Source of the DNA: Phycisphaerae bacterium
GTDB lineage: Bacteria; Planctomycetota; Phycisphaerae; UBA1845; Fen-1342
NCBI GenBank assembly: GCA_963675745.2
Contig: CAXXWX010000013.1
Coordinates: 96,001 to 160,000, forward strand
DNA length: 64,000 nt
Direction: 5' to 3'
Shown: piece after piece, positions 1-64,000 of the stretch
How the letters are laid out: each line of letters opens with the position of its first letter
How positions within the stretch are numbered: position 1 is the stretch's first letter
The notes under the pieces: model-generated
What the model was told of the DNA's origin: nothing
What the model saw: only the letters and a program-made list of their open reading frames with translations
Database searches by the model: none
Made by a program: the position numbers and the translations under genes

Positions 1-2103
1 GCTGTTGAAGCTGAAATGATGTGGTCCAAGCTCCTCAAAGCTCGTGCCGCACGACAGGCAAGCCAGTTTCTGGGAGAAGAGCATCTCTTGCTGCGGCGTT
101 TTGACTACAACCTGGCGTCGTGGCGGCCCATCATCCTCGTCTGCGGTTGGCTCGGCAGCGGTGGACACGGGGGGCTCGGCCGGCGGGGCACCTTCATCCG
201 GTTGCTCCTCCTCGTGAACGGTTTCGACGCTTTCGACCACCAGCGTCATCAAACCGTCGCCGAGAGTTAGAGCGTGTTCCAGGCTCTCGCTGATGCGCCC
301 GCGCGACTTGGCGCGTACGACCGCGCGATCGACCACGACCTCTACGCGGTGTTTCCGCCGCGCGTCGAGCAGGGCGGCTTCCGTGGTTCGCTGAACCACG
401 CCGTCAATGCGCACGCGTGTGTAACCCGACTGCTTCAGTCGATTGAACATGGTGGCGTAGGTTTCGCCGTCACCAAGCCCGACCGGGGCCAGCACGATGA
501 TGGGCGTCCCATCCCCAAGCGCCATCACGCGATCGCAGATCTCATCGACCGTCTGCGAGCCGATCGGCTGCTGGCACTGCGGACAGAACGGCGTGCCGAT
601 GCGGGCCCAGAGCACACGCATGTAGTCGTACACCTCGGTGACCGTTCCGACTGTGGAGCGCGGGCTTTTGCTGGCCGCTCTCTGCTCGATGCAGATTGCC
701 GGCGACAGCCCTTCGATGTGGTCAACGCGCGGCTTGGCCATCTGGCCGAGAAACTGTCGGGCATACGCCGACAGAGACTCGACATAACGCCGGTGCCCTT
801 CCGTGTACACGGTGTCGATGGCAAAGCTGGTTTTTCCCGAGCCGGAAACGCCGGTGCAGACGGTCATCTGATCGCGCGGAATGGCGACGCTGATGTCCTT
901 GAGATTGTGCTGTCGCGCGCCGCTCACCGTGATCGCGTTGCGCGTGCTTGCACAGGCGGCCGGTTTACGGCGGGCGGCACCGCGGCGCGCGCGTTTGGAA
1001 GGGCGACCGAGCACGTCGCGCAGCGCGGCACCGGTGTGGGACGCGTCGCAATCGGCGACCGCCTCGGGGGTGCCCTCCGCCACGATATACCCACCCTTTT
1101 CGCCACCTTCGGGGCCAAGGTCGATCACCCAATCCGCGGTCTTTATGACGTCGAGATTGTGTTCGATGACAATCACCGAGTTGCCGGTGTCCACAAAGCC
1201 GTGCAGCACGGCGAGGAGCCGGCGGATGTCGTCGAAGTGCAGGCCCGTGGTGGGTTCGTCGAGCACGTAGAGCGTCGCGCCGGTGGCGCGCTTGACAAGC
1301 TCGCGGGCCAGCTTGATGCGCTGCGCCTCGCCGCCCGACAGTGTCGTGCTGGCCTGTCCGAGCTTCACGTAGTCCAGGCCGACGTCGTGCAGCGTTTGCA
1401 GCATGCCGCGGATGCGCGGGATGTTCTCGAAGTGGTCGAGGGCCTCCTGCACGTCCATCTGGAGCACGTCGGCGATCGACTTGTTCCGGTACTGAATCTG
1501 CAACGTCTCACGGTTGAATCGTCTACCGGCACAGACCGGACATTCGACCCACACATCGGCGAGGAAGTCCATCTCGATCCGGCTGGCGCCGTTTCCCTCG
1601 CACGCTTCGCAGCGCCCGCCGCCCTTACGGTCCGACACATTGAAGCTGAAGCGTCCCGGGCGATAACCGCGCAGCTTGGCGTCGGGGAGCTTGGCGAACA
1701 GATCGCGTATCTCGCCAAAGAGCTTGATATATGTCGCCGGATTGCTGCGTGGAGTTCGACCGATCGGCGACTGGTCGATGGCGATGATCTTGTCCAGGTG
1801 TTCGAGCCCGTCGATGCCGTCGTGCGCTCCCGGCTCGCCGGTGGTGGCGAGGTTGAGCTTGCGGTGCAGGGCCTGATAGAGGATGTCGTTGACCAGCGAG
1901 CTCTTGCCGGAGCCGGACACGCCGGTGATGCAGGTGAACCGTGCGATCGGAAAGCCGACGTCGATATTCTTGAGATTATTGTGCCTGGCACCGCGCACGG
2001 TGAGCCACGGAACGCGTCCGCCATTGTGGCGTGACGTGTCAGCGCCGCGGGCTTGTCTCGCCCGCGCAGCGTCCCTGGTTCGTTTCTTTGCTGCCTTTGT
2101 CAC
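1..2103 (-). CDS. uvrA: UvrA-family excinuclease ABC subunit A with atypical module order; runs off the left edge
   Basis: Manual minus-strand translation (missing from the ORF track because there is no stop in the window): [47 protein letters not shown], then a second Walker [39 protein letters not shown] start at 2103 is a best guess. Confidence 0.92.
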
Positions 2104-2369
2104 AACCGATCGCACCGTCCGGCCCGCGTCGCCCTCGCGAATACCGCATAATAGCAGTGTGCGGTGCTGTAGAGCACGTCGCGCGCAGCGCGACACGCCG
2201 GTTTGGCCGGCTGGCTTTGCAACGCCGGACACGCTTGTTTGACCGCGCCCTTCGCCTGTGGTCGCCTGTCGGTCAGCACGCTGGTACAATCCACTATGGC
2301 GGCGTGGGCGATAATGGCTCACGGGGACGAAGACGGACACGCAATCTCGCAGAGGGAGCAGGCGATATC

Positions 2370-3314
2370 ATGAAACGAGCAAAGATCACAATCATCGGCG
2401 CCGGCAATGTGGGAGCCACCTGCGCTCACTGGGCGGCGTCCAAGGAACTAGGCGACATCGTGCTGGTCGATATTGTCGACGGAATGCCCCAGGGCAAAGC
2501 GCTGGACCTGTTCGAGGCATCGCCGATCGAAGGCTACGACAGCCGCATCATCGGCGCCAACGACTACGAACCCACCGCCGGAAGCGACATTGTAATCATC
2601 ACATCCGGCCTGCCGCGCAAGCCCGGCATGAGTCGTGATGAGCTGCTTGAGACGAACGTCAAGATCGTGGCCGAAGTCGCCGGCCAGGCGGCCCGGCACA
2701 GCCCGGACGCGGTGCTGATCATCGTCTCAAACCCGTTGGACGCGATGGTCTACACGGCGTGGCAGGTGTCGGGCTTCGAAACCAACAAGGTTGTCGGGCA
2801 GGCGGGTGTGCTGGATGTCGCCCGCTTCACGTCATTCATCGCCGAAGAGGTTGGCTGTAGCGTTGAGGACGTCAAGGCTCTGCTGATGGGCGGCCATGGC
2901 GATGATATGGTCCCACTACCACGCTTTACAACCGTCGGCGGTATCCCCGTCACGCAGCTCATTCCCGCCGGCAAGCTCGAAGAGATCGTCAAACGCGCCC
3001 GTAACGGCGGGGCCGAAATCGTCAGCCTGCTCAAGACCGGCAGCGCCTATTACGCGCCGGCCGCCGCCACCATCGCCATGGCCGAGTCCATTGTGCGTGA
3101 CAAAAAGCGCGTCTTGCCGTGCGCGGCGTACTGCGATGAGGAGTACGGCGTCGGTGGCTTCTTCGTCGGAACGCCATGCGTGCTCGGCAGCAGCGGCGTG
3201 GAGAAGGTGCTCGAAGTCGAGTTGGACGCCAAGGAAAAGGAAGCCTTCGCGCACAGCGTTGACCACGTCAAGCAACTCGTCGATGCGGCCAAAAAGGTGC
3301 TGGCCAAGAAATAG
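2370..3314 (+). CDS. mdh: Malate dehydrogenase (LDH-like)
   Basis: [47 protein letters not shown] 2370 follows GAGGGAG. Confidence 0.96.
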
Positions 3315-3340
3315 GTCAGCCGCGCAGCTTCGTTCCGAAC

Positions 3341-3365
3341 GTAACGGCCGGCGCCTCGCCGGCCG
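3341..3365 (+). repeat. REP-like palindrome family A (GTAR-CGGCCGGCG-CCT-CGCCGGCCG)
   Basis: Same unit at 37471, 44065(-) and 53029(-); variants at 52974, 41623 and 17462. Confidence 0.85.
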
Positions 3366-3383
3366 TGCCTCGGATAGCAGGCC

Positions 3384-3477
3384 GTGTGCCACGGCTCTGT
3401 GAGCCGTGCGGTTCGCGTTGGAGAAGCACTGCTCAAGAGCAGTGGCACACGCCGGACTGTTTCCGAAAATGCGCTAA
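3384..3477. repeat. Family B BIME/MITE-like element
   Basis: GTGTGC-CACGGCTC-TGT-GAGCCGTG facing CACTGCTC-AA-GAGCAGTG-GCACAC, plus tail CGGACTGTTTCCG; other copies at 30801 and 41692-41853. Confidence 0.85.
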
Positions 3478-4307
3478 CCCGGAATCTGGTACGTGAATGT
3501 CTCTGTGTTGTTCCAGATGACATTGGCGCGATGTGTGGTGGGGGACGACGAATCAAACTCGACCTCGAGCCGGGTCGAGTTGCTCATCCAAAACGACAGT
3601 TGGCCCGCCTGCGGGATGAATTCCGGATTACCGCTCGGGTCGATCACAATGTCGGTCGTGCCATCGTCGCCGGGGTGAATTACCTCGACGTCAAAATCAA
3701 GCGGGCTGAAGCGCCACACGCCGTTGGCGATCGTCAGCAGGCTGTTACGCTCATACGCGACCGTGACCACGCCGACCGCTATGCCCCGGTCCAGAGTGTT
3801 GATCTCCAGCGCGCCGGCGAGTTCCAGCACATCGGCTTCGGTAAACGCGTATCCCAGCGTCGCGCCACCGACAACCTGGTGGCCGTCGATTGTGAAGCTG
3901 TCGAAGTGGATGGTCCCGGTGCGGGAAGATTCGTCGAATTGATAGGTCACCCGGCCACTGACCGGCAGACGTCCCAGCGCGTCACTCACGCAATCGGTGT
4001 TTCCATAGTCCAGAACGACGGCGGTCAAGCCATCCATCACATCGACGCTGACCGATGGGCAGCTTGCGGCGGCGGGGGCGACATCCGCCGCGCTCGCCTC
4101 AATCCCGGACAAGACACCGTGCAAGCCGCCCAATACGCGCGCGAGCGCCTGAAATTGCCGCATGGCCTGATCGAGTGCGGCCACCTCATCCTCAGAGAGC
4201 GACGTCTTTGGCTCGAGCGTGAATCGCAACCCCGGGCAGCCGGCTGACATCGAAATCACGGCAATCGACACGCCACACACGCACAGCATACGCAAACTGA
4301 AGGACAT
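3474..4307 (-). CDS. Hypothetical lipoprotein
   Basis: Hydrophobic signal ending SAGC, beta-rich body; ATG 4307 chosen. Confidence 0.7.
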   Translation of the reverse strand: MSFSLRMLCVCGVSIAVISMSAGCPGLRFTLEPKTSLSEDEVAALDQAMRQFQALARVLGGLHGVLSGIEASAADVAPAAASCPSVSVDVMDGLTAVVLDYGNTDCVSDALGRLPVSGRVTYQFDESSRTGTIHFDSFTIDGHQVVGGATLGYAFTEADVLELAGALEINTLDRGIAVGVVTVAYERNSLLTIANGVWRFSPLDFDVEVIHPGDDGTTDIVIDPSGNPEFIPQAGQLSFWMSNSTRLEVEFDSSSPTTHRANVIWNNTETFTYQIPG

Positions 4308-4336
4308 GGGAGGAGGTTCCTGTCTGATCCGGATCG

Positions 4337-5773
4337 CTATCGACTCAACTCGATCACTCGTTCGTATTTCTGATGGAAAAAACCGATCCACTCACGCTTA
4401 AGCCCACGAATCCGCCGGTCGGTGGCAGAGCCGGCCTCTCCGCCCTGCGCGAGCACCTTGGCCAACTCCAGCCCTTCCGCCTCGCTGAACGGCAGCTTGC
4501 GCCATTCCTCCCAGGCGGCAACTCGGCTGTCACCAGCACGGACAAGAGCCTGCCAAGCCTGCACCAGATCATCATGTTGATCAACCAGTGCCGCTCCCAT
4601 CAATTCCGCCACCAGCCGCGTGCGCGCGTTTTGCAGTCTGTCATCGATTTTCAGGTACGTCGTGCCGGCGCGCTCGTAGGGGTTCGTGGCCATCAGCTTG
4701 TCGCCGTACTTCTCATAGACGTCCGGCCGAATGGGCATGCGGAAGAGCGCGTGTTTGATGGGGCCGTGCTCTTCCCCCGGCGGCAGCGCCCACAGCGCCT
4801 GCCCCGCCGAACTCAGCACGAACTCGACAAACTTCCTGGCAAGCGCGGGGTGGGGCGGGTTGCGCAGAATGGAAATCGGGTCGGGTGTGATCGCGGTCCC
4901 GCCGGCCGGATTGACGTACTCCAGCACACCGGCGTCATTGTCGTGGATGCGTGCGCGGGCATAGAAGTCGATGCACGGCCCGGCGAGGACGTTTCCCAGC
5001 GCGACCTCGTTGGGTATCTGGCTTGCCGAAGCGGATACCTGCCGGGCGTTGGCCGCCATCTGCATGAGCAGGGGCCAGCCGGCTTCCCAGCCGTATTGCT
5101 GGAGGACCAGTTCATATGCGACGCCGACGCTTGATGACTTACGCGGATCGGCGATGATCACCCAGGTGCTCATGCGGGGGTCGGCCAGATCCTGCCACGA
5201 TTCGATCGGTGGGAACTTCTGATTGTCCAACCCCTTCTTGCAGACAACGATTCCAAATGCCGACAGGGCCGATCCATACCACATGCCGTTGGCATCCAGG
5301 TTGGCGACGCCGGCGATTTCCGGCGGTATTGCGGCTCGCGTTTCCGCCGGGAGGTCGATCTTCTCGAGGTAGCCCTTGGCGGCGGCCTCGTCGTGGTCCG
5401 GCACCCCGCCGCCAAAGAATATGTCAAATCCGAACGACTGACCTTCCACCGCCGTCGCATCCAGCACGCGCATCAGTTGGCGCGTGCCCTGTTTGATCCA
5501 GCGGATTCGCAGCGTGCGGCCCATGTACTTGCTGAACGCTTGCTCGAATTCCAGTTGGATCTGGTCGTTGTGTGGTGTGAGAATCGCCAGATCCCAGTCA
5601 TCGGCGTCGCCAGCCGGCTGCGACGCGGCACCCGGTTGCTCAAGGCCGGTGCTCGTTGGCCCGGCGCCGGCTGTAGGCCGCTCCCGCTCACCACCGCACC
5701 CGAATTGGGGTAACAAGGTGGCCGCGACCAGGCATGTCACGATCAGACCACGAGTCATCTCAGACATCCTCAT
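4337..5773 (-). CDS. ABC transporter substrate-binding lipoprotein (Fe3+/PgtC-like SBP family)
   Basis: Lipobox FGC, DIFFGGG, SWQDLADP, DPRKSSS, AITPDPISIL..P.LARKFVEFVLS..GQ. Confidence 0.85.
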   Translation of the reverse strand: MRMSEMTRGLIVTCLVAATLLPQFGCGGERERPTAGAGPTSTGLEQPGAASQPAGDADDWDLAILTPHNDQIQLEFEQAFSKYMGRTLRIRWIKQGTRQLMRVLDATAVEGQSFGFDIFFGGGVPDHDEAAAKGYLEKIDLPAETRAAIPPEIAGVANLDANGMWYGSALSAFGIVVCKKGLDNQKFPPIESWQDLADPRMSTWVIIADPRKSSSVGVAYELVLQQYGWEAGWPLLMQMAANARQVSASASQIPNEVALGNVLAGPCIDFYARARIHDNDAGVLEYVNPAGGTAITPDPISILRNPPHPALARKFVEFVLSSAGQALWALPPGEEHGPIKHALFRMPIRPDVYEKYGDKLMATNPYERAGTTYLKIDDRLQNARTRLVAELMGAALVDQHDDLVQAWQALVRAGDSRVAAWEEWRKLPFSEAEGLELAKVLAQGGEAGSATDRRIRGLKREWIGFFHQKYERVIELSR

Positions 5774-5840
5774 AACAGTAGCCGCCGGGCCGCATTTGTC
5801 GCCCCGGCTTGACCGCGATGGTGCCACCCCTTCGGTCCGG

Positions 5841-6902
5841 TCACTCCCGCAGGATCACGATTTCACGTGTGTCGACCGCACAGCGGACGGCACATCCCGG
5901 CTGGAGCTCCTCGACACCCTCGTGTTCGGTCACACGCGCACGCAGTCTAACGTCATTGACCGCCAGCGTCAGTTGTGTGGCTTCGCCAAGGTATACGCGC
6001 TCGACGATATGCGCGTTGAACTGGTTTGCGGCGTTGTCATCGGCGGGTACGATCACCGCCTCCGGGCGTATTGAAACCGCGCACCGGCCCGACTCGGGCG
6101 CGGCCGGGGCGTTCGCCGCGAGCAGGCCCAGCGAGGTGCTGATCACCCGCTCCGCCCCGTTGGCCGCATCAATGCTGGCGTCCAGAAGATTCGTCTCACC
6201 CAGGAAGTCAGCGATTTCAGAGCCATTCGGCCGGCGGTATAGCTCGCGCGGCGGGCCGATCTGGCTCACTTGCCCGCGAAACATGACCGCCATCCGATCC
6301 GCGACCGACATCGCTTCCTTCTGATCGTGCGTGACGTAAATGGCTGTCAGTCCGAACTGTTTGCACAGACGCCGAATCTCCGTGCGCATGTCCAGCCGCA
6401 GCTTGGCGTCAAGATTGCTCAGCGGCTCATCCAGCAGCAGGCATTGCGGGCGGACAACCAGTGCGCGCGCCAGCGCGACTCGCTGCTGTTGTCCGCCGGA
6501 TAGCTGGTTTGGCTTACGCCGGGCATAACCACCCATCTTGATCAGATCGAGTGCCTCGGCGGCGCGGCGCCGGCACTCCGCGCGGCCTAATCCACGCACC
6601 TTGAGCCCGAAGGCAACATTGCCCTCAACCGTCATGTGCGGCCAGAGCGCATAGCTCTGGAACACCATGCCGGTGTCCCGTTTTTGCGGCGGCAGACTGG
6701 TGACATCCCGATCGGCGAAGTGGATGCTCCCCGCGCTGGGAACGCACAAGCCGGCGATGCAGCGCAGCAATGTAGTCTTGCCACACCCGGACGGGCCGAG
6801 AAGGAAAAACAGCTCGCCTTTCTCGATGCTCAGACAGATGCCGTCGAGCGCCCGGACGTCGCCGAAATCTTTGGTCAGGCCTTTGATCGTGACGGGGATC
6901 AT
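5841..6902 (-). CDS. ABC transporter ATP-binding protein (PotA/FbpC-like, C-terminal TOBE)
   Basis: GPSGCGKT, VFQSYALWPH, LSGGQQQR, LLLDEP, YVTHDQ. Confidence 0.95.
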   Translation of the reverse strand: MIPVTIKGLTKDFGDVRALDGICLSIEKGELFFLLGPSGCGKTTLLRCIAGLCVPSAGSIHFADRDVTSLPPQKRDTGMVFQSYALWPHMTVEGNVAFGLKVRGLGRAECRRRAAEALDLIKMGGYARRKPNQLSGGQQQRVALARALVVRPQCLLLDEPLSNLDAKLRLDMRTEIRRLCKQFGLTAIYVTHDQKEAMSVADRMAVMFRGQVSQIGPPRELYRRPNGSEIADFLGETNLLDASIDAANGAERVISTSLGLLAANAPAAPESGRCAVSIRPEAVIVPADDNAANQFNAHIVERVYLGEATQLTLAVNDVRLRARVTEHEGVEELQPGCAVRCAVDTREIVILRE

Positions 6903-7019
6903 ATGTGACAGGGCCGAGGACTCGAGGATTCAAGGACGACGGGGCTCATGGTGTTCCGCCAACTCGCGGTTGTGAATCAACGCGCGCCACCATCACACAG
7001 AGCGCGGATTCTGAGAGAC

Positions 7020-8372
7020 TTATCTCGCCCACAACCGTACGATCGCCTCTGCCCCACGGTTGAGGTCGGGCAAACGCACCTTTTCGTTCGGCCCGTGTGC
7101 GTTGCACTGCGGGCTGGCAAAGCCGAGCATCAGGCTATCGACGCCCAGCAGTTTCTTGAACATCGGCAGTATGGGCAACGAGCCGCCTTCGCGTATCAGG
7201 GCGACGTCGCGGCCGAACGCGTCCCGCAGCGCCTCAATCGCCGCTGCCATCGGGGCGCTATCCAGTGGTGCCATGTAAGCGTCGGCATGGCCGTGGTGGA
7301 TCAGTTCGAGTTTGACACTGTCCGGGCAACGGGCGCGGATCGCGTCGTCGAATAAGGCCCCAAGCGTTTCCGCGTCCTGGTTGGGCACCAGTCGCATGCT
7401 GACCTTGGCGCCCGCGCTGGCGGGGATAATCGTGTTGGCGCCGTTGCCCATGAACCCGCCGAACACACCGTTGATGTCAAGCGTCGGCCTGATCCATCGA
7501 CGTTCATTAGTGCTGTAACCTCTCTCGCCGACGGTTTCAGGGACACCGATGTCCTCGAGATAGGCTGATTCATCGAACGGCAGGCTCTGTAGTTGGCGGC
7601 GTTCGTCATCAGAGGCCTCAATCACGTCATCATAAAAGCCCGGGATCGTCACGCGGCCGTCCGCATCGTGGAGCGATGCGATCAAGTCCGCGAGCACGTG
7701 GGCCGGGTTGGCGATTGTGCCGCCGAACGAACCGCTGTGCAGGTCATGCTTGGGGCCTGCCAGGCGGATCTCCTTATATAGCAGGCCGCGCGTGCCATAC
7801 GTGATCGTCGGCCAGCCGTCCTCGTACATGCCGGTGTCGGAGATAAGTATGTGATCGCAGGCCAGCAGTTGCTTATGTTCGTCGATAAACGTGGCCAGGT
7901 TGGGCGAGCCGATCTCCTCCTCGCCCTCGATAAGTACCTTGAGGTTGATGGGCAGCTCTTTGGCCGTGGCCAGCCACGCCGCCGCCGCGCGCAGGTAGAT
8001 CAGAACCTGTCCCTTGTTGTCGGCGGCTCCACGCGCGATCATCCACTCATCGGTGATCACCGGTTCAAACGGATCGGCGTCCCACAGGTCTCGGTTGCCG
8101 ACCGGCTGGACGTCGTAGTGACCATAAACCAGGTACGTGGGCTTATCTTCATCCGTGATGCGTTCGGCGTAGACGGCCGGATGACCGCCGGTATCGTGGA
8201 CTTCCGCTACCAGCCCGATGTCCGTGCAGAGGCTCTTCAGCCAGTTTGCGGCGTCCACCAGATCCTGCTTGTGCTCCGTCAGCGTGCTGACAGTCTGGAA
8301 TCTCACAAGCTTCTTGGCCCACTCGAGGTGTTCGGCCTGATGGTCATTCAGATACTCGATCACATGGTCCAC
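7020..8372 (-). CDS. M20 family metallo-dipeptidase
   Basis: YGHYDVQP, ARGAADNKG, EGEEEIGS, HSGSFGG, AHGPNE. Confidence 0.93.
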   Translation of the reverse strand: MDHVIEYLNDHQAEHLEWAKKLVRFQTVSTLTEHKQDLVDAANWLKSLCTDIGLVAEVHDTGGHPAVYAERITDEDKPTYLVYGHYDVQPVGNRDLWDADPFEPVITDEWMIARGAADNKGQVLIYLRAAAAWLATAKELPINLKVLIEGEEEIGSPNLATFIDEHKQLLACDHILISDTGMYEDGWPTITYGTRGLLYKEIRLAGPKHDLHSGSFGGTIANPAHVLADLIASLHDADGRVTIPGFYDDVIEASDDERRQLQSLPFDESAYLEDIGVPETVGERGYSTNERRWIRPTLDINGVFGGFMGNGANTIIPASAGAKVSMRLVPNQDAETLGALFDDAIRARCPDSVKLELIHHGHADAYMAPLDSAPMAAAIEALRDAFGRDVALIREGGSLPILPMFKKLLGVDSLMLGFASPQCNAHGPNEKVRLPDLNRGAEAIVRLWAR

Positions 8373-8632
8373 GCGGCATACTCCTGGAAAAGGATGATCC
8401 GTCGATTGATCTAACGGGTTTCTTCGTACGGCGGATTGCGCGTGCTGACGGCCGCCCGCGCGAATGCGGATTGTAACGCATCCGCCGCGCCCGGTCTTTT
8501 CCCGTCGGATGGTGCAGTGGTGTGGGGCAGGTAGTGTAGGCTAGGTCGTTCGCGGCGAGACCTGCCGTCGCGAGATGACTCTCACCCGTGGGCGATTGCT
8601 CACACAATGGTAATGGCGGCGTATGTGCGTAT

Positions 8633-8829
8633 AAAAAAACGGAGTTGGAACCTCTCCTGGCGACCGCCGGGCTGAGTAGCCGCCAAGGAACCGTTGGTTC
8701 CAACTCCCAGGGACCATCCGGGGAGCGAATCCGGAAGGTCTAACACCACCTATCTCCCCGCAGGCACAACACCTCGGGAACATGCGAGGCTCCCCGCTCG
8801 CACGCGCCCGCCACGGGCGTTAGGCATTA
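8633..8829 (-). ncRNA. Candidate sigma54-dependent small RNA (~200 nt)
   Basis: Four hairpins; the last has a 12-bp perfect outer stem (8641-8652/8696-8707) followed by T7 on the minus strand; sigma54 consensus directly upstream; no credible ORF. Confidence 0.55.
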
Positions 8830-8839
8830 GACATAATCA

Positions 8840-8855
8840 AGCAATTGCTGCGCCA
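8840..8855 (-). promoter_or_regulatory. Sigma54 -24/-12 promoter
   Basis: Minus strand TGGCGC-AGCAA-TTGCT, with exact GG-N10-GC spacing. Confidence 0.65.
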
Positions 8856-9072
8856 CGCAGGCCCAACGACGCGGATAATTCGCGATAGTCACTGTAAGTT
8901 GCGCTATCATCAAACGTTATGGGAAGTGGCATTCATGGGCGTGTCTGGGTTGGGCTCGCTGGTGGGTACTCATTGCCCATTAATGTGGTAAATCAATCGA
9001 AGAGACTACCCACCCAGGTACGGGGCTGCCGTGTTGCGCGCCGGCGATTCTTCTTGGTGCCGGCTGGCACGC

Positions 9073-9438
9073 TTACTCGGGCTGCGGGGCGGGGTCGTGT
9101 GTCTGGATCGCGTCATCCAGCGTCAGATCGGCGAGCTCCGGCAGATACACCCAGGTGTGGTCCGCGGTCCGCTCATACCAACCCGCAACGCCGTACCAAC
9201 CGGTATCGTCATCGGTGATAACGGTCCACACGCCCACATCGGAGCGAGATTGCGGGAGTTCGTAATAGGCCAGGCCAGCATCCAGCGACTCGACCCAATA
9301 CACGCCCGGCGTGACCGGCTTGGCACTTGGCTTGTCATCCAGCTCAACGGCCAGCTCGCACGGGCATCCGCCAGACATGATCGTGACCGCCAGCAGGGCG
9401 GCGCTCAGGCCTGACATGTAGCGGTTGCCATGTTGCAC
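9073..9438 (-). CDS. Small hypothetical lipoprotein
   Basis: Signal ending SGGC, Trp/Tyr-rich mature part; CAGGAG upstream. Confidence 0.6.
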   Translation of the reverse strand: MQHGNRYMSGLSAALLAVTIMSGGCPCELAVELDDKPSAKPVTPGVYWVESLDAGLAYYELPQSRSDVGVWTVITDDDTGWYGVAGWYERTADHTWVYLPELADLTLDDAIQTHDPAPQPE

Positions 9439-9777
9439 ACCTGACTCCTGAGACGGGTGCTCGACCCGCGCGGCGACTGTTCGCCAATTATATGCCTCTC
9501 TGTCCGTGGCACCTAGCCTCGGTTACGTATCCGCACGGCGATGCCAACGCACTTGACCATGACGTACACGCTCTGGCCTGCGCGCGATGTGTTATGGGGC
9601 GCCGGCCGCCCACCGGCCGCTCGGCCGACGCACATTCACTGATGGCCCGAAAATGTGCGCCGCAAAGGCGCCTCAGCAGGCCCCGGAGTTGAGCAGCGCC
9701 ACGCGGCCCGGTAGATTAGCGCCGTCCGGTCCGCAGCGGGCGCTGATACATCGAAATCCGAAGCAAGGTGACATGAC

Positions 9778-12618
9778 ATGAACCCCATCCGCAGCGCATT
9801 CGCGCGCCTGGCAGCGACGGCCGTGCTGGCACTGCTGCCGCTGGCTTTCGCCGGTGCGCAAGATGATACGCCGATTGCCAGCCCGGCAACGCAGGCCGTG
9901 GCGATTGAGAATCCACTTCGCACGCCCCACGACACCGTTGACCTGTTTCTAGTGACTCTGCGCAAGGCCGAGTCAGCACGTGACCCAAACGCTCGCGCCG
10001 ACCTGCACACGCTGGCGATGGACTGCCTTGACCTCGGCACCATGGATATGGATACGCGCGCCGCCAAGGGACCGGACTACGTGGTCCAGCTTTACGATAT
10101 CCTGAGTGCGCTCATCGACGCGGGTTATCTGGATCCCAACGACACCGCGGTTTTGCCGGACGAACCGACGGTCAAGGGTGACGTGCAGTCGTTTGGTAAG
10201 CCGCCCTTTGTGCTGGTTCTCGAACGCCTGCCGCGCGAGGTGGTCAGCGAGGCCGGCACTGAGCCCACCACGATTCACGAGTGGCGTTTCTCGGCCAACA
10301 CGGTCAGGGAGATTCCGCGCTGGCATGAGAATCTGCCGAGTCTGCGCGAGGCGATCGCCGCACGCGCGGCGCATGAATCCAAACCGGCGGTTCAGCCCGC
10401 GGATTTGAAGCTGCTGCGCTCACCGTTTCACACGGTCACGTACTTCCTTGACCGGGCCAGCGAGGCCAAGGAGGTTGATACCGCCTACTACGCCGACGCG
10501 CTGCGCTGTCTGGACTTTTCCGAGGCGGCCGCGGCGGCCCTCAAGGCTGAGCTCAAGCTCGAGACCGCGGCGGACGTCGCCGATGCGATGCGGCTGCGCG
10601 GTCCGGAGTACATCGCCGCGTTCGCTGAAGAGAGTGGTATCGCGTACGTTGATGGGCTGGCCAGGATCCTCGGGGCACTGCAACAGACCGGCCAGCTCAA
10701 GCTCGATGATCTGGACGCCGAACTCCCCGACGATCACAAACCGACCTATGCGTTCGGCCTCGACCCGCTGGGCGTAACGCTGATCAGACAGGCGGATGGT
10801 CGCTGGCTGTTTGGCGCTGAAACCGTGCGTGACGTACCGCGCATGCTGGAGGCCCTGGCAGACTCGTCAGCCGGCCAGCCCGAACCGATCGTGTCCGCGC
10901 CGCCGGCCGGTGACACCTCGGCGGCCCTGCCGGTTGCCGCGTCACCGGCGGCGGCTGCATCAGCCGGCGTTCCGCACGTGCGCTCCGCGTTCAGATCGCC
11001 GCGCGCTACCGTGCGCACATTCCGCCGGGCGATGCGTGAGGGTGACCTGGCCCGGGCGACGCAATGCCTGGATCTTTCCGAGCTGAGTGTCACGCAGCGA
11101 GAGTTGGCCCCCATCATGGCGGGGAAGCTGTGGCTGGTCATGATCCGTACGGAGTGGATTCCCGAATCACAGATTCCCGACGACAGCGACGGCGACTCGT
11201 TTGATCTGCTGGCGCGCACGGCCGGGCGCGTGGAACTCGACCGCCAGTGGACGCCGCCGCGCGAAGGGGCGTGGTTGTTCACGTCCCGCACGGTTGCCAA
11301 GATCGAGACGCTCTACGACACGATGGAGCGTCAGCCGATTCACCCATCGTGGGCCGAGCATGGCGTGAGTCCGTCGGCGCGGGCCATCTCGCCCGCGGCG
11401 CTGCCCGCTCTGTTCATCAGGGAATACTGGGTGCCGTCGGCGCTGCGGCATGATTTTCTGCGTATCGAGCTCTGGCAGTGGCTCGGCGTTTTACTCCTGC
11501 TGGTGTTGGGGCCGCTGGCGCGCGTGTGTGTCTCCGTGGTCGCGGCACCGATCGGCCGCCGCATATTGAGCACGCGGGACGTGGCCATGCTGCCCAGCAC
11601 GGTTCGCCGATCGTTAATGCCGCTGGCGATGCTGGCGATGCTCGGCGTGTGGTGGGGTGGCCTGCAGCTCCTGGATCTGCCGCAGGTGATGGTCATGTGG
11701 GCGTATTGGCTGCTGCGGATCGTGATGACGTTCTTCTCGGTCCTGGCGGCCTATCGGCTGATCGACCTGGTGATGACCTATTCCGCGGCGCGGGCCGCGG
11801 GTAGCGCCTCACGCCTCGACGATGTCGTCGTGCCGTTGATGGACAAGACGCTCAAGGTCATGGCGGTGGCCTTGGGCCTGATCTTTCTGCTGAACGTCAT
11901 CTTCGGCATTGATGCCTGGCGGCTCGTCGCCGGGCTCGGAGTTGGCGGTCTTGCAATCGCCTTTGCCGCCCAGGATACGATCAAGAATTTCTTCGGGTCG
12001 ATCAATGTCGTGCTCGACCGGCCCTTCCAGGTGGGCGACTGGGTGATCGTCGGCGGCGTCGAGGGCATGGTCGACTCGGTCGGCCTGCGCAGCACGCGCA
12101 TACGCACTTTCTACAAGTCGCAGGTCACGATTCCCAACAGCGAGATCATGAACGCCACCATCGACAATATGCAACGCCGCCCGCTGCGCCGCTTTAAGGC
12201 CATGATCGGCGTTACGTACGATACAAAGCCGGAGGCGCTTGAAGCGTTTACCGAAGGGATTCGCGAGTTGATCAGGCAGCACCCGGTTACGCACAAGGAG
12301 ACCTTCTACGTATATGTGAACGAACTCGGTGACTCGTCGATCGACATCCTGCTCTACTGCTTCCTCGAAGCCCGAACCTGGGAGATCGAGCTGCGCGAGC
12401 GACAGAGGTTGATTGTCGACATGGTCCGGCTGGCAAACTCGCTGGGCGTCGAATTCGCCTTCCCGACACGCACGCTGCACATGTATTCCGAGGAGGCCAA
12501 CGCCGCACGCATGGACCACATCCCGGCCAAGGTGCCGGCCGCACTCTCGCTCGGCCGCGAAAGCGCGGCGGGCATCGTTGACACGCACCTGCCGGCGGCG
12601 ATGAAGGCGAAACCGTAG
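9778..12618 (+). CDS. MscS-family mechanosensitive channel with long periplasmic N-terminus
   Basis: LGVGGLAIAFAAQDTIKNFFG, DRPFQVGDW, GLRSTRIRT, IPNS, EFAFPTRT; signal peptide. Confidence 0.93.
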   Translation: MNPIRSAFARLAATAVLALLPLAFAGAQDDTPIASPATQAVAIENPLRTPHDTVDLFLVTLRKAESARDPNARADLHTLAMDCLDLGTMDMDTRAAKGPDYVVQLYDILSALIDAGYLDPNDTAVLPDEPTVKGDVQSFGKPPFVLVLERLPREVVSEAGTEPTTIHEWRFSANTVREIPRWHENLPSLREAIAARAAHESKPAVQPADLKLLRSPFHTVTYFLDRASEAKEVDTAYYADALRCLDFSEAAAAALKAELKLETAADVADAMRLRGPEYIAAFAEESGIAYVDGLARILGALQQTGQLKLDDLDAELPDDHKPTYAFGLDPLGVTLIRQADGRWLFGAETVRDVPRMLEALADSSAGQPEPIVSAPPAGDTSAALPVAASPAAAASAGVPHVRSAFRSPRATVRTFRRAMREGDLARATQCLDLSELSVTQRELAPIMAGKLWLVMIRTEWIPESQIPDDSDGDSFDLLARTAGRVELDRQWTPPREGAWLFTSRTVAKIETLYDTMERQPIHPSWAEHGVSPSARAISPAALPALFIREYWVPSALRHDFLRIELWQWLGVLLLLVLGPLARVCVSVVAAPIGRRILSTRDVAMLPSTVRRSLMPLAMLAMLGVWWGGLQLLDLPQVMVMWAYWLLRIVMTFFSVLAAYRLIDLVMTYSAARAAGSASRLDDVVVPLMDKTLKVMAVALGLIFLLNVIFGIDAWRLVAGLGVGGLAIAFAAQDTIKNFFGSINVVLDRPFQVGDWVIVGGVEGMVDSVGLRSTRIRTFYKSQVTIPNSEIMNATIDNMQRRPLRRFKAMIGVTYDTKPEALEAFTEGIRELIRQHPVTHKETFYVYVNELGDSSIDILLYCFLEARTWEIELRERQRLIVDMVRLANSLGVEFAFPTRTLHMYSEEANAARMDHIPAKVPAALSLGRESAAGIVDTHLPAAMKAKP

Positions 12619-12836
12619 CGTGCAGCCCGCCGCACCGTAATCCTGACTAAACCGTAGGGTGTGGCTCGCCGCAATGTAATTCTGACGGCGGCCCGCGCAG
12701 ATACAGGGGGCGGGTTGCAGCACCATTGCTCTGGACATAGCGCGCCCCAAATCGCTACGCTATAAGTAGAGCGCCCGACTCCCGCGTCGGACGCTCCGCG
12801 TCCATCGGCTCTGGCAGCAACAAGGGAGGGTCGGCG

Positions 12837-14938
12837 ATGAGAACACTGGCACTGACTACGGCAATACTCATCTGCACCACGACGGCGTCGGCGGATACGG
12901 TTCTTCTGGAACCGGTTGGGCAGATTGGCGGTGCGTGCTATGACGTGGCCGTCGTCGGTGATGTGGCCTACATGGGTACCGGCCCCCGCCTAGTCATTCT
13001 GGACGTGTCTGACCAAACCAACCCGACCTTCCTGGGCCAGTCGGAGGTGCTGCCGGATATTGTCTTCGGCGTGGCGGTCGCTGGCGACTACGCTTACCTG
13101 GCTGGCTATTATGCCGGTCTTCAGGTGGTCGACATTTCGAACCCCGCCGCGCCGATTTGGGTTGGCGAATGCGCCACGAGTGGCGTGGCTGTGGATGTGG
13201 CACTCTCCGGCGACTACGCCTGTGTCGCGGATTATGAGAGCGGTCTTCAAGTGATCAACATCTCCGACCCGGCCGCTCCGGTCAGAGAGGGAGGATATGA
13301 CACGGACGGGTACGCCTACGGCGTGGCAGTCTCGGGCGATTACGCCTACGTGGCGGATGATGACGCCGGTCTGGCTGTGATCAATATCTCCAATCCAGGC
13401 GCGCCGTTCTTGGAAGGTGGATACGACACGACCGGTTACGCCCGCGGCGTGATGGTCTCTGGCGACTATGCCTACGTGGCTGATTCGAATGCCGGTCTTC
13501 AGGTGATGAATGTCTCGGAGCCGGCTGACCCGGTGAGGGTGGGCGGATACGACACTAGCGGGTCTGCCTGGGCTGTGGCTATCTCCGGTGATTACGCCTA
13601 CGTGGCAGACTACGTGGCCGGTCTTCAGATCATCAACATCTCGGTCCCAGCCACGCCGGTTCGGGAGGGCGGATACGACACGAGCGGGCATGCCCGTGGC
13701 GTGGCGGTTTCGGGCGACCATGCATACGTCGCAGGCCATATTGCCGGTTTGCAGGTGATCGATGTTTCGGAGCCGAACGCAGCGCTGCGGGAGGGTGGAT
13801 ACGCGACCGGCGGGCACGCCTGGGACGTGGCTGTCTCGGGCAACTACGCCTCACGGTTGGCCTGGGCAGCGGCCTTCACGTGATCAACATCTCGAACCCG
13901 TCCGCCCCGGTCTGGGTGAGTGAATGCCTCACAAACGAGAATGCGTGGCGCGTGGCGATCTTTGGCAACCATGCGTATGTGGCGGCATACCATGCCGGTC
14001 TTCAAGTGGTCAATATCTCAGACCCGGGCGCCCCTTTCCGGGAAGGCGAATACAACACGAGCGGGTTCGCCTTGGATGTGGCGGTCTCTGGCGACTACGC
14101 ATACGTGGCGGATGGTTCTCCCGGGCTCCTGGCGATACACATCTCGGACCCAGCCGCACCGGTCTGGGCGGGCGGATACGACACGAGCGGGCAGGCCCAC
14201 GGCCTGGCGGTGGCGGGCGACTTCGCCTATGTGGCAGACTCGGACGCCGGGCTTCAGGTGATTGACATTTCAGACCCGGCCGCCCCTGACTGGGTTGGAG
14301 GATACAACACAAGCGGGTCTGCGCGCAACGTGGCGGTCTCCGGCGAATACGCGTACGTGGCCGATTATGAGGCCGGTCTTCAGGTGATCAACATCTCCGA
14401 CCCGAACGCCTTGTTCCGTGAGGGCGGATATGACACGAGCGGGGATGCCTGCGACGTGGCGATATCGGGCGACTACGCGTATGTCGCCGACTACTTGAGC
14501 GGCCTCCAAGTGATTAACATCGCAGACCCCACGGCACCATTTCGGGTGGGTGGATATGACACGCACAGGTGGGCGTGGGGTGTGGCGGTATCCGGTGACT
14601 ATGTCTACGTGGCGGACGTAGCGGGTGGGCTGGTGATCCTTCACATAGCTCCCGACTGCAACGAGAACGGCGTCGCCGATAGCGACGACATCACCGCCGG
14701 CGCGAGTACGGACCTCAATGCCAACGGCATTCCGGACGAGTGTGAGTCGCTCGGCGACATGAACTGCGACGGCTGGGCCAACAACGGCGACATCGACGCG
14801 TTTATCTTCGCCATGTCGTATCCCGAGCTATACCCCGACGAATACCCGGATTGCTACATCATGAACGGCGACATCAACGGCGACGGTTGGGTCAATAACG
14901 GCGATATCGACGCGTTTGTGGAGTTGCTCGTGCAATGA
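12837..14938 (+). pseudogene. Secreted LVIVD-repeat protein with C-terminal dockerin-like domain, split by one frameshift near 13850
   Basis: Many ~42-aa repeats (VAVSGDYAYVAD..GLQVINISDP..P...GGYDT) continue across ORFs 12837-13883 and 13880-14938; tail GDMNCDG..NNGDIDAF. Confidence 0.85.
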
Positions 14939-14944
14939 ATTGCT

Positions 14945-15071
14945 CGTGCGAGAATCCTTTCTCGCACGTTCCTCTGCGCGAATCAGTTCCCGCGGTCAGG
15001 CGATGCGGGAGGCGGCTCCCGCCAGCGTGGGTGCGAGATATGAATCTCGCACCAGCGTATCTCGCACCCGC
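14945..15071. repeat. REP-like hairpin cluster (GTGCGAGA..TCTCGCAC) between convergent genes
   Basis: CGTGCGAGAA-TCCT-TTCTCGCACG at 14945-14968; GTGG-GTGCGAGAT-ATGA-ATCTCGCAC at 15027-15052; half copy at 15059. Confidence 0.6.
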
Positions 15072-15119
15072 ACCGCTATTCTGATGGCGGCCTGCGCCGC
15101 TCTTGAGGAGGAACCGGCG

Positions 15120-16274
15120 TTACCGGGGCCAGGCGGCGTTTTGGAACTTGCCGCTCTTGCTGATGACCTTGCCGTCAACCTCTACCACGCCGCCGCGGCG
15201 CAAATCGCAGACCAGATCCCAGTGCAGGCCGCTGGTGTTTTTGCCGCCGGTCTCGGGATACGCCGCGCCCAGCGCCATGTGAAACGTCCCGCCGATCTTC
15301 TCATCGAAAAGCGTATTGCGTGTATAGCGTTTGACGGCGTAGTTTGTTCCCAGAGCCAGCTCACCAACGATGCGCGCCCCGCGATCCTGCTCGATCATCT
15401 TGTGCAGGAAACTCTCATTCTTCGTCGCGCTGGCGTTGACGACCTTGCCGGCCTTGAATTCGAGCCGGATGCCGTCAACCTCGCGGCCGCCGGCGACCGC
15501 CGGAAAGTCGAAGACAACCACGCCGTCGGTGGCGTCCTCGATGGGGCCGGTGAACACTTCGCCGTCGGGGAAGTTCTCGTGTCCGTCGCAGTTCATCCAG
15601 CGCCGCCCCTTCACGCCATAACGCACGTCAGTGCCGTTGCGCGTGCGGATGTGTACCTCGCGGCCCTTGTTTAGCACATCGACCAGCCGTTGTTGCTGGC
15701 GGCCGAGCTTTTGCCAGGCGGCGACCGGGTCGCGCTCGTTGAGCTTGCAGGCGTCGAAGACGAAGTCGGCGTACTCACCGAGCGACATTTCGGCTTCCTG
15801 CGCGAAGCCGTTGGTGGGGATGTTGGTACCGGTCCAGCGCAGCCGCTTCGGGTCGCGCTTGGGCAGGGCGGCCCGTTTCATGAACACGTCCAGAATCGGT
15901 TTGCGCGCCTTGCTCACCAGCGCCTGTTTGGCCGGGTCAACGCCGCTCAGCGCGCGCGTGTTCTCACTCCCGAAAATGCCGATCCGCACGTTCGTGCCCG
16001 ACATGATGTGCTTTTCGAACGGCGGCGGCGTGCTGAGCTGCTCCGGCTTGCCGAACTTCAGCAGAATCTCACCGCAGGATTCGGGCGCGATTCTGACCCA
16101 CGGATTCCCGCCGGCCTTAAGCACTTCACGGTACGTCGCGACGATCGCCGGCTCGGCCAGTGGCGTTCCGACGATTGCGACGATGTCGCCTTTCTTGACG
16201 GCGACGCTGTACTTGACCAGAACCTGGGCGAGTTTGTCGATACGTGGGTCGTGCATACTGATCTCCGCGGACAT
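15120..16274 (-). CDS. M29 family aminopeptidase (AmpS/PepS-like)
   Basis: MHDPRIDKLA, NFPDGEVFTGP, GELALGTN, LFDEKIGGTFHMALG, SGLHWD. Confidence 0.93.
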   Translation of the reverse strand: MSAEISMHDPRIDKLAQVLVKYSVAVKKGDIVAIVGTPLAEPAIVATYREVLKAGGNPWVRIAPESCGEILLKFGKPEQLSTPPPFEKHIMSGTNVRIGIFGSENTRALSGVDPAKQALVSKARKPILDVFMKRAALPKRDPKRLRWTGTNIPTNGFAQEAEMSLGEYADFVFDACKLNERDPVAAWQKLGRQQQRLVDVLNKGREVHIRTRNGTDVRYGVKGRRWMNCDGHENFPDGEVFTGPIEDATDGVVVFDFPAVAGGREVDGIRLEFKAGKVVNASATKNESFLHKMIEQDRGARIVGELALGTNYAVKRYTRNTLFDEKIGGTFHMALGAAYPETGGKNTSGLHWDLVCDLRRGGVVEVDGKVISKSGKFQNAAWPR

Positions 16275-16290
16275 GAGTGGTGGTGAGTTT

Positions 16291-16411
16291 TCAGCGTTCG
16301 GCCTTCAGCTTTCAGCGTTCAGCTATCAGCACTCAGCCACAAAGACAGCGGACGGGTCGGTAACGCGGCTTGTTGTTGTAGCTGATGGCTGAACGCTGAA
16401 AGCTGATCGCT
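16291..16411. repeat. Inverted heptamer arrays (TCAGCNN)n / (NGCTGAN)n
   Basis: 7 units at 16291-16339 and ~4 reverse units at 16380-16411; same family at 22001-22080 and 27037-27130. Confidence 0.85.
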
Positions 16412-16436
16412 CTCGGGCGCTGTCGGCCGGTTCTCC

Positions 16437-17423
16437 TCAGCCCTGGGCCTTGAGTTTCTTCACTTCCTCAGTGAGTACGGGCACCACCTTGAACAGGTCG
16501 TGCGGGATTGTGTAGTCGGCGACTTTCGTGAGCGGGGCTTCCGGATCGGTGTTGATGCACACGATCACCTTGCTGCCACGCATCCCCGCCAGGTGCTGAA
16601 TGGCGCCGCTGATACCGCAGCCGATGTACAGCTTGGGCGTTACAGTCTTCCCTGTCAGGCCGATCTGCCGGCTGTGAGGCTGGTAGCCGGCATCGCAGGC
16701 GGCGCGTGATGCGCCTACCGCCGCATCCAACTCGCCGGCCAGCTCGATGATGATGTTGAAGTTTTCCTCGTTCTTGAGGGCGCGGCCGCCGGCGACGATT
16801 ATGTCAGCCTCGGCGACATCCTTGATATCACCGCCGGTCTTGGCGACTTCCTTCACAGTGATGCGCTCATCGCCGGCCGTCGGACTGAAGGGCAAAGCCT
16901 CGGTCGCAGCCGAGCCGGTGTCGGCGGGGGCGGCGAAGGTGTTGGGGCGCACGGTGGCCACGGCGGGCTTGCCGGCTGGGAACTCGACCGCTGCCATTGC
17001 CTTACCGTTGTAAATCGGCCGTTTGACCTTGAGGGTGCCGTCCACGATGTCCAGATCGACCACGTCGGTCGCCAGGCCGCCGCCGATGCGCGCCGCCACC
17101 CGTGGCGACAAGTCGCGCCCCATTGAAGTGGCCAGCATGAGCACGATGCGTGGCTTGATGCTGTCGATCACGCCGCACAGCGCCGAGCGATAGCGCAAGG
17201 TAGAGTATGACCCCAAGCTCGGATCGGTAACGGTGATTATCTTGTCGACGCCGGCCACGTTCACGGCTGCGGCGGCGTTGCCGATGTCATCCCCGATGAC
17301 ACAGGCGATCGCTTGACCGCCGGTCTTGTCGGCCAGTTGGCGCGCGGCGGTGACGATCTGCAAGGCGGCGGGATGAAGCCGGTTGTCACGTTGTTCGGCA
17401 AAAATGAGTATGTCGTCTGTCAT
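16437..17423 (-). CDS. etfA: Electron transfer flavoprotein alpha subunit
   Basis: ADIIVAGGR, VGASRAACDAG, QIGLTGKTV.PKLYI..GISGAIQHLAGM. Confidence 0.96.
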   Translation of the reverse strand: MTDDILIFAEQRDNRLHPAALQIVTAARQLADKTGGQAIACVIGDDIGNAAAAVNVAGVDKIITVTDPSLGSYSTLRYRSALCGVIDSIKPRIVLMLATSMGRDLSPRVAARIGGGLATDVVDLDIVDGTLKVKRPIYNGKAMAAVEFPAGKPAVATVRPNTFAAPADTGSAATEALPFSPTAGDERITVKEVAKTGGDIKDVAEADIIVAGGRALKNEENFNIIIELAGELDAAVGASRAACDAGYQPHSRQIGLTGKTVTPKLYIGCGISGAIQHLAGMRGSKVIVCINTDPEAPLTKVADYTIPHDLFKVVPVLTEEVKKLKAQG

Positions 17424-17551
17424 GGAAGCACTCTACTCGCTTGGCCACGGGTTCCGAAAGATTGACGGCCGACCCCCGAGTCGCCCGCTGTCGCAAGGGA
17501 CACTCTCCTGGTCGATACGTCCGACTGGCGCGCCGAACGCCACGACTTTCA

Positions 17552-18346
17552 TCAGATTGCCTTCGCCTCTTCACGTAGCAGCTTGACCAGCTCTCTGGCG
17601 GCTTCATCGGGCTCGCCGGGGATGACTCTGCCCGGCGGGCGCTCGGCGGGCGGCGTGAGCTCGTGCATACGCGTGCCGCCCATTCCCGAAGTGAGCTCAT
17701 CAAGGCCGGGTATGTCGGCGGCGGCAACGGAACGAATGGGCTTCTTCTTTGCCTTCATGAGATTCGGCAGTGATGGATACCGCATCTCGCACAGCCCTTT
17801 CTCGCACGTCACCAGCGCCGGCAGCGCTACCTCGACGACTTCCTCGGCGCCTTCGACGCGACGTCGCGCGACAAACGACCCGCCATCCTCCGCTATCTCT
17901 AGTTTGACAGCGGCGCCGATGTGCGGGATGTCGAGCAGCTCGGCCAGCGCCGGGCCCAGGTGCCCGCTATCGAGGTCGATTTCCTGCTTGCCGGTCAGCA
18001 GCAGATCGTAGCCGCCCTCCTTGATCACCGCCGCCATGATCGCGGCCAGTTGCAGATCGTCGAGGGCGTCAAAGGCGTCGTCCTGGATGTGGATACCGTC
18101 ATCGCAGCCGACGGCCAGGGCTGTCCGCAGGGCCTCGGACACACGGGCGGGCCCGAGCGTTAACACGGTGACCTGCTCGACATCCTTGCGCTTCTCTTTG
18201 AGCAAGACTGCCTGCTCGATGGCGAACTCGTCGAACGGGTTGACTACCATCTTTATGCCCGCGCGGTCGATATCGCTCCCGTCGGCGGACACCTTGATTC
18301 TGGTCGTCGAGTCCGGAACCTGCTTGATTAACACGAGAATCTTCAT
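17552..18346 (-). CDS. etfB: Electron transfer flavoprotein beta subunit
   Basis: MKILVLIKQVPD, NPFDEFAIE, GKQEID, RYPSLPNLMKAKKKP. Confidence 0.96.
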   Translation of the reverse strand: MKILVLIKQVPDSTTRIKVSADGSDIDRAGIKMVVNPFDEFAIEQAVLLKEKRKDVEQVTVLTLGPARVSEALRTALAVGCDDGIHIQDDAFDALDDLQLAAIMAAVIKEGGYDLLLTGKQEIDLDSGHLGPALAELLDIPHIGAAVKLEIAEDGGSFVARRRVEGAEEVVEVALPALVTCEKGLCEMRYPSLPNLMKAKKKPIRSVAAADIPGLDELTSGMGGTRMHELTPPAERPPGRVIPGEPDEAARELVKLLREEAKAI

Positions 18347-18577
18347 ACCTTGTTCTCTCTGCACTGTGTTGGAATCGAGTTGTGCCGAAAGCCGGACCCA
18401 ACATCCTAGCGTAAGCCGTCGCTGTGGGAAAGCGCTCGCGGCGTCTCGCTACCTCGCCAGGATGCCCCACGGCTCGCCGTGGGCGGCGCGTGTGAATCAG
18501 GCGGATGAGCGGCGGCGGATGTTCGCCTTCATCGACCGGGCGCGCGCTGACGATGAGACAAGAGAGGCTGAAACCCC

Positions 18578-19474
18578 ATGCGTATTCGCGAACTACTGAC
18601 AACCGGCCAGCCGAGCATCTCATTCGAGTTCTTTCCCCCCAAGGATGAGGCAGGATTCGAAAGTCTGCGCCGCACCCTGGCCTCTTTACGCGAGCTGCGC
18701 CCCACCTATGTCTCCGTCACCTGGGGGGCCGGCGGCGGCACGCGCGGGCGGACCGTCGAGCTCGTTACGCACCTCAGAGACGACTACGGCATCGAGCCCA
18801 TGGCACACGTAACCTGCGCCGGCGCCACGCGCGACGAGTTGCAGGGGATCCTGTGGAAGCTGGCCGATTCCGGGATCGAGAACACGCTGATCCTGCGGGG
18901 TGATCCGCCGCGCGGCGAGTCCGAGTTCCAGCCGGTGGAAGGCGGCTTCAACCATGCGTCAGAATTGGCCGCGTTCGCCCGGCAGTACTTCAGTTTCTGC
19001 GTCGGAGGGGCCTGTTATCCTGAGGTGCATCCCGAGGCCCCTGACGCCGACACCGACCTCGCAAATCTGCGCAAGAAACTCGACGCGGGCTGTGAGTTCC
19101 TCATTACGCAGCTCTTCTTCGACAACCGGAAGTACTTCGACTTTGTGGCCCGCGCACGCGCGGCGGGTATCGGCGTGCCGATCATCCCCGGCATCATGCC
19201 CATCACTAACGTCAAGCAGATCGAGCGTTTCACGCGGACTTGTGGGGCGACAATTCCCGACGAGTTGATGCGCGAATTGCGGCTGCTACAGGACGATCCA
19301 AACGCGGTGCTTTCTCTTGGCGTCGCCCACGCCACGGCCCAATGTCTCGAACTGCTCCAGCGCGGCGCCCCGGGCATCCATTTCTACACGCTCAACAAGT
19401 CACCCGCTACGCGGACAATCCTGACGGCGATCCGCACGGTGTATCCGCCCGCCCGACGACCGGCCGGGACGTGA
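18578..19474 (+). CDS. metF: 5,10-methylenetetrahydrofolate reductase
   Basis: SFEFFPPK, SVTWGAGG, LRGDPP, YPEVH, ITQLFFD, HFYTLN. Confidence 0.97.
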   Translation: MRIRELLTTGQPSISFEFFPPKDEAGFESLRRTLASLRELRPTYVSVTWGAGGGTRGRTVELVTHLRDDYGIEPMAHVTCAGATRDELQGILWKLADSGIENTLILRGDPPRGESEFQPVEGGFNHASELAAFARQYFSFCVGGACYPEVHPEAPDADTDLANLRKKLDAGCEFLITQLFFDNRKYFDFVARARAAGIGVPIIPGIMPITNVKQIERFTRTCGATIPDELMRELRLLQDDPNAVLSLGVAHATAQCLELLQRGAPGIHFYTLNKSPATRTILTAIRTVYPPARRPAGT

Positions 19475-19600
19475 GTGCGGCGGGGGGCACACCCGTGGGA
19501 AGCATTGCTCGCAGGCTCGGCTGGTGATGTGACTACTACGCATTGGCTCCGTCGGCTAAGATGCGTGTCTGACGCCGAACCGTACGATGGAGGGTGCCCC

Positions 19601-20515
19601 ATGCGCGCGACGAGTGTCTGTGCCACACTGCTTCTGGCGCTGGTGTTGGCGAGCTCGGCTGCTGCCCAGCCGCCGGCCGCGTCCGAGATCGAATTCAAGG
19701 CCCATGACGGGCACGTTATTTCCGCGGACTACTTCGCCCCCAAACCACAGAAGTACGGCGCGCCGATCGTCATTCTGCTGCACATGTACCGGCACGACCG
19801 CACGACATGGCAGCCTCTGATCGGCCCTTTGCACGAGGCGGGCTTTGCGGTGCTCGCGCTGGACATGCGCGGCCATGGTCGCAGCGCCACCCCGGCCACG
19901 CGCGAGCGGGTCATGGCACGCGAAACCAAGCTGTTCGAGGATATGACGCATGACGTGCGCGGCGCCTACGACTGGCTGGCCAAACGCGAAGGTCTGGATC
20001 GATCGCGTTTCGCGCTGGTTGGGGCGAGTGTCGGTTGCAGCGTCGCCCTGCGCTACGCCCGTGAGGATCGCAGCGTCGATGCAGTTGTCTGCATGACGCC
20101 CGGGCTGCGCTACCTGGGCCTCGATTCGAGTTCCGATCTGCGCGCCACCCACGGCCGTCACGTGCTGCTGCTCGCCACGGCGGACGAGCGCGAGGCTTGC
20201 GACAAGCTGGCGCCGTTAATGGACGGAGCAGAAGCGCGCGTCATTGATGACGCCCGCGCGCACGGCACGCAGATGTTTGGCCGCGTGCCCGGCGTGGAGG
20301 CCCTCATTACCGATTTTCTCGCCAAGTCGGTCGGCAAGCCGTCGGCCGAGCAGGTATATGGCAGCATCAGCGGCGATGTCTATCACAAGCCGGACGCCGA
20401 GTGGGTGGATACCATCGAGCCCAGCGACCTGCGTGTGTACTCATCGCCGCAGGAGGCACGGCAGCGCGGCGTGCGCGAGTCAAAGACCAAGGGACCCGAT
20501 CGACCTAACCCATGA
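19601..20515 (+). CDS. Secreted alpha/beta hydrolase with C-terminal Ada-metal-binding-like domain
   Basis: Signal peptide, DMRGHGRS, nucleophile GASVG, AHGT; tail YGSISGDVYHKPD..SSPQEARQRG. Confidence 0.85.
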   Translation: MRATSVCATLLLALVLASSAAAQPPAASEIEFKAHDGHVISADYFAPKPQKYGAPIVILLHMYRHDRTTWQPLIGPLHEAGFAVLALDMRGHGRSATPATRERVMARETKLFEDMTHDVRGAYDWLAKREGLDRSRFALVGASVGCSVALRYAREDRSVDAVVCMTPGLRYLGLDSSSDLRATHGRHVLLLATADEREACDKLAPLMDGAEARVIDDARAHGTQMFGRVPGVEALITDFLAKSVGKPSAEQVYGSISGDVYHKPDAEWVDTIEPSDLRVYSSPQEARQRGVRESKTKGPDRPNP

Positions 20516-20530
20516 TTGTTGAGGTGACCG

Positions 20531-21988
20531 ATGCAGCGCGTTCTGGGAGCATTAGTGTTGGCCATGCTTTTTCTACCGACTGTCCGCGCCGAAGATAATC
20601 CGTGGCGTGCCAAGGTTGCCGATGCCGTGGCGTGCGCGGAGCGTGAGAAAACCGCCGAGGCGTACATCACCGGTCTCGACACCGCGTATCGCGCTGACGA
20701 CTGGCGCGCCGCGCTGAAGCTGGTCGAGCAGGCCCGTCCGCAATTCGGCGATGACGCACGCATGCAGGCGCGGTTTGCGCGGGCGCTGCGGCGGGGGGGC
20801 CTCTTGCGCGAGTCCGAGGCCCTCGCGGACACGTTTCCAACCGACAGCCGGGACCCGGTGGCGCTCGAGGTCATTATCTATACATGCCTCCAGCGCGGCC
20901 AGACCGAGCGCGCGCTGGCGGCGGCCGAGCAACTCGACAAACTCACACCGCAGACCGCCGAAGGACTCGTGGCCGTGCTGTCGGCGCGGCAGGCGAACAA
21001 TCAGCTCAAGAACCTGTCGGCGATGGTCAAGCGCGTTCTAGAGCTGGTTGACGTTGCGAACGGCTATCCGGAGTCCTACTTCGCCGAGTCGCTGGCCGGT
21101 ACCGACGAGTTCTTCCGCCGCGCCGGAGATGAGCCGCTGAACCAGGTGATCAAGCACGGCAGGGCGCCGATGACCAAGGCGCCGCTGATTGGCTTGCCCT
21201 CTTGCAGGGTCGAGATTAACGGGCACGGCCCGTTTGACATGATCCTCGACACCGGTGGCAGCACCATCATCTCGCTTGATAACGACGCGGCTGAGCAAAT
21301 CGGGCTCGAGCAGTTTGGTGAAGCGACCATTCGCGGTGTCGGCGGCAAGGACACCTCGCAGCAGGCCATCATCGACGACCTCAAGATCGGCAACATCTGT
21401 TGTCGGCGCGTCGGCGCGCGTATCTTCGATGTGCCGGACATGATCGGCGATGGGATAATTGGCACCGGCGTGTTCGGCAATGCGCGCATGACCATGAACT
21501 TCGCCAAGGCCGAATTGACCGTGACGCCTTCGTCTTCCAAATCAGCCCCGGGAGCGGAGCTGCCGCTGCGGATCATTGGCGATTCGAAATTGATGCCGAT
21601 TGTGAGCGTGAACGGGCGTCCCGTTGTGGCGGTGTTCGACAGCGGGGCCGACGGGATGTATCTATCCCCCGAGCTGATGCGCGACCTCTCCGCCGCGGAC
21701 AAGCTGCGCACCATCTCAGGCGACGCTTTGGGGCTGGATGCGGCCGGCGTTGGCTCGGGAGCGGCGCAGACATTTGTCGTTGGCCCGGGCGTCGATGTGG
21801 AGATACCCGGACGCACATATCACAACGCCAGCGGTATCGGCGTGGGTGTGCTGGATGACACGCTCAGCCCGATTCTCGGTGTGCAGAGCGGGGTGCTAAT
21901 CGGCATGTCCGCGTTTCGTGACATGCGATCGGCCACAATCGACTTCCCAACGACGCGTATGTGGGTCGATTGGCTGCCGACAGAGTAG
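20531..21988 (+). CDS. Secreted TPR-like protein with tandem retropepsin-like aspartyl protease domains
   Basis: Helical N-half; ILDTGG..GIIG and VFDSGA..VLIG motifs. Confidence 0.82.
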   Translation: MQRVLGALVLAMLFLPTVRAEDNPWRAKVADAVACAEREKTAEAYITGLDTAYRADDWRAALKLVEQARPQFGDDARMQARFARALRRGGLLRESEALADTFPTDSRDPVALEVIIYTCLQRGQTERALAAAEQLDKLTPQTAEGLVAVLSARQANNQLKNLSAMVKRVLELVDVANGYPESYFAESLAGTDEFFRRAGDEPLNQVIKHGRAPMTKAPLIGLPSCRVEINGHGPFDMILDTGGSTIISLDNDAAEQIGLEQFGEATIRGVGGKDTSQQAIIDDLKIGNICCRRVGARIFDVPDMIGDGIIGTGVFGNARMTMNFAKAELTVTPSSSKSAPGAELPLRIIGDSKLMPIVSVNGRPVVAVFDSGADGMYLSPELMRDLSAADKLRTISGDALGLDAAGVGSGAAQTFVVGPGVDVEIPGRTYHNASGIGVGVLDDTLSPILGVQSGVLIGMSAFRDMRSATIDFPTTRMWVDWLPTE

Positions 21989-22000
21989 AAGCGACGGCAT

Positions 22001-22080
22001 TCAGCTATCAGCGGTCAGCGATCAGCTATGGTGGCCGACGAGCACGCCTGGCTGAAAGCTGATAGCTGATCGCTGATAGC
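22001..22080. repeat. Inverted heptamer arrays just 3' of the tRNA
   Basis: TCAGCTA TCAGCGG TCAGCGA TCAGCTA ... GGCTGAA AGCTGAT AGCTGAT CGCTGAT. Confidence 0.85.
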
Positions 22081-22087
22081 CACAAAC

Positions 22088-22171
<84 letters not shown>

Positions 22172-22553
22172 GAGACGCTGCCATATTAGCGGTTGCGCGC
22201 AGGGATGTGTAGGAAGGGGGCAGGCACTGGCGAATACGCCAAGCAGGCAGGTTGCCGACAAGGTAGCGTGGCAGCGGCGTGTTCGAACATTGAGGGGGAG
22301 CCACAAATCCCGTGCCGCGTTGACGCCATCGTAATGCCTATTGGAACCGGTTTCGGGCGCCCAAAAGGTAAAGCACTGGCGCCCGTTGCCGGGCCCGCAC
22401 ACTTGACATGCCTCCCCACGCGCGCTAAGCATCATACTGTGCAGATCGGTGATTTGCTCAAGGCGCGGTTGGGCCCGCGCCCGATAGGGTCTCAGGGCCC
22501 GGGCGGGCTCTGCCCGCGTAACGTACTTGTACACATGGGCTTAGGTCTTCCGA

Positions 22554-25286
22554 ATGGTCAATAAGAGCTCTCAGGCCAAGGCACTGGTGATCGTCGAATC
22601 GCCGGCGAAAGCACGTACCATCTCCAAGTATCTGGGTGATGGATTCGTCGTCGAGTCATCGATTGGGCATATTCGCGACCTGCCGTCCAACGCCGCCGAG
22701 ATTCCCGCCGAGCACAAGAACCATAGCTGGGCTCGGCTGGGTGTGAACGTCGATGAGGGCTTCAAGCCGCTGTATATCGTACCCAGCGGAAAGCAATCGC
22801 ATGTCCGCAAGCTGAGGAGCCATCTCAAGAACGCCTCTGAGCTGTTGCTTGCTACCGATGAGGACCGCGAGGGTGAGGCCATCGCCTGGCATCTTACGGA
22901 GGTGCTCAAGCCCAAGTGCCCGGTGCGCCGCATGGTGTTCGACGAGATCACCAAGTCGGCGATCACGCGCGCCATCGACAACACACGCGACATCGACCGC
23001 GATCTGGTCAACGCCCAGGAAACGCGGCGCATACTCGACCGGCTCTTCGGCTACGAAGTCTCGCCCGTTCTCTGGCGGAAGGTCAAGCCGAAATTGTCGG
23101 CGGGACGCGTCCAATCTGTGGCTACCCGTTTGGTCGTTGACCGCGAACGCGCGCGCATGCGTTTTGTGTCCGCCGAGTACTGGGACATTGACGCCCGGCT
23201 CAAAACGCATGGCGAAACAACTGCGGCGCTGAGTGCTCGACTGATCGAGCTTGGCGGCAGACGGATCGCCGCTGGTAAGGACTTCGATAACGAGACGGGC
23301 AAGCTCAAGAACGGCGACAAGGTGGTATGCCTGCTCGGCGAAGAAACTCGGGCGCTGGCAACCGAACTGACGTCGGCGGAATTCGTGGTCGCCGATGTTG
23401 CCGAAAAACCCTTCATCAACCGCCCGTACGCGCCGTTCATTACCTCTACACTCCAGCAGGAGGCCGCTCGCAAGCTGCGCTTCGGCGCCCAACGGACGAT
23501 GCGTCTGGCGCAGAGCCTGTACGAGAATGGTTACATCACGTACATGCGAACCGACTCGACGACGTTGTCCAGCCAGGCCATAAACGCCGCGCGCAAGCAG
23601 GTCTCAGAGCTGTATGGCCAGGAGTATTTGCCCGCGCAACCGCGCGTGTATGCGCGTAAGTCGAAGAATGCCCAGGAAGCCCACGAGGCGATCCGACCCG
23701 CCGGCGAGAGCTTCCGGACACCCAAGAGCGTTGCGGGCGAACTCGACTCCGATGCGCAGAAACTCTACGAGCTGATCTGGAAGCGTACGGTCGCCTCGCA
23801 GATGAAAGATGCGCATGGCAAGCGAACGACGGTGCGCATAGACGCGCCGACTTCGTCACGCGGCACGGCGACGTTTTTGACGTCCGGCAAGGTCATCACG
23901 TTTGCGGGCTTCCTGCGCGCGTACGTCGAGGGATCGGATGACCCACAGGCCGAGCTCGAAGATCAGGAAAAGGTGCTGCCGCCGCTGTCGTCCGGTCAGC
24001 AGCTTGACCCAATGGAAGTCACGCCGCTGGAGCACTTCACTCAGTCGCCGGCGCGCTACACCGAAGCCAGTTTGATCAAGGAGCTGGAGGAGCGCGGCAT
24101 CGGCCGTCCGTCAACCTACGCCACGATCCTCCAGACCATCCAGGATCGCGGGTACGTATGGCGCAAGGGTACGGCCCTCGTGCCGACGTTTACCGCGTTC
24201 GCGGTGGTTAACCTGCTTGAGCGGCATCTGACCGACCTGGTCGATTATGACTTCACCGCCAAGATGGAAGACGGGCTGGACACGATCGCCAGCGGCCAGC
24301 GCGATCCCGGCCCCTGGTTGCATGATTTCTACTTCGGCGACCCGGGCGCGAAGCGTAATGGTGATCACATCGCCGACATCGGCCTGAAGGCCCTGGTTGA
24401 CGGGAGTGGTGAGAGCATCGACGCGCGCGAGGTCTCGCGTATCGACATCGGCAAGACGGAAGATGGCGCGGCGGTCGTGGTTCGCGTCGGGCGCTATGGA
24501 CCGTACGTTCAGATTGGCGACGGTGATCAACGCGCGACAGTGCCTGACGACATCGCGCCCGATGAGGTGAGCGTTTCGCTGGCGCTGGAGTTGCTCGAGC
24601 GCGCTGCCCAGGGTGCCAGGACGCTCGGGGACGATCCCGACACGTCCAAGCCGGTGTACATAAAATCGGGGCGTTTCGGGCCGTACGTGCAGCTCGGCGA
24701 CCCTGAGCTGACGGACAAGGGCACCGTGAAGCGTGGGGGAAAGCCCAAGATGGCCAGCCTGTGGCCGTCGATGTCATCCGAGACGATCACGCTTGAAGAC
24801 GCGCTGATGCTGCTGTCGTTTCCACGCGTGGTGGGTGTACACCCTGAGAGCGGCGAGCAGATAACGGCGCAGGATGGGCGTTTTGGCCCCTATTTGAAGG
24901 CCGGGTCGGACACGCGCAGCCTGAGTAACCACGAACAGCTTGCATCCATCACGCTTCCGGAGGCCGTGGAGCTGTTCAAACAACCGAAGGGTCGCCGTGG
25001 CCGCAGTGCCGCAGCCAGTGTTGTGGCTGAGCTGGGCGCGCACCCGACCAGTTCCGCCCCGATTCAGGTAAAGAGCGGCCGCTACGGCCCATATGTGACT
25101 GATGGTGTCGTAAATGCCACGATACCGAAGGGCCGGGATCCCGCATCGCTGACGCTGGACGAGGGGCTGGAGCTGTTGGCGGCCCGCGAGCAGAAACTCC
25201 GCGACCAGGGCAAGGATCCGCGCGCCCCGAAGAAGAAACGCACCACGCGCGCCAAAAAGCGGACCACCAAGAGCTCCGCGCGGTAA
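22554..25286 (+). CDS. topA: Type IA DNA topoisomerase I with C-terminal Toprim_C-type repeats
   Basis: IVESPAKA, ATDEDREGEAIAWH, SAGRVQS, ITYMRTDS, QEAHEAIRP, repeated GRYGPY/GRFGPY, basic tail. Confidence 0.97.
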   Translation: MVNKSSQAKALVIVESPAKARTISKYLGDGFVVESSIGHIRDLPSNAAEIPAEHKNHSWARLGVNVDEGFKPLYIVPSGKQSHVRKLRSHLKNASELLLATDEDREGEAIAWHLTEVLKPKCPVRRMVFDEITKSAITRAIDNTRDIDRDLVNAQETRRILDRLFGYEVSPVLWRKVKPKLSAGRVQSVATRLVVDRERARMRFVSAEYWDIDARLKTHGETTAALSARLIELGGRRIAAGKDFDNETGKLKNGDKVVCLLGEETRALATELTSAEFVVADVAEKPFINRPYAPFITSTLQQEAARKLRFGAQRTMRLAQSLYENGYITYMRTDSTTLSSQAINAARKQVSELYGQEYLPAQPRVYARKSKNAQEAHEAIRPAGESFRTPKSVAGELDSDAQKLYELIWKRTVASQMKDAHGKRTTVRIDAPTSSRGTATFLTSGKVITFAGFLRAYVEGSDDPQAELEDQEKVLPPLSSGQQLDPMEVTPLEHFTQSPARYTEASLIKELEERGIGRPSTYATILQTIQDRGYVWRKGTALVPTFTAFAVVNLLERHLTDLVDYDFTAKMEDGLDTIASGQRDPGPWLHDFYFGDPGAKRNGDHIADIGLKALVDGSGESIDAREVSRIDIGKTEDGAAVVVRVGRYGPYVQIGDGDQRATVPDDIAPDEVSVSLALELLERAAQGARTLGDDPDTSKPVYIKSGRFGPYVQLGDPELTDKGTVKRGGKPKMASLWPSMSSETITLEDALMLLSFPRVVGVHPESGEQITAQDGRFGPYLKAGSDTRSLSNHEQLASITLPEAVELFKQPKGRRGRSAAASVVAELGAHPTSSAPIQVKSGRYGPYVTDGVVNATIPKGRDPASLTLDEGLELLAAREQKLRDQGKDPRAPKKKRTTRAKKRTTKSSAR

Positions 25287-25342
25287 CACGTCATTTCCGG
25301 GGGGCCAGCCGGCATTGTCAGGCAGCGACGGCGCCACGTACG

Positions 25343-25372
25343 TTGATCCGCTACGCGGCAGGCTGGTATAAT
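25343..25372 (+). promoter_or_regulatory. Sigma70-type promoter
   Basis: TTGATC-N18-TATAAT with extended TG. Confidence 0.55.
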
Positions 25373-25453
25373 GGCTAATAGTGACTGCTAGCTGCTTGTT
25401 TCCGCTTGGAACGACTTGGTGTCGCGCTCTATTGGGGACCAGGAGCGAATGAG

Positions 25454-27037
25454 ATGCGCACCATCGGGGTAGTGATTGCCTCGCTCATTCTAGGGCACGT
25501 GGCGGCCGCGTCGGTCTATCCCGTGGGTCCCGATTGGTTCTCAGCGGATACGCAGTTCAGCACCGGGGCCGCACTGGTTGACATCGACCTGGACGGTTTT
25601 GTCGACCTTGTCGTCGCCAACGGCAACGACATGGCCTCACAGCACGTGGTCGTCTATTACAACCAGGGCGACGGTACGCTGCCCACCCTCCCTGACTGGC
25701 AATCCGCCGATACGTTCTATCACGGTCACCTCGATGTCGCGGATGTCAACGGAGATGGCTGGCCCGACGTGGCCGTGGCGAACCTCGGCAAATCCTCGAC
25801 CGTGTCCAACGCCGCCAAGGTGTACATGAACCAGGCGGGAACGCTCTCGGCGACGCCCGATTGGGTCTCGGACGAGCTGGCCAACGCATTCGGGGTTGCG
25901 TTTGGTGACATGAACAACGATGGCCGACCCGACCTGGCCGTGGCCACCGGCTGGCCATACAGCAACCCGGACACCGATCACAACTACGTACACCTGAATA
26001 TCGGTGGAGCGCTCGAGTCGACGGCCAGTTGGCAAAGTGATGACACGCGCGACTACATGAACGCGCTGTGGGTCGACGCCGATGACGACGGCTGGCTCGA
26101 CCTGCTGCTGCTCGGGGCCAACCACAACAGCTACATCCACCGCAATCTGGGTGGGGTGCTGGAGACCACGGCGAGTTGGCACACTACCGACAACCCGGCG
26201 CAGTTCAGCATCATGGCCGCGGTCGGCGATGTCACAGGTGACGGAAGGCGCGACCTTATCGCAACCGACAACGCCCAGCTTTTTGGCGGTGTCGGCGACC
26301 TGCGCCAGTACGACGGTCAGTCAACGGGGCTGTTCTCGACGTCGCCCAACTGGACCTATTTCAACGACTCACACGACTACGGATCGGCGGTCGCGCTGGC
26401 GGATGTCAACGATGACGGCCTCCTCGATCTGGCCAGCGGCGCCTGGTGGAGTCGCCCACGCATATTCCTGAATGGTGGAACCGGGTTCGGCAGCGATAGT
26501 GACTGGCAGTCGACGCGCTCCACCGTGGTCGAGCGCATCGTGTTCGCGGATGTGAATAATGATGGAATACTGCTGACACGCGATGTCTTCTCGGGGGCAC
26601 AAGCCGCCGGACAACTGTTCCATCTGGCACATCAACCCGTACAGGAAGTCTACCGGGTCTGGCGTGACGATACCGAATTGGGGCCGAGCGAGTACACGAT
26701 TAACCGTGTTGGTGGGTGGATCACTGTCGCGGCGCCGGCCGGCGACGTAGTGGTCGAATACAGCTACTCGCGCAAGCCGGACATGGTCATGACCAACTGG
26801 GACTCCACGGTCGGCAACTTCCTGTATCTCAACCGGAACATCGTGGCTGGTGATATGAATTGCGACGGTTGGGTCAATAGCGGGGACATCGATCTGTTCG
26901 TCATGGCGCTGCTCGACCCGTCGGCATATGAGCTGGCCAACCCTGACTGCGCGCTTGAACTGGCCGACTGTAGCCGCGACGGCTGGGTAAACAACGGGGA
27001 CATCGACGCCTTCCTGGTGTACCTGGTGGGAAGCTGA
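25454..27037 (+). CDS. Secreted FG-GAP/VCBS-repeat protein with C-terminal dockerin-like domain
   Basis: Repeated D.N.DG..DL motifs; tail GDMNCDGWVNSGDIDLF..ADCSRDGWVNNGDIDAF. Confidence 0.88.
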   Translation: MRTIGVVIASLILGHVAAASVYPVGPDWFSADTQFSTGAALVDIDLDGFVDLVVANGNDMASQHVVVYYNQGDGTLPTLPDWQSADTFYHGHLDVADVNGDGWPDVAVANLGKSSTVSNAAKVYMNQAGTLSATPDWVSDELANAFGVAFGDMNNDGRPDLAVATGWPYSNPDTDHNYVHLNIGGALESTASWQSDDTRDYMNALWVDADDDGWLDLLLLGANHNSYIHRNLGGVLETTASWHTTDNPAQFSIMAAVGDVTGDGRRDLIATDNAQLFGGVGDLRQYDGQSTGLFSTSPNWTYFNDSHDYGSAVALADVNDDGLLDLASGAWWSRPRIFLNGGTGFGSDSDWQSTRSTVVERIVFADVNNDGILLTRDVFSGAQAAGQLFHLAHQPVQEVYRVWRDDTELGPSEYTINRVGGWITVAAPAGDVVVEYSYSRKPDMVMTNWDSTVGNFLYLNRNIVAGDMNCDGWVNSGDIDLFVMALLDPSAYELANPDCALELADCSRDGWVNNGDIDAFLVYLVGS

Positions 27038-27130
27038 CAGCGAGGCAGCGGTCAGCTATCAGCCATCAGCACTCAGCCACGGAAACAACAGAGTCGCCCA
27101 GTGCGCGTTCGGTGGTTGTTGCTGACCGCG
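27037..27130. repeat. Heptamer array between convergent genes
   Basis: TCAGCTA TCAGCCA TCAGCAC TCAGCCA; shares AGCACTCAGCCAC and a downstream GTTGT-N-GCTGA with the 16291 copy. Confidence 0.8.
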
Positions 27131-27135
27131 GTACT

Positions 27136-28026
27136 CTAAATCACGTCCGCGAAAGCGCGTTTGCTCTTCATGAAGAACGCATAGCCGCCGATCGCGATCG
27201 GTATCGACGCCGCCATAAGCACGCCGATCCACACCCAGTCTTCCCAGGTAAGCTGTCCCTCGATCATCACAGCGCGGACGGCCTCGACGGCGTACGTCAG
27301 GGGGTTGGCCAGCAGGGCGTACTGAAACGCCGGCGGCACCATGTTTATCCCGTAAAAGATCGGTGTGACAAAGAACAGTGCCTGGGTCGCCAGCGCCACG
27401 CCGTGCCCGACGTCACGGACAAACACGCCCAGCGACGCCAGGGCCCACGCCACGCCCGCCGTGATCAGGCACACCGGCAGCACGACAACCGGCAGCAACA
27501 GGATGGTCAGCGGCGGCAGGGCCATGCGGATGGCGAACCAGAAGCAAAGCCAGGCCACGTATCCGATCGCCATGTTGAACAGCGCCGAGAGCAACGCGGA
27601 GACCGGGAGAATCTCGAGTGGAAACACCACCTTCTTCACGTAGTTCGGGTTGGCCAGCACCATCGAGGGGGCGCGGTTGGCCACTTCGGAGAAGAGGCTG
27701 AACAGCAGCATGCCGCAGAAGAGATAGAGGGCGAATTCGCCATGGCTGGTGTCGGCCACACCCGCGGCGCCGGCCGTCTTCCACTTGGCTTTGAAAACCA
27801 CGGAGAAAACAAACGTGTAGATCGCCAGCAGTACCAGTGGCGTGATGACCGACCAGATCAGCCCGAGGTTGGTCGCGCGGTAGCGCAGAGCGATGTCACG
27901 CCGAGCGAGTTGCAGCGTCAGTTCGCGGTGGGTCCACAGGTTTTTTGCCATCGCCACGGGGTTAAGAAACGCGCTCATCGGGCGCGCTGCGACGGCCGAG
28001 TAATGTGCCACTATTTCTTCCGCCAT
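27136..28026 (-). CDS. ABC-2 polysaccharide export permease (Wzm/TagG-like)
   Basis: RDIALRYR...LGLIWSVITP, NPNYVKKVVFP, FVRDV, TPIFY, NPL. Confidence 0.92.
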   Translation of the reverse strand: MAEEIVAHYSAVAARPMSAFLNPVAMAKNLWTHRELTLQLARRDIALRYRATNLGLIWSVITPLVLLAIYTFVFSVVFKAKWKTAGAAGVADTSHGEFALYLFCGMLLFSLFSEVANRAPSMVLANPNYVKKVVFPLEILPVSALLSALFNMAIGYVAWLCFWFAIRMALPPLTILLLPVVVLPVCLITAGVAWALASLGVFVRDVGHGVALATQALFFVTPIFYGINMVPPAFQYALLANPLTYAVEAVRAVMIEGQLTWEDWVWIGVLMAASIPIAIGGYAFFMKSKRAFADVI

Positions 28027-28154
28027 GCCAGCCCTCTCGTCGCGTGTGCGCGGTTTTCAGAGCCCGCGCCCCCGTCTGTGTTTCCTGTGCACGATATCTT
28101 CAGAACGTCGAGCGGGAGCGTCAACCCGGCGTCAACCGGTGAGGCCGGCCCAGC

Positions 28155-28493
28155 CTAGCCGTTCGCGGATTTGTCTCCGCGCGCGCCGACGCGCCGCGCA
28201 TAACGTGGCGAAATTTCGACATAGGGCCGGCCCAGCCACTTCTTGATCAGGATCAGCTCACCAAGATCGTTGCCCTCAACAGCGTGGCCGATCCACTGGA
28301 GCACATATCCCAGCACGATCAGCCCGATCGGGCGCCACCACAATCCCCAGAGCGAAGCATCCCAAACCGCTCCGGTTATTTGCACAGCCCCCAGAATCAA
28401 CCCAGCGACAGCCAGGGGAATACCGACCATGTGCAGCCAGAAAGACACCGGATGTTGGTGGCGTTGGCGCCAGTTGTACAAGATGTCAGACAT
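28155..28493 (-). CDS. DUF962/Mpo1-like small membrane protein
   Basis: HQHP..FWLHMVGIP..GYVLQWIGH..EGN. Confidence 0.8.
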   Translation of the reverse strand: MSDILYNWRQRHQHPVSFWLHMVGIPLAVAGLILGAVQITGAVWDASLWGLWWRPIGLIVLGYVLQWIGHAVEGNDLGELILIKKWLGRPYVEISPRYARRVGARGDKSANG

Positions 28494-28580
28494 TTCAGTC
28501 GCGAGTCACCGGCATGATTTGCGCGGGTCTGTGCGTTGGTGGTCGTAGCGTCCGATAGACTCCCACAAGGGAGGATACGC

Positions 28581-29201
28581 ATGATCGTAACGCTCGATGG
28601 CGACAAAGTCGAAACGAGTTTTCCAACCGACGCAACGCTCCAGGCCATAATCGACCAGGTACGCGCGGAACAGCCGTCAGATCGGCTGGTTGTCAGTGTG
28701 GCCATTGATGGCCACACGTGCGACGAGGATGAGCTTGGCGCGCAGCTTGGCGCCCCGCTCGACGGTGCAACACAGATCGACCTCGAATCGGCGGACCCGG
28801 TCACGCTTGCCGCCGACGCGTTACGTACGGTGGCGGACAGGCTGGACACCATAGGTGCTCAGCAACCCGATATCGCCCGTCAGATCAACGCCGGCGAGGT
28901 TGCCGCCGCCGTGCCGCGTATCAACGGGTTTGTGCAGACCTGGCAGACGGTGCAGTTGATCATCGAGCAGATCAGCCGATTGACCGGGCGTGACCTGACC
29001 ACGGAGAACTTCGCCGGCCAGCCCATCGGCGAGCACGTGACGGCCCTACTCGACCAGTTACGCAACATTCGCGACGCGCTCGATGCCCAGGACATGGTCA
29101 CCTTGGCGGATCTGATGCACTACGAGGCGCCGACCATCTGTGAAACCTGGCGTGACCTGCTGCGTTATTTCGCGGACGAGCTGAACCCTCAATCCGACTG
29201 A
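28581..29201 (+). CDS. Hypothetical helical protein
   Basis: Strong RBS GGGAGG; C-terminal ALDAQDMVTLADLMHYE. Confidence 0.75.
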   Translation: MIVTLDGDKVETSFPTDATLQAIIDQVRAEQPSDRLVVSVAIDGHTCDEDELGAQLGAPLDGATQIDLESADPVTLAADALRTVADRLDTIGAQQPDIARQINAGEVAAAVPRINGFVQTWQTVQLIIEQISRLTGRDLTTENFAGQPIGEHVTALLDQLRNIRDALDAQDMVTLADLMHYEAPTICETWRDLLRYFADELNPQSD

Positions 29202-29268
29202 TTCACCTACCGATCCCGCTTACCCGTCCGAGTACTGCCCGAGTTGGCGGTTATAGGACCTTGGGGGG

Positions 29269-29297
29269 TTGCAATGGGGCCCGGGCCGCGTCATACT
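29269..29297 (+). promoter_or_regulatory. Sigma70-type promoter of rpmE-prfA-ispE
   Basis: TTGCAA-N17-CATACT. Confidence 0.55.
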
Positions 29298-29357
29298 ACG
29301 GAACTCACGGTTAACTGTCGCGCGCCCACTTGCGAGAAGGGCCATAGGAAAGCGGTC

Positions 29358-29594
29358 ATGAAGAAGAAGATTCACCCGGAATACGTTGAAGCCAAAGTCA
29401 CCTGCGCCTGCGGAAACGCCTTCGAGACCCGCGCGACCGTGTCGGAAATCAAGGTCGATATCTGCAACGCCTGTCACCCGTTCTACACCGGCAAGCAGAA
29501 GTTCGTTGACACCGCTGGCCGCGTCGAACGTTTCCAGAAGAAATTCGGCGGCAATTACTTCGCCAAAAAGGACGCCGCCGCCGGCGCCAATTAG
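29358..29594 (+). CDS. rpmE: 50S ribosomal protein L31 (Zn-binding, four Cys)
   Basis: [37 protein letters not shown]. Confidence 0.98.
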
Positions 29595-29692
29595 CTGCGT
29601 GCAGACCGATTTCGCGTGAGGGCTGAGCCGCAGGGCTTGGCCCTTTTCCGTGGCTGTTCCCGGCCAATTCACCCGATTGAGAGACGCTGAGA

Positions 29693-30793
29693 ATGGTAGC
29701 CCTGCCCAAGGACCCGACCTGGATCAGGCGTGTCGAGGAAATGGTTGCGCGGGCCGACGAGATCGCCGGCGAGATGAACAAGCCGGAGGTGGCGGCCAAC
29801 GGTGCGCGCCTGGTTCAATTAGCGCGCGAGCACGGGCAGCTCTCGAAGATCGCCAAACCATACCGCGAATATCGCGGCGTGATGGATCAACTGGTCGAGT
29901 CACATGAGATCGTCAGCGACGCGGAGTCGGACCCGGAGCTGCTCGAACTCGCTCAGCAGGAGATTCCCGGGCTGGAGCAGAAACGCGAGACGCTGCTGAC
30001 GCAACTTCAGGAGAAACTGGTCACCGGCGATGAAGCCTCGATCCGGTCGGTGATTCTGGAAGTGCGCGCCGGCACCGGCGGTGATGAGGCCGCGTTGTTC
30101 GCCGGTGAGCTCGTCAACATGTATCAGGCGATGGCGGCCAGGCATGGCTTCAAAGTCGAGGTGATGTCGCTATCGCCCTCCGATCTTGGTGGCGTGAAAG
30201 AGGCAATCCTGAACATCACGGGTGAGGAAGTCTATCTCGCGTTCCGCTTTGAGGCCGGCGGGCATCGCGTGCAACGCGTTCCCAAAACCGAGGCCCAGGG
30301 CCGCATTCACACCTCGGCGGCGACGGTGGCGGTCTATCCCGAACCCGAGGAGATCGCCATCGACATCGATTGGGACAAGGACGTTATCGAGCACGTCAGC
30401 CGGGCTGGTGGTCCGGGCGGTCAGAACGTCAACAAGGTCTCAAGTGCCATCAAGCTCGAGCACACGGCGACCGGGATCACGGTGTCGATGCGCGATGAGA
30501 AGAGTCAGCACAAGAACCGCGCGAAGGCCCGACGGATCATGATGTCGCGCGTGTTCGAGCATCACCAGCAACAGCAGCGCAGCAAGATAGAGGCCGACCG
30601 CCGTTCGATGGTCGGTTCCGGCGACCGCAGCGATCGTGTGCGTACCTATAACTTCCCTCAGAACCGGGTCACCGACCACCGCATTAACAAAGACGTGTTC
30701 GCCCTGCAACGAATTCTGGTTGAGGGGAACATAGACGAGTTCATCACGGAGTTGGCGGAGCGCGAGCTGAAACTGAGACTCGAAGCGCTTTAG
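29693..30793 (+). CDS. prfA: Peptide chain release factor 1
   Basis: EVRAGTGGDEA, HRVQRVPKT (PxT motif), GPGGQNVN, RTYNFPQNRVTDHR. Confidence 0.97.
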   Translation: MVALPKDPTWIRRVEEMVARADEIAGEMNKPEVAANGARLVQLAREHGQLSKIAKPYREYRGVMDQLVESHEIVSDAESDPELLELAQQEIPGLEQKRETLLTQLQEKLVTGDEASIRSVILEVRAGTGGDEAALFAGELVNMYQAMAARHGFKVEVMSLSPSDLGGVKEAILNITGEEVYLAFRFEAGGHRVQRVPKTEAQGRIHTSAATVAVYPEPEEIAIDIDWDKDVIEHVSRAGGPGGQNVNKVSSAIKLEHTATGITVSMRDEKSQHKNRAKARRIMMSRVFEHHQQQQRSKIEADRRSMVGSGDRSDRVRTYNFPQNRVTDHRINKDVFALQRILVEGNIDEFITELAERELKLRLEAL

Positions 30794-30800
30794 CACGTTT

Positions 30801-30848
30801 CTGCTCAAGAACAGTGGCACACCGGACTGTTTCCGGAGACGCTCTGAC
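30801..30848. repeat. Family B element, right half
   Basis: CTGCTCAAGAACAGTGGCACACCGGACTGTTTCCGGAGACGCTCT. Confidence 0.8.
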
Positions 30849-30874
30849 CAGGACGCCGCCGCACTACAGGTGTC

Positions 30875-31729
30875 ATGTCGCTCACGAGGATTTCACCGGC
30901 GAAGATCAACCTGACCCTGCGCGTGGGACATGCGCGCCCAGACGGTTTCCACGAACTGGAATCGCTGGTGGCACTGCTTGACCTGGGCGACACGATCACG
31001 GTCTCGCCACGGGGGGACGAGGCGATCAGCCTCAAATGCAGCGATCCGACAATCCCGCAAGATGAGCGCAACCTCGCATGGCGCGCCACCGCCGCGCTGC
31101 GGGAGGCAACGACCACCGCACACGGCGTTGACATCGTGATCGACAAGCGGATTCCCGCGGGCGGAGGGCTGGGGGGTGGAAGCTCCAATGCGGCGACGAC
31201 GCTGGAGCTGCTGAATGAGTTGTGGCAGCTTGAACTGCCCGCGGCGCGCCTTGCGACGATCGGCGCGACCATCGGATCTGACATCCCGCTGTTTTTCCAC
31301 GGGCCGCTCTGCGTCATGCGCGGGCGTGGCGAAATCGTCGAACCGCTGGACCGCAAGCTCGACGGATGGGTGGTTCTGGTCATGCCCGATGTTCACTGCG
31401 ATACGGCGGCGGTCTATCGCGCATTTGATGAGCTGTCAGCGCCGACACCCGGCCGAGCGGTTGAAGACGTCCTGGCGGCCGACACACCCGCGGCGATGAT
31501 GCCTCTCCTGTTCAACGACCTGGAGCGAGCGGCTTTGGACATCAGCCCCGACCTCGCAAGTCACCGCCTGTGTCTGGAAGACACGCTGGGTGCCGCCGTG
31601 CGCATGACCGGGTCGGGGGCGGTTTTTTATCACCTGTACGATACGCAATCCGCCGCCGAGAGCGCCGCCCAGGCGACGCGTGAGACATTCGCCGTACGCG
31701 TCGAGGTCACGCGACTGGCAAGCTCCTGA
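30875..31729 (+). CDS. ispE: CDP-ME kinase
   Basis: PAKINLTL, DGFHELES, KRIPAGGGLGGGSSNAA, GSDIP, MTGSG. Confidence 0.96.
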   Translation: MSLTRISPAKINLTLRVGHARPDGFHELESLVALLDLGDTITVSPRGDEAISLKCSDPTIPQDERNLAWRATAALREATTTAHGVDIVIDKRIPAGGGLGGGSSNAATTLELLNELWQLELPAARLATIGATIGSDIPLFFHGPLCVMRGRGEIVEPLDRKLDGWVVLVMPDVHCDTAAVYRAFDELSAPTPGRAVEDVLAADTPAAMMPLLFNDLERAALDISPDLASHRLCLEDTLGAAVRMTGSGAVFYHLYDTQSAAESAAQATRETFAVRVEVTRLASS

Positions 31730-31751
31730 GTGGCACGCACATCCGGCGGCG

Positions 31752-33797
31752 TTACAGCGGTGCCAGAACCTGCGCCGTGCGCGCCGGTAGATACGCCTGT
31801 ACGCTCTCGTGGCGATGATCCCAGCCGACTGGTTGGCAAGGGTACACGTCACCGGTGACGACGTTTGCGTGGCCGCCGAAGAACAGGTCATCGGTGCTCA
31901 GGACAATCCGGTAGTCCTTCTTTTCAGGTACGCCGAAGCGCACATCGGTGTATGACTCGGTGGGGTGGAAATTAAACGCGAAGACCAGCGGTCCGCGATG
32001 GAACACCAGCAGCTTGCGGTCCTCGTGCACCTGGATCATCGCGTAAAGCGGCTCGTGCAGCAGGCTGAATTCCGCGTCCAGCTTCATCATGGCGCGGTCA
32101 AACTCGGCCAGGTCACGATAGCGCAACAGCGGGTCGTCGACGAGCTGCCATTGGCGGCGCGCATACTTGAACGACCAGTTATTGCCCTCGCGCGGGAAAT
32201 CGACCCATTCCGGGTGCCCGAATTCGTTGCCGATGAAGTTCAGATAGGCCTCGCCGCCGAGCGCAAAGGTGATCAGGCGGATCATCTTGTGCAGCGCGAT
32301 GCCGCGCTCAATAACCAGGCTCTCGCTGTCCTTGTTCATGTGCCAGTACATCTCTTTATCCATCAGCCAGAAGGCGATGGTTTTGTCGCCGACCAGCGCC
32401 TGGTCGTGGCTCTCGGCATAGGCGACGTGCCGCTCGCCATATCGGCGGTTGATCAGCGTGTTGTATAGCTGCTCGATGGGCCAGGCGTCGTCGGCAGTGT
32501 GCTTGAGCAGCCTGATCCAGTTGTCAGGGATGCCCATCGCCAGGCGGTAATCGAACCCCAGGCCGCCCTCGGATACCGGCCGAGCGGTGCCGATCATGCC
32601 GGAGACGTCTTCGGCAATCGTGATCGCGTCAGGGTCGAGGTCGTGAATCAGCCGGTTGGCCAACTGCAAGTAAGTAACAGCATCATCGTCGGTGTGCGGC
32701 GGGAAGTAATCGTCATACGAGTTCACGCCGGCGCCGATGCCGTGATGCAGGTACAGCATGCTGGTGACGCCGTCGAAACGGAAACCGTCAAAGCGATACT
32801 CCTCCATCCAGAACCGTACGTTGCTGAGCAGGAACTGAAGCACCTCCCACTTGCCATAATCGAACAGCAAAGAGTCCCAGGCCGGGTGCTGCCCGCGACC
32901 GCCGCTGTGAAAGTACTGATGGTCCGTACCATCGAAGTGGTTCAGCCCCTCGTTGATGTTCTTGACGGCGTGGCTGTGTACCAGATCGAGAAAAACGCGC
33001 AGGCCCAGTCCGTGGGCCGTGTCAATCAGTGATTTCAGCTCTTCCGGCGTGCCGAAACGCGACGAGGCGGCGTACAAGCTGCTGACCTGGTAGCCGAACG
33101 AACCGTAGTAGGGGTGCTCCTGGATCGCCATGAGCTGGACGGCGTTATAGCCGGCGCGGGCGACGCGCGGCAGGATCTGCTCGGCGAACTCGCGATAAGT
33201 GCCGATGCGCTGCTCGGCGAGGGCCATGCCGATGTGGGCCTCGTAGATGCGCAGGCCGCCGTCGAGCGCGGGCCGCTTGTTCTTCCATTTGTACGGCTGT
33301 GGCGGGCACCAGTACTGGCCGCAGAAGTCGTGCGTTTTATCGTCATATTGGGTGCGCTGAATGTACGCCGGAATGCGGTCGCGCGGGCCGAAGGCGCTTT
33401 GCACATGCACCTTGACCTGGCCGCCGTGTATCAACCGCTCGCCAAACTCATCGTCTGGCAAGAAGACTGCCCAGACTCCATGCTCGCCTCTGGTCAGCGG
33501 ATTGGCGTCGCGATTCCACTCGTTGAACGTTCCAACCAGGGCGAGCGCGTTGGCTGCCGGCGCCCATTCACGGTACCAGACACCAGGCTTGCCATCGCGG
33601 TCCCCGCGATTGAAGCCGAATACCTTGTGGCCACGACTGATATCCGCCAGCGAACCGGCGTTATCCTCGATGCGCGTCAGCGTCTTCAGGAAGCGCTGGT
33701 AGCGCGCGCGTAGCCGATCGGCGTATGGTTCGAGCCACGGGTCCAGCTTGATCAGCCCCGTGCCATCGGTTATCGCTTCCGGGTCGTGTGGCTTCAT
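31752..33797 (-). CDS. glgB: 1,4-alpha-glucan branching enzyme (GH13, eukaryote-like type)
   Basis: IYEAHIGM, MAIQEHPYYGSFGYQV, DLVHSH, GFRFDGVTSM, AEDVSG, YAESHDQ. Confidence 0.95.
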   Translation of the reverse strand: MKPHDPEAITDGTGLIKLDPWLEPYADRLRARYQRFLKTLTRIEDNAGSLADISRGHKVFGFNRGDRDGKPGVWYREWAPAANALALVGTFNEWNRDANPLTRGEHGVWAVFLPDDEFGERLIHGGQVKVHVQSAFGPRDRIPAYIQRTQYDDKTHDFCGQYWCPPQPYKWKNKRPALDGGLRIYEAHIGMALAEQRIGTYREFAEQILPRVARAGYNAVQLMAIQEHPYYGSFGYQVSSLYAASSRFGTPEELKSLIDTAHGLGLRVFLDLVHSHAVKNINEGLNHFDGTDHQYFHSGGRGQHPAWDSLLFDYGKWEVLQFLLSNVRFWMEEYRFDGFRFDGVTSMLYLHHGIGAGVNSYDDYFPPHTDDDAVTYLQLANRLIHDLDPDAITIAEDVSGMIGTARPVSEGGLGFDYRLAMGIPDNWIRLLKHTADDAWPIEQLYNTLINRRYGERHVAYAESHDQALVGDKTIAFWLMDKEMYWHMNKDSESLVIERGIALHKMIRLITFALGGEAYLNFIGNEFGHPEWVDFPREGNNWSFKYARRQWQLVDDPLLRYRDLAEFDRAMMKLDAEFSLLHEPLYAMIQVHEDRKLLVFHRGPLVFAFNFHPTESYTDVRFGVPEKKDYRIVLSTDDLFFGGHANVVTGDVYPCQPVGWDHRHESVQAYLPARTAQVLAPL

Positions 33798-33948
33798 GTG
33801 CGGTTTCCTGCGGCACTGGTCCCATAGTGTGTGGGCTCGGCTCAGGCGGCGCGACGCGCACCTTGCGGATCGGTGCCGCCGTGCTCACGTCCCAAGCCGA
33901 GCCCACATTGTCATGGGCGCGTTACTCTGTGGCTCCGCGGTGTCCGCT

Positions 33949-35379
33949 TTACGGGAGCCGGTCGATCACGATGAATCCGAGCACCCACGTGTCGGTTGCT
34001 ATGCAACCCGAGCTGACCTCCTGCTTCAGGGCTCTGAACGCCACGGTGTCTGCCGAGCAGCCCACGTCGGTTGCCATCACGCGCCCGGTGAGCGTCTGCC
34101 CGTCAGTAAACAGCTCCCAGCCGGCGCCGCTGTTCATCTGCAAGTACTCCAGATCGTTGTCGATCGGGCCGATACCGGAGATGAACCAGCGTGCTCCGTT
34201 TGGTGTTATGGCGATCCTGCTGCCATAACCGACGCGTCCTATCTCGCCGCCACACTCCGTATTCGGCGTGATCTCATCGACCTGGCTGGCCAGCGTCGCT
34301 CCCGGCGCATCTCCGACGGCACCGACCGCGACGCGATTCACAGCGCTGGCGCCAAAGATGCTGTCCGCGGTCTCTTCGGCCACGAAGAATCCGAAGCTCG
34401 TACCGTTCAATGCCACCGGTGAGTTGACGGCGAATTCGCACCCGTTGGTGAACGGCGTTACCGTGCCGTCGCTCAGGTTCAGCAGGGCTGTCTTGTCCTC
34501 GAAGCCCTGGCGATAGATGATGTATCCACCGCCCATCTGAATCTGCACACTGTCCTTGAGGCCGTCGCCGAACAGGTCGAATTCGGTCGGCTGGTCCGTG
34601 GGGCTGTCGAGATCCCAGAGGAAGATCGATGAACCCGGGTTCTGCCCATACGCCGCGACCTGGCGCGTCTCCGCATCGATGGCCACCTGGTCAAACGTTC
34701 CCTCGAAGCCGGTCGGGAAGGCACAACTTATCACGGTTGGGGTAACGCCGCTGACGTCAATCACCTTGATGGCGTTACCATCGGTCACCTCGTCAGTATC
34801 GTTGACGGTCGCAACCAACTGGCCGTCGGATACCATGTGCCCGGTGTCACCGGCGTCTGACGGCAGCGCGTGCAACGTGATATCGCCGCCGGGAACATCC
34901 ACCGGCGCAGCGCCGGTGTCGGTGTCGAACACGGCAACTCGGTTAGTGCCGCGTACCAGGACGACCTTTTTGCCGGCGACGGCAAAGTCGCGCGCCCCGA
35001 ACAACAGGTCACTGTCCGGGATCATGGTTCCGGCGGTGGTATCGCTGGTTGCGCTGGATGGCGTCAGGTAGTAGACGCCTGCGCCGGGTATGCCCCAGAC
35101 GATCAGATCAGCGCCGACGGCCAGATGCCCGCTGGAATCCGTGAAGACGATGGCCGTCTTGATCAGGGCATCGAGCGTAACACCCCCGTCACCCCCGTCA
35201 CCCCCGTCACCTCCGTCACCTCCGTCGCCGCCGTCACCACCATCGATTGCGCCATCTCCGCCATCAACCGGTGTGGTGGTTCCCTGTGGGCATCCGGCGA
35301 TCAACGCGAGTCCCAACAACCCCAACAGGCACAGGTAGACCGGGTGCCTCAGCGGATACGTACACGTGTCAGCCTTCAT
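33949..35379 (-). CDS. Hypothetical acidic beta-rich lipoprotein with (GGD)n linker
   Basis: Lipobox IAGC; GAGGAGG upstream of ATG 35379. Confidence 0.75.
   Translation of the reverse strand: MKADTCTYPLRHPVYLCLLGLLGLALIAGCPQGTTTPVDGGDGAIDGGDGGDGGDGGDGGDGGDGGVTLDALIKTAIVFTDSSGHLAVGADLIVWGIPGAGVYYLTPSSATSDTTAGTMIPDSDLLFGARDFAVAGKKVVLVRGTNRVAVFDTDTGAAPVDVPGGDITLHALPSDAGDTGHMVSDGQLVATVNDTDEVTDGNAIKVIDVSGVTPTVISCAFPTGFEGTFDQVAIDAETRQVAAYGQNPGSSIFLWDLDSPTDQPTEFDLFGDGLKDSVQIQMGGGYIIYRQGFEDKTALLNLSDGTVTPFTNGCEFAVNSPVALNGTSFGFFVAEETADSIFGASAVNRVAVGAVGDAPGATLASQVDEITPNTECGGEIGRVGYGSRIAITPNGARWFISGIGPIDNDLEYLQMNSGAGWELFTDGQTLTGRVMATDVGCSADTVAFRALKQEVSSGCIATDTWVLGFIVIDRLP
35181..35243. repeat. 9-bp coding tandem repeat (CACCNCCGT-like x7) encoding GGD
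   Basis: cacccccgt x3, cacctccgt x2, cgccgccgt, caccaccat. Confidence 0.9.
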
Positions 35380-35962
35380 CGCAAGACCTCCTCGATTCAT
35401 AGGTGGGGCCAGACCCTGCCCGGAATGGTGACTTCCTCGCCACGGCGCATTATCACCGCGGCCCACGAGGCGTCAACCGAGGGGGTCGTCTGGGGGAAGA
35501 CTGAGGGGGCGGACAGGCGGCGTTGGGCGGCGGGTTGCATTCGACAGGCCGAAGAAGGGCGGTTCCACCGGGCCGATTTGACACGATTCCCCCATGCCGC
35601 TATTATCCTTCTGTATCCTGTGGACGATAAAGCCATTGGAGCAGCCAGGTTCCGATGGCTCAGCCAGACGCGTCGCGCGTCGAACACATCCACGCCTGGG
35701 GTTACTTAAGAGTGATATTGAATGCGTTTTGAAGACCAGCGGCTTTGTGAGCCGCTACGCCGTTTCCCCATTCCCATCCCCATTCCGACCAGAACAGTTT
35801 CCGCCGCGCCCGCCGCTATTGGGCAGCGCATCCTGGAGCAATCCCGGCCAGCGCAATGCCTGGAAGCCAAATTGCAGGCGGCTGAATGACCCAGCGCGCG
35901 TCGCGCAGCGGGCAGATTCACGACTTACCAAGCCAACAAGCGGTCGAGGCACGGCCCGACCG

Positions 35963-37417
35963 ATGGAGCGTCAAATGACACAAGCAGTAAGTAGTTACAC
36001 GGCAGCACCAGCGTCGCCGGATGAGCGACGATCACAGCAACGGACCTCCGGCAAGCGCCGCCACCTGCGGCGTCCTGAACGGCGGTCCACAAGCATCAGG
36101 AATGCCCCGCGGCGTGCGGAGTCCGTCGGGGCAGCAGGGGCGTTCGCCGATTTGGGATTGTCCCGCCCGCTGCTCGCCGCGTTGGAACGCGTCGGATTCG
36201 AGACGCCGACGGACATTCAGCGCGAACTGATTCCAGCCGCACTCACGGGCCGGGACTGCCTGGGACAGGCCCGTACAGGCACCGGCAAGACCGCCGCGTT
36301 CACCTTGCCCATGCTGCAACTCGTGCAGCCTGGTCTGGGGATTCAGGCACTGGTGTTAGTACCGACCCGCGAACTCGCGGCCCAGGTTGGCGAGCATGTG
36401 CAGATGCTGAGCCCCCAAAGTCCGCCGCGTACATTGGTTGTCTATGGCGGCACCAGCGTGGGATCCAATCTGCACAGCCTCCGCGAGCGAATCGACATCG
36501 TGGTCGGAACGCCCGGACGCATCCTTGATTTGATTCAACGCGGAGCGCTTGACTTGAACGGCGTGAAACTCGCGGTGCTTGATGAGGTGGATCGAATGCT
36601 CGACATCGGGTTCCGCGACGATATTCGCCGTATCATGGCGAAGGTGGCCCGCGAGCGTCAGACGATCTTCGTCTCGGCCACGCTTACCGAGGACATCCGC
36701 CGCCTGGCGCAAGGCATCATGCGTAACCCGACGGAAATCAACGTTTCGGCAGACTGCCTGACGGTCAGCGATGTCAAGCAGGACTACATGAGCGTTGATG
36801 CGCTCGACAAGTTTGAGGCCCTGCGCAAGTTCCTGAAGCGCACCAGCCCGCACCTCGCCATCGTCTTCACCCGAACGAAACACGGGGCAAGCAAAATAGC
36901 GCGCAAACTGGGGCGGGCGAACGTGGCTTGCGCCGAGATTCACGGCGGCCTCGCGCAAGCGCGGCGCACGCGAGTGCTCAACGACCTGCGCGCGGGGCGG
37001 CTGAAAGTGCTCGTGGCGACCGATCTGGCCTCACGCGGTCTCGATGTGACAGGCGTCTCACACATCGTGAATTATGATATCCCCATCGACCCGGCCGTTT
37101 ACGTCCACCGCATCGGCCGCACGGCCCGCATGGGCAACAGCGGCCATGCGCTCACCTTGGTGACGCCGGAGCAAGGCCGCGAATTGACCGACATCGAGAC
37201 GCTGATCAACCAGGAGCTGACCCGGGTCGATGCGTCCGTTCATGGGCGCACGAAAGACCAACCGGCTTGTGGTTCCTCGGTTAGTGGTGAAGCGCCAGCG
37301 GCCGCAGTGGGATCGCCGTGCGTGGTGCAGAGTGAACCAACGGATGCGGTGCCTGCCGGCAAGCGCCCACGTCGGACACTTGGAAGCAAGTTCCCGCGTT
37401 CGCGTCGCCGGCGCTAG
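35963..37417 (+). CDS. DEAD/DEAH-box RNA helicase (DEVD variant)
   Basis: Q motif, ARTGTGKT, PTRELA, TPGR, DEVD, SAT, HRIGRTAR; start uncertain (35963 or 35975). Confidence 0.93.
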   Translation: MERQMTQAVSSYTAAPASPDERRSQQRTSGKRRHLRRPERRSTSIRNAPRRAESVGAAGAFADLGLSRPLLAALERVGFETPTDIQRELIPAALTGRDCLGQARTGTGKTAAFTLPMLQLVQPGLGIQALVLVPTRELAAQVGEHVQMLSPQSPPRTLVVYGGTSVGSNLHSLRERIDIVVGTPGRILDLIQRGALDLNGVKLAVLDEVDRMLDIGFRDDIRRIMAKVARERQTIFVSATLTEDIRRLAQGIMRNPTEINVSADCLTVSDVKQDYMSVDALDKFEALRKFLKRTSPHLAIVFTRTKHGASKIARKLGRANVACAEIHGGLAQARRTRVLNDLRAGRLKVLVATDLASRGLDVTGVSHIVNYDIPIDPAVYVHRIGRTARMGNSGHALTLVTPEQGRELTDIETLINQELTRVDASVHGRTKDQPACGSSVSGEAPAAAVGSPCVVQSEPTDAVPAGKRPRRTLGSKFPRSRRRR

Positions 37418-37470
37418 TGCCGTTTCTGCTGGCCGCATTTCGTGCTTTGCCCCGCGCCTCATCGTAACAC

Positions 37471-37495
37471 GTAGCGGCCGGCGCCTCGCCGGCCG
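37471..37495 (+). repeat. REP-like family A copy
   Basis: GTAGCGGCCGGCGCCTCGCCGGCCG. Confidence 0.85.
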
Positions 37496-37699
37496 CGCGG
37501 TATCGGAGACGCCGTTGGCTCATTCCGCCCGGCAATGGCATGGCGCCGCCGATTGACGCATCTGGTTGGGGGACGGGGCCACAGACGCGCTCTTGTGTGG
37601 CCCGCGGCTCTCGGGGAAGATGGATGGTGGTAACCGCTGCCCCGATTGGAACGGGTTGCGGCTGACGCGCCTCGGCCCACGGCCACGGATCTGGCAATC

Positions 37700-38176
37700 A
37701 TGTCGACACCGGCCTCGGAGCATCGTGAGATCATTGGGTGGCGCGAGTACGTTTCGTTTCCCGAGTGGGGCGTCGACAGAATTGAGGCCAAGATCGACAC
37801 CGGCGCCCGCACGAGTGCAATCCATGTGAAAGATGTCGTGAAGCTGAAGGGCGGCCGTGTGCGCTTTCATCTCGTGACCAGACGCGGCAAAGCGGGCAAG
37901 CCGGACAAGACCGCCGTCGTGAGAGCCGACCTCGTTCGAACCACGCGCGTGCGTTCGAGTATCGGGCACTCGCAGGAGCGCTACGTGGTGGCAACAACGA
38001 TCCGCATCGGAGGCACGCGCCGGCGCATCGAGCTCAGCCTGGTATGTCGCGCTAGAATGATCTGTCGGATGCTGCTCGGTCGCCTGGCCCTGGAGGGCTT
38101 CCTGATCGACGCCTCGCGCAAGTACATCTTTCCGCGTCCGGCCAAGACCACAGCCAAGCCGAGGGAACGACGATGA
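37700..38176 (+). CDS. RimK-associated retropepsin-like protease (RimB/Zn_protease family)
   Basis: IGWREYV, AKIDTGARTSAIH, VRSS.G..ERYVV, MLLGR; ATGA overlap with rimK. Confidence 0.9.
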   Translation: MSTPASEHREIIGWREYVSFPEWGVDRIEAKIDTGARTSAIHVKDVVKLKGGRVRFHLVTRRGKAGKPDKTAVVRADLVRTTRVRSSIGHSQERYVVATTIRIGGTRRRIELSLVCRARMICRMLLGRLALEGFLIDASRKYIFPRPAKTTAKPRERR

Positions 38177-39384
38177 AAATTGCCATTCTATCCCGCAGCC
38201 CAAAGGCCTACAGCACCGCACGCTTGAAGCAGGCCGCCCGTGCGCGGGGTCACAAGGTCTTCGTGCTGGATACGATGAAGTTTGCCATTTCGCTTGAGCA
38301 GCGCTACCCGAATCTCTACTACAAAGGCAAAACGCTCAGCAGTTACGACGCGGTTGTTCCGAGAATCGGGGCCTCGGTCACGCACTTCGGGACGGCGGTC
38401 GTGCGACAATTCGAGCAGATGGGAGTGTTCTGCGCCAACTCCGCGCTCGGTATTGCTCACTCCGGCGATAAGCTGCGCAGTTTGCAGATTCTCAGCAAGC
38501 ACGACGTCGGCATCCCGGAGACCGAGTTCGTACGCGCCAAAACCGATGTGCTTCCCGCGATCGAGAGAGTGGGCGGAGCACCGGTTATCATCAAACTCCT
38601 CGAGGGAACGCAAGGTGTCGGCGTGATTCTGGCCGAGTCGCGCAAGGTCGCCGAGGCGATCATCGAGACCCTTCAGAGCGCCAAGCAGAACGTGCTGATC
38701 CAGAAATTCGTGGCCGAAAGCAAGGGCACGGACATTCGAGCCTTCGTGGTCGGCGATCGGGTAGTGGCCGCCATGCGCCGCACGGCGCAAGGCCAGGAGT
38801 TCCGCAGCAACGTACACCGCGGAGGCACGGCCGAGTCGATCACACTCGACCCGGCCTACGAAGAGACCGCCGTCAGGGCCGCACAGATCATCGGCCTGCG
38901 GGTGGCTGGCGTCGACATGTTGGAGGGCAAAGACGGGCCACAGATAATGGAGGTCAACTCATCGCCCGGACTCGAGGGCATCGAGCGGGCAACCAATGCG
39001 GATGTGGCGGGGGCCGTCATCGAGTTTGTGGCCGACCAGATCGCCTTTCCCGAGATGGACATGCGGCAGCGCCTGACGGTGAGCCGAGGTTACGGGGCCG
39101 CGGAGATACTGGTTTCATCGAAGTCGGATTTATGCGGCAAGGCCATCGAGGAAACCGGCCTGCGCCTCATCGATGTTGTCGTGCTCAGCATAACGCGCGG
39201 CAGGAAGGTGATTGCGAACCCCCGTGGCGCAAGGAAGCTGCGCTCCGGCGATCGGCTGCTCTGCTTTGGCAAGCTCGAGGCCATGCGCTCGCTGATCCCG
39301 CAGCGGAAGCGCCGACGAATCAGACGGCTGACCAAGAAGGCAATTCAGGAGGCGGCCAGCCCGGAGACGGCGGCGGGGGTGTGA
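38173..39384 (+). CDS. rimK: RimK-family alpha-L-glutamate ligase with C-terminal TrkA-C (RCK_C)-like domain
   Basis: YST.RL, PRIGAS, DKLRSLQ, GTQGVGV, FRSNVHRGG, EVNSSPGLEGIE; extension ending LRSGDRLLCFG. Confidence 0.93.
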   Translation: MKIAILSRSPKAYSTARLKQAARARGHKVFVLDTMKFAISLEQRYPNLYYKGKTLSSYDAVVPRIGASVTHFGTAVVRQFEQMGVFCANSALGIAHSGDKLRSLQILSKHDVGIPETEFVRAKTDVLPAIERVGGAPVIIKLLEGTQGVGVILAESRKVAEAIIETLQSAKQNVLIQKFVAESKGTDIRAFVVGDRVVAAMRRTAQGQEFRSNVHRGGTAESITLDPAYEETAVRAAQIIGLRVAGVDMLEGKDGPQIMEVNSSPGLEGIERATNADVAGAVIEFVADQIAFPEMDMRQRLTVSRGYGAAEILVSSKSDLCGKAIEETGLRLIDVVVLSITRGRKVIANPRGARKLRSGDRLLCFGKLEAMRSLIPQRKRRRIRRLTKKAIQEAASPETAAGV

Positions 39385-39397
39385 GCGTGTGGCAACG

Positions 39398-40474
39398 ATG
39401 AGGCCAATCCGCATCGGCACAACTCAGATCGAGCCCGGTCAACGGTGCGACACCGAGCTTACCGCGACCGAAAGCTACAGCGGCATACCGGTGCGCATTC
39501 CGGTTACCGTGTGGTGCGCGCGCAAACCGGGACCGTGTGTTTTCGTGACCGCCGCTGTCCATGGTGATGAGCTCAATGGCGTGGGAATCGTCCGCGAGCT
39601 ACTGCTGAACCCGCCATTCGAGCTCGACGCCGGCGCGCTGATTCTCGTGCCCGTCGTCAATATGCTGGGGCTGGATCGGCACCAGCGCTATCTGCCTGAC
39701 CGCCGAGACCTGAACCGCTCGTTTCCCGGGAACTCGACGGGAAGCCTGGCCAAGCGCTTTGCGCATGTGCTGTTCGAGGCGGTTGTACCTCAATGCGACT
39801 ATGGGATCGACCTGCACACCGCGGCACTGCGGCGCACCAACTACCCCAATGTCCGGGCTGACTTGCGGCAGTCGGAGACCAAGCGCCTGGCGTTTGCGCT
39901 GGGCAGTGAGCTCGTCATCAATGGCAAGGGCCCCGAAGGTTCACTACGCCGGTCGGCCTGCGCCGTGGGGTGCCCGACTATAGTGCTCGAGGCCGGCGAG
40001 GTGTGGAAGATCGAGCCGACGGTGGTCGAGTTTGGCGTGCGCGGCATCCGCAACGTGCTGATCGAGTTGGGAATGATTGCCGGTGCGGTCACGCCGCCGT
40101 CGTATCAGGTCCGCATCGACAAGACCAAGTGGATTCGCGCGGAAGTCGGGGGAATACTACAGTTTCACGTGGCCCCGGGAGATGTCGTCGAGGAAGGACA
40201 GGCCTTGGCGACGAACTCTGATCTGCACGGTCGCGAGAAGAACGTCATCCGTTCGCCCGTGGAAGGTGTTGTCATCGGTATGACAACACTTCCCGCGGTC
40301 ACGCCGGGTGATGCGATCTGCCACGTGGCGATTCCGCCGCGGCGTGGTATCCGAGCTATCAGGCGCGCGCGGTCACGTGCCCCGGATGAGGCACTCGATG
40401 AACGGGTCCGCGATGAGCTATCGACCAGCGTCTCGGTAACCGAACCTCGCGCGGGACATGCAGCGCGAGAGTGA
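39398..40474 (+). CDS. Succinylglutamate desuccinylase/aspartoacylase family protein (M14-like)
   Basis: AAVHGDELNG, RRDLNRSFPG, GIDLHT, lipoyl-like C-terminal part. Confidence 0.92.
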   Translation: MRPIRIGTTQIEPGQRCDTELTATESYSGIPVRIPVTVWCARKPGPCVFVTAAVHGDELNGVGIVRELLLNPPFELDAGALILVPVVNMLGLDRHQRYLPDRRDLNRSFPGNSTGSLAKRFAHVLFEAVVPQCDYGIDLHTAALRRTNYPNVRADLRQSETKRLAFALGSELVINGKGPEGSLRRSACAVGCPTIVLEAGEVWKIEPTVVEFGVRGIRNVLIELGMIAGAVTPPSYQVRIDKTKWIRAEVGGILQFHVAPGDVVEEGQALATNSDLHGREKNVIRSPVEGVVIGMTTLPAVTPGDAICHVAIPPRRGIRAIRRARSRAPDEALDERVRDELSTSVSVTEPRAGHAARE

Positions 40475-40570
40475 CATCCTCAGAGACGGCCCGCCGCACG
40501 ACGAAACTCGGCGACATCATGATGCGCGATCCGCGATCGCGCATTCGGGACGCTACACGCTGTGGGTGCG

Positions 40571-40885
40571 CTATCCGCTTGCGACAGGCTTGGAACAGCA
40601 CGCGTGGTCGCCCGCCGGGGCTGTCTTTTCCGCCGGCTTGCGCAGCCTGGCTTGGCGGGTGCCCGCATTGAGGACGTTCACGATCTCGTCGGCTGTGAAA
40701 CCGCGTTCGATCATCTGTTCCGTCAGGTCCGCCTCGCGCCGCGTCTGTTGAACCTTCCGCCACTCGATGGCGATGATGGACCCCAGCACGACGACTCCCA
40801 CCACAAACCAGACGGCCACCACGACCAGCAGATCTCGATCACCCAGCAGTGTGTTCCAGTCCATTTCAGCCAACACCGGCGACAT
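40571..40885 (-). CDS. Small single-pass membrane protein
   Basis: One TM segment, then READL..QMIERGFTADEI. Confidence 0.7.
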   Translation of the reverse strand: MSPVLAEMDWNTLLGDRDLLVVVAVWFVVGVVVLGSIIAIEWRKVQQTRREADLTEQMIERGFTADEIVNVLNAGTRQARLRKPAEKTAPAGDHACCSKPVASG

Positions 40886-41086
40886 GCCAATTCTCCATTT
40901 GAGAAAGCGAGCGGCACGCTTCGCGGACGAACCGTACGTAAGCGTATTCAGTATCGCCGAGCGATTATTGCGGTCCGGCGGGGATATTGTACGGAAATCA
41001 GGAGTGGGCGCGGGAAGTGCCGACGTGGGTCGTCACGCCGTGCCGAAAAGCAGCACCGCGCGTCAGCGACCAGCCCGATTTGGCAG

Positions 41087-41542
41087 CTATTCGAGAATCT
41101 TGATCGGTCGCCCGGTGTGCGATGCTCTGGGAAGCGGTAGTAGCCGGCCGATGGCGTAATGGCCCGGGCCGGCGATCAGGATGGGTGCCGACAGGCCGAT
41201 AAGTGCCAGGTTGTATTCAAACCCGCCGGCGCTGAGGAAGAAGCCGTTCTTGCCGTGTACGGTGGCGATGGCGCCGATCATGATCACGATGAGCGAGGCC
41301 GACGAGAATCGGCAGAGGAAGCCGATGATCAGCCCCGCGCCGCCGAAGAACTCACCGATGGCGACCGGATAGCCGATCGGCCCCATGTGCTCGACGGTTG
41401 CGGCCAGCCCCGAACCGCCGAACGCCCCGAACACCTTCTGCGCGCCGTGGGCGGCGAAGATGACTCCGACAACGACCCGCACGACGAGCAACGCGAAATC
41501 CACCGCCGGCCGATCCAGCGACACGGTTGGTCTTGCATTCAT
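41087..41542 (-). CDS. DoxX family membrane protein
   Basis: LLVVRVVVG.IF.AHGAQK.FG.FGG, EFFGG, GGFEYNL, GPG.Y. Confidence 0.92.
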   Translation of the reverse strand: MNARPTVSLDRPAVDFALLVVRVVVGVIFAAHGAQKVFGAFGGSGLAATVEHMGPIGYPVAIGEFFGGAGLIIGFLCRFSSASLIVIMIGAIATVHGKNGFFLSAGGFEYNLALIGLSAPILIAGPGHYAIGRLLPLPRASHTGRPIKILE

Positions 41543-41622
41543 GTTCGCACCTGCCTACTCAATCTGTCTTCACAGCCAAACGCGCTCGTAAACGCCGCGC
41601 ATTCTCTGATTGTAGTGGCCAG

Positions 41623-41648
41623 GTAGCGGCCGACCCCCGAGTCGGCCG
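41623..41648 (+). repeat. REP-like family A variant
   Basis: GTAG-CGGCCGAC-CCCCGA-GTCGGCCG; degenerate copy at 17462-17487. Confidence 0.75.
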
Positions 41649-41691
41649 TAGCGCCGTCGCTGCAAGCCCCGAGGGCGTAGAGTACTCGGCC

Positions 41692-41853
41692 AGAGCGGTT
41701 TCAGAGACGATCTGTCACGTGGCAGTGTGCCACGGCTCTGTGAGCCGTGAGATTCACATGGCCGTGCCACGGCTCTGTGAGCCGTGCGATTAGTGTCCAG
41801 GCCGCACTGCTCGAGAGCAGTGGCACACGGGACCGTTGCCGGAAACGCCCTAG
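41692..41853. repeat. Most complete family B element (three hairpins, imperfect terminal inverted repeats)
   Basis: Hairpins at 41725-41749, 41764-41786 and (inverted) 41805-41828; ends AGAGCGGTTTCAGAGAC and GTTGCCGGAAACGCCCTAG. Confidence 0.85.
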
Positions 41854-42461
41854 GCCGGCTTCTCGAAGACTTGCAGGTAGAAGTGCTCGCCCGCGCGCTC
41901 CAGCGCCGTCGGGATCAGCGGAATCCGCTGCTGTAGCTCCGCGGGGGAGAACCGCAGTTCCATCGGCGGTCCGAAAGGTGTGTCCTGCTTGTCAATCTCG
42001 ACAATAGCCAGCCGCGCCCGCGGTTTCAGGATGCGGATCAGCTCGTTTTGAAAGCCGGCCATCTGGCTCGGCGAGAAGCCGTGTACGACGGTGGCGAGGT
42101 AGACCAGGTCGATCGACGCGTCGGGCAGGGGGGTTCGGGTGGTGATGTCGCCGACGAGGGCCTGGATGTTGCTGTATTTCGTGTCGCGCTGAAGTTGGGC
42201 GATGGCCTCTTCGTCGGGGTCGAGCGCATACACGACTCCCTTGTTGTCCATCGCCGCGGCGAAGGCCCGGGACATGTACCCATCCCCGCAGCCGGCGTCC
42301 AGAATCGTCTGGCCGGGTGTGATCTCCAAGGCCGCCAGTATCGCGGTCTTGTCGAGCAGGCTCTCGGATGATTTGCCTTTGTGGTGATGCTCGGCCGCCG
42401 CGCACTCTCTGCCGGCGTCATCGTGGTCGTGCGTTGATTCGGGTGCGGGTCGATCGCTCAT
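41850..42461 (-). CDS. Class I SAM-dependent methyltransferase
   Basis: ILDAGCGDG, VYALD, LPDASIDLV, RILKP, FGPP; GAGGAAGG RBS. Confidence 0.9.
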   Translation of the reverse strand: MSDRPAPESTHDHDDAGRECAAAEHHHKGKSSESLLDKTAILAALEITPGQTILDAGCGDGYMSRAFAAAMDNKGVVYALDPDEEAIAQLQRDTKYSNIQALVGDITTRTPLPDASIDLVYLATVVHGFSPSQMAGFQNELIRILKPRARLAIVEIDKQDTPFGPPMELRFSPAELQQRIPLIPTALERAGEHFYLQVFEKPA

Positions 42462-42823
42462 ATGGCCTTCCTCTACATCAATCGGCGGACCAAGATTATA
42501 CGCGCAGCAAGGTTGACCGCACGCAGAGCACAACCGCCGGCGCTTGACTCGCATGGAATGTGACCGGATGCAAACGAATGGTTACAGGCGACCACTTGCG
42601 CCCGCCACGGCGCCGCACGCGAGTGGTGTGCCAGACAACACCCGATGTCGCACCACGATTAATGATTGGCCCATGTGGCTCACGTACACCGCTCAAGTAC
42701 ATTGGCACCGGGCGCTTCATAACGTGCTCAAGGCCGTCGATGTCGAGCCGGACGACCCTCTCCGCCGCGACCATAGCCCTTATGCACCAGTAGTACCCAA
42801 TGCCAGCGAGGTGTTACCGGTCG

Positions 42824-43672
42824 TTATGCTCCGTCGCGCTTCTTGCATCGCTTGCTTCCTTTCGGCGAGCCTTGCGGCAGGGCTGCGAGAGCGAATCCAC
42901 AGAACCACACCAGGAATGACTCTATGTCGTAGCTCAATCGAAGAGCATTTACCCGGATCACCGTTGGCGTCGCCAGGGGCGCATGCTGAGCGTCTTGGTC
43001 TGGGACGATTAGGCTGAGGTCAAGCTCGAACCCACCATCGGGATAACCCATGCACCGCCAATGCTTTGGCCCCGCGTGAACGATGAACTTGTCTCGAACA
43101 GCTTTCAGGGGCATCTCAAACCAACCGGTGTGATCACGAATTCGTTCAGCGTACTTCGGCCATCCCGCCGTCTGCGCCGGTACCTTGCAGAAAAACTTCC
43201 TATGCTCGCTGAAAGAGGTGAAGCTCGGAAGCTGCTCGCCGACGAGGAAGAATCGCGATAACCCCACCGCGCGATCCAGGAGGATACGGCTGTGGAGGAG
43301 AAGGTTGATGATGTCATATTCAAGGAACTTGGCGATGCCTCTTCGCTGCTTTGCCAGCGCTCGCTCCCTTGGTGTGAACTGGCGCCGACCGACTGTCTCG
43401 CGCAGACGTGAATAGCGAGCCGCGATCGACATGCCCTTCAGATAACGTTCAAAGGACAGGTAGTAGAACCGGTACGCGTCCTGGTATCGAGATTGAATCG
43501 TGCTGAGGATGGACGGCCCTCTGTCGTCAATCGCTTCAAGGAGCGGGCCAATAGGGTCGTGGCGAATGCGCTTCAACTCGGCGCGGATGTTCGGCCGGCG
43601 GCCAATCGGCTCGTGCCCCAGCAGCCATGTAGGTTGTCTGGTCGACGCAGACAAGTGTCGCACTCCTGACAT
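42824..43672 (-). CDS. Hypothetical protein, HEPN-like (Rx5H)
   Basis: Helical protein with SRILLDR and WFEMPLKAVRDKFIVH; visibly less GC-rich than its neighbours. Confidence 0.6.
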   Translation of the reverse strand: MSGVRHLSASTRQPTWLLGHEPIGRRPNIRAELKRIRHDPIGPLLEAIDDRGPSILSTIQSRYQDAYRFYYLSFERYLKGMSIAARYSRLRETVGRRQFTPRERALAKQRRGIAKFLEYDIINLLLHSRILLDRAVGLSRFFLVGEQLPSFTSFSEHRKFFCKVPAQTAGWPKYAERIRDHTGWFEMPLKAVRDKFIVHAGPKHWRCMGYPDGGFELDLSLIVPDQDAQHAPLATPTVIRVNALRLSYDIESFLVWFCGFALAALPQGSPKGSKRCKKRDGA

Positions 43673-44064
43673 GGTCCTTCGGCTGCCGTGTCGCTAGCCT
43701 CGCCGCTCGCGCTCGGACTCACATGGCACTCACGGTTGTAGTACAGGCTGTCAGCCACTGCAGCTTGCGCGGTTGGTCCAGTTAGCAACCGCAGTAGACG
43801 ACGCGCGTATCACGCAAGGCCGGCGGACGGACGCGATCCGAAGCGCCCATAATAGTGATCGGCGCGTTTACTTTGCCTTGACAGTTCCGCGCGCGGTCAC
43901 GGGATGTTTCACTCGACGGCTGTTTCTCCCTCGTGCTCTTGCGCAGCATGGACAACAGGATGACGCGCCGGCGGGGTTCGGTCAATGCGCGCGCAGGGTG
44001 AGGTGGACGTAGACGAATGGCGTCTCGCGAGTTGTTTTCAGCGAGCGGCGTTGAATGCCGCCAT

Positions 44065-44089
44065 CGGCCGGCGAGGCGCCGGCCGTTAC
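44065..44089 (-). repeat. REP-like family A copy
   Basis: Exact reverse complement of the 3341 copy. Confidence 0.85.
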
Positions 44090-44200
44090 CGGGGCGCACG
44101 GTGGATGTAGCGCATCCTCGGCCGACGGGGCCGTCGGCCACCACGGCGGCGTGCGGCGGGCTGTTGTGTGTTCTTGGCCAACGGGGCGTTGGCGGCCGCG

Positions 44201-44887
44201 CTATGGCTTGCGGAGGCGCATGGCCAGGAGCATTGGCCAGCCGAGGTATTTCTCGGCGCGCGGGGCGCGGGCGGCAAGGTCGGCGTCGGCGCGGCGTTCG
44301 ATCAGCTCGTCGATCGTGAAGCCGGCGCGCAGCGCGGACAGGACGTAGTCGGCGTAGGTGTGCTCAAACGCCGCCACGCGGACTTCTTCGCCGGTGTGCG
44401 GGTCGGCGAAGCGGGCGGTGATGCCGCGCAGGTTCATCGCCGGGTGCAATACCGTGAAAATCAGCGACCCGCCGGGGCGCAACACGCGATGCAGGTCGCG
44501 CATTGTGACGACGAGATCGGTGAGATGGTCGGCGACCAGGGCCAGCAGGACCAGGTCGTACGCCCCGTCCGGCGCGGGAAGCGCGTCGGGCAGCGTGTGC
44601 TCGATGAAGCGCGCGCCGCTGTCGCCGAGCTTGGCGCGGGCCCGGGCCATCATGCCGGTTGAGGTGTCATAAGCGTCCACGTCAGCACCGGCGCCGGCGA
44701 GCCAGACGCTATGGCGTCCGGTGCCACAACCCACGTCCGCCACACGCAGCCCGCGAACCTGGCCGGCCCATTCGCGGACGACCGGCTCTTCGAGAACGAT
44801 GAGCGGGTTGAGCTCGCCGTCATAGATTTCCGCCCAGCGTTCGTAGCCGGCGCTCACATCGAGATGAAGTGGTTCCGCCATCTGCAT
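44201..44887 (-). CDS. Class I SAM-dependent methyltransferase
   Basis: GYERWA.IYD...NPL, VADVGCGTGRH, YDLV, RVLRPGG. Confidence 0.92.
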   Translation of the reverse strand: MQMAEPLHLDVSAGYERWAEIYDGELNPLIVLEEPVVREWAGQVRGLRVADVGCGTGRHSVWLAGAGADVDAYDTSTGMMARARAKLGDSGARFIEHTLPDALPAPDGAYDLVLLALVADHLTDLVVTMRDLHRVLRPGGSLIFTVLHPAMNLRGITARFADPHTGEEVRVAAFEHTYADYVLSALRAGFTIDELIERRADADLAARAPRAEKYLGWPMLLAMRLRKP

Positions 44888-45180
44888 ATCCCCAAGTGGT
44901 CATGGCACGGCCTGGACGCGAACCGCCGTGCCCAAGCGCCGCGAGTGTAACACATCCGCCCGGGTATGTGGTCAGGTGGCGGCGATGACTGGAAACCGGG
45001 GGGCTGTGGCAGCTCCGGCGGGACTCAGCTTTCACGTGGCCACGATCACCCCAGCACTTCGTGCCGGGCTATGCTCATCTCGTGCGGGACGGCATGGCTG
45101 CGACCGGCCGATTGTGTCGCGGAACTGGGAACCGGGCACGGCCGGGCGTGGCCCTGTGGTTGCAATGCTGTCTGCACCAT

Positions 45181-47112
45181 CTATCTCGAATTGGCTCGTT
45201 GGTGCTCGGCGCGCACGTTCACAGCACTATCGGCGCACGACGCTGCAAGGGGGTCCGACGACGTATGAGCAAACGCGGCACTTCGCCGTGGTGACTGGAG
45301 TTTCGGCGACGGGAGATGCTCGATCGCCCAATTGATCTCCTCGCCGCTGGCTGCATCGATCATCGGGATGCGGGCCACGCGGAGGCCTTCGTAGACTTTC
45401 ACCGGACCGTGTTTGAGCCGCCAAGCCCAGGTGAGCATCCTGGGGATAGTCAGCAACAGCCCGATCTGTCCGATGAACTGGTACAAGAGACGTCTCGAGG
45501 ATACAGCGTCCTTGCGGATTCTCAGCAGTGCGCGGGCGGCATTGACCGGGTTGTAAAACGTGAAATAGGCGCGCAGCAGGTTCAACTGCTGCTGCCAGGG
45601 CTGCGGGTGTTGTGACGCCACGACGTGATTACCGTCCTGCAACGCATTCGGCACAGGCTTCCTGCCCACACATTCAAACACGGACCCGGAAGTCAAGGCC
45701 GGCTCCAGGATGCGCGTGCCGATGGCGGGGCCCAGGTAGGTGCATTGATAGCTCACCGCGCCCTGATCGAACACGTAACGCGCCTGGTTCAGCAGGCCGG
45801 AAAGATTGGTCGGGCCCGAACGCAGCGGCTGCGTGTCGCTGTGGATCATCATCACGTGCGCCTGAATACCGAGATTGTGCATCAACGCAAAGAGCTGTCC
45901 GGTACGGTCCGCGCTCTGGCCCTTCTTCACGAGTTTGCCGGTGAGGTCTTCAATCCCAAACCACAGCCCGCGCAGTCCGGCCTTGCGACACAACGGCAGC
46001 AGATCCCGGTTCTTGAATACGTCCGCCTGAGTCGCTTCGGTGTAAAACCTGATCCGTTTGCCGAGCGGTACACCGTCGGTGGTGGACCGGTCGAGTTCGC
46101 GCATCAGCGTTTCGACCGTATCGCGATCGTTAAAGAAGTTGTCATCGGTCCCAAAGAAAGCACCGATTCCGAAGCTCTCGTGGATGTGCTTGATCTCTCC
46201 CGCAAAACGTCGCGGGCTCTTGTGTCGCCGTGTGCGCTGGTTTGCGGCGGGAATCGGGCAGTAGGGGCAATTGAAGCGGCAGCCCTGCGTGGCGATTACC
46301 GAGGCGATGGGCGATAGCCTGCCGATGCGCTTTGGTGTGCAAGGCTGCGCGGCCAGCGTGTGGCGGCGGTGCGGCGGCTCGATCATGCGAAAGCCGGCGT
46401 CAGGCATCGGCAGTTCATCGAGGTCGCGCAGGAGCCGCTGCACGCCCGTGTTGACGGCGACCGGTTCGCAGCTATGCGCGTCCGGCGACAGATACACCAG
46501 TCCCGGCACACTCTTGAGCCGGCCACTCAGCCGGGCGTTGTCGAAAGCAGCGCGCGCGGTTTGATGATCATGCCGATCCGCCAGGATGGTATGCAGCAGG
46601 TCCAGGAGCACGAAGGCTTCGCCGGTGGCGACACAGTCGGCACCGATGCCCGGCTGTGGACCGATCTCGAAGAAGTCGGTCGGCTCGTAGATGGCCTTGG
46701 GGCCTCCCGCGAGTATCAGCGGGCGCTCATCACCCATGCGGTGCGCATCTCGAACCAGCTCATACGCCGGCTTGACGTGTACCTGCATGGACGACACCAG
46801 CAGGATGTCCAACGGTCTGCCGTTGAGCTGCATGCGGCTGGGCAGAACATTCGGCGACCACTGCTGCAACACGATGCGGAGGTTGCGGAAACCGGCATCG
46901 TGCAGCACGTCCCCCAGCAGGCGAACCGAGCAGGGCGCCATCCGCTTGTCCGCGTACCAATAAGGCAGCATCCGCGTGCGGAAATCAAACGCGTTGACTA
47001 TTCCGATCGCCAGCTCGTGAGCATGCTTGAACTGCCGCAGGGCGTCGACGCGCTCCCGGAATCGGTCGTCCGGCAGGTAGACATCATCACGGTCTCTTCG
47101 TGGAAGTTCCAT
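45181..47112 (-). CDS. Cobalamin-binding-type radical SAM protein
   Basis: N-terminal B12-binding-like region (LLVSSM, ILAGGP, TGEA, VPGL); TQGCRFNCPYC (CxxxCxxC); DDNFF; FGIE. Confidence 0.88.
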   Translation of the reverse strand: MELPRRDRDDVYLPDDRFRERVDALRQFKHAHELAIGIVNAFDFRTRMLPYWYADKRMAPCSVRLLGDVLHDAGFRNLRIVLQQWSPNVLPSRMQLNGRPLDILLVSSMQVHVKPAYELVRDAHRMGDERPLILAGGPKAIYEPTDFFEIGPQPGIGADCVATGEAFVLLDLLHTILADRHDHQTARAAFDNARLSGRLKSVPGLVYLSPDAHSCEPVAVNTGVQRLLRDLDELPMPDAGFRMIEPPHRRHTLAAQPCTPKRIGRLSPIASVIATQGCRFNCPYCPIPAANQRTRRHKSPRRFAGEIKHIHESFGIGAFFGTDDNFFNDRDTVETLMRELDRSTTDGVPLGKRIRFYTEATQADVFKNRDLLPLCRKAGLRGLWFGIEDLTGKLVKKGQSADRTGQLFALMHNLGIQAHVMMIHSDTQPLRSGPTNLSGLLNQARYVFDQGAVSYQCTYLGPAIGTRILEPALTSGSVFECVGRKPVPNALQDGNHVVASQHPQPWQQQLNLLRAYFTFYNPVNAARALLRIRKDAVSSRRLLYQFIGQIGLLLTIPRMLTWAWRLKHGPVKVYEGLRVARIPMIDAASGEEINWAIEHLPSPKLQSPRRSAAFAHTSSDPLAASCADSAVNVRAEHQRANSR

Positions 47113-47115
47113 CGC

Positions 47116-47400
47116 TCAGTCTCGATGACGTTCGTTGCGGTACAGTCTGAGTCCCGACTTCGGGTCGCTCTTGCGAACATCCAGCGTCGTGTTTGCCAAC
47201 GCCTTCGATACGGCCTCATCCAGCAGCAGCACCTTGCGGCCATCGTGCGTAAACGCTGTGTCGTCAGCGGATTCGTGATCGAGGCGCAACGTCCAACCAC
47301 CTTCGCGGCGTGTGAACCTCAGGGCCATGCCTTGAGCGGCCTTCTTGCGGGCCAGCCGGTTGGATAAGCGACCAAGTGCGGTTTTCGTTACGGTCAACAT
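47116..47400 (-). CDS. Small HesB/IscA-like protein lacking cysteines
   Basis: MLTVTKTALGRL..LRF..LRLD..DD....DG.KVLLLDE....L...TLD; real start lies inside ORF 47116-47796. Confidence 0.65.
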   Translation of the reverse strand: MLTVTKTALGRLSNRLARKKAAQGMALRFTRREGGWTLRLDHESADDTAFTHDGRKVLLLDEAVSKALANTTLDVRKSDPKSGLRLYRNERHRD

Positions 47401-47497
47401 GTTCCACCATCCATTCTTCCATCGATTGGCCGCGGCGCGGCGGGCGCTCCGACCTGGCAACGCTAATACCGACCACGCCGCGCCCTTCCGAAGCGCC

Positions 47498-47929
47498 TCA
47501 TGTTCCGGCCGAGTCCTCTGCGGAAGGATCACCGTTGCTCCAAACGTCGGTTTCGACGTTGTCTGCAAGCAGGAAGACCTGCACGACCGTGCCGCTCGCG
47601 AACGTTCTGACCACTGCACCGGTACTCGGCTCGACCTCAGCGGTCGCCTCACGCACCTTCGCGCCGGTAATCCGTTCAATGTCGCGCCGGAGTGTGCCCG
47701 CGGCGCTGGCGAAAAGCTGCCGGTGATACTCCTGTACCCTGGCGGCGCCGTCGGGACTCTTGGCCAGGGCCTTCTCGGCTTCTGACATGGCTCCATGCAG
47801 CGTTATGACCAGCGCATCGTTGCTCAGCACGACCGTAGCGGACGTTGGGGCATGGCCGGTTCGTTCGCGCTCGAACGTCTTGGCCGCTTGGGCAATCTGC
47901 TGCGCCATGCTCGATTTGGGCTTGTCCAA
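47498..47929 (-). CDS. DUF2294 / MpsC-family protein
   Basis: IAQAA..FERERTGHAP..V....D.LVITLHG..SEAEKAL..IE.ITG.KV; TTG start after AAGGA. Confidence 0.85.
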   Translation of the reverse strand: MDKPKSSMAQQIAQAAKTFERERTGHAPTSATVVLSNDALVITLHGAMSEAEKALAKSPDGAARVQEYHRQLFASAAGTLRRDIERITGAKVREATAEVEPSTGAVVRTFASGTVVQVFLLADNVETDVWSNGDPSAEDSAGT

Positions 47930-47978
47930 AAGAGCTTATCCTTGTCGGTTGCTGCCGTCCCTGAAATTGAAGCCATAG

Positions 47979-48026
47979 AAAAAGCCGATGTGGTCGAACA
48001 CGCGGTGTGTTCGACCACATCGGCTT
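47979..48026 (-). terminator. Intrinsic terminator/attenuator in the DUF2294 leader
   Basis: Perfect 20-bp stem 47982-48001/48007-48026, ending in a T run on the minus strand. Confidence 0.85.
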
Positions 48027-48067
48027 ACTCGTCAACGAGCCCTCCGGCCGTAGCCGGGTTGCCCTTC
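48021..48067 (-). promoter_or_regulatory. Candidate riboswitch aptamer (resembles the Na+-I / DUF1646 motif)
   Basis: Minus strand AAGGGCAAC-CCGGC-TACG-GCCGG-AGGGCTCG-TTGA-CGAG-TAAGCCG: two hairpins, possible GGCT/AGCC pairing; 3' end is shared with the terminator. Confidence 0.6.
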
Positions 48068-48286
48068 AAATCGTCATCCGACGTCTGAGCGCCAATTCAC
48101 GAGCGGAACATTGCACGGGCTTTGCGCTCGCATGCACTGAGATTATTATAACACACCGCCGGTGGGAGGCAAGCGAGTGTCCCCCGGCAGGGCAGTGTGC
48201 AACGGGCCGCGTGAAAGAGAGCGGCGCACATCCGCATGGTCTCGCCTGCGGCCGTAGCCAGCTTGACGAAACGCGTTGAGGGCATC

Positions 48287-48667
48287 ATGAAGACCCAGGG
48301 AGAAATCGAAGCCGCGATTTGTGAAGGTGTCCGGCGTTTTGAGCAGGAGTACATGGGCCGAGGCCCCAAGGACATTCACACGCACTTGATTGGCGATCTT
48401 CTCGTCGTTCGACTTCTGGGGGTTTTGACCGCAGCCGAGCAGCAGCTCGTCGACTCGCTTCCGGCGGACAAAGGGCGAGGACTGCTCAAGCAGGTCAGAA
48501 CGCAGTTGATCGAAACCGCCCGCCCGGTCCTCGAGACCACGGTTCAGGAAGTCACCGGCAGCGAGGTCGTCAGCCTGCACCACGATATCAGCACACTCAC
48601 CGGTGAGGAAATCGTGCTCTTCACTCTGGCCAAGCCTCCCGCGTTTCGCGAGAAGAAGTCCAAGTGA
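48287..48667 (+). CDS. DUF2294 / MpsC-family protein
   Basis: MKTQGEIEAAIC..RFEQEYMGRGP..GVLTAAEQQL..KQVR..LHHDIST.TGEE. Confidence 0.92.
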   Translation: MKTQGEIEAAICEGVRRFEQEYMGRGPKDIHTHLIGDLLVVRLLGVLTAAEQQLVDSLPADKGRGLLKQVRTQLIETARPVLETTVQEVTGSEVVSLHHDISTLTGEEIVLFTLAKPPAFREKKSK

Positions 48668-48695
48668 GAAGCTACTGGACAGTGCCGGCCCGCCG

Positions 48696-48938
48696 CTAGT
48701 GCTCGCTTGAGTCGGCGCTTCCCTCGTCCGCACCGCGCACACCCTCCCCAACATCGTGCACACCCACGCCATCATCGCGCATGACCTCGCCGTTTTCATC
48801 GAGCGTTGCGGCATCGGCATCGGCGCGGTTCTGGCGGCGTTCACGTTTCTGGGCGGCTTTCTCGGCTTTGTCGAGTTCGCGCTGCCGCTTCTGATACTCG
48901 CGTTGGCGTTTCTGAACGGACGGTCGCTTTCGTGCCAT
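48696..48938 (-). CDS. Small basic/acidic hypothetical protein
   Basis: MARKRPSVQKRQRE..K..K...KRERR; AAGGGAG RBS. Confidence 0.7.
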   Translation of the reverse strand: MARKRPSVQKRQREYQKRQRELDKAEKAAQKRERRQNRADADAATLDENGEVMRDDGVGVHDVGEGVRGADEGSADSSEH

Positions 48939-49308
48939 CTTGACTCCCTTACGGGTTAGATCGGCGGCGTATGGTCGGGTTGCCATCACCATCGAGCAAA
49001 CATTGAGAACGCCGACCGCAGCTCGGGCGAGTCACGTGAACGCCGCCAGCCGATGCCCGCGCCGCGTCCCAGCGAGCTGTTCGCCGAGTTGCCACCGTGC
49101 GAAACCGGCGTCGCCTCGACCTGCTCACGCGGCATATCGATCGCGTATCGCGCATGGGCCAATCTACGGCCCGTCGCTTGCAGATTCCGCACGCTGCATA
49201 CGCCCGAAGCGCGCGCTGGCCGCTGTGTCACGGCCGGCATGTCGAGCTACCCTGCGCCGCGCACGCCCGGCGTGGCCGGCAGACCGGCGCGTGTTGTCAG
49301 CGTAAGGC

Positions 49309-49599
49309 CTACCAGCGTCCGCCGCGTCGGCCACCGCTGTTGCCGGCCGGGCGTGGCTTGGCTTCGTTGACCTTGATCGTACGGCCACCGCACTCCGTGC
49401 CATCCAGTGCCGCGATCGCCGCCTCAGCCTCCGCGTCCGAGCTCATTTCGACAAACCCGAAGCCCTTGCTGCGGCCGGTATCGCGGTCGTTGATCACGGT
49501 CGCGCTGTCCACGGTCCCATGGTCGGCGAACATCTGCTGAAGGTCATTGCCGGTAACGTCATAGCCAAGGTTTCCCACGTACAGTTTCCTACCCATCAT
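49309..49599 (-). CDS. RRM RNA-binding protein
   Basis: RNP2 LYVGNL, RNP1 KGFGFVEM, VNEAKPR, Gly/Arg tail. Confidence 0.96.
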   Translation of the reverse strand: MMGRKLYVGNLGYDVTGNDLQQMFADHGTVDSATVINDRDTGRSKGFGFVEMSSDAEAEAAIAALDGTECGGRTIKVNEAKPRPAGNSGGRRGGRW

Positions 49600-50135
49600 G
49601 AATCTCCAATTGTCCCAATGACCGTGATCTCCCGCCTCGCCCTGACCGCGTTGGGTCCGCTATTGGCCAACCGGACGGCGGTTCGTGCCGGCCGGGCCGT
49701 CTGGCAGCCCCTGAGATGCGGGCCCAGCCGGACGGTGTCCTCTTTCCCACGGAAATCAGGCCGGTATCGAAGTGGCAGTGCTGGGGAGGCGTGAACTCGG
49801 ATTCTCGGGCTCTCTAAGTTACCTGCGGCGCGTTCGCCGCTGCTTGCTGCCCAACGACGTACAGCGCAGACCGGGGCAGATCTGCATGCTGCGCATGCGT
49901 CGGGCCATCCATCGAGCCTCAGTGATCTATCCCGTTTCGGGAAAAGGCACCCGCTGACCCCGGGCGGACGCTCAGGAAGAGGGAGGATCATAGAAGATCG
50001 CTACAGTGGTAGCGTAGCCGGGTGGGCCCCGGCGGGCAACCGCGATTCCCGATATATCTGCCACCGCCGAGCGGAGGCCCCGCGGCCGGGCATCCGCGCG
50101 GCATGGAGAGTGTGTTTTTTGGCGCTCGGTGAGGC

Positions 50136-50163
50136 TTGACTTCAGCGGGAGATATGTTACACT
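50136..50163 (+). promoter_or_regulatory. Sigma70-type promoter
   Basis: TTGACT-N16-TACACT with extended TG. Confidence 0.45.
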
Positions 50164-50201
50164 CCCGTAGGAGTGTGTTGGGGGTGTAATGGGAGTGCCG
50201 T

Positions 50202-50441
50202 TTGGCGAAAAAGAAACACGGTGCCGGCAAGAACGTGACGCTCAAGATCCCCGCCGCGTTATATCAGAACCTGGCGCAGCTCATCGAGGGGACGGGTTTC
50301 AGGAGTGTCACCGAGTTCGCGGTGCATGTGCTTCGTGACGTGGCCAGTGGCGGCAGCCTGGATCTGGGCGCCACCGGGTTTACGGCTCGCGAAGTGCAGT
50401 CGGTCCGCGAGCGGCTCCGGGCTCTGGGTTACATCGAGTAG
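50202..50441 (+). CDS. CopG/ribbon-helix-helix regulator
   Basis: VTLKIP..LY..L..LIEGTGFRSVTEF..HVLR..RLRALGYIE; GGGAG RBS, TTG start. Confidence 0.85.
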   Translation: MAKKKHGAGKNVTLKIPAALYQNLAQLIEGTGFRSVTEFAVHVLRDVASGGSLDLGATGFTAREVQSVRERLRALGYIE

Positions 50442-50551
50442 TCGTAGCTTTCCGCAATTTTAACAGGCGACCAAGCCTCCGCGGGGAGGGTCTGCGCGCT
50501 TCGCGCGCTGGTCACCGGCTTGCGCGTACGAACGAATCAGGAGACGCCTTC

Positions 50552-51475
50552 ATGTGGAAACAGAGATCGCGCGAGTTTCTTCTTGAACTCGGCAAGGCGA
50601 GCATACGCAGTCGACGGGTCCGGCTATGGTCGGCGGCCGTCCTGCTGATCGTGTTGGCGCTGGTGGTGCAAACGGTCTGGCCGCAGTTCAGCCTGTTGCC
50701 CCGGCGCGAGGGTTCACTGGGGGCTGGTGTCGTACTCGTGGTCTTCCTGGCGGCACTCATGTGCGAATACGTCGACTCGACGCTTGGCATGGGCTACGGA
50801 ACGACGCTGACGCCGCTCTTATTGCTGGCCGGCTTTGCGCCGCTCCAGATCGTTCCGGCGGTTCTGCTGAGCGAGTTCATTACCGGCATCAGCGCCGGCC
50901 TGCTGCACCACCGCGACGGCAATGTGGATTTCCTGCGTGATCACAAGGTGAGAGGTACCGCGATTCTGCTGTCGGTGCTCAGCGTTGTCGGGGCCGTGGC
51001 CGCCGTAACGCTTGCCATGCGCATCCCGAAGTTCTGGCTGTCGGCGATCATCGCCACCATCGTGCTGTCGGTCGGCGTGGTGATTCTGGCGACGGTTCGC
51101 CAGCAATTGGCTTATCGGCGCAGTCACATCCTGGTGCTGGGGGCAGTGGCCTCGTTCAATAAGGGGCTGAGCGGAGGTGGGTATGGCCCGCTGGTAACCG
51201 GCGGCCAACTGGTTTCGGGCATATCGGCAAGGCAAGCCGTGGCGATCACCTCGCTCGCGGAGGGCCTGACCTGCTTCGTCGGCTTGACCGCCTACTTGTG
51301 TATGGGCGGCGGCCTGTACTGGTGGCTCGCCGTTCCGTTGACATTGGGCGCGGTGCTCTCGGTTCCGATTGCCACGCTGACCGTGCGCGCGCTGCCCGAG
51401 AGATTCATGCGCGCGAGCGTGGGGGTGGTCACTTGCCTGTTGGGTGTCCTCGCGTTTGCAAAGCTGCTTTGGTGA
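50552..51475 (+). CDS. TauE/SafE (TSUP) family transporter
   Basis: EYVDSTLGMGYGT.LTP, NKGLSGGGYGP; multiple TM segments. Confidence 0.9.
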   Translation: MWKQRSREFLLELGKASIRSRRVRLWSAAVLLIVLALVVQTVWPQFSLLPRREGSLGAGVVLVVFLAALMCEYVDSTLGMGYGTTLTPLLLLAGFAPLQIVPAVLLSEFITGISAGLLHHRDGNVDFLRDHKVRGTAILLSVLSVVGAVAAVTLAMRIPKFWLSAIIATIVLSVGVVILATVRQQLAYRRSHILVLGAVASFNKGLSGGGYGPLVTGGQLVSGISARQAVAITSLAEGLTCFVGLTAYLCMGGGLYWWLAVPLTLGAVLSVPIATLTVRALPERFMRASVGVVTCLLGVLAFAKLLW

Positions 51476-51526
51476 CAGCATCGCGGGCTGCGGAGATTCG
51501 CAGTCCCGCTTGTCGGAGGAAGATGC

Positions 51527-51904
51527 ATGAATGTGACACGCCTGGCGGTGAGCGCTCTGCTCTTGTTGCTGGTCTGCGGCTGCGCGCTGCAGGAGATTCG
51601 CAGCAAGACCCGGGGCGGGCCGGAGTATCGGCATAGCGGCGCAGCCGACACGAACAGCGATCGTTGGATGATTGAGCAGGGGGTCGAGTTCAGGTGGGAC
51701 AACGGCGTGAACACCGGAGTGAGTTACCGCCGCCGCGACGTGGATGACGGCAACGGGGACAACGAGAACCTCGTGATGCTCGAACTCTCCTTTCCGCTGT
51801 GGAAAGCAAAGCCCAAGCCGTCACAACTCGCGCTGCGTGTTGAACGGCTTGAACAGAAACTGGCCGAGTTGGAAACCGGCACATCGCATGGAGAAACGCA
51901 GTGA
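51527..51904 (+). CDS. Hypothetical lipoprotein (beta strands plus coiled-coil tail)
   Basis: Lipobox VCGC; GGAGGA RBS. Confidence 0.7.
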   Translation: MNVTRLAVSALLLLLVCGCALQEIRSKTRGGPEYRHSGAADTNSDRWMIEQGVEFRWDNGVNTGVSYRRRDVDDGNGDNENLVMLELSFPLWKAKPKPSQLALRVERLEQKLAELETGTSHGETQ

Positions 51905-52077
51905 GCAATACAGGGAGATGGTACGCGTGGTTCATCATCACGGCCGCTGGTGTCTTCACGGGCGGCTGTGTGGACGCCGTACGTGACGGCGTTACAGAAG
52001 GCGTCTCCGGCGGCCTCGCCGGACTGATCGAGTCGATCATCACCGACATCGCGGACACGGCGCTCGGAAGCGCGTAA
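51901..52077 (+). CDS. 58-aa small lipoprotein (not in the ORF track)
   Basis: MSNTGRWYAWFIITAAGVFTGGC-VDAVRDGVTEGVSGGLAGLIESII..; GTGA overlap with the upstream stop; GGAGA RBS. Confidence 0.65.
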   Translation: MSNTGRWYAWFIITAAGVFTGGCVDAVRDGVTEGVSGGLAGLIESIITDIADTALGSA

Positions 52078-52416
52078 CGCATGGCGCGAATCCGGCGCGC
52101 GGTCGTCGTGCCGCCGCCATGCTCAGCATCGCAACATGGTCCTCGCCATGGCGGGCGGCCCACCGTTCAGCGTGAAACGACAAAACGGTGGGCCGCGCCG
52201 GCTACCTGAAGTTTCCGGCGGGAAATGCCAAGGTCGAGCGGTCGGGGGTACACGCCACGGAGCTCCGATGTTCCTTGACACTGTCGGCCCGGCAAAGCGA
52301 CAATGCGGGCCGAACGCCGTAGCGACGGTCAACTCGCACAGGGGCAAGCTGTTATGACTGACGAATTGTCTCCGGGTGCGGCGGCTATGTGAACACATGT
52401 TGAGACTGAGCAGAGC

Positions 52417-52977
52417 GTGAAGGCAGTCTTCGTCATCGCCGTCTTTGGCCTGATTTCAAGCGCGGTCGCGCACTTCAGCACTTTCCTGGGCGTCAATCCG
52501 CGACCCGTGTTTCCTCTGGTCTGGGCACTTGGTGCTCTCCTCATCGTGGTCTGGACTACGGTGGTTCTTTGGCTGCGCCGAATCTGCACCGCCGACAACC
52601 AGATGGACATTTGGAAGATCGCAACGCGTAATGCTCCCGCTTGGATGAAAGTCCTGCTGATTGCTTTCGTTGCATACGGCATCTTCAGTTTCTTCTTTAC
52701 CGTTTTTGTCCTGACCGAAGGTGGCGTGGCCTCGGAACGGGATGGCAGGAAGGTGCTCGAGAGTCACGGCGAGATTATTCGAACATTGACGGATGAAGAG
52801 TACGAAACGCACCATGCGTACACTGTGCGGATATTCTCAGGGCATTTCATGATCTTCTATGCCGTCGGGACGACCGTGCTATTCTCGCGGCTGAAAGAGG
52901 AATCCAGCCAAGAGCGCTGGAGCCGACGTCCTAGACGCCGCGTCGAGTTCTGCTCTGTCGCGTGCATGGCACTGTAA
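52417..52977 (+). CDS. Hypothetical membrane protein
   Basis: About four TM segments, AT-richer codons; the stop TAA lies inside a REP copy. Confidence 0.7.
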   Translation: MKAVFVIAVFGLISSAVAHFSTFLGVNPRPVFPLVWALGALLIVVWTTVVLWLRRICTADNQMDIWKIATRNAPAWMKVLLIAFVAYGIFSFFFTVFVLTEGGVASERDGRKVLESHGEIIRTLTDEEYETHHAYTVRIFSGHFMIFYAVGTTVLFSRLKEESSQERWSRRPRRRVEFCSVACMAL

Positions 52978-53053
52978 CGGCCTGCGCCTCGCAGGCCGCA
53001 TGACGCGGGCAGGGCTCTCTCGCTGCGCCGGCCGGCGAGGCGCCGGCCGCTAC
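52974..53053. repeat. Convergent pair of family A REPs (BIME-like)
   Basis: 52974-52998(+) carries a compensatory T-A pair; 53029-53053(-) is canonical; followed by GCTACATTGCCGCCGGC x2. Confidence 0.85.
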
Positions 53054-53201
53054 ATTGCCGCCGGCAATGCGCCGGTCGCTACATTGCCGCCGGCGGCCAT
53101 GGCGGATAAACATCGCGCCCCGTTCCTTGGCGGGACGGGGCGCGCTTGGGAGCTTGTTTGTGGGGAGGTCGGCCGGTTGCCAACCTCACGTGGCCGGCCA
53201 A

Positions 53202-53480
53202 TCACCAGCCTGAGGTATAGGTGAATCCGTCGCCGGCGATGTAGAAGCCGGTGTCGTCACCGTTGACGGCGGTGTCGGTGTACCAGTTGTAGTAGCCGGA
53301 ATCGTCGCCGTAGCCGGTATCCCAGCCGTAATCGTCGCCCCAGCCACCATCGTAACCCCAGCCGTCAAAGAGGCCGCCGAGGTCGGGGAAAAGCTCGTCG
53401 CAGCCGGCGCTGGCGAGCAATCCGCCGGCCAACAGGGCCGCAATCAGCACGCGTCGGAGAGTGATCATCTGCTTGTTCAT
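53202..53480 (-). CDS. Small G/D/Y/W-rich lipoprotein
   Basis: MNKQMITLRRVLIAALLAGGLLASAGC followed by a low-complexity tail; AAGGA RBS. Confidence 0.75.
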   Translation of the reverse strand: MNKQMITLRRVLIAALLAGGLLASAGCDELFPDLGGLFDGWGYDGGWGDDYGWDTGYGDDSGYYNWYTDTAVNGDDTGFYIAGDGFTYTSGW

Positions 53481-53642
53481 GGCTTGTCCTTTCTGCGTGA
53501 AGCACCCGGCGATTCCTGGCTCCAGTCGAGTAAACGGTCGGCCGGCCGGCCGATTAGCCCGCTGGCGGATTTTTCTTTTGCACCTCACGCTCGTAAAATA
53601 GGATCTTGTTCGGACGCTCCCGCGATCATCCGTGGAGTCGCC

Positions 53643-54290
53643 ATGTCTGAGTTGAGCGAATCCGAAGTGCTCGCCACGATTCGGGCGGCGATCGGGGGTG
53701 ACGATCAGGCCTTCGATCACCTGGTCGGCCATTATGCCGCCCGGCTGCGCTGGTTGATTCAAGTGCGGCTGCCGGCGGCCATTCAAGCGCGCGTCAGCCC
53801 CGATGACGTGCTTCAGGAAGCGATGCTCGTGGTGCATCAACGGATCAAGGCGCTCGAAGTCGAAGCCGAGCCGGCGTTCTGGAGTTGGCTGTGCCGGGTT
53901 ATCGAGCAACGCATCGCCGACGTGAAACGCGCGCACCTGCGGGCGGCGGCCCGTGATGTTCGTCGCGAGCGGAAGCCGACCGCCGGCGAGCCCCAATCCA
54001 CCAGTATCCGCATGGAGCAACTACTACCCGATGCGGGCACGTCGCCGAGCGGGCGTTTGAAGAACATCGAGCAGCGCGCGGCATTGGCCGCGGTGCTCGC
54101 ACAGCTTCCGGAGTCGTATCGCGAGGTGATCGTGTTACGCATTCTCGAAGGGCTTAGCGTGGCCGATACGGCCGAGTTGATGCAGCGCAGCCCCGGCGCG
54201 GTCAGCGTGGTGCTGAACAAGGCGGTAAAGCGGCTCGGCGCGATCATCGCGGCGGGCGGGATGCAGTCCGAATTGAGACCCAGTTCGTGA
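53643..54290 (+). CDS. ECF sigma-70 factor
   Basis: GDDQAF..L...Y, DDVLQE, F.SWL, L.QLPESYREVIVLR..EGLS..TAELM. Confidence 0.92.
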   Translation: MSELSESEVLATIRAAIGGDDQAFDHLVGHYAARLRWLIQVRLPAAIQARVSPDDVLQEAMLVVHQRIKALEVEAEPAFWSWLCRVIEQRIADVKRAHLRAAARDVRRERKPTAGEPQSTSIRMEQLLPDAGTSPSGRLKNIEQRAALAAVLAQLPESYREVIVLRILEGLSVADTAELMQRSPGAVSVVLNKAVKRLGAIIAAGGMQSELRPSS

Positions 54291-54307
54291 GCAATTGAGG
54301 GGCGCTG

Positions 54308-56788
54308 ATGGAGCCGGACACATCCGCATCCTCAGGCGACGCCGGCCTGCTCGATGAGATTCTGGAGCGCATGCGCCTCGAGGGTTCCATCGATCTGGAG
54401 CGCCTCGTCGCGGAATATCCCGACCGGGCGGAAGAGATCCGACAACTGGCGGCCGTGGTCCAGTTTGTGCAGTCGAACGCACAGCCGGATGACCCGGGCA
54501 GCGCGCTGGAAGCACGTGTTCGGGCCGGACGCCGGCAGACAACACTGGGTGACTTCCGCATCGAACGCGAGATTGCCCGCGGCGGGATGGGGGTGGTCTA
54601 CGAGGCCGTCCAGCAATCGCTCAACCGACGCGTGGCCCTGAAGGTGCTGCTGCCGGGTGTGACTTTCTGCGATGACGCCATTGAACGGTTCGGCCGCGAG
54701 GCCAAGACCGCCGGTGGCCTCAGCCACCGCCACATCGTTCCGGTATACGCCGTCGGCGAAGAGAACGGCGTCCCCTACTACGCGATGCAGTACATCGAGG
54801 GCCGGTCGCTGTCCGAGGTGATCAGAGAGCGGGCGGAACGGCGGCAGGCGCCGGATGCCGAGTACGTGCGCCGCGTGGCGAAGTGGGGCCGGCAGGCGGC
54901 CGACGCCCTCGACCATGCGCATCGGGCGGGCGTGGTACACCGCGACATCAAGCCGTCGAACATGCTGCTGGGCAACGATGACAACATCTGGCTGACTGAC
55001 TTCGGCCTGGCGCGCCAGGACACGAACGCCACCCTCACGTTCAGCGGGGATCTGCTGGGAACGGTTCGCTACATGTCTCCCGAGCAGGCGCGCGGCGGCC
55101 GGGCGGTCGATGAACGGACCGACGTGTACTCGCTGGGCGTGTCGCTCTACGAGCTGGTCGGCCTGCGTCCGCCGTTTGACGGCCCTGAACGCGAGACAGT
55201 GCTGAAGCAGTTGCTGCTCGATGAGCCCAGTTCGCTACGGCAGATCGCCACCGGCATCCCGCGGCCGCTTGAGATCATTATCCATAAAGCGATGGAGAAG
55301 GACCCTCAGCGCCGCTACCCGAGCGCGGCTGTGTTCGCCGAGGAATTGCAGCGTTTTCTGGACGGTCGGCCGCTACTCACCCGTCCCGCCGGCCCGTTTG
55401 AGAGATTCGTGCGTCTCGTCCGCCGACACAAGTTTGTCTTCGGTGCGTTGGCAGCGCTATTCCTGATCGTGGCGGGTTTTGGTGTCTGGATGAGTGTGCT
55501 CTATGCCGAGTCCGACCGACTCCGCCAGGCCGCGGAAGATGGGCGATCGGCCGCTCGGCAGGCGGAGGGCATCGCTGAGCAGCGCCGTGCCGAAGCCGAG
55601 GCCGCCGCCGAGCTGGCTCAACGGCAAGCACGCAAAAACGCGCGCATCCAGGAGTTTCTGGAGAGCATGCTCGGCTCCGTCGACCCACGCACCGCGCAGG
55701 GCCGCGACGACACCTTGCTGCGCGAGATACTCAACGGGGCGGCGCTGCGCGTTGATAGCGAGTTGGCCGAAGAGCCCGATGTGCAGGCCGCCGTCCGCGA
55801 AGTGATCGGCAACACATACACCGGTCTGGCCCGCTATGACGATGCCATCCCGCTGCTGGAGTCGGTTCTGGCATACCGCCGACAGGCTCTGGGCGGCGAA
55901 CACCGTGACACACTCGTGACGCTGGTGAGCCTCGGTGACGCATATCGCCACATCGGGCGGCTTGCCGAGGCCGAAGAGGCCTGTGGCCAGGCGCTGGAGA
56001 TCATGAAGCGGAGCGAGTTGCGCGGTGACACGGACGTTGCGGCGCTGTTGAACAACATGGCGGTCATGTACGCGGAGCAGGGCGAATTCGACGGGGCGCA
56101 GCGCATGCTCGAACAGGCTATCGAGGCACTGGAGTTCAGCGTCGGAGCAGAGAGCCCTTACGTGCTCGGCGCAAAGCAGAACCTGGGGCAGATGCTCTAT
56201 TCAGGCGGCAAGTACGCCGAGGCGGAGAGCGTGCTGCGCGAGGCACTCGAAACCAGCCGCCGCGCGCTGGGCGATACCGATCCGACGACATTCTGGATCA
56301 TGACGGCGCTGGCGGACTCGTTGCTCAAGCTTGACCGGGCGGCTGATGCCGAACCGCTGGCCCGCGAGGCTGCTGAATTGCACCGTCGCGTGTTGGGCGA
56401 GGATCATCCTGAGTATTTGTATTCACTGAGTTGTCTGGCCAAGACGCTGGAAGCACAAGGGCGCTGGGATGAGAGTGAGCCGATCCGCCGGGAGTGCTAT
56501 GAGGGCGCGCTTCGCACATCTCCTCCCGGCCAGCGCGGCATCGCCGTCGCGCAGAGCGCGTACGGCGTATGCCTGGCCCGGCTGGGTCGTTTTGAGGAGG
56601 GTGAAACGCACGTGCTGGCGGCGTTTGAGGCGTTGCGCGCGAAGCTGGGAGTCGAGAGCAGGCACACGCAATCGGTACTCGAGAGGGTGATCGACGTGTA
56701 CGAATTGTGGGGCAAGCCAGACAAGGCGGCGGAATATGATGCGCTTCGCATAAGTGATCTGAATGAGTCCCCCGCGCCGCAGCCATGA
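54308..56788 (+). CDS. Hanks-type Ser/Thr kinase with TM segment and TPR array
   Basis: ARGGMGVVY, VALK, HRDIKPSN, DFG, YMSPE, DVYSLG; kinesin-light-chain-like TPRs. Confidence 0.96.
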   Translation: MEPDTSASSGDAGLLDEILERMRLEGSIDLERLVAEYPDRAEEIRQLAAVVQFVQSNAQPDDPGSALEARVRAGRRQTTLGDFRIEREIARGGMGVVYEAVQQSLNRRVALKVLLPGVTFCDDAIERFGREAKTAGGLSHRHIVPVYAVGEENGVPYYAMQYIEGRSLSEVIRERAERRQAPDAEYVRRVAKWGRQAADALDHAHRAGVVHRDIKPSNMLLGNDDNIWLTDFGLARQDTNATLTFSGDLLGTVRYMSPEQARGGRAVDERTDVYSLGVSLYELVGLRPPFDGPERETVLKQLLLDEPSSLRQIATGIPRPLEIIIHKAMEKDPQRRYPSAAVFAEELQRFLDGRPLLTRPAGPFERFVRLVRRHKFVFGALAALFLIVAGFGVWMSVLYAESDRLRQAAEDGRSAARQAEGIAEQRRAEAEAAAELAQRQARKNARIQEFLESMLGSVDPRTAQGRDDTLLREILNGAALRVDSELAEEPDVQAAVREVIGNTYTGLARYDDAIPLLESVLAYRRQALGGEHRDTLVTLVSLGDAYRHIGRLAEAEEACGQALEIMKRSELRGDTDVAALLNNMAVMYAEQGEFDGAQRMLEQAIEALEFSVGAESPYVLGAKQNLGQMLYSGGKYAEAESVLREALETSRRALGDTDPTTFWIMTALADSLLKLDRAADAEPLAREAAELHRRVLGEDHPEYLYSLSCLAKTLEAQGRWDESEPIRRECYEGALRTSPPGQRGIAVAQSAYGVCLARLGRFEEGETHVLAAFEALRAKLGVESRHTQSVLERVIDVYELWGKPDKAAEYDALRISDLNESPAPQP

Positions 56789-56826
56789 CGTGCGTTAGAT
56801 CATTCGCTGGCGCACGTCGGTTGTCA

Positions 56827-57099
56827 TCATTGTACGGTCTCGGCCCTGCGAGGTGCAGGGGCGCCCGCCAGCAACCCTTGCGTGCTTAGATCCTCGTCGA
56901 TATCCGGCCAGTGAATCCCAAAGCCGCCGCCGCACGGTTGCCAGTTCTGGCGTTGGGCCGGCGTCGCAGCCAGCAGGCGTGGATACCAAGCCAGCGGAAC
57001 GATGATCGTGCGACCATCCGCGAGATCCACACTCATCGTGTCGTCATCGCAGCGAACGTCCGTGACGCGCTCACCTGGTTTAGGCCCCGAAGTAGTCAT
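56827..57099 (-). CDS. DUF2442 family protein (putative TA component)
   Basis: V.LADGR.I.VPLAWYPRL..AT..QR.NW...GGG.GIHWP.IDEDLS..GLL. Confidence 0.92.
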   Translation of the reverse strand: MTTSGPKPGERVTDVRCDDDTMSVDLADGRTIIVPLAWYPRLLAATPAQRQNWQPCGGGFGIHWPDIDEDLSTQGLLAGAPAPRRAETVQ

Positions 57100-57316
57100 T
57101 CCACGCCTCCAGAAACTCGGGCGAGTGGTCGCGGACAATGCGCTCAATGTCGCGCAACTCTCTCGCGCGAAAGCCGATGTTGCCAGCCAGCGCCACCGGT
57201 GTCAGCCAGAATTTCGCCGTCTCGTCGTCACGATCCACGTGAACTTGAGGTGGCTCCTGCATGTCGTGGCTATAGAAGTATACTCGATACGGCCCGATTC
57301 TCGCGATTGTCGGCAT
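57080..57316 (-). CDS. DUF4160 family protein (putative TA component)
   Basis: MPTI..IGPYR.YFYS.D..EPP.VHV..AKFWL..W.DYFG; overlaps DUF2442. Confidence 0.92.
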   Translation of the reverse strand: MPTIARIGPYRVYFYSHDMQEPPQVHVDRDDETAKFWLTPVALAGNIGFRARELRDIERIVRDHSPEFLEAWNDYFGA

Positions 57317-57457
57317 TTGAACATCTCGTCACGAAGTGGCCTCGCCGGCGGGGGCATTGCTGTTGCACAGGTATGGTAGGCCGCTCATCAGGCCCAGTAA
57401 AGCAGTCGTCTGACGGTGAGACTTCGACGGACAAAGCGACGCAGATCACCCAGGCAG

Positions 57458-58895
57458 CTAAAGCGACCAGACGTGGACTACGGCGGCGTTCATTTCGCCT
57501 TCACCGAGGCCGCGCTCGATCATGAACAGCCGCAGCGACTGGCCGTCGAAGGCCATGCCGCCCGCATCCCAGCAGGTTGAGCCGGTGAGATAGAATTCCG
57601 CCGGTCGCCAGATTGCATAGGGCACGACCACCCACGGATCCTGCGTGCCGGCGGCGCTGCGGCCGAGTTGGTGTACATCATAGAAGATGACCTGCCGCTC
57701 GTATGGATGGCAGTGATATCCGTGTGAATCGCTGCACGGATCGCCGCACTCAACGGGTGGTTCGTCGTAACAGTTGTCGCCGAGGCCCTTGAAGCCCAGC
57801 AGCATCACGGCGCGCCGTGCGCCGTCGTCGGCGAAGGCGCCGCCGGTCCATTCGTCACACATCGTGTAGTCGGGGTAGTCACATTCCGCCGGATCGCCCA
57901 CGTTTGGCCCGGCACAGCCCGGAAAGGCCACGCGATAGTACAGCACGGGCAGGGCGTCCAGATTGCCGGACGGATCATCCGTATCCCAGGCGTGAAATGC
58001 GAACAGTGTCGGCCCTTGCGAACCGCCGCGCGTCGTGATCGGCTCGACGCCGTCCAGCGGCGTGCCACGGGCGCGCCCGGTGACGAGTGTGCGGCCGCCG
58101 AGATAGCGGGCGGCGTACCAGTCGGGCACTGAGAACATATACGAGCCCATCTTGCGGCCGTGGTAGGGCGTTTCCTCCGGCCCGACGTGGAACATCCCGC
58201 GCGCGCCGGTCCCGTCGAGGTCAGCCATCCAGATGGTCGGAAAGCTGTCTTCGCCCGCGACACCCTCGGCGTACCAGAGATTCAGCGAGCCGTACAGCTT
58301 GTCGCCGGTTTGTGACCCGCGCTGGGGAACGTACTCAATGTCGCTGACATACACGTACTCGCGATGCACGGAAGCGGCCAGACCGCCGTCAAAGCTGGTC
58401 ATGGGGGTGATCAGTGTGGCGGTGGGCAGGTCTTGCCAATCAGCCTCCTGCGCTGGCGGCGGGATGGAGACCTCGCCGAAGTGGGCCTGACAGTCCCAGG
58501 CGGCGTCCCAGCATGACTCACCGGGATGCGCGGGATCGCTAAAGCAGCTCGAATCCCGTCACCAAGAGTGAGCCGGCGCCGCCGGCACCGTTCGGATAGA
58601 ACGAGAGCCCGCGCGCCCCCCAGTTGAAATCATCGGGCAGCCGAAAGGCGCCCTGGTAGGTGAAGTCAGTTGGCTGGAGCCGCTCGGCCGGAACGGCGTC
58701 GATCGGCGCCGGATCGGCCGGTGTGTATGGGCCGGTTGGCGCCGGCTCAACGATGGGATCACCGGCGCCTTCGGTGGTTGTGGTGTCGCCGCCGCCTGGT
58801 TGGTTTGACGGCGGTTGTTGATTACAGCCTGCGATCGTGGCGTGAATGACCAGCAACACGCAAACGCGAGACACTGCACGTTTTGGGCGAGACAT
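57458..58895 (-). pseudogene. Cys-containing secreted lipoprotein interrupted by a +1 frameshift near 58541
   Basis: Lipobox IAGC; frame 0 stops at CTT-TAG; the +1 frame continues SDPAHPGESCW.. into ORF 57458-58402. Confidence 0.75.
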
Positions 58896-58924
58896 GATGA
58901 CCCCGCTTTCTGATGTGCCCCCAA

Positions 58925-61036
58925 TCAACACAGTAGTTCCAGGCGCAGCGGCTGATCCTCGCGGCCGGGCTTGACCACCGCCTGCCATGCCGTCGGTCCG
59001 ATTTCAACGTGGCCATCGCCATCGTCGGCGGTGATTCTGTCAACAATAGCGTGAGTGGAGCGCAGACCCCCGAGCCAGGCCCGTCGGTCGCCCACGTGGA
59101 GCAGATCGCCGACGTCAGCGCTGAGCGCTTGAGCCACCGTTTTCGAAAGACGGACCAACGGCAGTCCGGTGGCCGCGTGAACACGCTCTTCGCTCGCGCG
59201 CCGAACCGTCGCAAGCGCGCGTTGCCCGCGCCGCTCACGTCCGGGAGAGCCCTTGTAGTGTCTGATCGCATCGGCGACCGTGCCCCAGACCAGCCCGCGG
59301 CAGCGCGCCGCCGACTCGGGCCGTGTCAGCAACGTGACCACGACGGCGATGGTGCCGCAAACGCTCAGCCCGTATAGCGCGCGCATAAACTTGAATTGCC
59401 TCATACCCGCGAATAATCCCTCGCCGGCGTCGGTCATGGACACCCCGTGGGCGAACGGTGCGATCACCTGCGGGACAAACAGCGACAGGATGATCGCCGC
59501 CATTCCGCCGGCCAGCGTGGCCAACGCCGCAACCTTCGTGAACCGCCGCCAGAAGACGCTCAGCAGGAGTGTTACAACCAGCGGCGGCGTGACGGCGGCG
59601 GTGAATGCGCCATGGGCGGCGTAGATCGTCTTGAAATTCATGAACACCGGTACAAGCGCGATTCCCAGTATCGACACTCCCACGGCACCTATCCGCGCCA
59701 CGCGCAGAAGCTGGCGCTCACCGGCGTCCGGGCGTATGTACGGCTTGTATATGTCGTTGACCACAATCGCCGAGACGGCCGTGATCAACGTATCCACCGT
59801 TGACATCAGGGCCGCGGTCAGCGCGGCCAGCACCAATCCAAATATGCCGGGTCGGCTCAGGAATTCGGCGGTGACAAAGAATGCTTCATCGGCCTTCACA
59901 GTCTGGGGCAGGACGCCGGCGTGAACCAGCGCCTTGCCGACCCAACCGCCCGACGCGACGACGCAAGCCGCCATCGGCATCAGCACCAACGGCATGAACA
60001 GCGCGGCCTTGCGCGCTTCGCCGACGCTGCGGGCCGCCATGAAACGCATGACCATGCCCTGGTTGAGAAAGTAGAACATGGCCGAGTTGGCCATCGCATC
60101 CTGCCAGAAGATCCCCACCGCCGGAAACGACGGGTCAGCGTTGAAGTGTGAAAAAGCCTGGCGATGGCCGCGTGGCAGGTGCTGCCAGAACACGTCAAAC
60201 CCGCCCAGGTAGTCGATCCCGAGGATCAGCAGCACGAAGCCCACCGCCAGCAGCATCACACCCTGGAACAGGTCGGTCATGATCACGCTGGTCTGGCCGC
60301 CGAAGGTGACGTAACACGCCGAGACGCAGGCCACGATGAGTGCCGACGCGAAAATCGGCCAGCCGAGCAGAATGTTGAACACCTTGCCCATCGTGAACAG
60401 GTTGACGCCGACGTAGCCGACCAGGTAGATCAGAATGAACGCCGTCGCCCAGGCCCGGACCGAGCGGCCGAAGCGGCGTTCGAAGTACTCCGGAATCGAC
60501 GTGATCCGCGAGAAGTAGAGGATCGGCAGCCAGCCGAAGATCAACAGCGGGATCCAAAACCAGTCGTTGAGATACGTCTGGCTGCTGGACAGCCCGTGGT
60601 CGAAGGCGACCCGGCTGTATTTGACAAAGCTGTATGACCCCACGGTGGTGGCGATCAGGCTGAAGGCGATCAGCCACCAACTGAAACGCTGCCCGCCGAA
60701 AAAGAAATCCTTGCTGGTCCGCTGGTTGCGGCCGAACCAGGTGCCGATCACCAGGATCATCAGGAAATACGCGACGACGATGCCGTAGTCCAGCGGCGTG
60801 CCCAGTCGGTCGGCGCGTTCGTAGCCGCCCTCGTACGCCACCGGCGGGGCGGTTTTCATCGGTGCGTATTGCAGGTAGGCCTGCAAGCCGGCGAACAGCA
60901 ACAGCCCGCCCACCAGGATCGCCAGGCTGATCGCCTTGCGGCCGGAAAACCCGACATACCCCTGTCGGGCGGCGTAGACGAGGCCCGCCAGAAAGACCAG
61001 GCCGCCGACTGTGTATTGGTAGACATACGGATCCAT
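58925..61036 (-). CDS. Sodium:solute symporter (SSS) family protein
   Basis: DFFFGG..FSWW..AFSLIAT, SIPEYFERRF, GG..SVIMTD.FQ, AALMSTVD. Confidence 0.93.
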   Translation of the reverse strand: MDPYVYQYTVGGLVFLAGLVYAARQGYVGFSGRKAISLAILVGGLLLFAGLQAYLQYAPMKTAPPVAYEGGYERADRLGTPLDYGIVVAYFLMILVIGTWFGRNQRTSKDFFFGGQRFSWWLIAFSLIATTVGSYSFVKYSRVAFDHGLSSSQTYLNDWFWIPLLIFGWLPILYFSRITSIPEYFERRFGRSVRAWATAFILIYLVGYVGVNLFTMGKVFNILLGWPIFASALIVACVSACYVTFGGQTSVIMTDLFQGVMLLAVGFVLLILGIDYLGGFDVFWQHLPRGHRQAFSHFNADPSFPAVGIFWQDAMANSAMFYFLNQGMVMRFMAARSVGEARKAALFMPLVLMPMAACVVASGGWVGKALVHAGVLPQTVKADEAFFVTAEFLSRPGIFGLVLAALTAALMSTVDTLITAVSAIVVNDIYKPYIRPDAGERQLLRVARIGAVGVSILGIALVPVFMNFKTIYAAHGAFTAAVTPPLVVTLLLSVFWRRFTKVAALATLAGGMAAIILSLFVPQVIAPFAHGVSMTDAGEGLFAGMRQFKFMRALYGLSVCGTIAVVVTLLTRPESAARCRGLVWGTVADAIRHYKGSPGRERRGQRALATVRRASEERVHAATGLPLVRLSKTVAQALSADVGDLLHVGDRRAWLGGLRSTHAIVDRITADDGDGHVEIGPTAWQAVVKPGREDQPLRLELLC

Positions 61037-61119
61037 ACCGCCGCGAATTGTAGCGGCTGTCGCGGTTAGTGCGAGAAGCACACCTTCCCGATGCCTGCCG
61101 CACCGGATAACCTGCGGCT

Positions 61120-62550
61120 ATGGAGACCATAGACTCGACCGATATTGCGAACATCAACGAGCGCGTGCGCGCCTGGTCGGCGGGTGGTGAACCGATGCAG
61201 CCGGTCCTCATCGACCGCATCATCATCGCCGAGGACGCGCTCGACGCCCTGGTTGACGAGGTGCGCGGCGTGTCGGGCGGCGGGCGCGTGCTGGTCGTGG
61301 AGGACCACACGCCGATGCGCCGCGGCGCCGACGATCTGAAATCCCTGATAAACCAGGCCTTGTCACGCCGTTGTGTCGTGGAGACGCGCACGCTGCCCGA
61401 GCAGCCCGCGCGCGCCTTTCATGCCGAGATTGAGGCCGGTCAGAAACTTGCCGGCGAGCTGGCGGCGTCCGGCGCTGACTTTGCCGCCGTTGTCTCGGTC
61501 GGTTCCGGCAGCATCACCGACGTCTGCAAATACGCGCGCCACCTGCACGCGGAGACCACCGGCCGCGAAGTCCCGCTCGTGTGCGTGCCGACCGCCGCCA
61601 GCGTGACGGCCTACACGTCGGCGATGGCGGCGCTGACGATAGCGGGTGTCAAACGCTCGGTTCCCACGTTGGCACCCGACGTCGTCGTTTGTGACCTGCG
61701 CACATTGGCCGACGCCCCGCGCGCCATGACGCAGGCCGGCTTCGGCGACGTGCTAGCGCGGAGCGTCTCTTACGGCGATTGGTATCTGGCCCACCAGCTC
61801 GGAATGGACAGGTGTTTCAGCCTCGTCCCGGGCCAATTACTGGAGCACGCGGAACACAACATGCTGCGTTGCGCGGCGGGCATCGCCGCCGGGCAAACCG
61901 AGGCCGTGCGCGCCCTGCTCGACGCCTTGCTGCTCTCGGGCATGGCGATGTCGATCGCGCGCCAGACAGCGCCGCTGTCGGGGTGGGAGCACGCCATCAG
62001 CCACTTTCTCGATCTCACCGCCGACCCCGACCGGCGCGAACCGGCGCTGCACGGCGCGCAGGTTGGCATCGGCACGTTGATTTCCGCGCGGGGCTACGAG
62101 ACGGCGTGGACTGCGCTCGACCTGGACCAACTGACCCGCGAGCACGACGACGACCATTATCGGAGCTTGCTGGAGAGTGTATGTCGGCGCTATGACGCCT
62201 CCGATGCGCTGGTCGCGGAGCTGTGGCGCGATTTCGCGAAGAAGCTGGGAACCTGGCGCGCCGCGCGCGATGCACGCCGGCGGTTCGGCGAGCGCAAACG
62301 CGCCGGCGAGTTCGACTCGTTCATCGAACGCGCTGTCAGGCGCTCCGCCGCCATCGACCATGCACTGCGCGAAGTCGGCGCGCCTTGGCGTTTTGCCGAC
62401 CTGGACCAACCTGTCGGTGCCGGCAGTGCCCGGTCGGCCGTGCGGTTTGCGCACCTGGTGCGAGCCCGCTTCACGTTGGGTGATCTGTTGTCCGAGTCGG
62501 CCTGGTTGGATGATGCCGCGACCGAAGCCCTGCTCGCCGGCCTTCTGTAA
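61120..62550 (+). CDS. sn-glycerol-1-phosphate dehydrogenase-like protein (AraM/EgsA family)
   Basis: VGSGSITDVCKY, PTAASV.AYTS, AGFGD, SG.EH.ISH, LHG.QVG. Confidence 0.85.
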   Translation: METIDSTDIANINERVRAWSAGGEPMQPVLIDRIIIAEDALDALVDEVRGVSGGGRVLVVEDHTPMRRGADDLKSLINQALSRRCVVETRTLPEQPARAFHAEIEAGQKLAGELAASGADFAAVVSVGSGSITDVCKYARHLHAETTGREVPLVCVPTAASVTAYTSAMAALTIAGVKRSVPTLAPDVVVCDLRTLADAPRAMTQAGFGDVLARSVSYGDWYLAHQLGMDRCFSLVPGQLLEHAEHNMLRCAAGIAAGQTEAVRALLDALLLSGMAMSIARQTAPLSGWEHAISHFLDLTADPDRREPALHGAQVGIGTLISARGYETAWTALDLDQLTREHDDDHYRSLLESVCRRYDASDALVAELWRDFAKKLGTWRAARDARRRFGERKRAGEFDSFIERAVRRSAAIDHALREVGAPWRFADLDQPVGAGSARSAVRFAHLVRARFTLGDLLSESAWLDDAATEALLAGLL

Positions 62551-62736
62551 CTATCGACCGCCTATGAGTGTTGAAACTGGCACGAGCATCTCGCATGATG
62601 TTCTGTCGGCGATCCGCCCAGGTTGCGGTCGCGCTCGACCAAGAGCGTGGTTTTCAGCGAACTGCGATTTGATGCATGTGCCGCGACATGGCAAAATCAG
62701 TAATCTCGGACAAGGATGACATCGCGGAGGAGACAG

Positions 62737-63831
62737 ATGATCGTGCGATTTTTCCTGGCGGCCGCGCTGGTCACGGTGGCGGCCGCGACCGCTGTTGCCG
62801 GTGACCCGGAGCTGGAGTCGATTCAGCAGGAATACGAGAAGTACCGCAGCCAATGGGTGCAGGCGGCCGGGCTGCAAGTCGCGCAGGGCCGCGGCGATGA
62901 CCCGGCCCAACTTCCGCCCGATCCGTTCGAACTCGTGGTGGCCCGTGTGCGCGACTACGCCAACGAGCATGCGGGCACGCCGGCGACCATTCCGGCGCTT
63001 GTAATGCTCGTGAGCGGCGGTGACCGGAGTGTGGGGCTTCCGCGCAGCCAGTCGGACGGCCTCACAGCGATCAAGCGGCTGACGGAGTCTCACGCGGCCG
63101 ACCCGACGCTGAAGGACCATCTGGCCGCCATCCGCTACAGTTGCTTGGCTCTAAAAAAAGAACCGTTCATCGCGTTTTACACACATGTGATCGCGGTCAA
63201 CCCGGACAAGGAGGCCAAGGCCCAGGCTCTGTACAACCTCGGGCTCACGCACTATCTCGATTCGTCCAGTTGGTTCGCCGACAAACCCAGCGACGCCGAC
63301 CGCGAAAAGGCCATTGCGGTCTTTCGGCGGTTCATGAACCAATACCCGACGCACGCGCTGGTGGGTGATGTACGCCGGCTGCTGTATGACCTGGACAAGC
63401 TGTGGGTCGGCGAGCCGGCACAGCCACTGGTGGCCAAGGATGTTTCGGGTATTGAAGTTGACCTGGCCAAGCTGCGCGGCCGCGTGGTGCTGCTGAATTT
63501 CTGGAACTTCGACGTGCCGGGCGGCATCGCGATGATCCCGCGCCTGCGTGACATGTCCGTGAAGTTCCAGTTCAAGCCGTTCAGGATGATCGGCGTCAGC
63601 TCCGACGCGGACCTGGACACGCTGAAGTCACGGCTTTCGCAATTCGAAATGACCTGGCCCGACGTCTGGGAAGGCAAGGGGCGCCACATCTCCCAACGCT
63701 GGAATGCGCGCATTCTGCCGACCATCTACCTCATCGACCACAAGGGCATCATCCGGCATCGTCTCGGTTACGTCGCCGGTGAGCATCTCGAAAAGCTGGT
63801 TGGCGAATTGCTGGACAAAGCCGAGGAGTAG
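62737..63831 (+). CDS. Secreted TPR + TlpA/redoxin-fold protein lacking CxxC
   Basis: VGEPA, L..LRGRVVLLNFW, IGVSSD, WN...LPTIYLIDHKGIIR. Confidence 0.85.
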   Translation: MIVRFFLAAALVTVAAATAVAGDPELESIQQEYEKYRSQWVQAAGLQVAQGRGDDPAQLPPDPFELVVARVRDYANEHAGTPATIPALVMLVSGGDRSVGLPRSQSDGLTAIKRLTESHAADPTLKDHLAAIRYSCLALKKEPFIAFYTHVIAVNPDKEAKAQALYNLGLTHYLDSSSWFADKPSDADREKAIAVFRRFMNQYPTHALVGDVRRLLYDLDKLWVGEPAQPLVAKDVSGIEVDLAKLRGRVVLLNFWNFDVPGGIAMIPRLRDMSVKFQFKPFRMIGVSSDADLDTLKSRLSQFEMTWPDVWEGKGRHISQRWNARILPTIYLIDHKGIIRHRLGYVAGEHLEKLVGELLDKAEE

Positions 63832-64000
63832 AGAGGGGGCGAGCGACATGGGGGCACAACCCGCGACAGCGGCCGGCGCCAACGCGCCGACATGCGTCCT
63901 GTGTGGCCGCGTGTTCAATTGGCGCCGCAGACGCAAGCCACTGTACGGTGTGGACGTGTGCGGCAGGTGCCGTAACGCCTTCGCCAATCGACGGCAGCTT

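Follow-up and report, generated by a model that had tools for sequence, protein, structure and literature searches.

The question raised by this locus is whether the DNA ahead of an M20 peptidase gene encodes an RNA in its own right and, if so, what that RNA acts upon. The locus lies in a window of 64,000 nucleotides (positions 96,001-160,000, forward strand, of contig CAXXWX010000013.1 from the Phycisphaerae bacterium genome GCA_963675745.2, hereafter the source genome), on which an earlier note had proposed a standalone, sigma54-driven small RNA (sRNA) encoded by the minus strand. The -24/-12 box that it named is indeed present at 8855-8840, and the predicted ~197-nt product, here called RNA A, would occupy positions 8633-8829 of the minus strand, its 5' end being set by promoter geometry. 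The RNA would begin with a small 5' hairpin (8805-8819), for which no counterpart was seen in the homolog folds, followed by SL1 (8782-8803), whose loop bears the family motif GGGAGCC (8794-8788), the likely pairing seed; the GGGGA of SL1 is unpaired in 74-99% of the ensemble computed for the window copy. SL2 (8748-8765), a hairpin with a GGGGAG loop, lies 3.7 kcal/mol above the minimum free energy in the window copy and draws its support from homologs, where the corresponding helix 5 is 84% paired. SL3 (8712-8740) has a C-rich, subclade-specific loop, AUUCGCUCC(CC), on a stem that is 91% paired among homologs, and SL4 (8641-8707) is a long interrupted stem whose base helix is 88% paired and doubles as the stem of a predicted intrinsic terminator, with a U7 tract at 8633-8639; most homologs likewise have T-rich sequence behind SL4. 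In the alignment, the SL4 apex of the window copy retains GCCCGGC and has lost the GGA of a second copy of the family motif. The small 5' hairpin, SL1, SL3, SL4, the T7 run (8639-8633), a repeated GCGGGGAG (8797-8790 and 8761-8754) and the CTCCCCG at 8725-8719 had all been placed correctly by the earlier note; SL2, as well as the activator palindrome and the AT-rich tract upstream of the promoter (see below), were absent from it.

Within one genome, the fold of 8633-8829 (-95 kcal/mol, z -3.07) was equalled in stability by none of 200 shuffles, and 22 instances of the strict sigma54 box exist across the source genome. The seven GGA triplets counted previously are there, but their enrichment is weak (7 versus 4.3 expected) and ANGGA is missing altogether. 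An alternative fold that had been suggested for the repeat and its complement would cost 4.5 (SL2:SL3) or 8.5 (SL1:SL3) kcal/mol, with an ensemble pairing of at most 0.005. Because the box count, the GGA count and the cost of the alternative fold are each within chance when taken alone, support had to come from outside this genome, and conservation is what raises RNA A above chance. A terminator scan called no site in RNA A, owing to the interruption of the SL4 stem. The covariance models of Rfam 15 had no match in window positions 7000-11000 (E up to 5) or in 16 homolog loci (E up to 1), so that the Rfam search asked for by the earlier note leaves RNA A uncatalogued. Its identity with 6S RNA was rejected, since RF00013 does not match it and the 6S RNA of the source genome is encoded elsewhere (C26:801495-801680). 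The source genome has no paralogs of RNA A; the second copy of a 16-mer, at C13:175957, falls within an open reading frame (ORF).

Homologs of RNA A were detected by BLAST in all three genomes of the same genus and fold with z-scores of -3.6 to -5.8. Two rounds of covariance model searches found RNA A, always in a single copy, in 35 of the 72 genomes of the family, and inspection of 40 regions syntenic with a UbiA prenyltransferase gene added two members, for a total of 37; these counts are lower bounds, as the models lacked full-length refinement from all homologs. Covariation was assessed on 33 full-length homologs, leaving out the partial G064 copy, the split G085 copy and two later finds. 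In this set, 79% of the aligned cells pair and 48 of 57 base pairs change on both sides, compared to 62% pairing in shuffles (0 of 500 reach the observed value) and 36-43% in slid controls. Although the covariance model alignment is fitted to the structure, a plain MAFFT alignment yields the same blocks. The GG and TG of the promoter are invariant in 33 of 33 aligned homologs, and rpoN is present in the source genome, so that promoter and stems prove to be conserved in relatives. A strict pattern run across GTDB returned 93 stretches, of which 80 were scored; 7 were real and nhmmer added one unlisted locus, none of them new, and the real matches came only from records titled Planctomycetia, Planctomycetales, Phycisphaerales or Phycisphaerae. 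Outside the family, marginal matches to the model R2 in 4 of 119 genomes (E 0.01-0.05) were rejected as unconvincing. That search, which rates only a few candidates per genome, overlooked one in G114 (E 0.0002 in a small search), and absences outside the family are therefore soft. A loose promoter-plus-motif pattern, for which the control was as high as the signal, served only to gather candidates. Conservation leaves little doubt that RNA A is a genuine sigma54-driven noncoding RNA.

The regions upstream of the homologs share a recurrent layout. Their commonest 7-mer is TGGGTAA/TTACCCA (24 of 36 regions), and palindromes of the form GTGGGTAA-n-TTACCCAC are located ~100-160 nt upstream of the -24/-12 box, with an AT-rich tract in between. 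In the window, the palindrome, a predicted binding site for an activator (bEBP), is at 8961-8980 (minus strand), with further half-sites at ~9006-9015 and 8985-8992, and the AT-rich tract, recognized by eye at the same position as in the homologs, spans 8893-8921 (minus strand). It could be an IHF-like bending tract, by analogy to the glmY promoter as portrayed in PMC3045617. With matrices trained on the homologs, the sigma54 matrix including the window promoter itself, the RNA A locus outscores every other palindrome-plus-sigma54 site in the source genome (33.2 bits versus 26.3 bits for the next). Among the sigma54 activators encoded in four RNA-positive and four RNA-negative genomes, one protein, with the GAF-AAA-HTH domain architecture and no further domains, was found in 4/4 positives and 0/4 negatives. 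Across the 72 genomes of the family, 35 carry both this activator and RNA A, 29 carry neither, 2 have the RNA only and 6 the activator only; all six of the latter, out of eight discordant genomes, are fragmented assemblies of 390-800 contigs. The association (Fisher p 7e-12, overstated by kinship) is accompanied by presence/absence splits of both genes within the genera g12 and g26. A conserved -24/-12 box, upstream activator sites, rpoN and a co-occurring candidate activator, as expected of a sigma54-dependent sRNA gene, are thus all found here, and the GAF-AAA-HTH enhancer-binding protein, encoded at C15:82392-83909 of the source genome, is the putative activator of RNA A. Its identity as NifA was rejected: two orthologs scored 427 and 440.5 bits, below the TIGR01817 cut-off of 528.85 bits. 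In 5 of 5 loci (including L295-L298), the activator gene stands in divergent orientation to an ECF sigma gene, and in the source genome (C15:82392-87301) this pair is followed by genes for an anti-sigma-like protein and a PEP-CTERM protein paralog. Upstream of the RNA A promoter, the window encodes a 121-aa possible lipoprotein (9073-9438, minus strand) without a Pfam match; a gene whose product is 37% identical to it is found upstream of the G001 homolog.

The gene downstream of RNA A codes for the UbiA prenyltransferase in 22 of the 37 genomes, in at least seven of which (judged by eye) it has its own TTGACC-n16/17-sigma70-like box after the RNA A terminator; a divergent UbiA gene is found in 1 genome and other genes, often convergent, in 14. 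As the neighbors of RNA A change, it is not an attenuator, and attenuator or riboswitch classes were rejected in the absence of a constant position upstream of functionally related genes. The suggestion that RNA A might attenuate the M20 peptidase gene is refuted by this changing neighborhood: although that gene is on the same strand as RNA A in the window, it is found downstream in the window only (1 of 37), and convergent or inverted neighbors are common. Likewise, an 80-codon ORF (8783-8541) begins within SL1, but its ATG is not conserved and it has no Pfam match. That RNA A is an M20 leader, a small ORF or a product of chance is accordingly highly improbable. A copy of a dispersed ~31-35-bp repeat, with ~25-30 BLAST matches genome-wide, is located between RNA A and the M20 gene (8536-8566, minus strand). 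A homolog of RNA A was also present in seven sequencing runs, four of them, from one study, on record as RNA and three guessed to be RNA. In four runs compared on the homolog locus L186, of which only X1 and X4, from one study, are on record as RNA, contigs of 151-262 nt cover the predicted RNA and its 3' flank (1504-1765, 1576-1798, 1542-1764 and 1620-1770), one of them starting 26 nt before the predicted start. These contigs carry no strand or end information, come from runs picked using the same stretch and represent a homolog rather than the window copy, so their cover is only consistent with expression of that homolog; transcription from the sigma54 promoter is inferred. Coding genes that lacked cover in the same comparison were left out of account. 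Still, with rpoN present in the source genome, promoter and stems conserved and RNA libraries covering one homolog, the standalone sigma54-driven sRNA of the earlier note is upheld.

What the family conserves is a loop motif. GGAGCC occurs at least once in all 33 homologs, with 54 copies versus 5.7 expected and two copies in 21 of them, and in the alignment the tips of SL1 and SL4 show it in the longer form GGAGCCCRGCA, the general form being GGAGCC(C)RGC. The earlier note had counted the GGA triplets and suggested a CsrA/RsmA-type sponge as one option. The gene for CsrA is indeed present in the source genome, within a fliW-csrA-flagellin cluster, and in 71 of the 72 family genomes, with or without RNA A, which renders co-occurrence with csrA uninformative as a test. 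GGA does sit in loops, including positions 3-5 of the SL2 hexaloop, and its total in the 33 homologs is elevated (233 versus 181 expected). However, this excess of 52 about equals the GGAGCC excess of 48, ANGGA is not enriched (34 versus 31.2 expected, and none in the window copy), and SL4 variants drop the first G or the entire GGA and yet keep GCCC. The SELEX-derived CsrA consensus, as given in PMC7652899, has an invariant ACA before the GGA and short stems. The canonical ARGGA site, which agrees with that published consensus, is retained in the flagellin leaders of this very lineage (18 of 20 regions fetched; the other 2 could not be parsed), and FliW is present as well. A CsrA sponge of the CsrB/RsmZ kind is therefore quite improbable. 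In the same 18 of 20 regions (L411-L430; C26:576500-576580 in the source genome), a near-invariant hairpin of ~30 nt covers the flagellin ribosome-binding site downstream of csrA and is likely to be a CsrA operator. Targeting of Shine-Dalgarno (SD) sequences through CUCCCC, another proposal of the earlier note, is at most a subclade feature, as GCUCCC in the SL3 loop is limited to 8 of 33 homologs and the target searches revealed no enrichment: complements of the seed were not over-represented around the start codons of ~3,600 crudely called genes of the source genome, and the SL3 seed was not superior to 8 shuffled ones. At C26:534050-534091 (plus strand), ~30-40 nt ahead of a start codon, 10 nt are complementary to the SL3 loop, a match within this shuffled-seed background. 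An SL1-SL4 kissing loop via tandem GA pairs was rejected, as inspection of the alignment by eye showed no compensatory change.

A search for the complement of the loop motif in five genomes recovered, in two of them, the same intergenic hairpin RNA of ~110 nt with a U tail. The model built from those two loci, found in this way by their complementarity, detected this RNA B in 17 of the 72 family genomes at E<1e-5 (L497:1501-1614, plus strand, with further loci L498-L513). The 12-mer GCCGGGCUCCCC, the exact complement of the RNA A loop motif, is invariant in 17 of 17 sequences that have a mean identity of 65%. Of the two strands, the C-rich one has the better fold in 14 of 17 cases, and it is this strand that T-rich tails follow; the consensus structure was derived with RNAalifold. 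Rfam models did not match RNA B in either the initial 2 or the further 15 loci, and its identity as 6S RNA was rejected. RNA B is located 21-86 nt after the stop codon of a PEP-CTERM-type gene in 13 of the 17 genomes, with that gene absent in the other 4, and a tRNA-Val(TAC) gene is found nearby on the opposite strand in 8 of 15 loci scanned. Of the genomes with RNA B, 13 also carry RNA A, 3 more have the activator and one (G061) has neither. In 8 of the 13 cognate pairs, the best helix is formed by 11-14 unbroken base pairs on the motif; the duplex energy is beaten by no more than 7 of 100 shuffles in 10 pairs, whereas 3 do not beat shuffles, and cofolding of the whole molecules gains 0 to -7.8 kcal/mol. 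Both motifs could form mirror-like mini-hairpins, GG-GAG-CC in RNA A and GGG-CUC-CCC in RNA B, which would suit a loop-loop start of pairing. The motif being invariant in RNA B, no compensatory changes between the two RNAs were found; pairing in vivo and its direction are what we infer from the complementarity.

Searches for RNA B came up empty in 24 of the 37 genomes with RNA A, and a direct search in five such genomes with an intact motif gave 7 matches, none of them B-like. In metagenome contigs, 15 stretches were retrieved, none of them real. The source genome also yielded no RNA B in the model search, and its orthologous tRNA-Val/PEP-CTERM/truB site holds just a short terminator, even though SL1 of the window copy could pair with the RNA B motif over 9 contiguous positions. 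None of the eight genomes with GCUCCC in the SL3 loop has RNA B (Fisher p 0.03, kin not independent). Given this pattern and the loss of the SL4 GGA, the window copy may act on another partner or have changed its role. Intergenic C-rich candidates listed for the source genome number 10, and 5 loci were inspected. One structured intergenic stretch (C16:106600-106760, plus strand), with a GCUCCCCGC hairpin tip and a U tail, has a 9-nt complement to SL1 and is a possible partner.

Taken together, these data suggest the following scheme. The GAF-AAA-HTH protein would bind the upstream palindromes and, with the help of DNA bending, open the sigma54 promoter; transcription would end at SL4/U7, and the resulting RNA would expose the G-rich GGAGCC(C)RGC at the apex of one or two hairpins and act via base pairing with a C-rich partner bearing GCCGGGCUCCCC. 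In 13 relatives, this partner would be RNA B, encoded directly 3' of the PEP-CTERM gene or in its place. In the simplest reading, RNA A resembles a ribosome-binding site with GGAG and so sequesters an anti-Shine-Dalgarno RNA upon the activator's signal, possibly without Hfq, which had no match in the source genome (91% complete). A sponge or antagonist of a C-rich RNA that acts by base pairing is the reading we lean towards, at slightly better than an even chance, the conserved complementarity to a separate noncoding RNA being found in the 13 relatives and the partner not in the source genome. The position of RNA B relative to the PEP-CTERM-type stop codon in 13 of 17 cases would also fit a 3' UTR element, with RNA A pairing to the mRNA 3' end, and the fully unpaired SL3 loop, found in eight genomes, none of them with RNA B, could pair with ribosome-binding sites via UUCGCUCCCC in the window's subclade. 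Such pairing with mRNAs is rather unlikely, as 4 of the 17 genomes retain RNA B in the absence of the PEP-CTERM gene, neither the seed complement nor the SL3 seed rose above the background described above, the loop complement search revealed no shared mRNA target, and the sole repeated protein-coding locus among 30 non-self complement loci was antisense to its ORF. The same loops could instead be read by an RNA-binding protein for which RNA A is a decoy. The two motif copies in 21 of 33 homologs, the shift of the motif from SL1 to SL2 in G021, the recurrence of GGGGAGAY loops in seemingly unrelated RNAs that other families encode downstream of this type of promoter, and the two RRM proteins of the source genome would all agree with this idea. 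A decoy, however, leaves the invariant exact complement in RNA B unexplained, the conserved stretch of up to 12 nt frays at its ends, and no candidate protein emerged; we consider it unlikely. One of the two RRM proteins, a small RNA-binding protein, is encoded in the window (49372-49584, minus strand).

Several sRNAs with multiple stems, including Pxr from Myxococcus, CrcZ, NrsZ and Qrr, are sigma54 dependent and resemble RNA A in these respects, although it has no Rfam match to any of them. GlmY, another possible parallel, is reportedly a decoy for a protein. In the GlmY/GlmZ system of Enterobacteriaceae (PMC3045617), an sRNA gene likewise has a sigma54 promoter that is accompanied by IHF sites and several sites for the activator, but this activator is the response regulator GlrR rather than a GAF-domain protein like the RNA A candidate, and RNA A has no Rfam match. 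Similarly to RNA A, CsrB, RsmY and RsmZ are multi-hairpin RNAs with GGA in their loops (PMC7652899); RNA A differs from them in lacking CAGGA/ANGGA repeats, in its long stable stems and in the presence of FliW. Closer in its proposed mode of action is CrfA of Caulobacter crescentus, a separately encoded, signal-induced RNA that inactivates the sRNAs SisA-D via pairing; CrfA pairs were recovered on Hfq (PMC12559287), whereas RNA A comes from a genome with no Hfq match and its pairing is only predicted. The two were compared through Rfam, in which RNA A has no match. In the CJnc190/CJnc180 pair of Campylobacter jejuni, according to PMC8687705, CJnc180 is a cis-antisense RNA, in contrast to RNAs A and B with their separate loci and ~12 nt of complementarity. 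As a sponge, RNA A would thus most likely work like known sponges while belonging to no catalogued family.

RNA A and RNA B represent two uncatalogued RNA families, and their predicted 12-nt interaction is testable in vitro with two short transcripts. The open-access literature contained no characterized regulatory sRNA of Planctomycetota that we could find, and RNA A is undescribed in the literature surveyed, including PMC13443453; supplementary sRNA tables could hold RNA A or RNA B. Should the pairing prove correct, sequence alone would have revealed an sRNA-sponge circuit in a lineage without an Hfq match, and sigma54 signaling would be linked to a PEP-CTERM surface-protein locus. In addition, the candidate activator comes with its predicted DNA site and with a promoter signature by which more structured RNAs can be recognized throughout the order. 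Within the order, 187 of 251 genomes encode the GAF activator, while RNA A model R2 gave no convincing match in the 119 genomes outside the family. The promoter-only pattern was found in 98 of 250 genomes, about half of them by chance according to the reversed control; 75 of these loci were examined and 33 hand-picked and folded, 18 of them with z <= -3. The folded RNAs, not necessarily homologous, fall into several family-specific types, some of which have GGGAGCC, GAGCCCG or GGGGAGAY loops in common, and 20 of them had no Rfam match. It is possible, though on balance doubtful, that these are parts of one order-wide module of Planctomycetota, in which a GAF sigma54 activator beside an ECF sigma/anti-sigma pair induces lineage-specific structured RNAs that serve as Hfq-free loop-loop sponges of C-rich anti-Shine-Dalgarno RNAs from PEP-CTERM 3' ends, with the partner lost in the window's subclade and the C-rich motif reappearing in SL3.

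Some of the loci with this promoter type deserve separate mention. Structured RNAs from family f2 (L385, L387, L388, L393, L396 and L404), which have no Rfam match, carry a conserved module on the 3' side, and the loop of their terminator hairpin is GAGUGCGAG. Short C/U-rich RNAs of the same family (L394, L395, L400, L386 and L398) contain a single-stranded stretch resembling an anti-SD sequence, which is CUCCUCCC in two of them. Structured, mostly U-tailed RNAs were seen in families f7 (L371, L373, L382, L166, L164, L372, L378, L379 and L381), f3 (L352, L356 and L353), f11 (L350) and f6 (L360), with GGGGAGAY, GGGAGCC or GAGCCCG loops in common with RNA A. Finally, in L326, L336 and L359, sigma54 promoters with the same palindrome half-sites precede type VI secretion tube genes (hcp/tssD), as confirmed by TIGR03344 for L326 and judged by resemblance for L336 and L359.

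Follow-up and report, generated by a model that had tools for sequence, protein, structure and literature searches.

A leader RNA preceding three co-oriented genes of the window (the whole 64,000-nucleotide stretch of Phycisphaerae DNA analysed) was found to be, by its structure, a transcription attenuator, in which two exclusive structures compete and the terminator dominates. This leader is a member of an RNA family without an Rfam entry that adjoins MpsC genes. The canonical MpsC protein encoded next to it has, in our estimate, about an even chance of being an RNA-binding antiterminator that acts on this default-OFF leader.

The locus comprised three co-oriented open reading frames on the minus strand with intergenic gaps of 97 and 3 nt, exactly as a previous sequence-only reading had described. 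That reading had placed a Na+-riboswitch-controlled operon at 45181..48067; the structured element begins at 48082, outside this extent, and the canonical MpsC gene at 48287-48667 on the plus strand had been overlooked. The genes of the region were the following:

45181..47112, minus strand: 643-aa protein with a B12-binding-like domain and a radical SAM domain (PF04055, E 3.2e-11; CxxxCxxC at 278-285)
47116..47400, minus strand: Cys-free basic 94-aa protein with weak HesB/IscA similarity (NF038090, E 0.007)
47498..47929, minus strand: variant MpsC/DUF2294 (PF10057, E 6.8e-21, 74.9 bits; TTG start), the first gene downstream of the leader
48287..48667, plus strand: canonical MpsC/DUF2294 (PF10057, E 9.7e-35, 119.4 bits), divergent and just upstream of the leader
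48696..48938, minus strand: small Arg/Lys-rich ORF, its position kept in L030, L096, L105 and L110
49309..49599, minus strand: RRM RNA-binding protein (PF00076, E 8.5e-23; NF058537)

The small Arg/Lys-rich ORF had no Pfam match and belonged to a conserved cassette in some relatives. The RRM gene was often a neighbour of the radical SAM family, leaderless loci included. The genome held a single csrA copy, located on another contig and absent from the locus. No mpsA or mpsB was adjacent, as had been stated before, and in the 91%-complete assembly a DabA/MpsB query had no match and an MpsA query gave one partial 32% match. Public DNA contigs spanned the stretch without a frameshift, all from a single study that is possibly the source of the stretch itself, and among the public sequencing runs no RNA dataset was listed as carrying the locus.

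The leader itself consisted of the following elements, all on the same strand:

48145..48172, minus strand: sigma-70-like promoter (-35 TTGCCT, 16-nt spacer, extended -10 TG-TATAAT; 10/12 match to the consensus)
48099..48131, minus strand: possible 5' hairpin GAGC...GCTC, seen by eye ahead of the conserved element
48019..48082, minus strand: antiterminator rod, from covariation over 72 copies
47979..48026, minus strand: intrinsic terminator, a perfect 20-bp stem (48026-47982) and a U run

Taken alone, the promoter match was weak, since a search of the region found two sites with 1.1 expected. By eye, TTGCWW...TATRAT was present at the same upstream distance in most of the 45 leader copies inspected, and a GAGC...GCTC-type hairpin preceded many copies. 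The rod was composed, in order, of a basal 5-bp helix, an internal loop, a 3-bp helix, a 7x7 internal loop and an apical stem-loop, some unpaired positions being conserved in each of the two internal loops, and its 3' strand doubled as the 5' arm of the terminator. Over the 72 copies its 18 pairs were 94.4% paired, 13 of them with two-sided changes, a level that none of 500 shuffles reached, and slid controls gave 28-54%; the basal helix, which overlaps the terminator arm, was 93% paired with two-sided changes. The conserved core GG-NN-GAY pairs with RU-A-R-GCC, and GGA on the 5' strand was conserved at 92-100%. The terminator, in turn, showed covariation at 16 of 21 pairs. Folding of the window leader gave -63.9 kcal/mol for the terminator and -47.4 kcal/mol with the antiterminator forced, and the terminator was the more stable structure in 62 of the 72 copies. 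Antiterminator and terminator were mutually exclusive and both conserved, as in an attenuator, and we infer that attenuation takes place in the cell. A likeness of the apical loop to a K-turn or SAM-I, noted by eye, was dropped because its G-A positions vary.

The terminator of the earlier 'aptamer plus terminator' proposal was thus confirmed, within an attenuator; the Na+ aptamer was not. No match to the Na+ riboswitch model RF03071 was obtained over 47400-50300, either at the gathering cut-off (40.5 bits) or at E<=10, and the whole-genome run gave a sole chance match on another contig (14.2 bits, E 5.7). Rfam scans of the window and the leader returned only a tRNA and two chance matches. Short words of the validated Na+ riboswitch constructs (from the supplement) were absent from the window leader, and among the 72 copies one such word was found in 0 and another in 6. 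By this measure, the nucleotides conserved in RF03071 at the P1 base and the P2 loop were missing from the leader. Additionally, no Na+/K+/H+ transporter occurred among the Pfam-named downstream ORFs (20 of 74 and 41 of 85 named), one of which was a VIT-family protein. Hence, with the model missed, the hallmark sequences absent and no cation-transporter targets, sodium sensing was unsupported. The Na+ riboswitch (DUF1646 motif; PMC9337991) resembles the leader in that its terminator is in competition with a structure preceding it and in being a predicted ON switch, but it is built of two hairpins, P1 and P2, whereas the leader forms one long rod, and the targets here are neither cation transporters nor Na+-coupled enzymes. 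The Rhodopirellula-1 motif (PMC2864571) was also discarded, as comparison with the alignment rows of its supplement showed that AAC...GUU ends and terminator were not in common with the leader. The previous reading knew of no description of the arrangement; none was found for the RNA family or for an MpsC function in the literature searched, the supplements of PMC5737381 and PMC11109978 apart.

The genome carried three leader copies, and the leader was present in 64 of 68 related loci, often several times, with up to about 10 matches per genome. A co-oriented gene start lay close behind nearly every copy. The targets were MpsC variants, CsrA and stress genes, among them CsbD, GlsB/YeaQ/YmgE and DUF2934, which are of general or osmotic stress types, and csrA lay behind the variant mpsC in 21 of the 52 operons tested. 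Among 151 genomes of the class, 24 had the leader, 28 had MpsC and 18 had both, with about 4.5 expected under independence, an expectation that treats kin as independent genomes, which they are not. When leaders of either type were counted, 25 of the 28 MpsC genomes had one: of the 10 without a model match, 7 had a leader of the diverged type immediately behind mpsC, while the other 3 had their loci at contig edges. No MpsC was matched in 6 of the 24 genomes with a leader (completeness 92-99%), the last two of these searches having no positive control; the copies of four looked decayed or lay at contig ends, and those of two (G220 and G264) looked intact. Singulisphaera acidiphila was among the carriers (L023), and the one MpsC locus found in viral contigs was leader-bearing. 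A 20-letter degenerate pattern applied to the 151 genomes gave pure noise and was abandoned.

The covariance model was built from planctomycete copies only, with the diverged leaders outside its training. It found leaders right after mpsC in L072 (E 0.003), L078 (E 0.025) and L076 (E 0.13), all three preceding PEP carboxykinase, and further ones in L203 (E 9e-5) and the Clostridia locus L091 (E 2.7e-6). Diverged leaders, directly after canonical mpsC, had GGC in place of GGA. A descriptor defined post hoc was passed by 29 of 46 MpsC loci vs 6 of 150 control stretches. In a Bacillaceae record, mpsC, a leader-like element and an SbtA-type bicarbonate permease stood in a row; the Anoxybacillus element before a bicarbonate permease passed the descriptor, and only its terminator was scored by the model (E 0.8). 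The region upstream of S. pettenkoferi mpsA, which is interrupted by an IS6 element, gave no model match at the expected place. DabA, MpsA and PEPCK queries had 0 matches in L003-L070, and SbtA had one. In PMC2790875, RsaX05 is listed as 'cis-acting leader of ndhF?' before S. aureus ndhF.

Both MpsC proteins of the locus exceeded the Pfam cut-off of 23 for PF10057 and were 23% identical to each other, the variant being without two motifs that the canonical type shows in alignments, GRGP and HxDxS. Residues R25, R42, K68, R71, H98 and D100 of canonical MpsC were invariant in 51 sequences. The structure predicted for canonical MpsC from an alignment of 91 sequences was alpha/beta with a pLDDT of 89.7 (only 49 without alignment). 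With this model Foldseek gave no match at E<=0.001, and neither a PDB sequence search nor the ESM Atlas returned anything for MpsC; in fold comparison the best Z was 6.4, with RbfA at 5.3 (rmsd 4.0, 89 aligned) and the KH protein 3gku at 5.1, all within the range of common arrangements. The sequence-only reading had taken DUF2294 for MpsC of the Na+/bicarbonate system. The family assignment stood, and it is shared with S. aureus mpsABC and B. subtilis ybcI (PMC6689103); the locus here differs in being without MpsAB. According to that work, mpsC is dispensable for MpsAB function and, outside staphylococci, not collocated with mpsAB, and S. aureus without mpsC grows normally in air, which mpsA or mpsB mutants fail to do. 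MpsC is therefore not an obligatory mpsAB activator in S. aureus. Given this dispensability and the lack of collocation outside staphylococci, little guidance comes from the Pfam name 'Na+-translocating ... MpsC'.

The mechanism that best accounts for these results would be MpsC-dependent antitermination. RNA polymerase would start near 48138 and stop at the terminator by default, and a trans-acting factor would stabilise the rod, removing the 5' arm of the terminator and permitting read-through. The likeliest factor would be canonical MpsC, whose divergent gene is not part of the attenuated unit; this protein would recognise the small conserved core. In Planctomycetota the element may have multiplied to form a regulon that comprises stress-type genes, csrA and variant MpsC, and in one clade it would also gate the Cys-free HesB-like gene and the B12 radical SAM enzyme. 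The signal would, as a best guess from the diverged leaders, be bicarbonate/CO2 or a central-carbon metabolite, and bicarbonate/CO2 is more likely than sodium; bicarbonate genes do not figure among the planctomycete targets, so a signal common to the two branches is conjectural. In favour of this mechanism, both structures covary, the terminator is mostly the more stable one, leader and MpsC co-occur and diverged leaders follow mpsC; canonical mpsC lies mostly outside the attenuated unit, as a regulator gene would, the protein has invariant Arg/Lys residues, and an MpsC is fused to a receiver domain in L081. Against it stand the six leader genomes without an MpsC match, the non-basic character of the canonical protein (median pI 6.4, net charge -1) and the dispensability of S. 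aureus mpsC.

Two known systems offer parallels. RAT-type hairpins mediate antitermination by the BglG/LicT/SacY, GlpP and HutP proteins. They share with the leader an imperfect, internal-loop rod over the 5' arm of the terminator, default termination and a regulator gene beside the regulated operon, but differ in RNA sequence and in their shorter rod, and the leader occurs here in many copies per genome; MpsC had no sequence match to these proteins. Output domains such as ANTAR are likewise fused to receiver domains, and ANTAR regulons likewise combine a small domain, alone or receiver-fused, with one RNA motif before many genes, but their targets are twin hairpins and their fold a helical bundle, in contrast to the predicted alpha/beta fold of MpsC. 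A wider reading, which we hold tentatively and rather doubt, would make MpsC proteins a new family of RNA-binding antiterminators that sense inorganic carbon (or a carboxylation metabolite) in several phyla, rewired in Planctomycetota into a global post-transcriptional stress regulon including csrA and the B12 radical SAM enzyme; a second MpsC paralogue, either inhibitory or co-acting, would itself be controlled by the system.

Among the alternatives, the rod could be a new riboswitch aptamer for bicarbonate, oxaloacetate/PEP or a nucleotide messenger, with MpsC merely co-travelling. The conserved unpaired nucleotides of the internal loops, the copies that look intact in two genomes where no MpsC was matched and the diverged copies before PEP carboxykinase and the SbtA-type permease agree with this; the core common to several phyla, some 12 nt within one rod, is small for an aptamer, canonical mpsC shows tight linkage but in most cases is not controlled by the leader, and targets differ sharply between branches, so we consider it unlikely. 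It is decidedly improbable that the trans factor is CsrA (on the conserved GGA), the RRM protein or the basic HesB-like protein, with MpsC proteins as partners: csrA often follows variant mpsC, GGA is nearly invariant and RRM genes are frequent neighbours, but the diverged leaders directly after canonical mpsC carry GGC, and the only csrA of the genome is away from the locus.

The own promoter, the very strong terminator, the number of matches per genome and a 5' region that in the window leader did not fold into the rod alone (z -0.8) would also suit a short terminated trans-acting RNA (for instance, one titrating CsrA) or a mobile promoter-terminator cassette with read-through as leak. This is very improbable given the paired, two-sidedly changing basal helix over the terminator arm and the co-oriented gene start behind nearly every copy. 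A Na+-sensing switch, of the known class or new, turning on a lipid-modifying enzyme under salt has the least probability of all: it draws on the ON-switch architecture, the targets of general or osmotic stress types and a second MpsC island ending in a DUF4070-type B12 radical SAM gene, and is opposed by the RF03071 and hallmark-word results, the lack of a cation transporter among named targets and the scores of the enzyme, far below all lipid-methylase cut-offs tried.

If MpsC-dependent antitermination is true, a function would be gained for a widespread protein family whose present name wrongly refers to sodium transport, a family of cis-regulatory RNAs that Rfam lacks would be defined, and there would be a directly testable candidate mechanism by which heterotrophic bacteria may tune carboxylation and bicarbonate uptake genes. 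Little is known of gene regulation in Planctomycetota; here a regulon would emerge with as many as about ten units per genome, and an orphan B12 radical SAM family would have its place in it. A false lead was also removed: present evidence does not favour a lipid methylase switched on by salt.

The assignment of the last gene as a B12 radical SAM enzyme was supported at the level of its predicted domains. The B12-binding domain PF02310 was weak in the window enzyme (E 0.037, below the cut-off) and present in 24 of 27 family members (E<=0.5; best 9e-7), and 371 columns aligned by HHalign to a PF02310-positive enzyme. C278, C282 and C285 of the CxxxCxxC motif were invariant, and together with the predicted N-terminal B12-binding domain they point to a cobalamin-dependent radical SAM enzyme. 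This layout is shared with HpnP/HpnR/HpnJ, BchE, TokK, TsrM and AprD4, and profile matches were obtained with AprD4 (E 2e-7), TokK, TsrM and a DUF4070-type enzyme (HHalign 99%). Its scores were about one tenth of every curated cobalamin radical SAM cut-off, and it belongs to a separate family. The suggested role in membrane lipid remodelling found no support: against the HpnR, HpnJ, BchE and ladderane models, a list without HpnP, the enzyme reached 32-46 bits vs cut-offs of 360-650 (NCBIfam equivalogs: HpnR 41.6/650, HpnJ 36/577.6, ladderane rSAM 32.4/360). The family is uncharacterised, mainly planctomycete and present in 57 of the 151 genomes. Its linkage to the leader was conserved in one clade (18 of 27 members) and not outside it (2 of 53).

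The protein previously called a Cys-less HesB is indeed free of Cys, and its HesB similarity is weak. An A-type Fe-S carrier (IscA/HesB) was rejected, the protein having no Cys ligands and 16.7 of 85 bits. Profile search found no solved relative. PF01521 was detected in 16 of 48 homologues (E<=1; best 0.0036), and the family has a median pI of 10.8, with at least 2 Cys in 5 of 48. The second MpsC island of the genome, like the locus studied here, ended in a B12 radical SAM gene, there of the DUF4070 type.

The gene set proposed by the sequence-only reading, three co-oriented minus-strand genes with intergenic gaps of 97 and 3 nt behind a terminator, was confirmed by ORFs and Pfam matches. Its inventory was incomplete, as a canonical mpsC on the plus strand had been overlooked. 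The features of the locus were:

47929-47498, minus strand: variant MpsC/DUF2294 (PF10057, E 6.8e-21)
47400-47116, minus strand: Cys-free, HesB-like ORF of 94 aa
47112-45181, minus strand: radical SAM ORF of 643 aa (PF04055, E 3.2e-11)
48026-47982, upstream of the three genes: terminator with a perfect 20-bp stem
48172-48145, upstream of the three genes: sigma-70-like promoter
48287-48667, plus strand: second MpsC, canonical (PF10057, E 9.7e-35)

The two MpsC proteins of the window were only 23% identical in alignment. A class I SAM methyltransferase gene (44201-44887) lies on the same strand downstream of the radical SAM gene, 290 nt away; it was not conserved beside radical SAM orthologues and is therefore probably not part of the leader-controlled unit. 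The intervening DNA holds, just 3' of the radical SAM gene, a dispersed 110-nt repeat (45011-45125; 27 further genome matches) that may be a MITE-like element or a small RNA. A REP-like near-palindrome of 25 nt was also seen at about 44065-44089 (108 matches at ≤2 mismatches, both strands counted).

The leader was looked for in 68 loci collected by variant MpsC and was present in 64, with 98 full copies in total; in three of the four loci lacking it, the upstream DNA was shorter than 100 nt. Planctomycetota records accounted for 66 of the 68 loci. Two planctomycete-type leader-MpsC loci, L040 and L005, were found in records titled archaeon and gammaproteobacterium, which are possibly mis-binned. 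The window's own genome (G000) carried three copies, the window copy and two on contig C15 that precede another variant mpsC and a GlsB/YeaQ/YmgE-SPFH pair, again with a divergent canonical mpsC alongside. This C15 island (L002, 8384-14797) also encodes a host-attachment protein (baeRF12) as well as a DUF4070-type B12 radical SAM protein facing another B12 radical SAM protein, and the gene after its canonical mpsC encodes ATP synthase gamma. Contig depth over the window leader (47902-48042) rose 15- to 70-fold in three metagenome runs, and loose contig ends there were interpreted as further copies; the family is therefore common in that community.

Covariation was tested on 72 hand-picked leader copies, with slid partners and 500 shuffles as controls. 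The rod (48082-48019), an antiterminator that overlaps the 5' arm of the terminator, reached 94.4% pairing, and 13 of its 18 pairs changed on both sides; slid partners gave 28–54% and none of the shuffles came up to the observed level, the structure having been drawn from the very sequences tested and the copies being related. Variation was sparse in the basal rod helices (two-sided change in 2/5 and 1/3 pairs), and the terminator covaried at 16 of 21 pairs. Rod and terminator have five nucleotides in common and are mutually exclusive. The terminator was the more stable fold in 62 of 72 copies; for the window leader, folding gave -63.9 kcal/mol with the terminator vs -47.4 when the basal antiterminator helices were imposed, and the rod was not the preferred fold of the 5' region by itself (z -0.8). 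Since the terminator is stronger and the rod is not favored alone, these folds would make the leader an attenuator that is OFF by default, in which some factor must stabilize the rod. A structured stretch with a terminator at about 134600-134490 of contig C27 of G000, upstream of a gene for a secreted-type protein, passed a relaxed descriptor and failed the covariance model.

Canonical MpsC is the most likely candidate for the rod-binding factor, a proposal to which we give an even chance: it would bind the conserved rod core and permit read-through past the terminator, and variant MpsC, encoded first behind the leader, may, putatively, feed back. Among 151 class genomes, the leader model was found in 24, PF10057 in 28 and both in 18; in the phylum sample, MpsC was present in 14 genomes, including all 4 that had the leader. 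At loci with canonical mpsC only, a promoter and a diverged leader lay directly behind mpsC, followed by PEP carboxykinase of either type, DUF4914 or other genes. The model, trained solely on window-type copies, placed such diverged sites at its top ranks in 73 kb (L072, E 0.003; L082, 0.015; L078, 0.025; L076, 0.13) and matched a Clostridia record directly after mpsC (E 2.7e-6). A descriptor written after seeing both leader types recovered 29 of the 46 MpsC loci, with 6 hits among 150 control stretches. The order in an Anoxybacillus record was mpsC, leader-like element, bicarbonate permease. MpsC was fused behind a receiver domain, and encoded behind an HWE kinase, at L081 (3007-3882); at L082 (580-2898), variant MpsC was fused in front of GTP-type PEP carboxykinase, with two tandem leader-like elements before it. 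Inorganic carbon is the signal suggested by the diverged branch; the planctomycete targets do not indicate it.

A strict dependence of the leader on MpsC is disfavored. MpsC was not matched in six of the genomes with a leader, and the copies in two of these look intact. Canonical MpsC as a whole is near neutral, although R25, R42, K68 and R71 are invariant, and PMC6689103 describes no growth defect after mpsC deletion in S. aureus. The rod could instead be held by a small ligand, as in a riboswitch, which we consider unlikely. Another protein acting in trans, for example CsrA, is a more doubtful candidate, and a short RNA acting in trans is highly improbable. Sodium sensing is the least probable reading. 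The leader had been taken for a Na+ aptamer; it matched nothing in Rfam 15, neither at gathering nor at E≤10, and the Na+ riboswitch family RF03071 gave a single 14-bit match over the whole genome, away from the leader. PMC9337991 describes that aptamer as a pair of hairpins whose essential nucleotides sit at the P1 base and in the P2 loop, and short words common to the constructs found there were absent from the window leader. The Na+ riboswitch was rejected on these grounds. Among the Pfam-named ORFs behind leader copies there was no Na+, K+ or H+ transporter. The gene name is misleading too: according to PMC6689103, deleting mpsC left no phenotype, mpsAB sufficed for complementation, and outside staphylococci the two loci do not lie together.

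Attenuation by an antiterminator is a known kind of system; both the RNA family and its candidate protein are new as far as Rfam 15 and the searched papers go. The family was not found in either, and the terms sought had zero occurrences in the searched parts of PMC11109978 and of a 2026 B. subtilis preprint. A table in PMC2790875 names a possible leader in front of S. aureus ndhF.

Variant mpsC followed 54 of the 98 copies and other genes 44. Downstream of these 44 copies, Pfam named 20 of 74 candidate ORFs: GlsB/YeaQ/YmgE (5), CsbD, sigma-70 and DUF1571 (2 each), and CsrA, GroEL, KaiC, PAS kinase, desaturase, DUF2934, DUF3300, DUF5670 and collagen-OmpA (one each). Behind variant mpsC, the next gene was csrA in 21 of 52 operons, with 85 of the 92 candidate ORFs searched. 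By the usual roles of these families, the targets look like a set of general-stress and regulator genes.

The radical SAM family stood behind variant mpsC in only 5 of 68 loci and is therefore a minority cargo of the leader-mpsC units. From the enzyme side, 62 metagenomic loci were surveyed, 46 with at least 1 kb upstream; a same-strand leader preceded 19 of 24 at ≥68% identity and 0 of 22 at 57–67%, a cut chosen after seeing the data. In a midpoint-rooted FastTree of 80 near-full-length sequences, some of them near-duplicates, the window enzyme fell in a clade of 27 (support 0.97). The proposed leader-enzyme linkage held within this clade, where 18 had the leader, 6 had mpsC or the HesB-like gene with no leader in the examined DNA, 2 had too little upstream DNA and 1 had none of the three. 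Outside the clade, the leader occurred in 2 of 53 (genome loci examined with only a 1.5 kb flank): L157, with a decayed copy, and L003, a 43% paralogue with the same leader-mpsC-HesB cassette. In L103, L114, L151 and L157 the leader lies immediately before the enzyme gene, which makes the enzyme a target in its own right. The family was found in 57 of the 151 class genomes, mostly without leader.

These enzymes share a CxxxCxxC core; their B12-binding signal is weak but consistent. The suggested lipid-methylase role was unsupported, the score being about a tenth of the cut-off for all named families (HpnR, HpnJ and the ladderane enzyme among them); lipid methylation is possible. Being basic, lacking Cys and scoring far under the IscA/HesB cut-off, the HesB-like protein cannot be a standard Fe-S carrier. 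A radical SAM paralogue, 46% identical (G000, contig C1, 82796-84682), has no leader or MpsC nearby. The window enzyme (45181-47112) deviates at two family positions conserved at ≥95% (G16D, P418A) and has Arg at position 295, where others have an aromatic residue or His; these substitutions could affect its activity. Many leader-less orthologues (L115, L124, L125, L129, L137-L139, L142, L150, L165) have an RRM gene in the 1.5 kb upstream.
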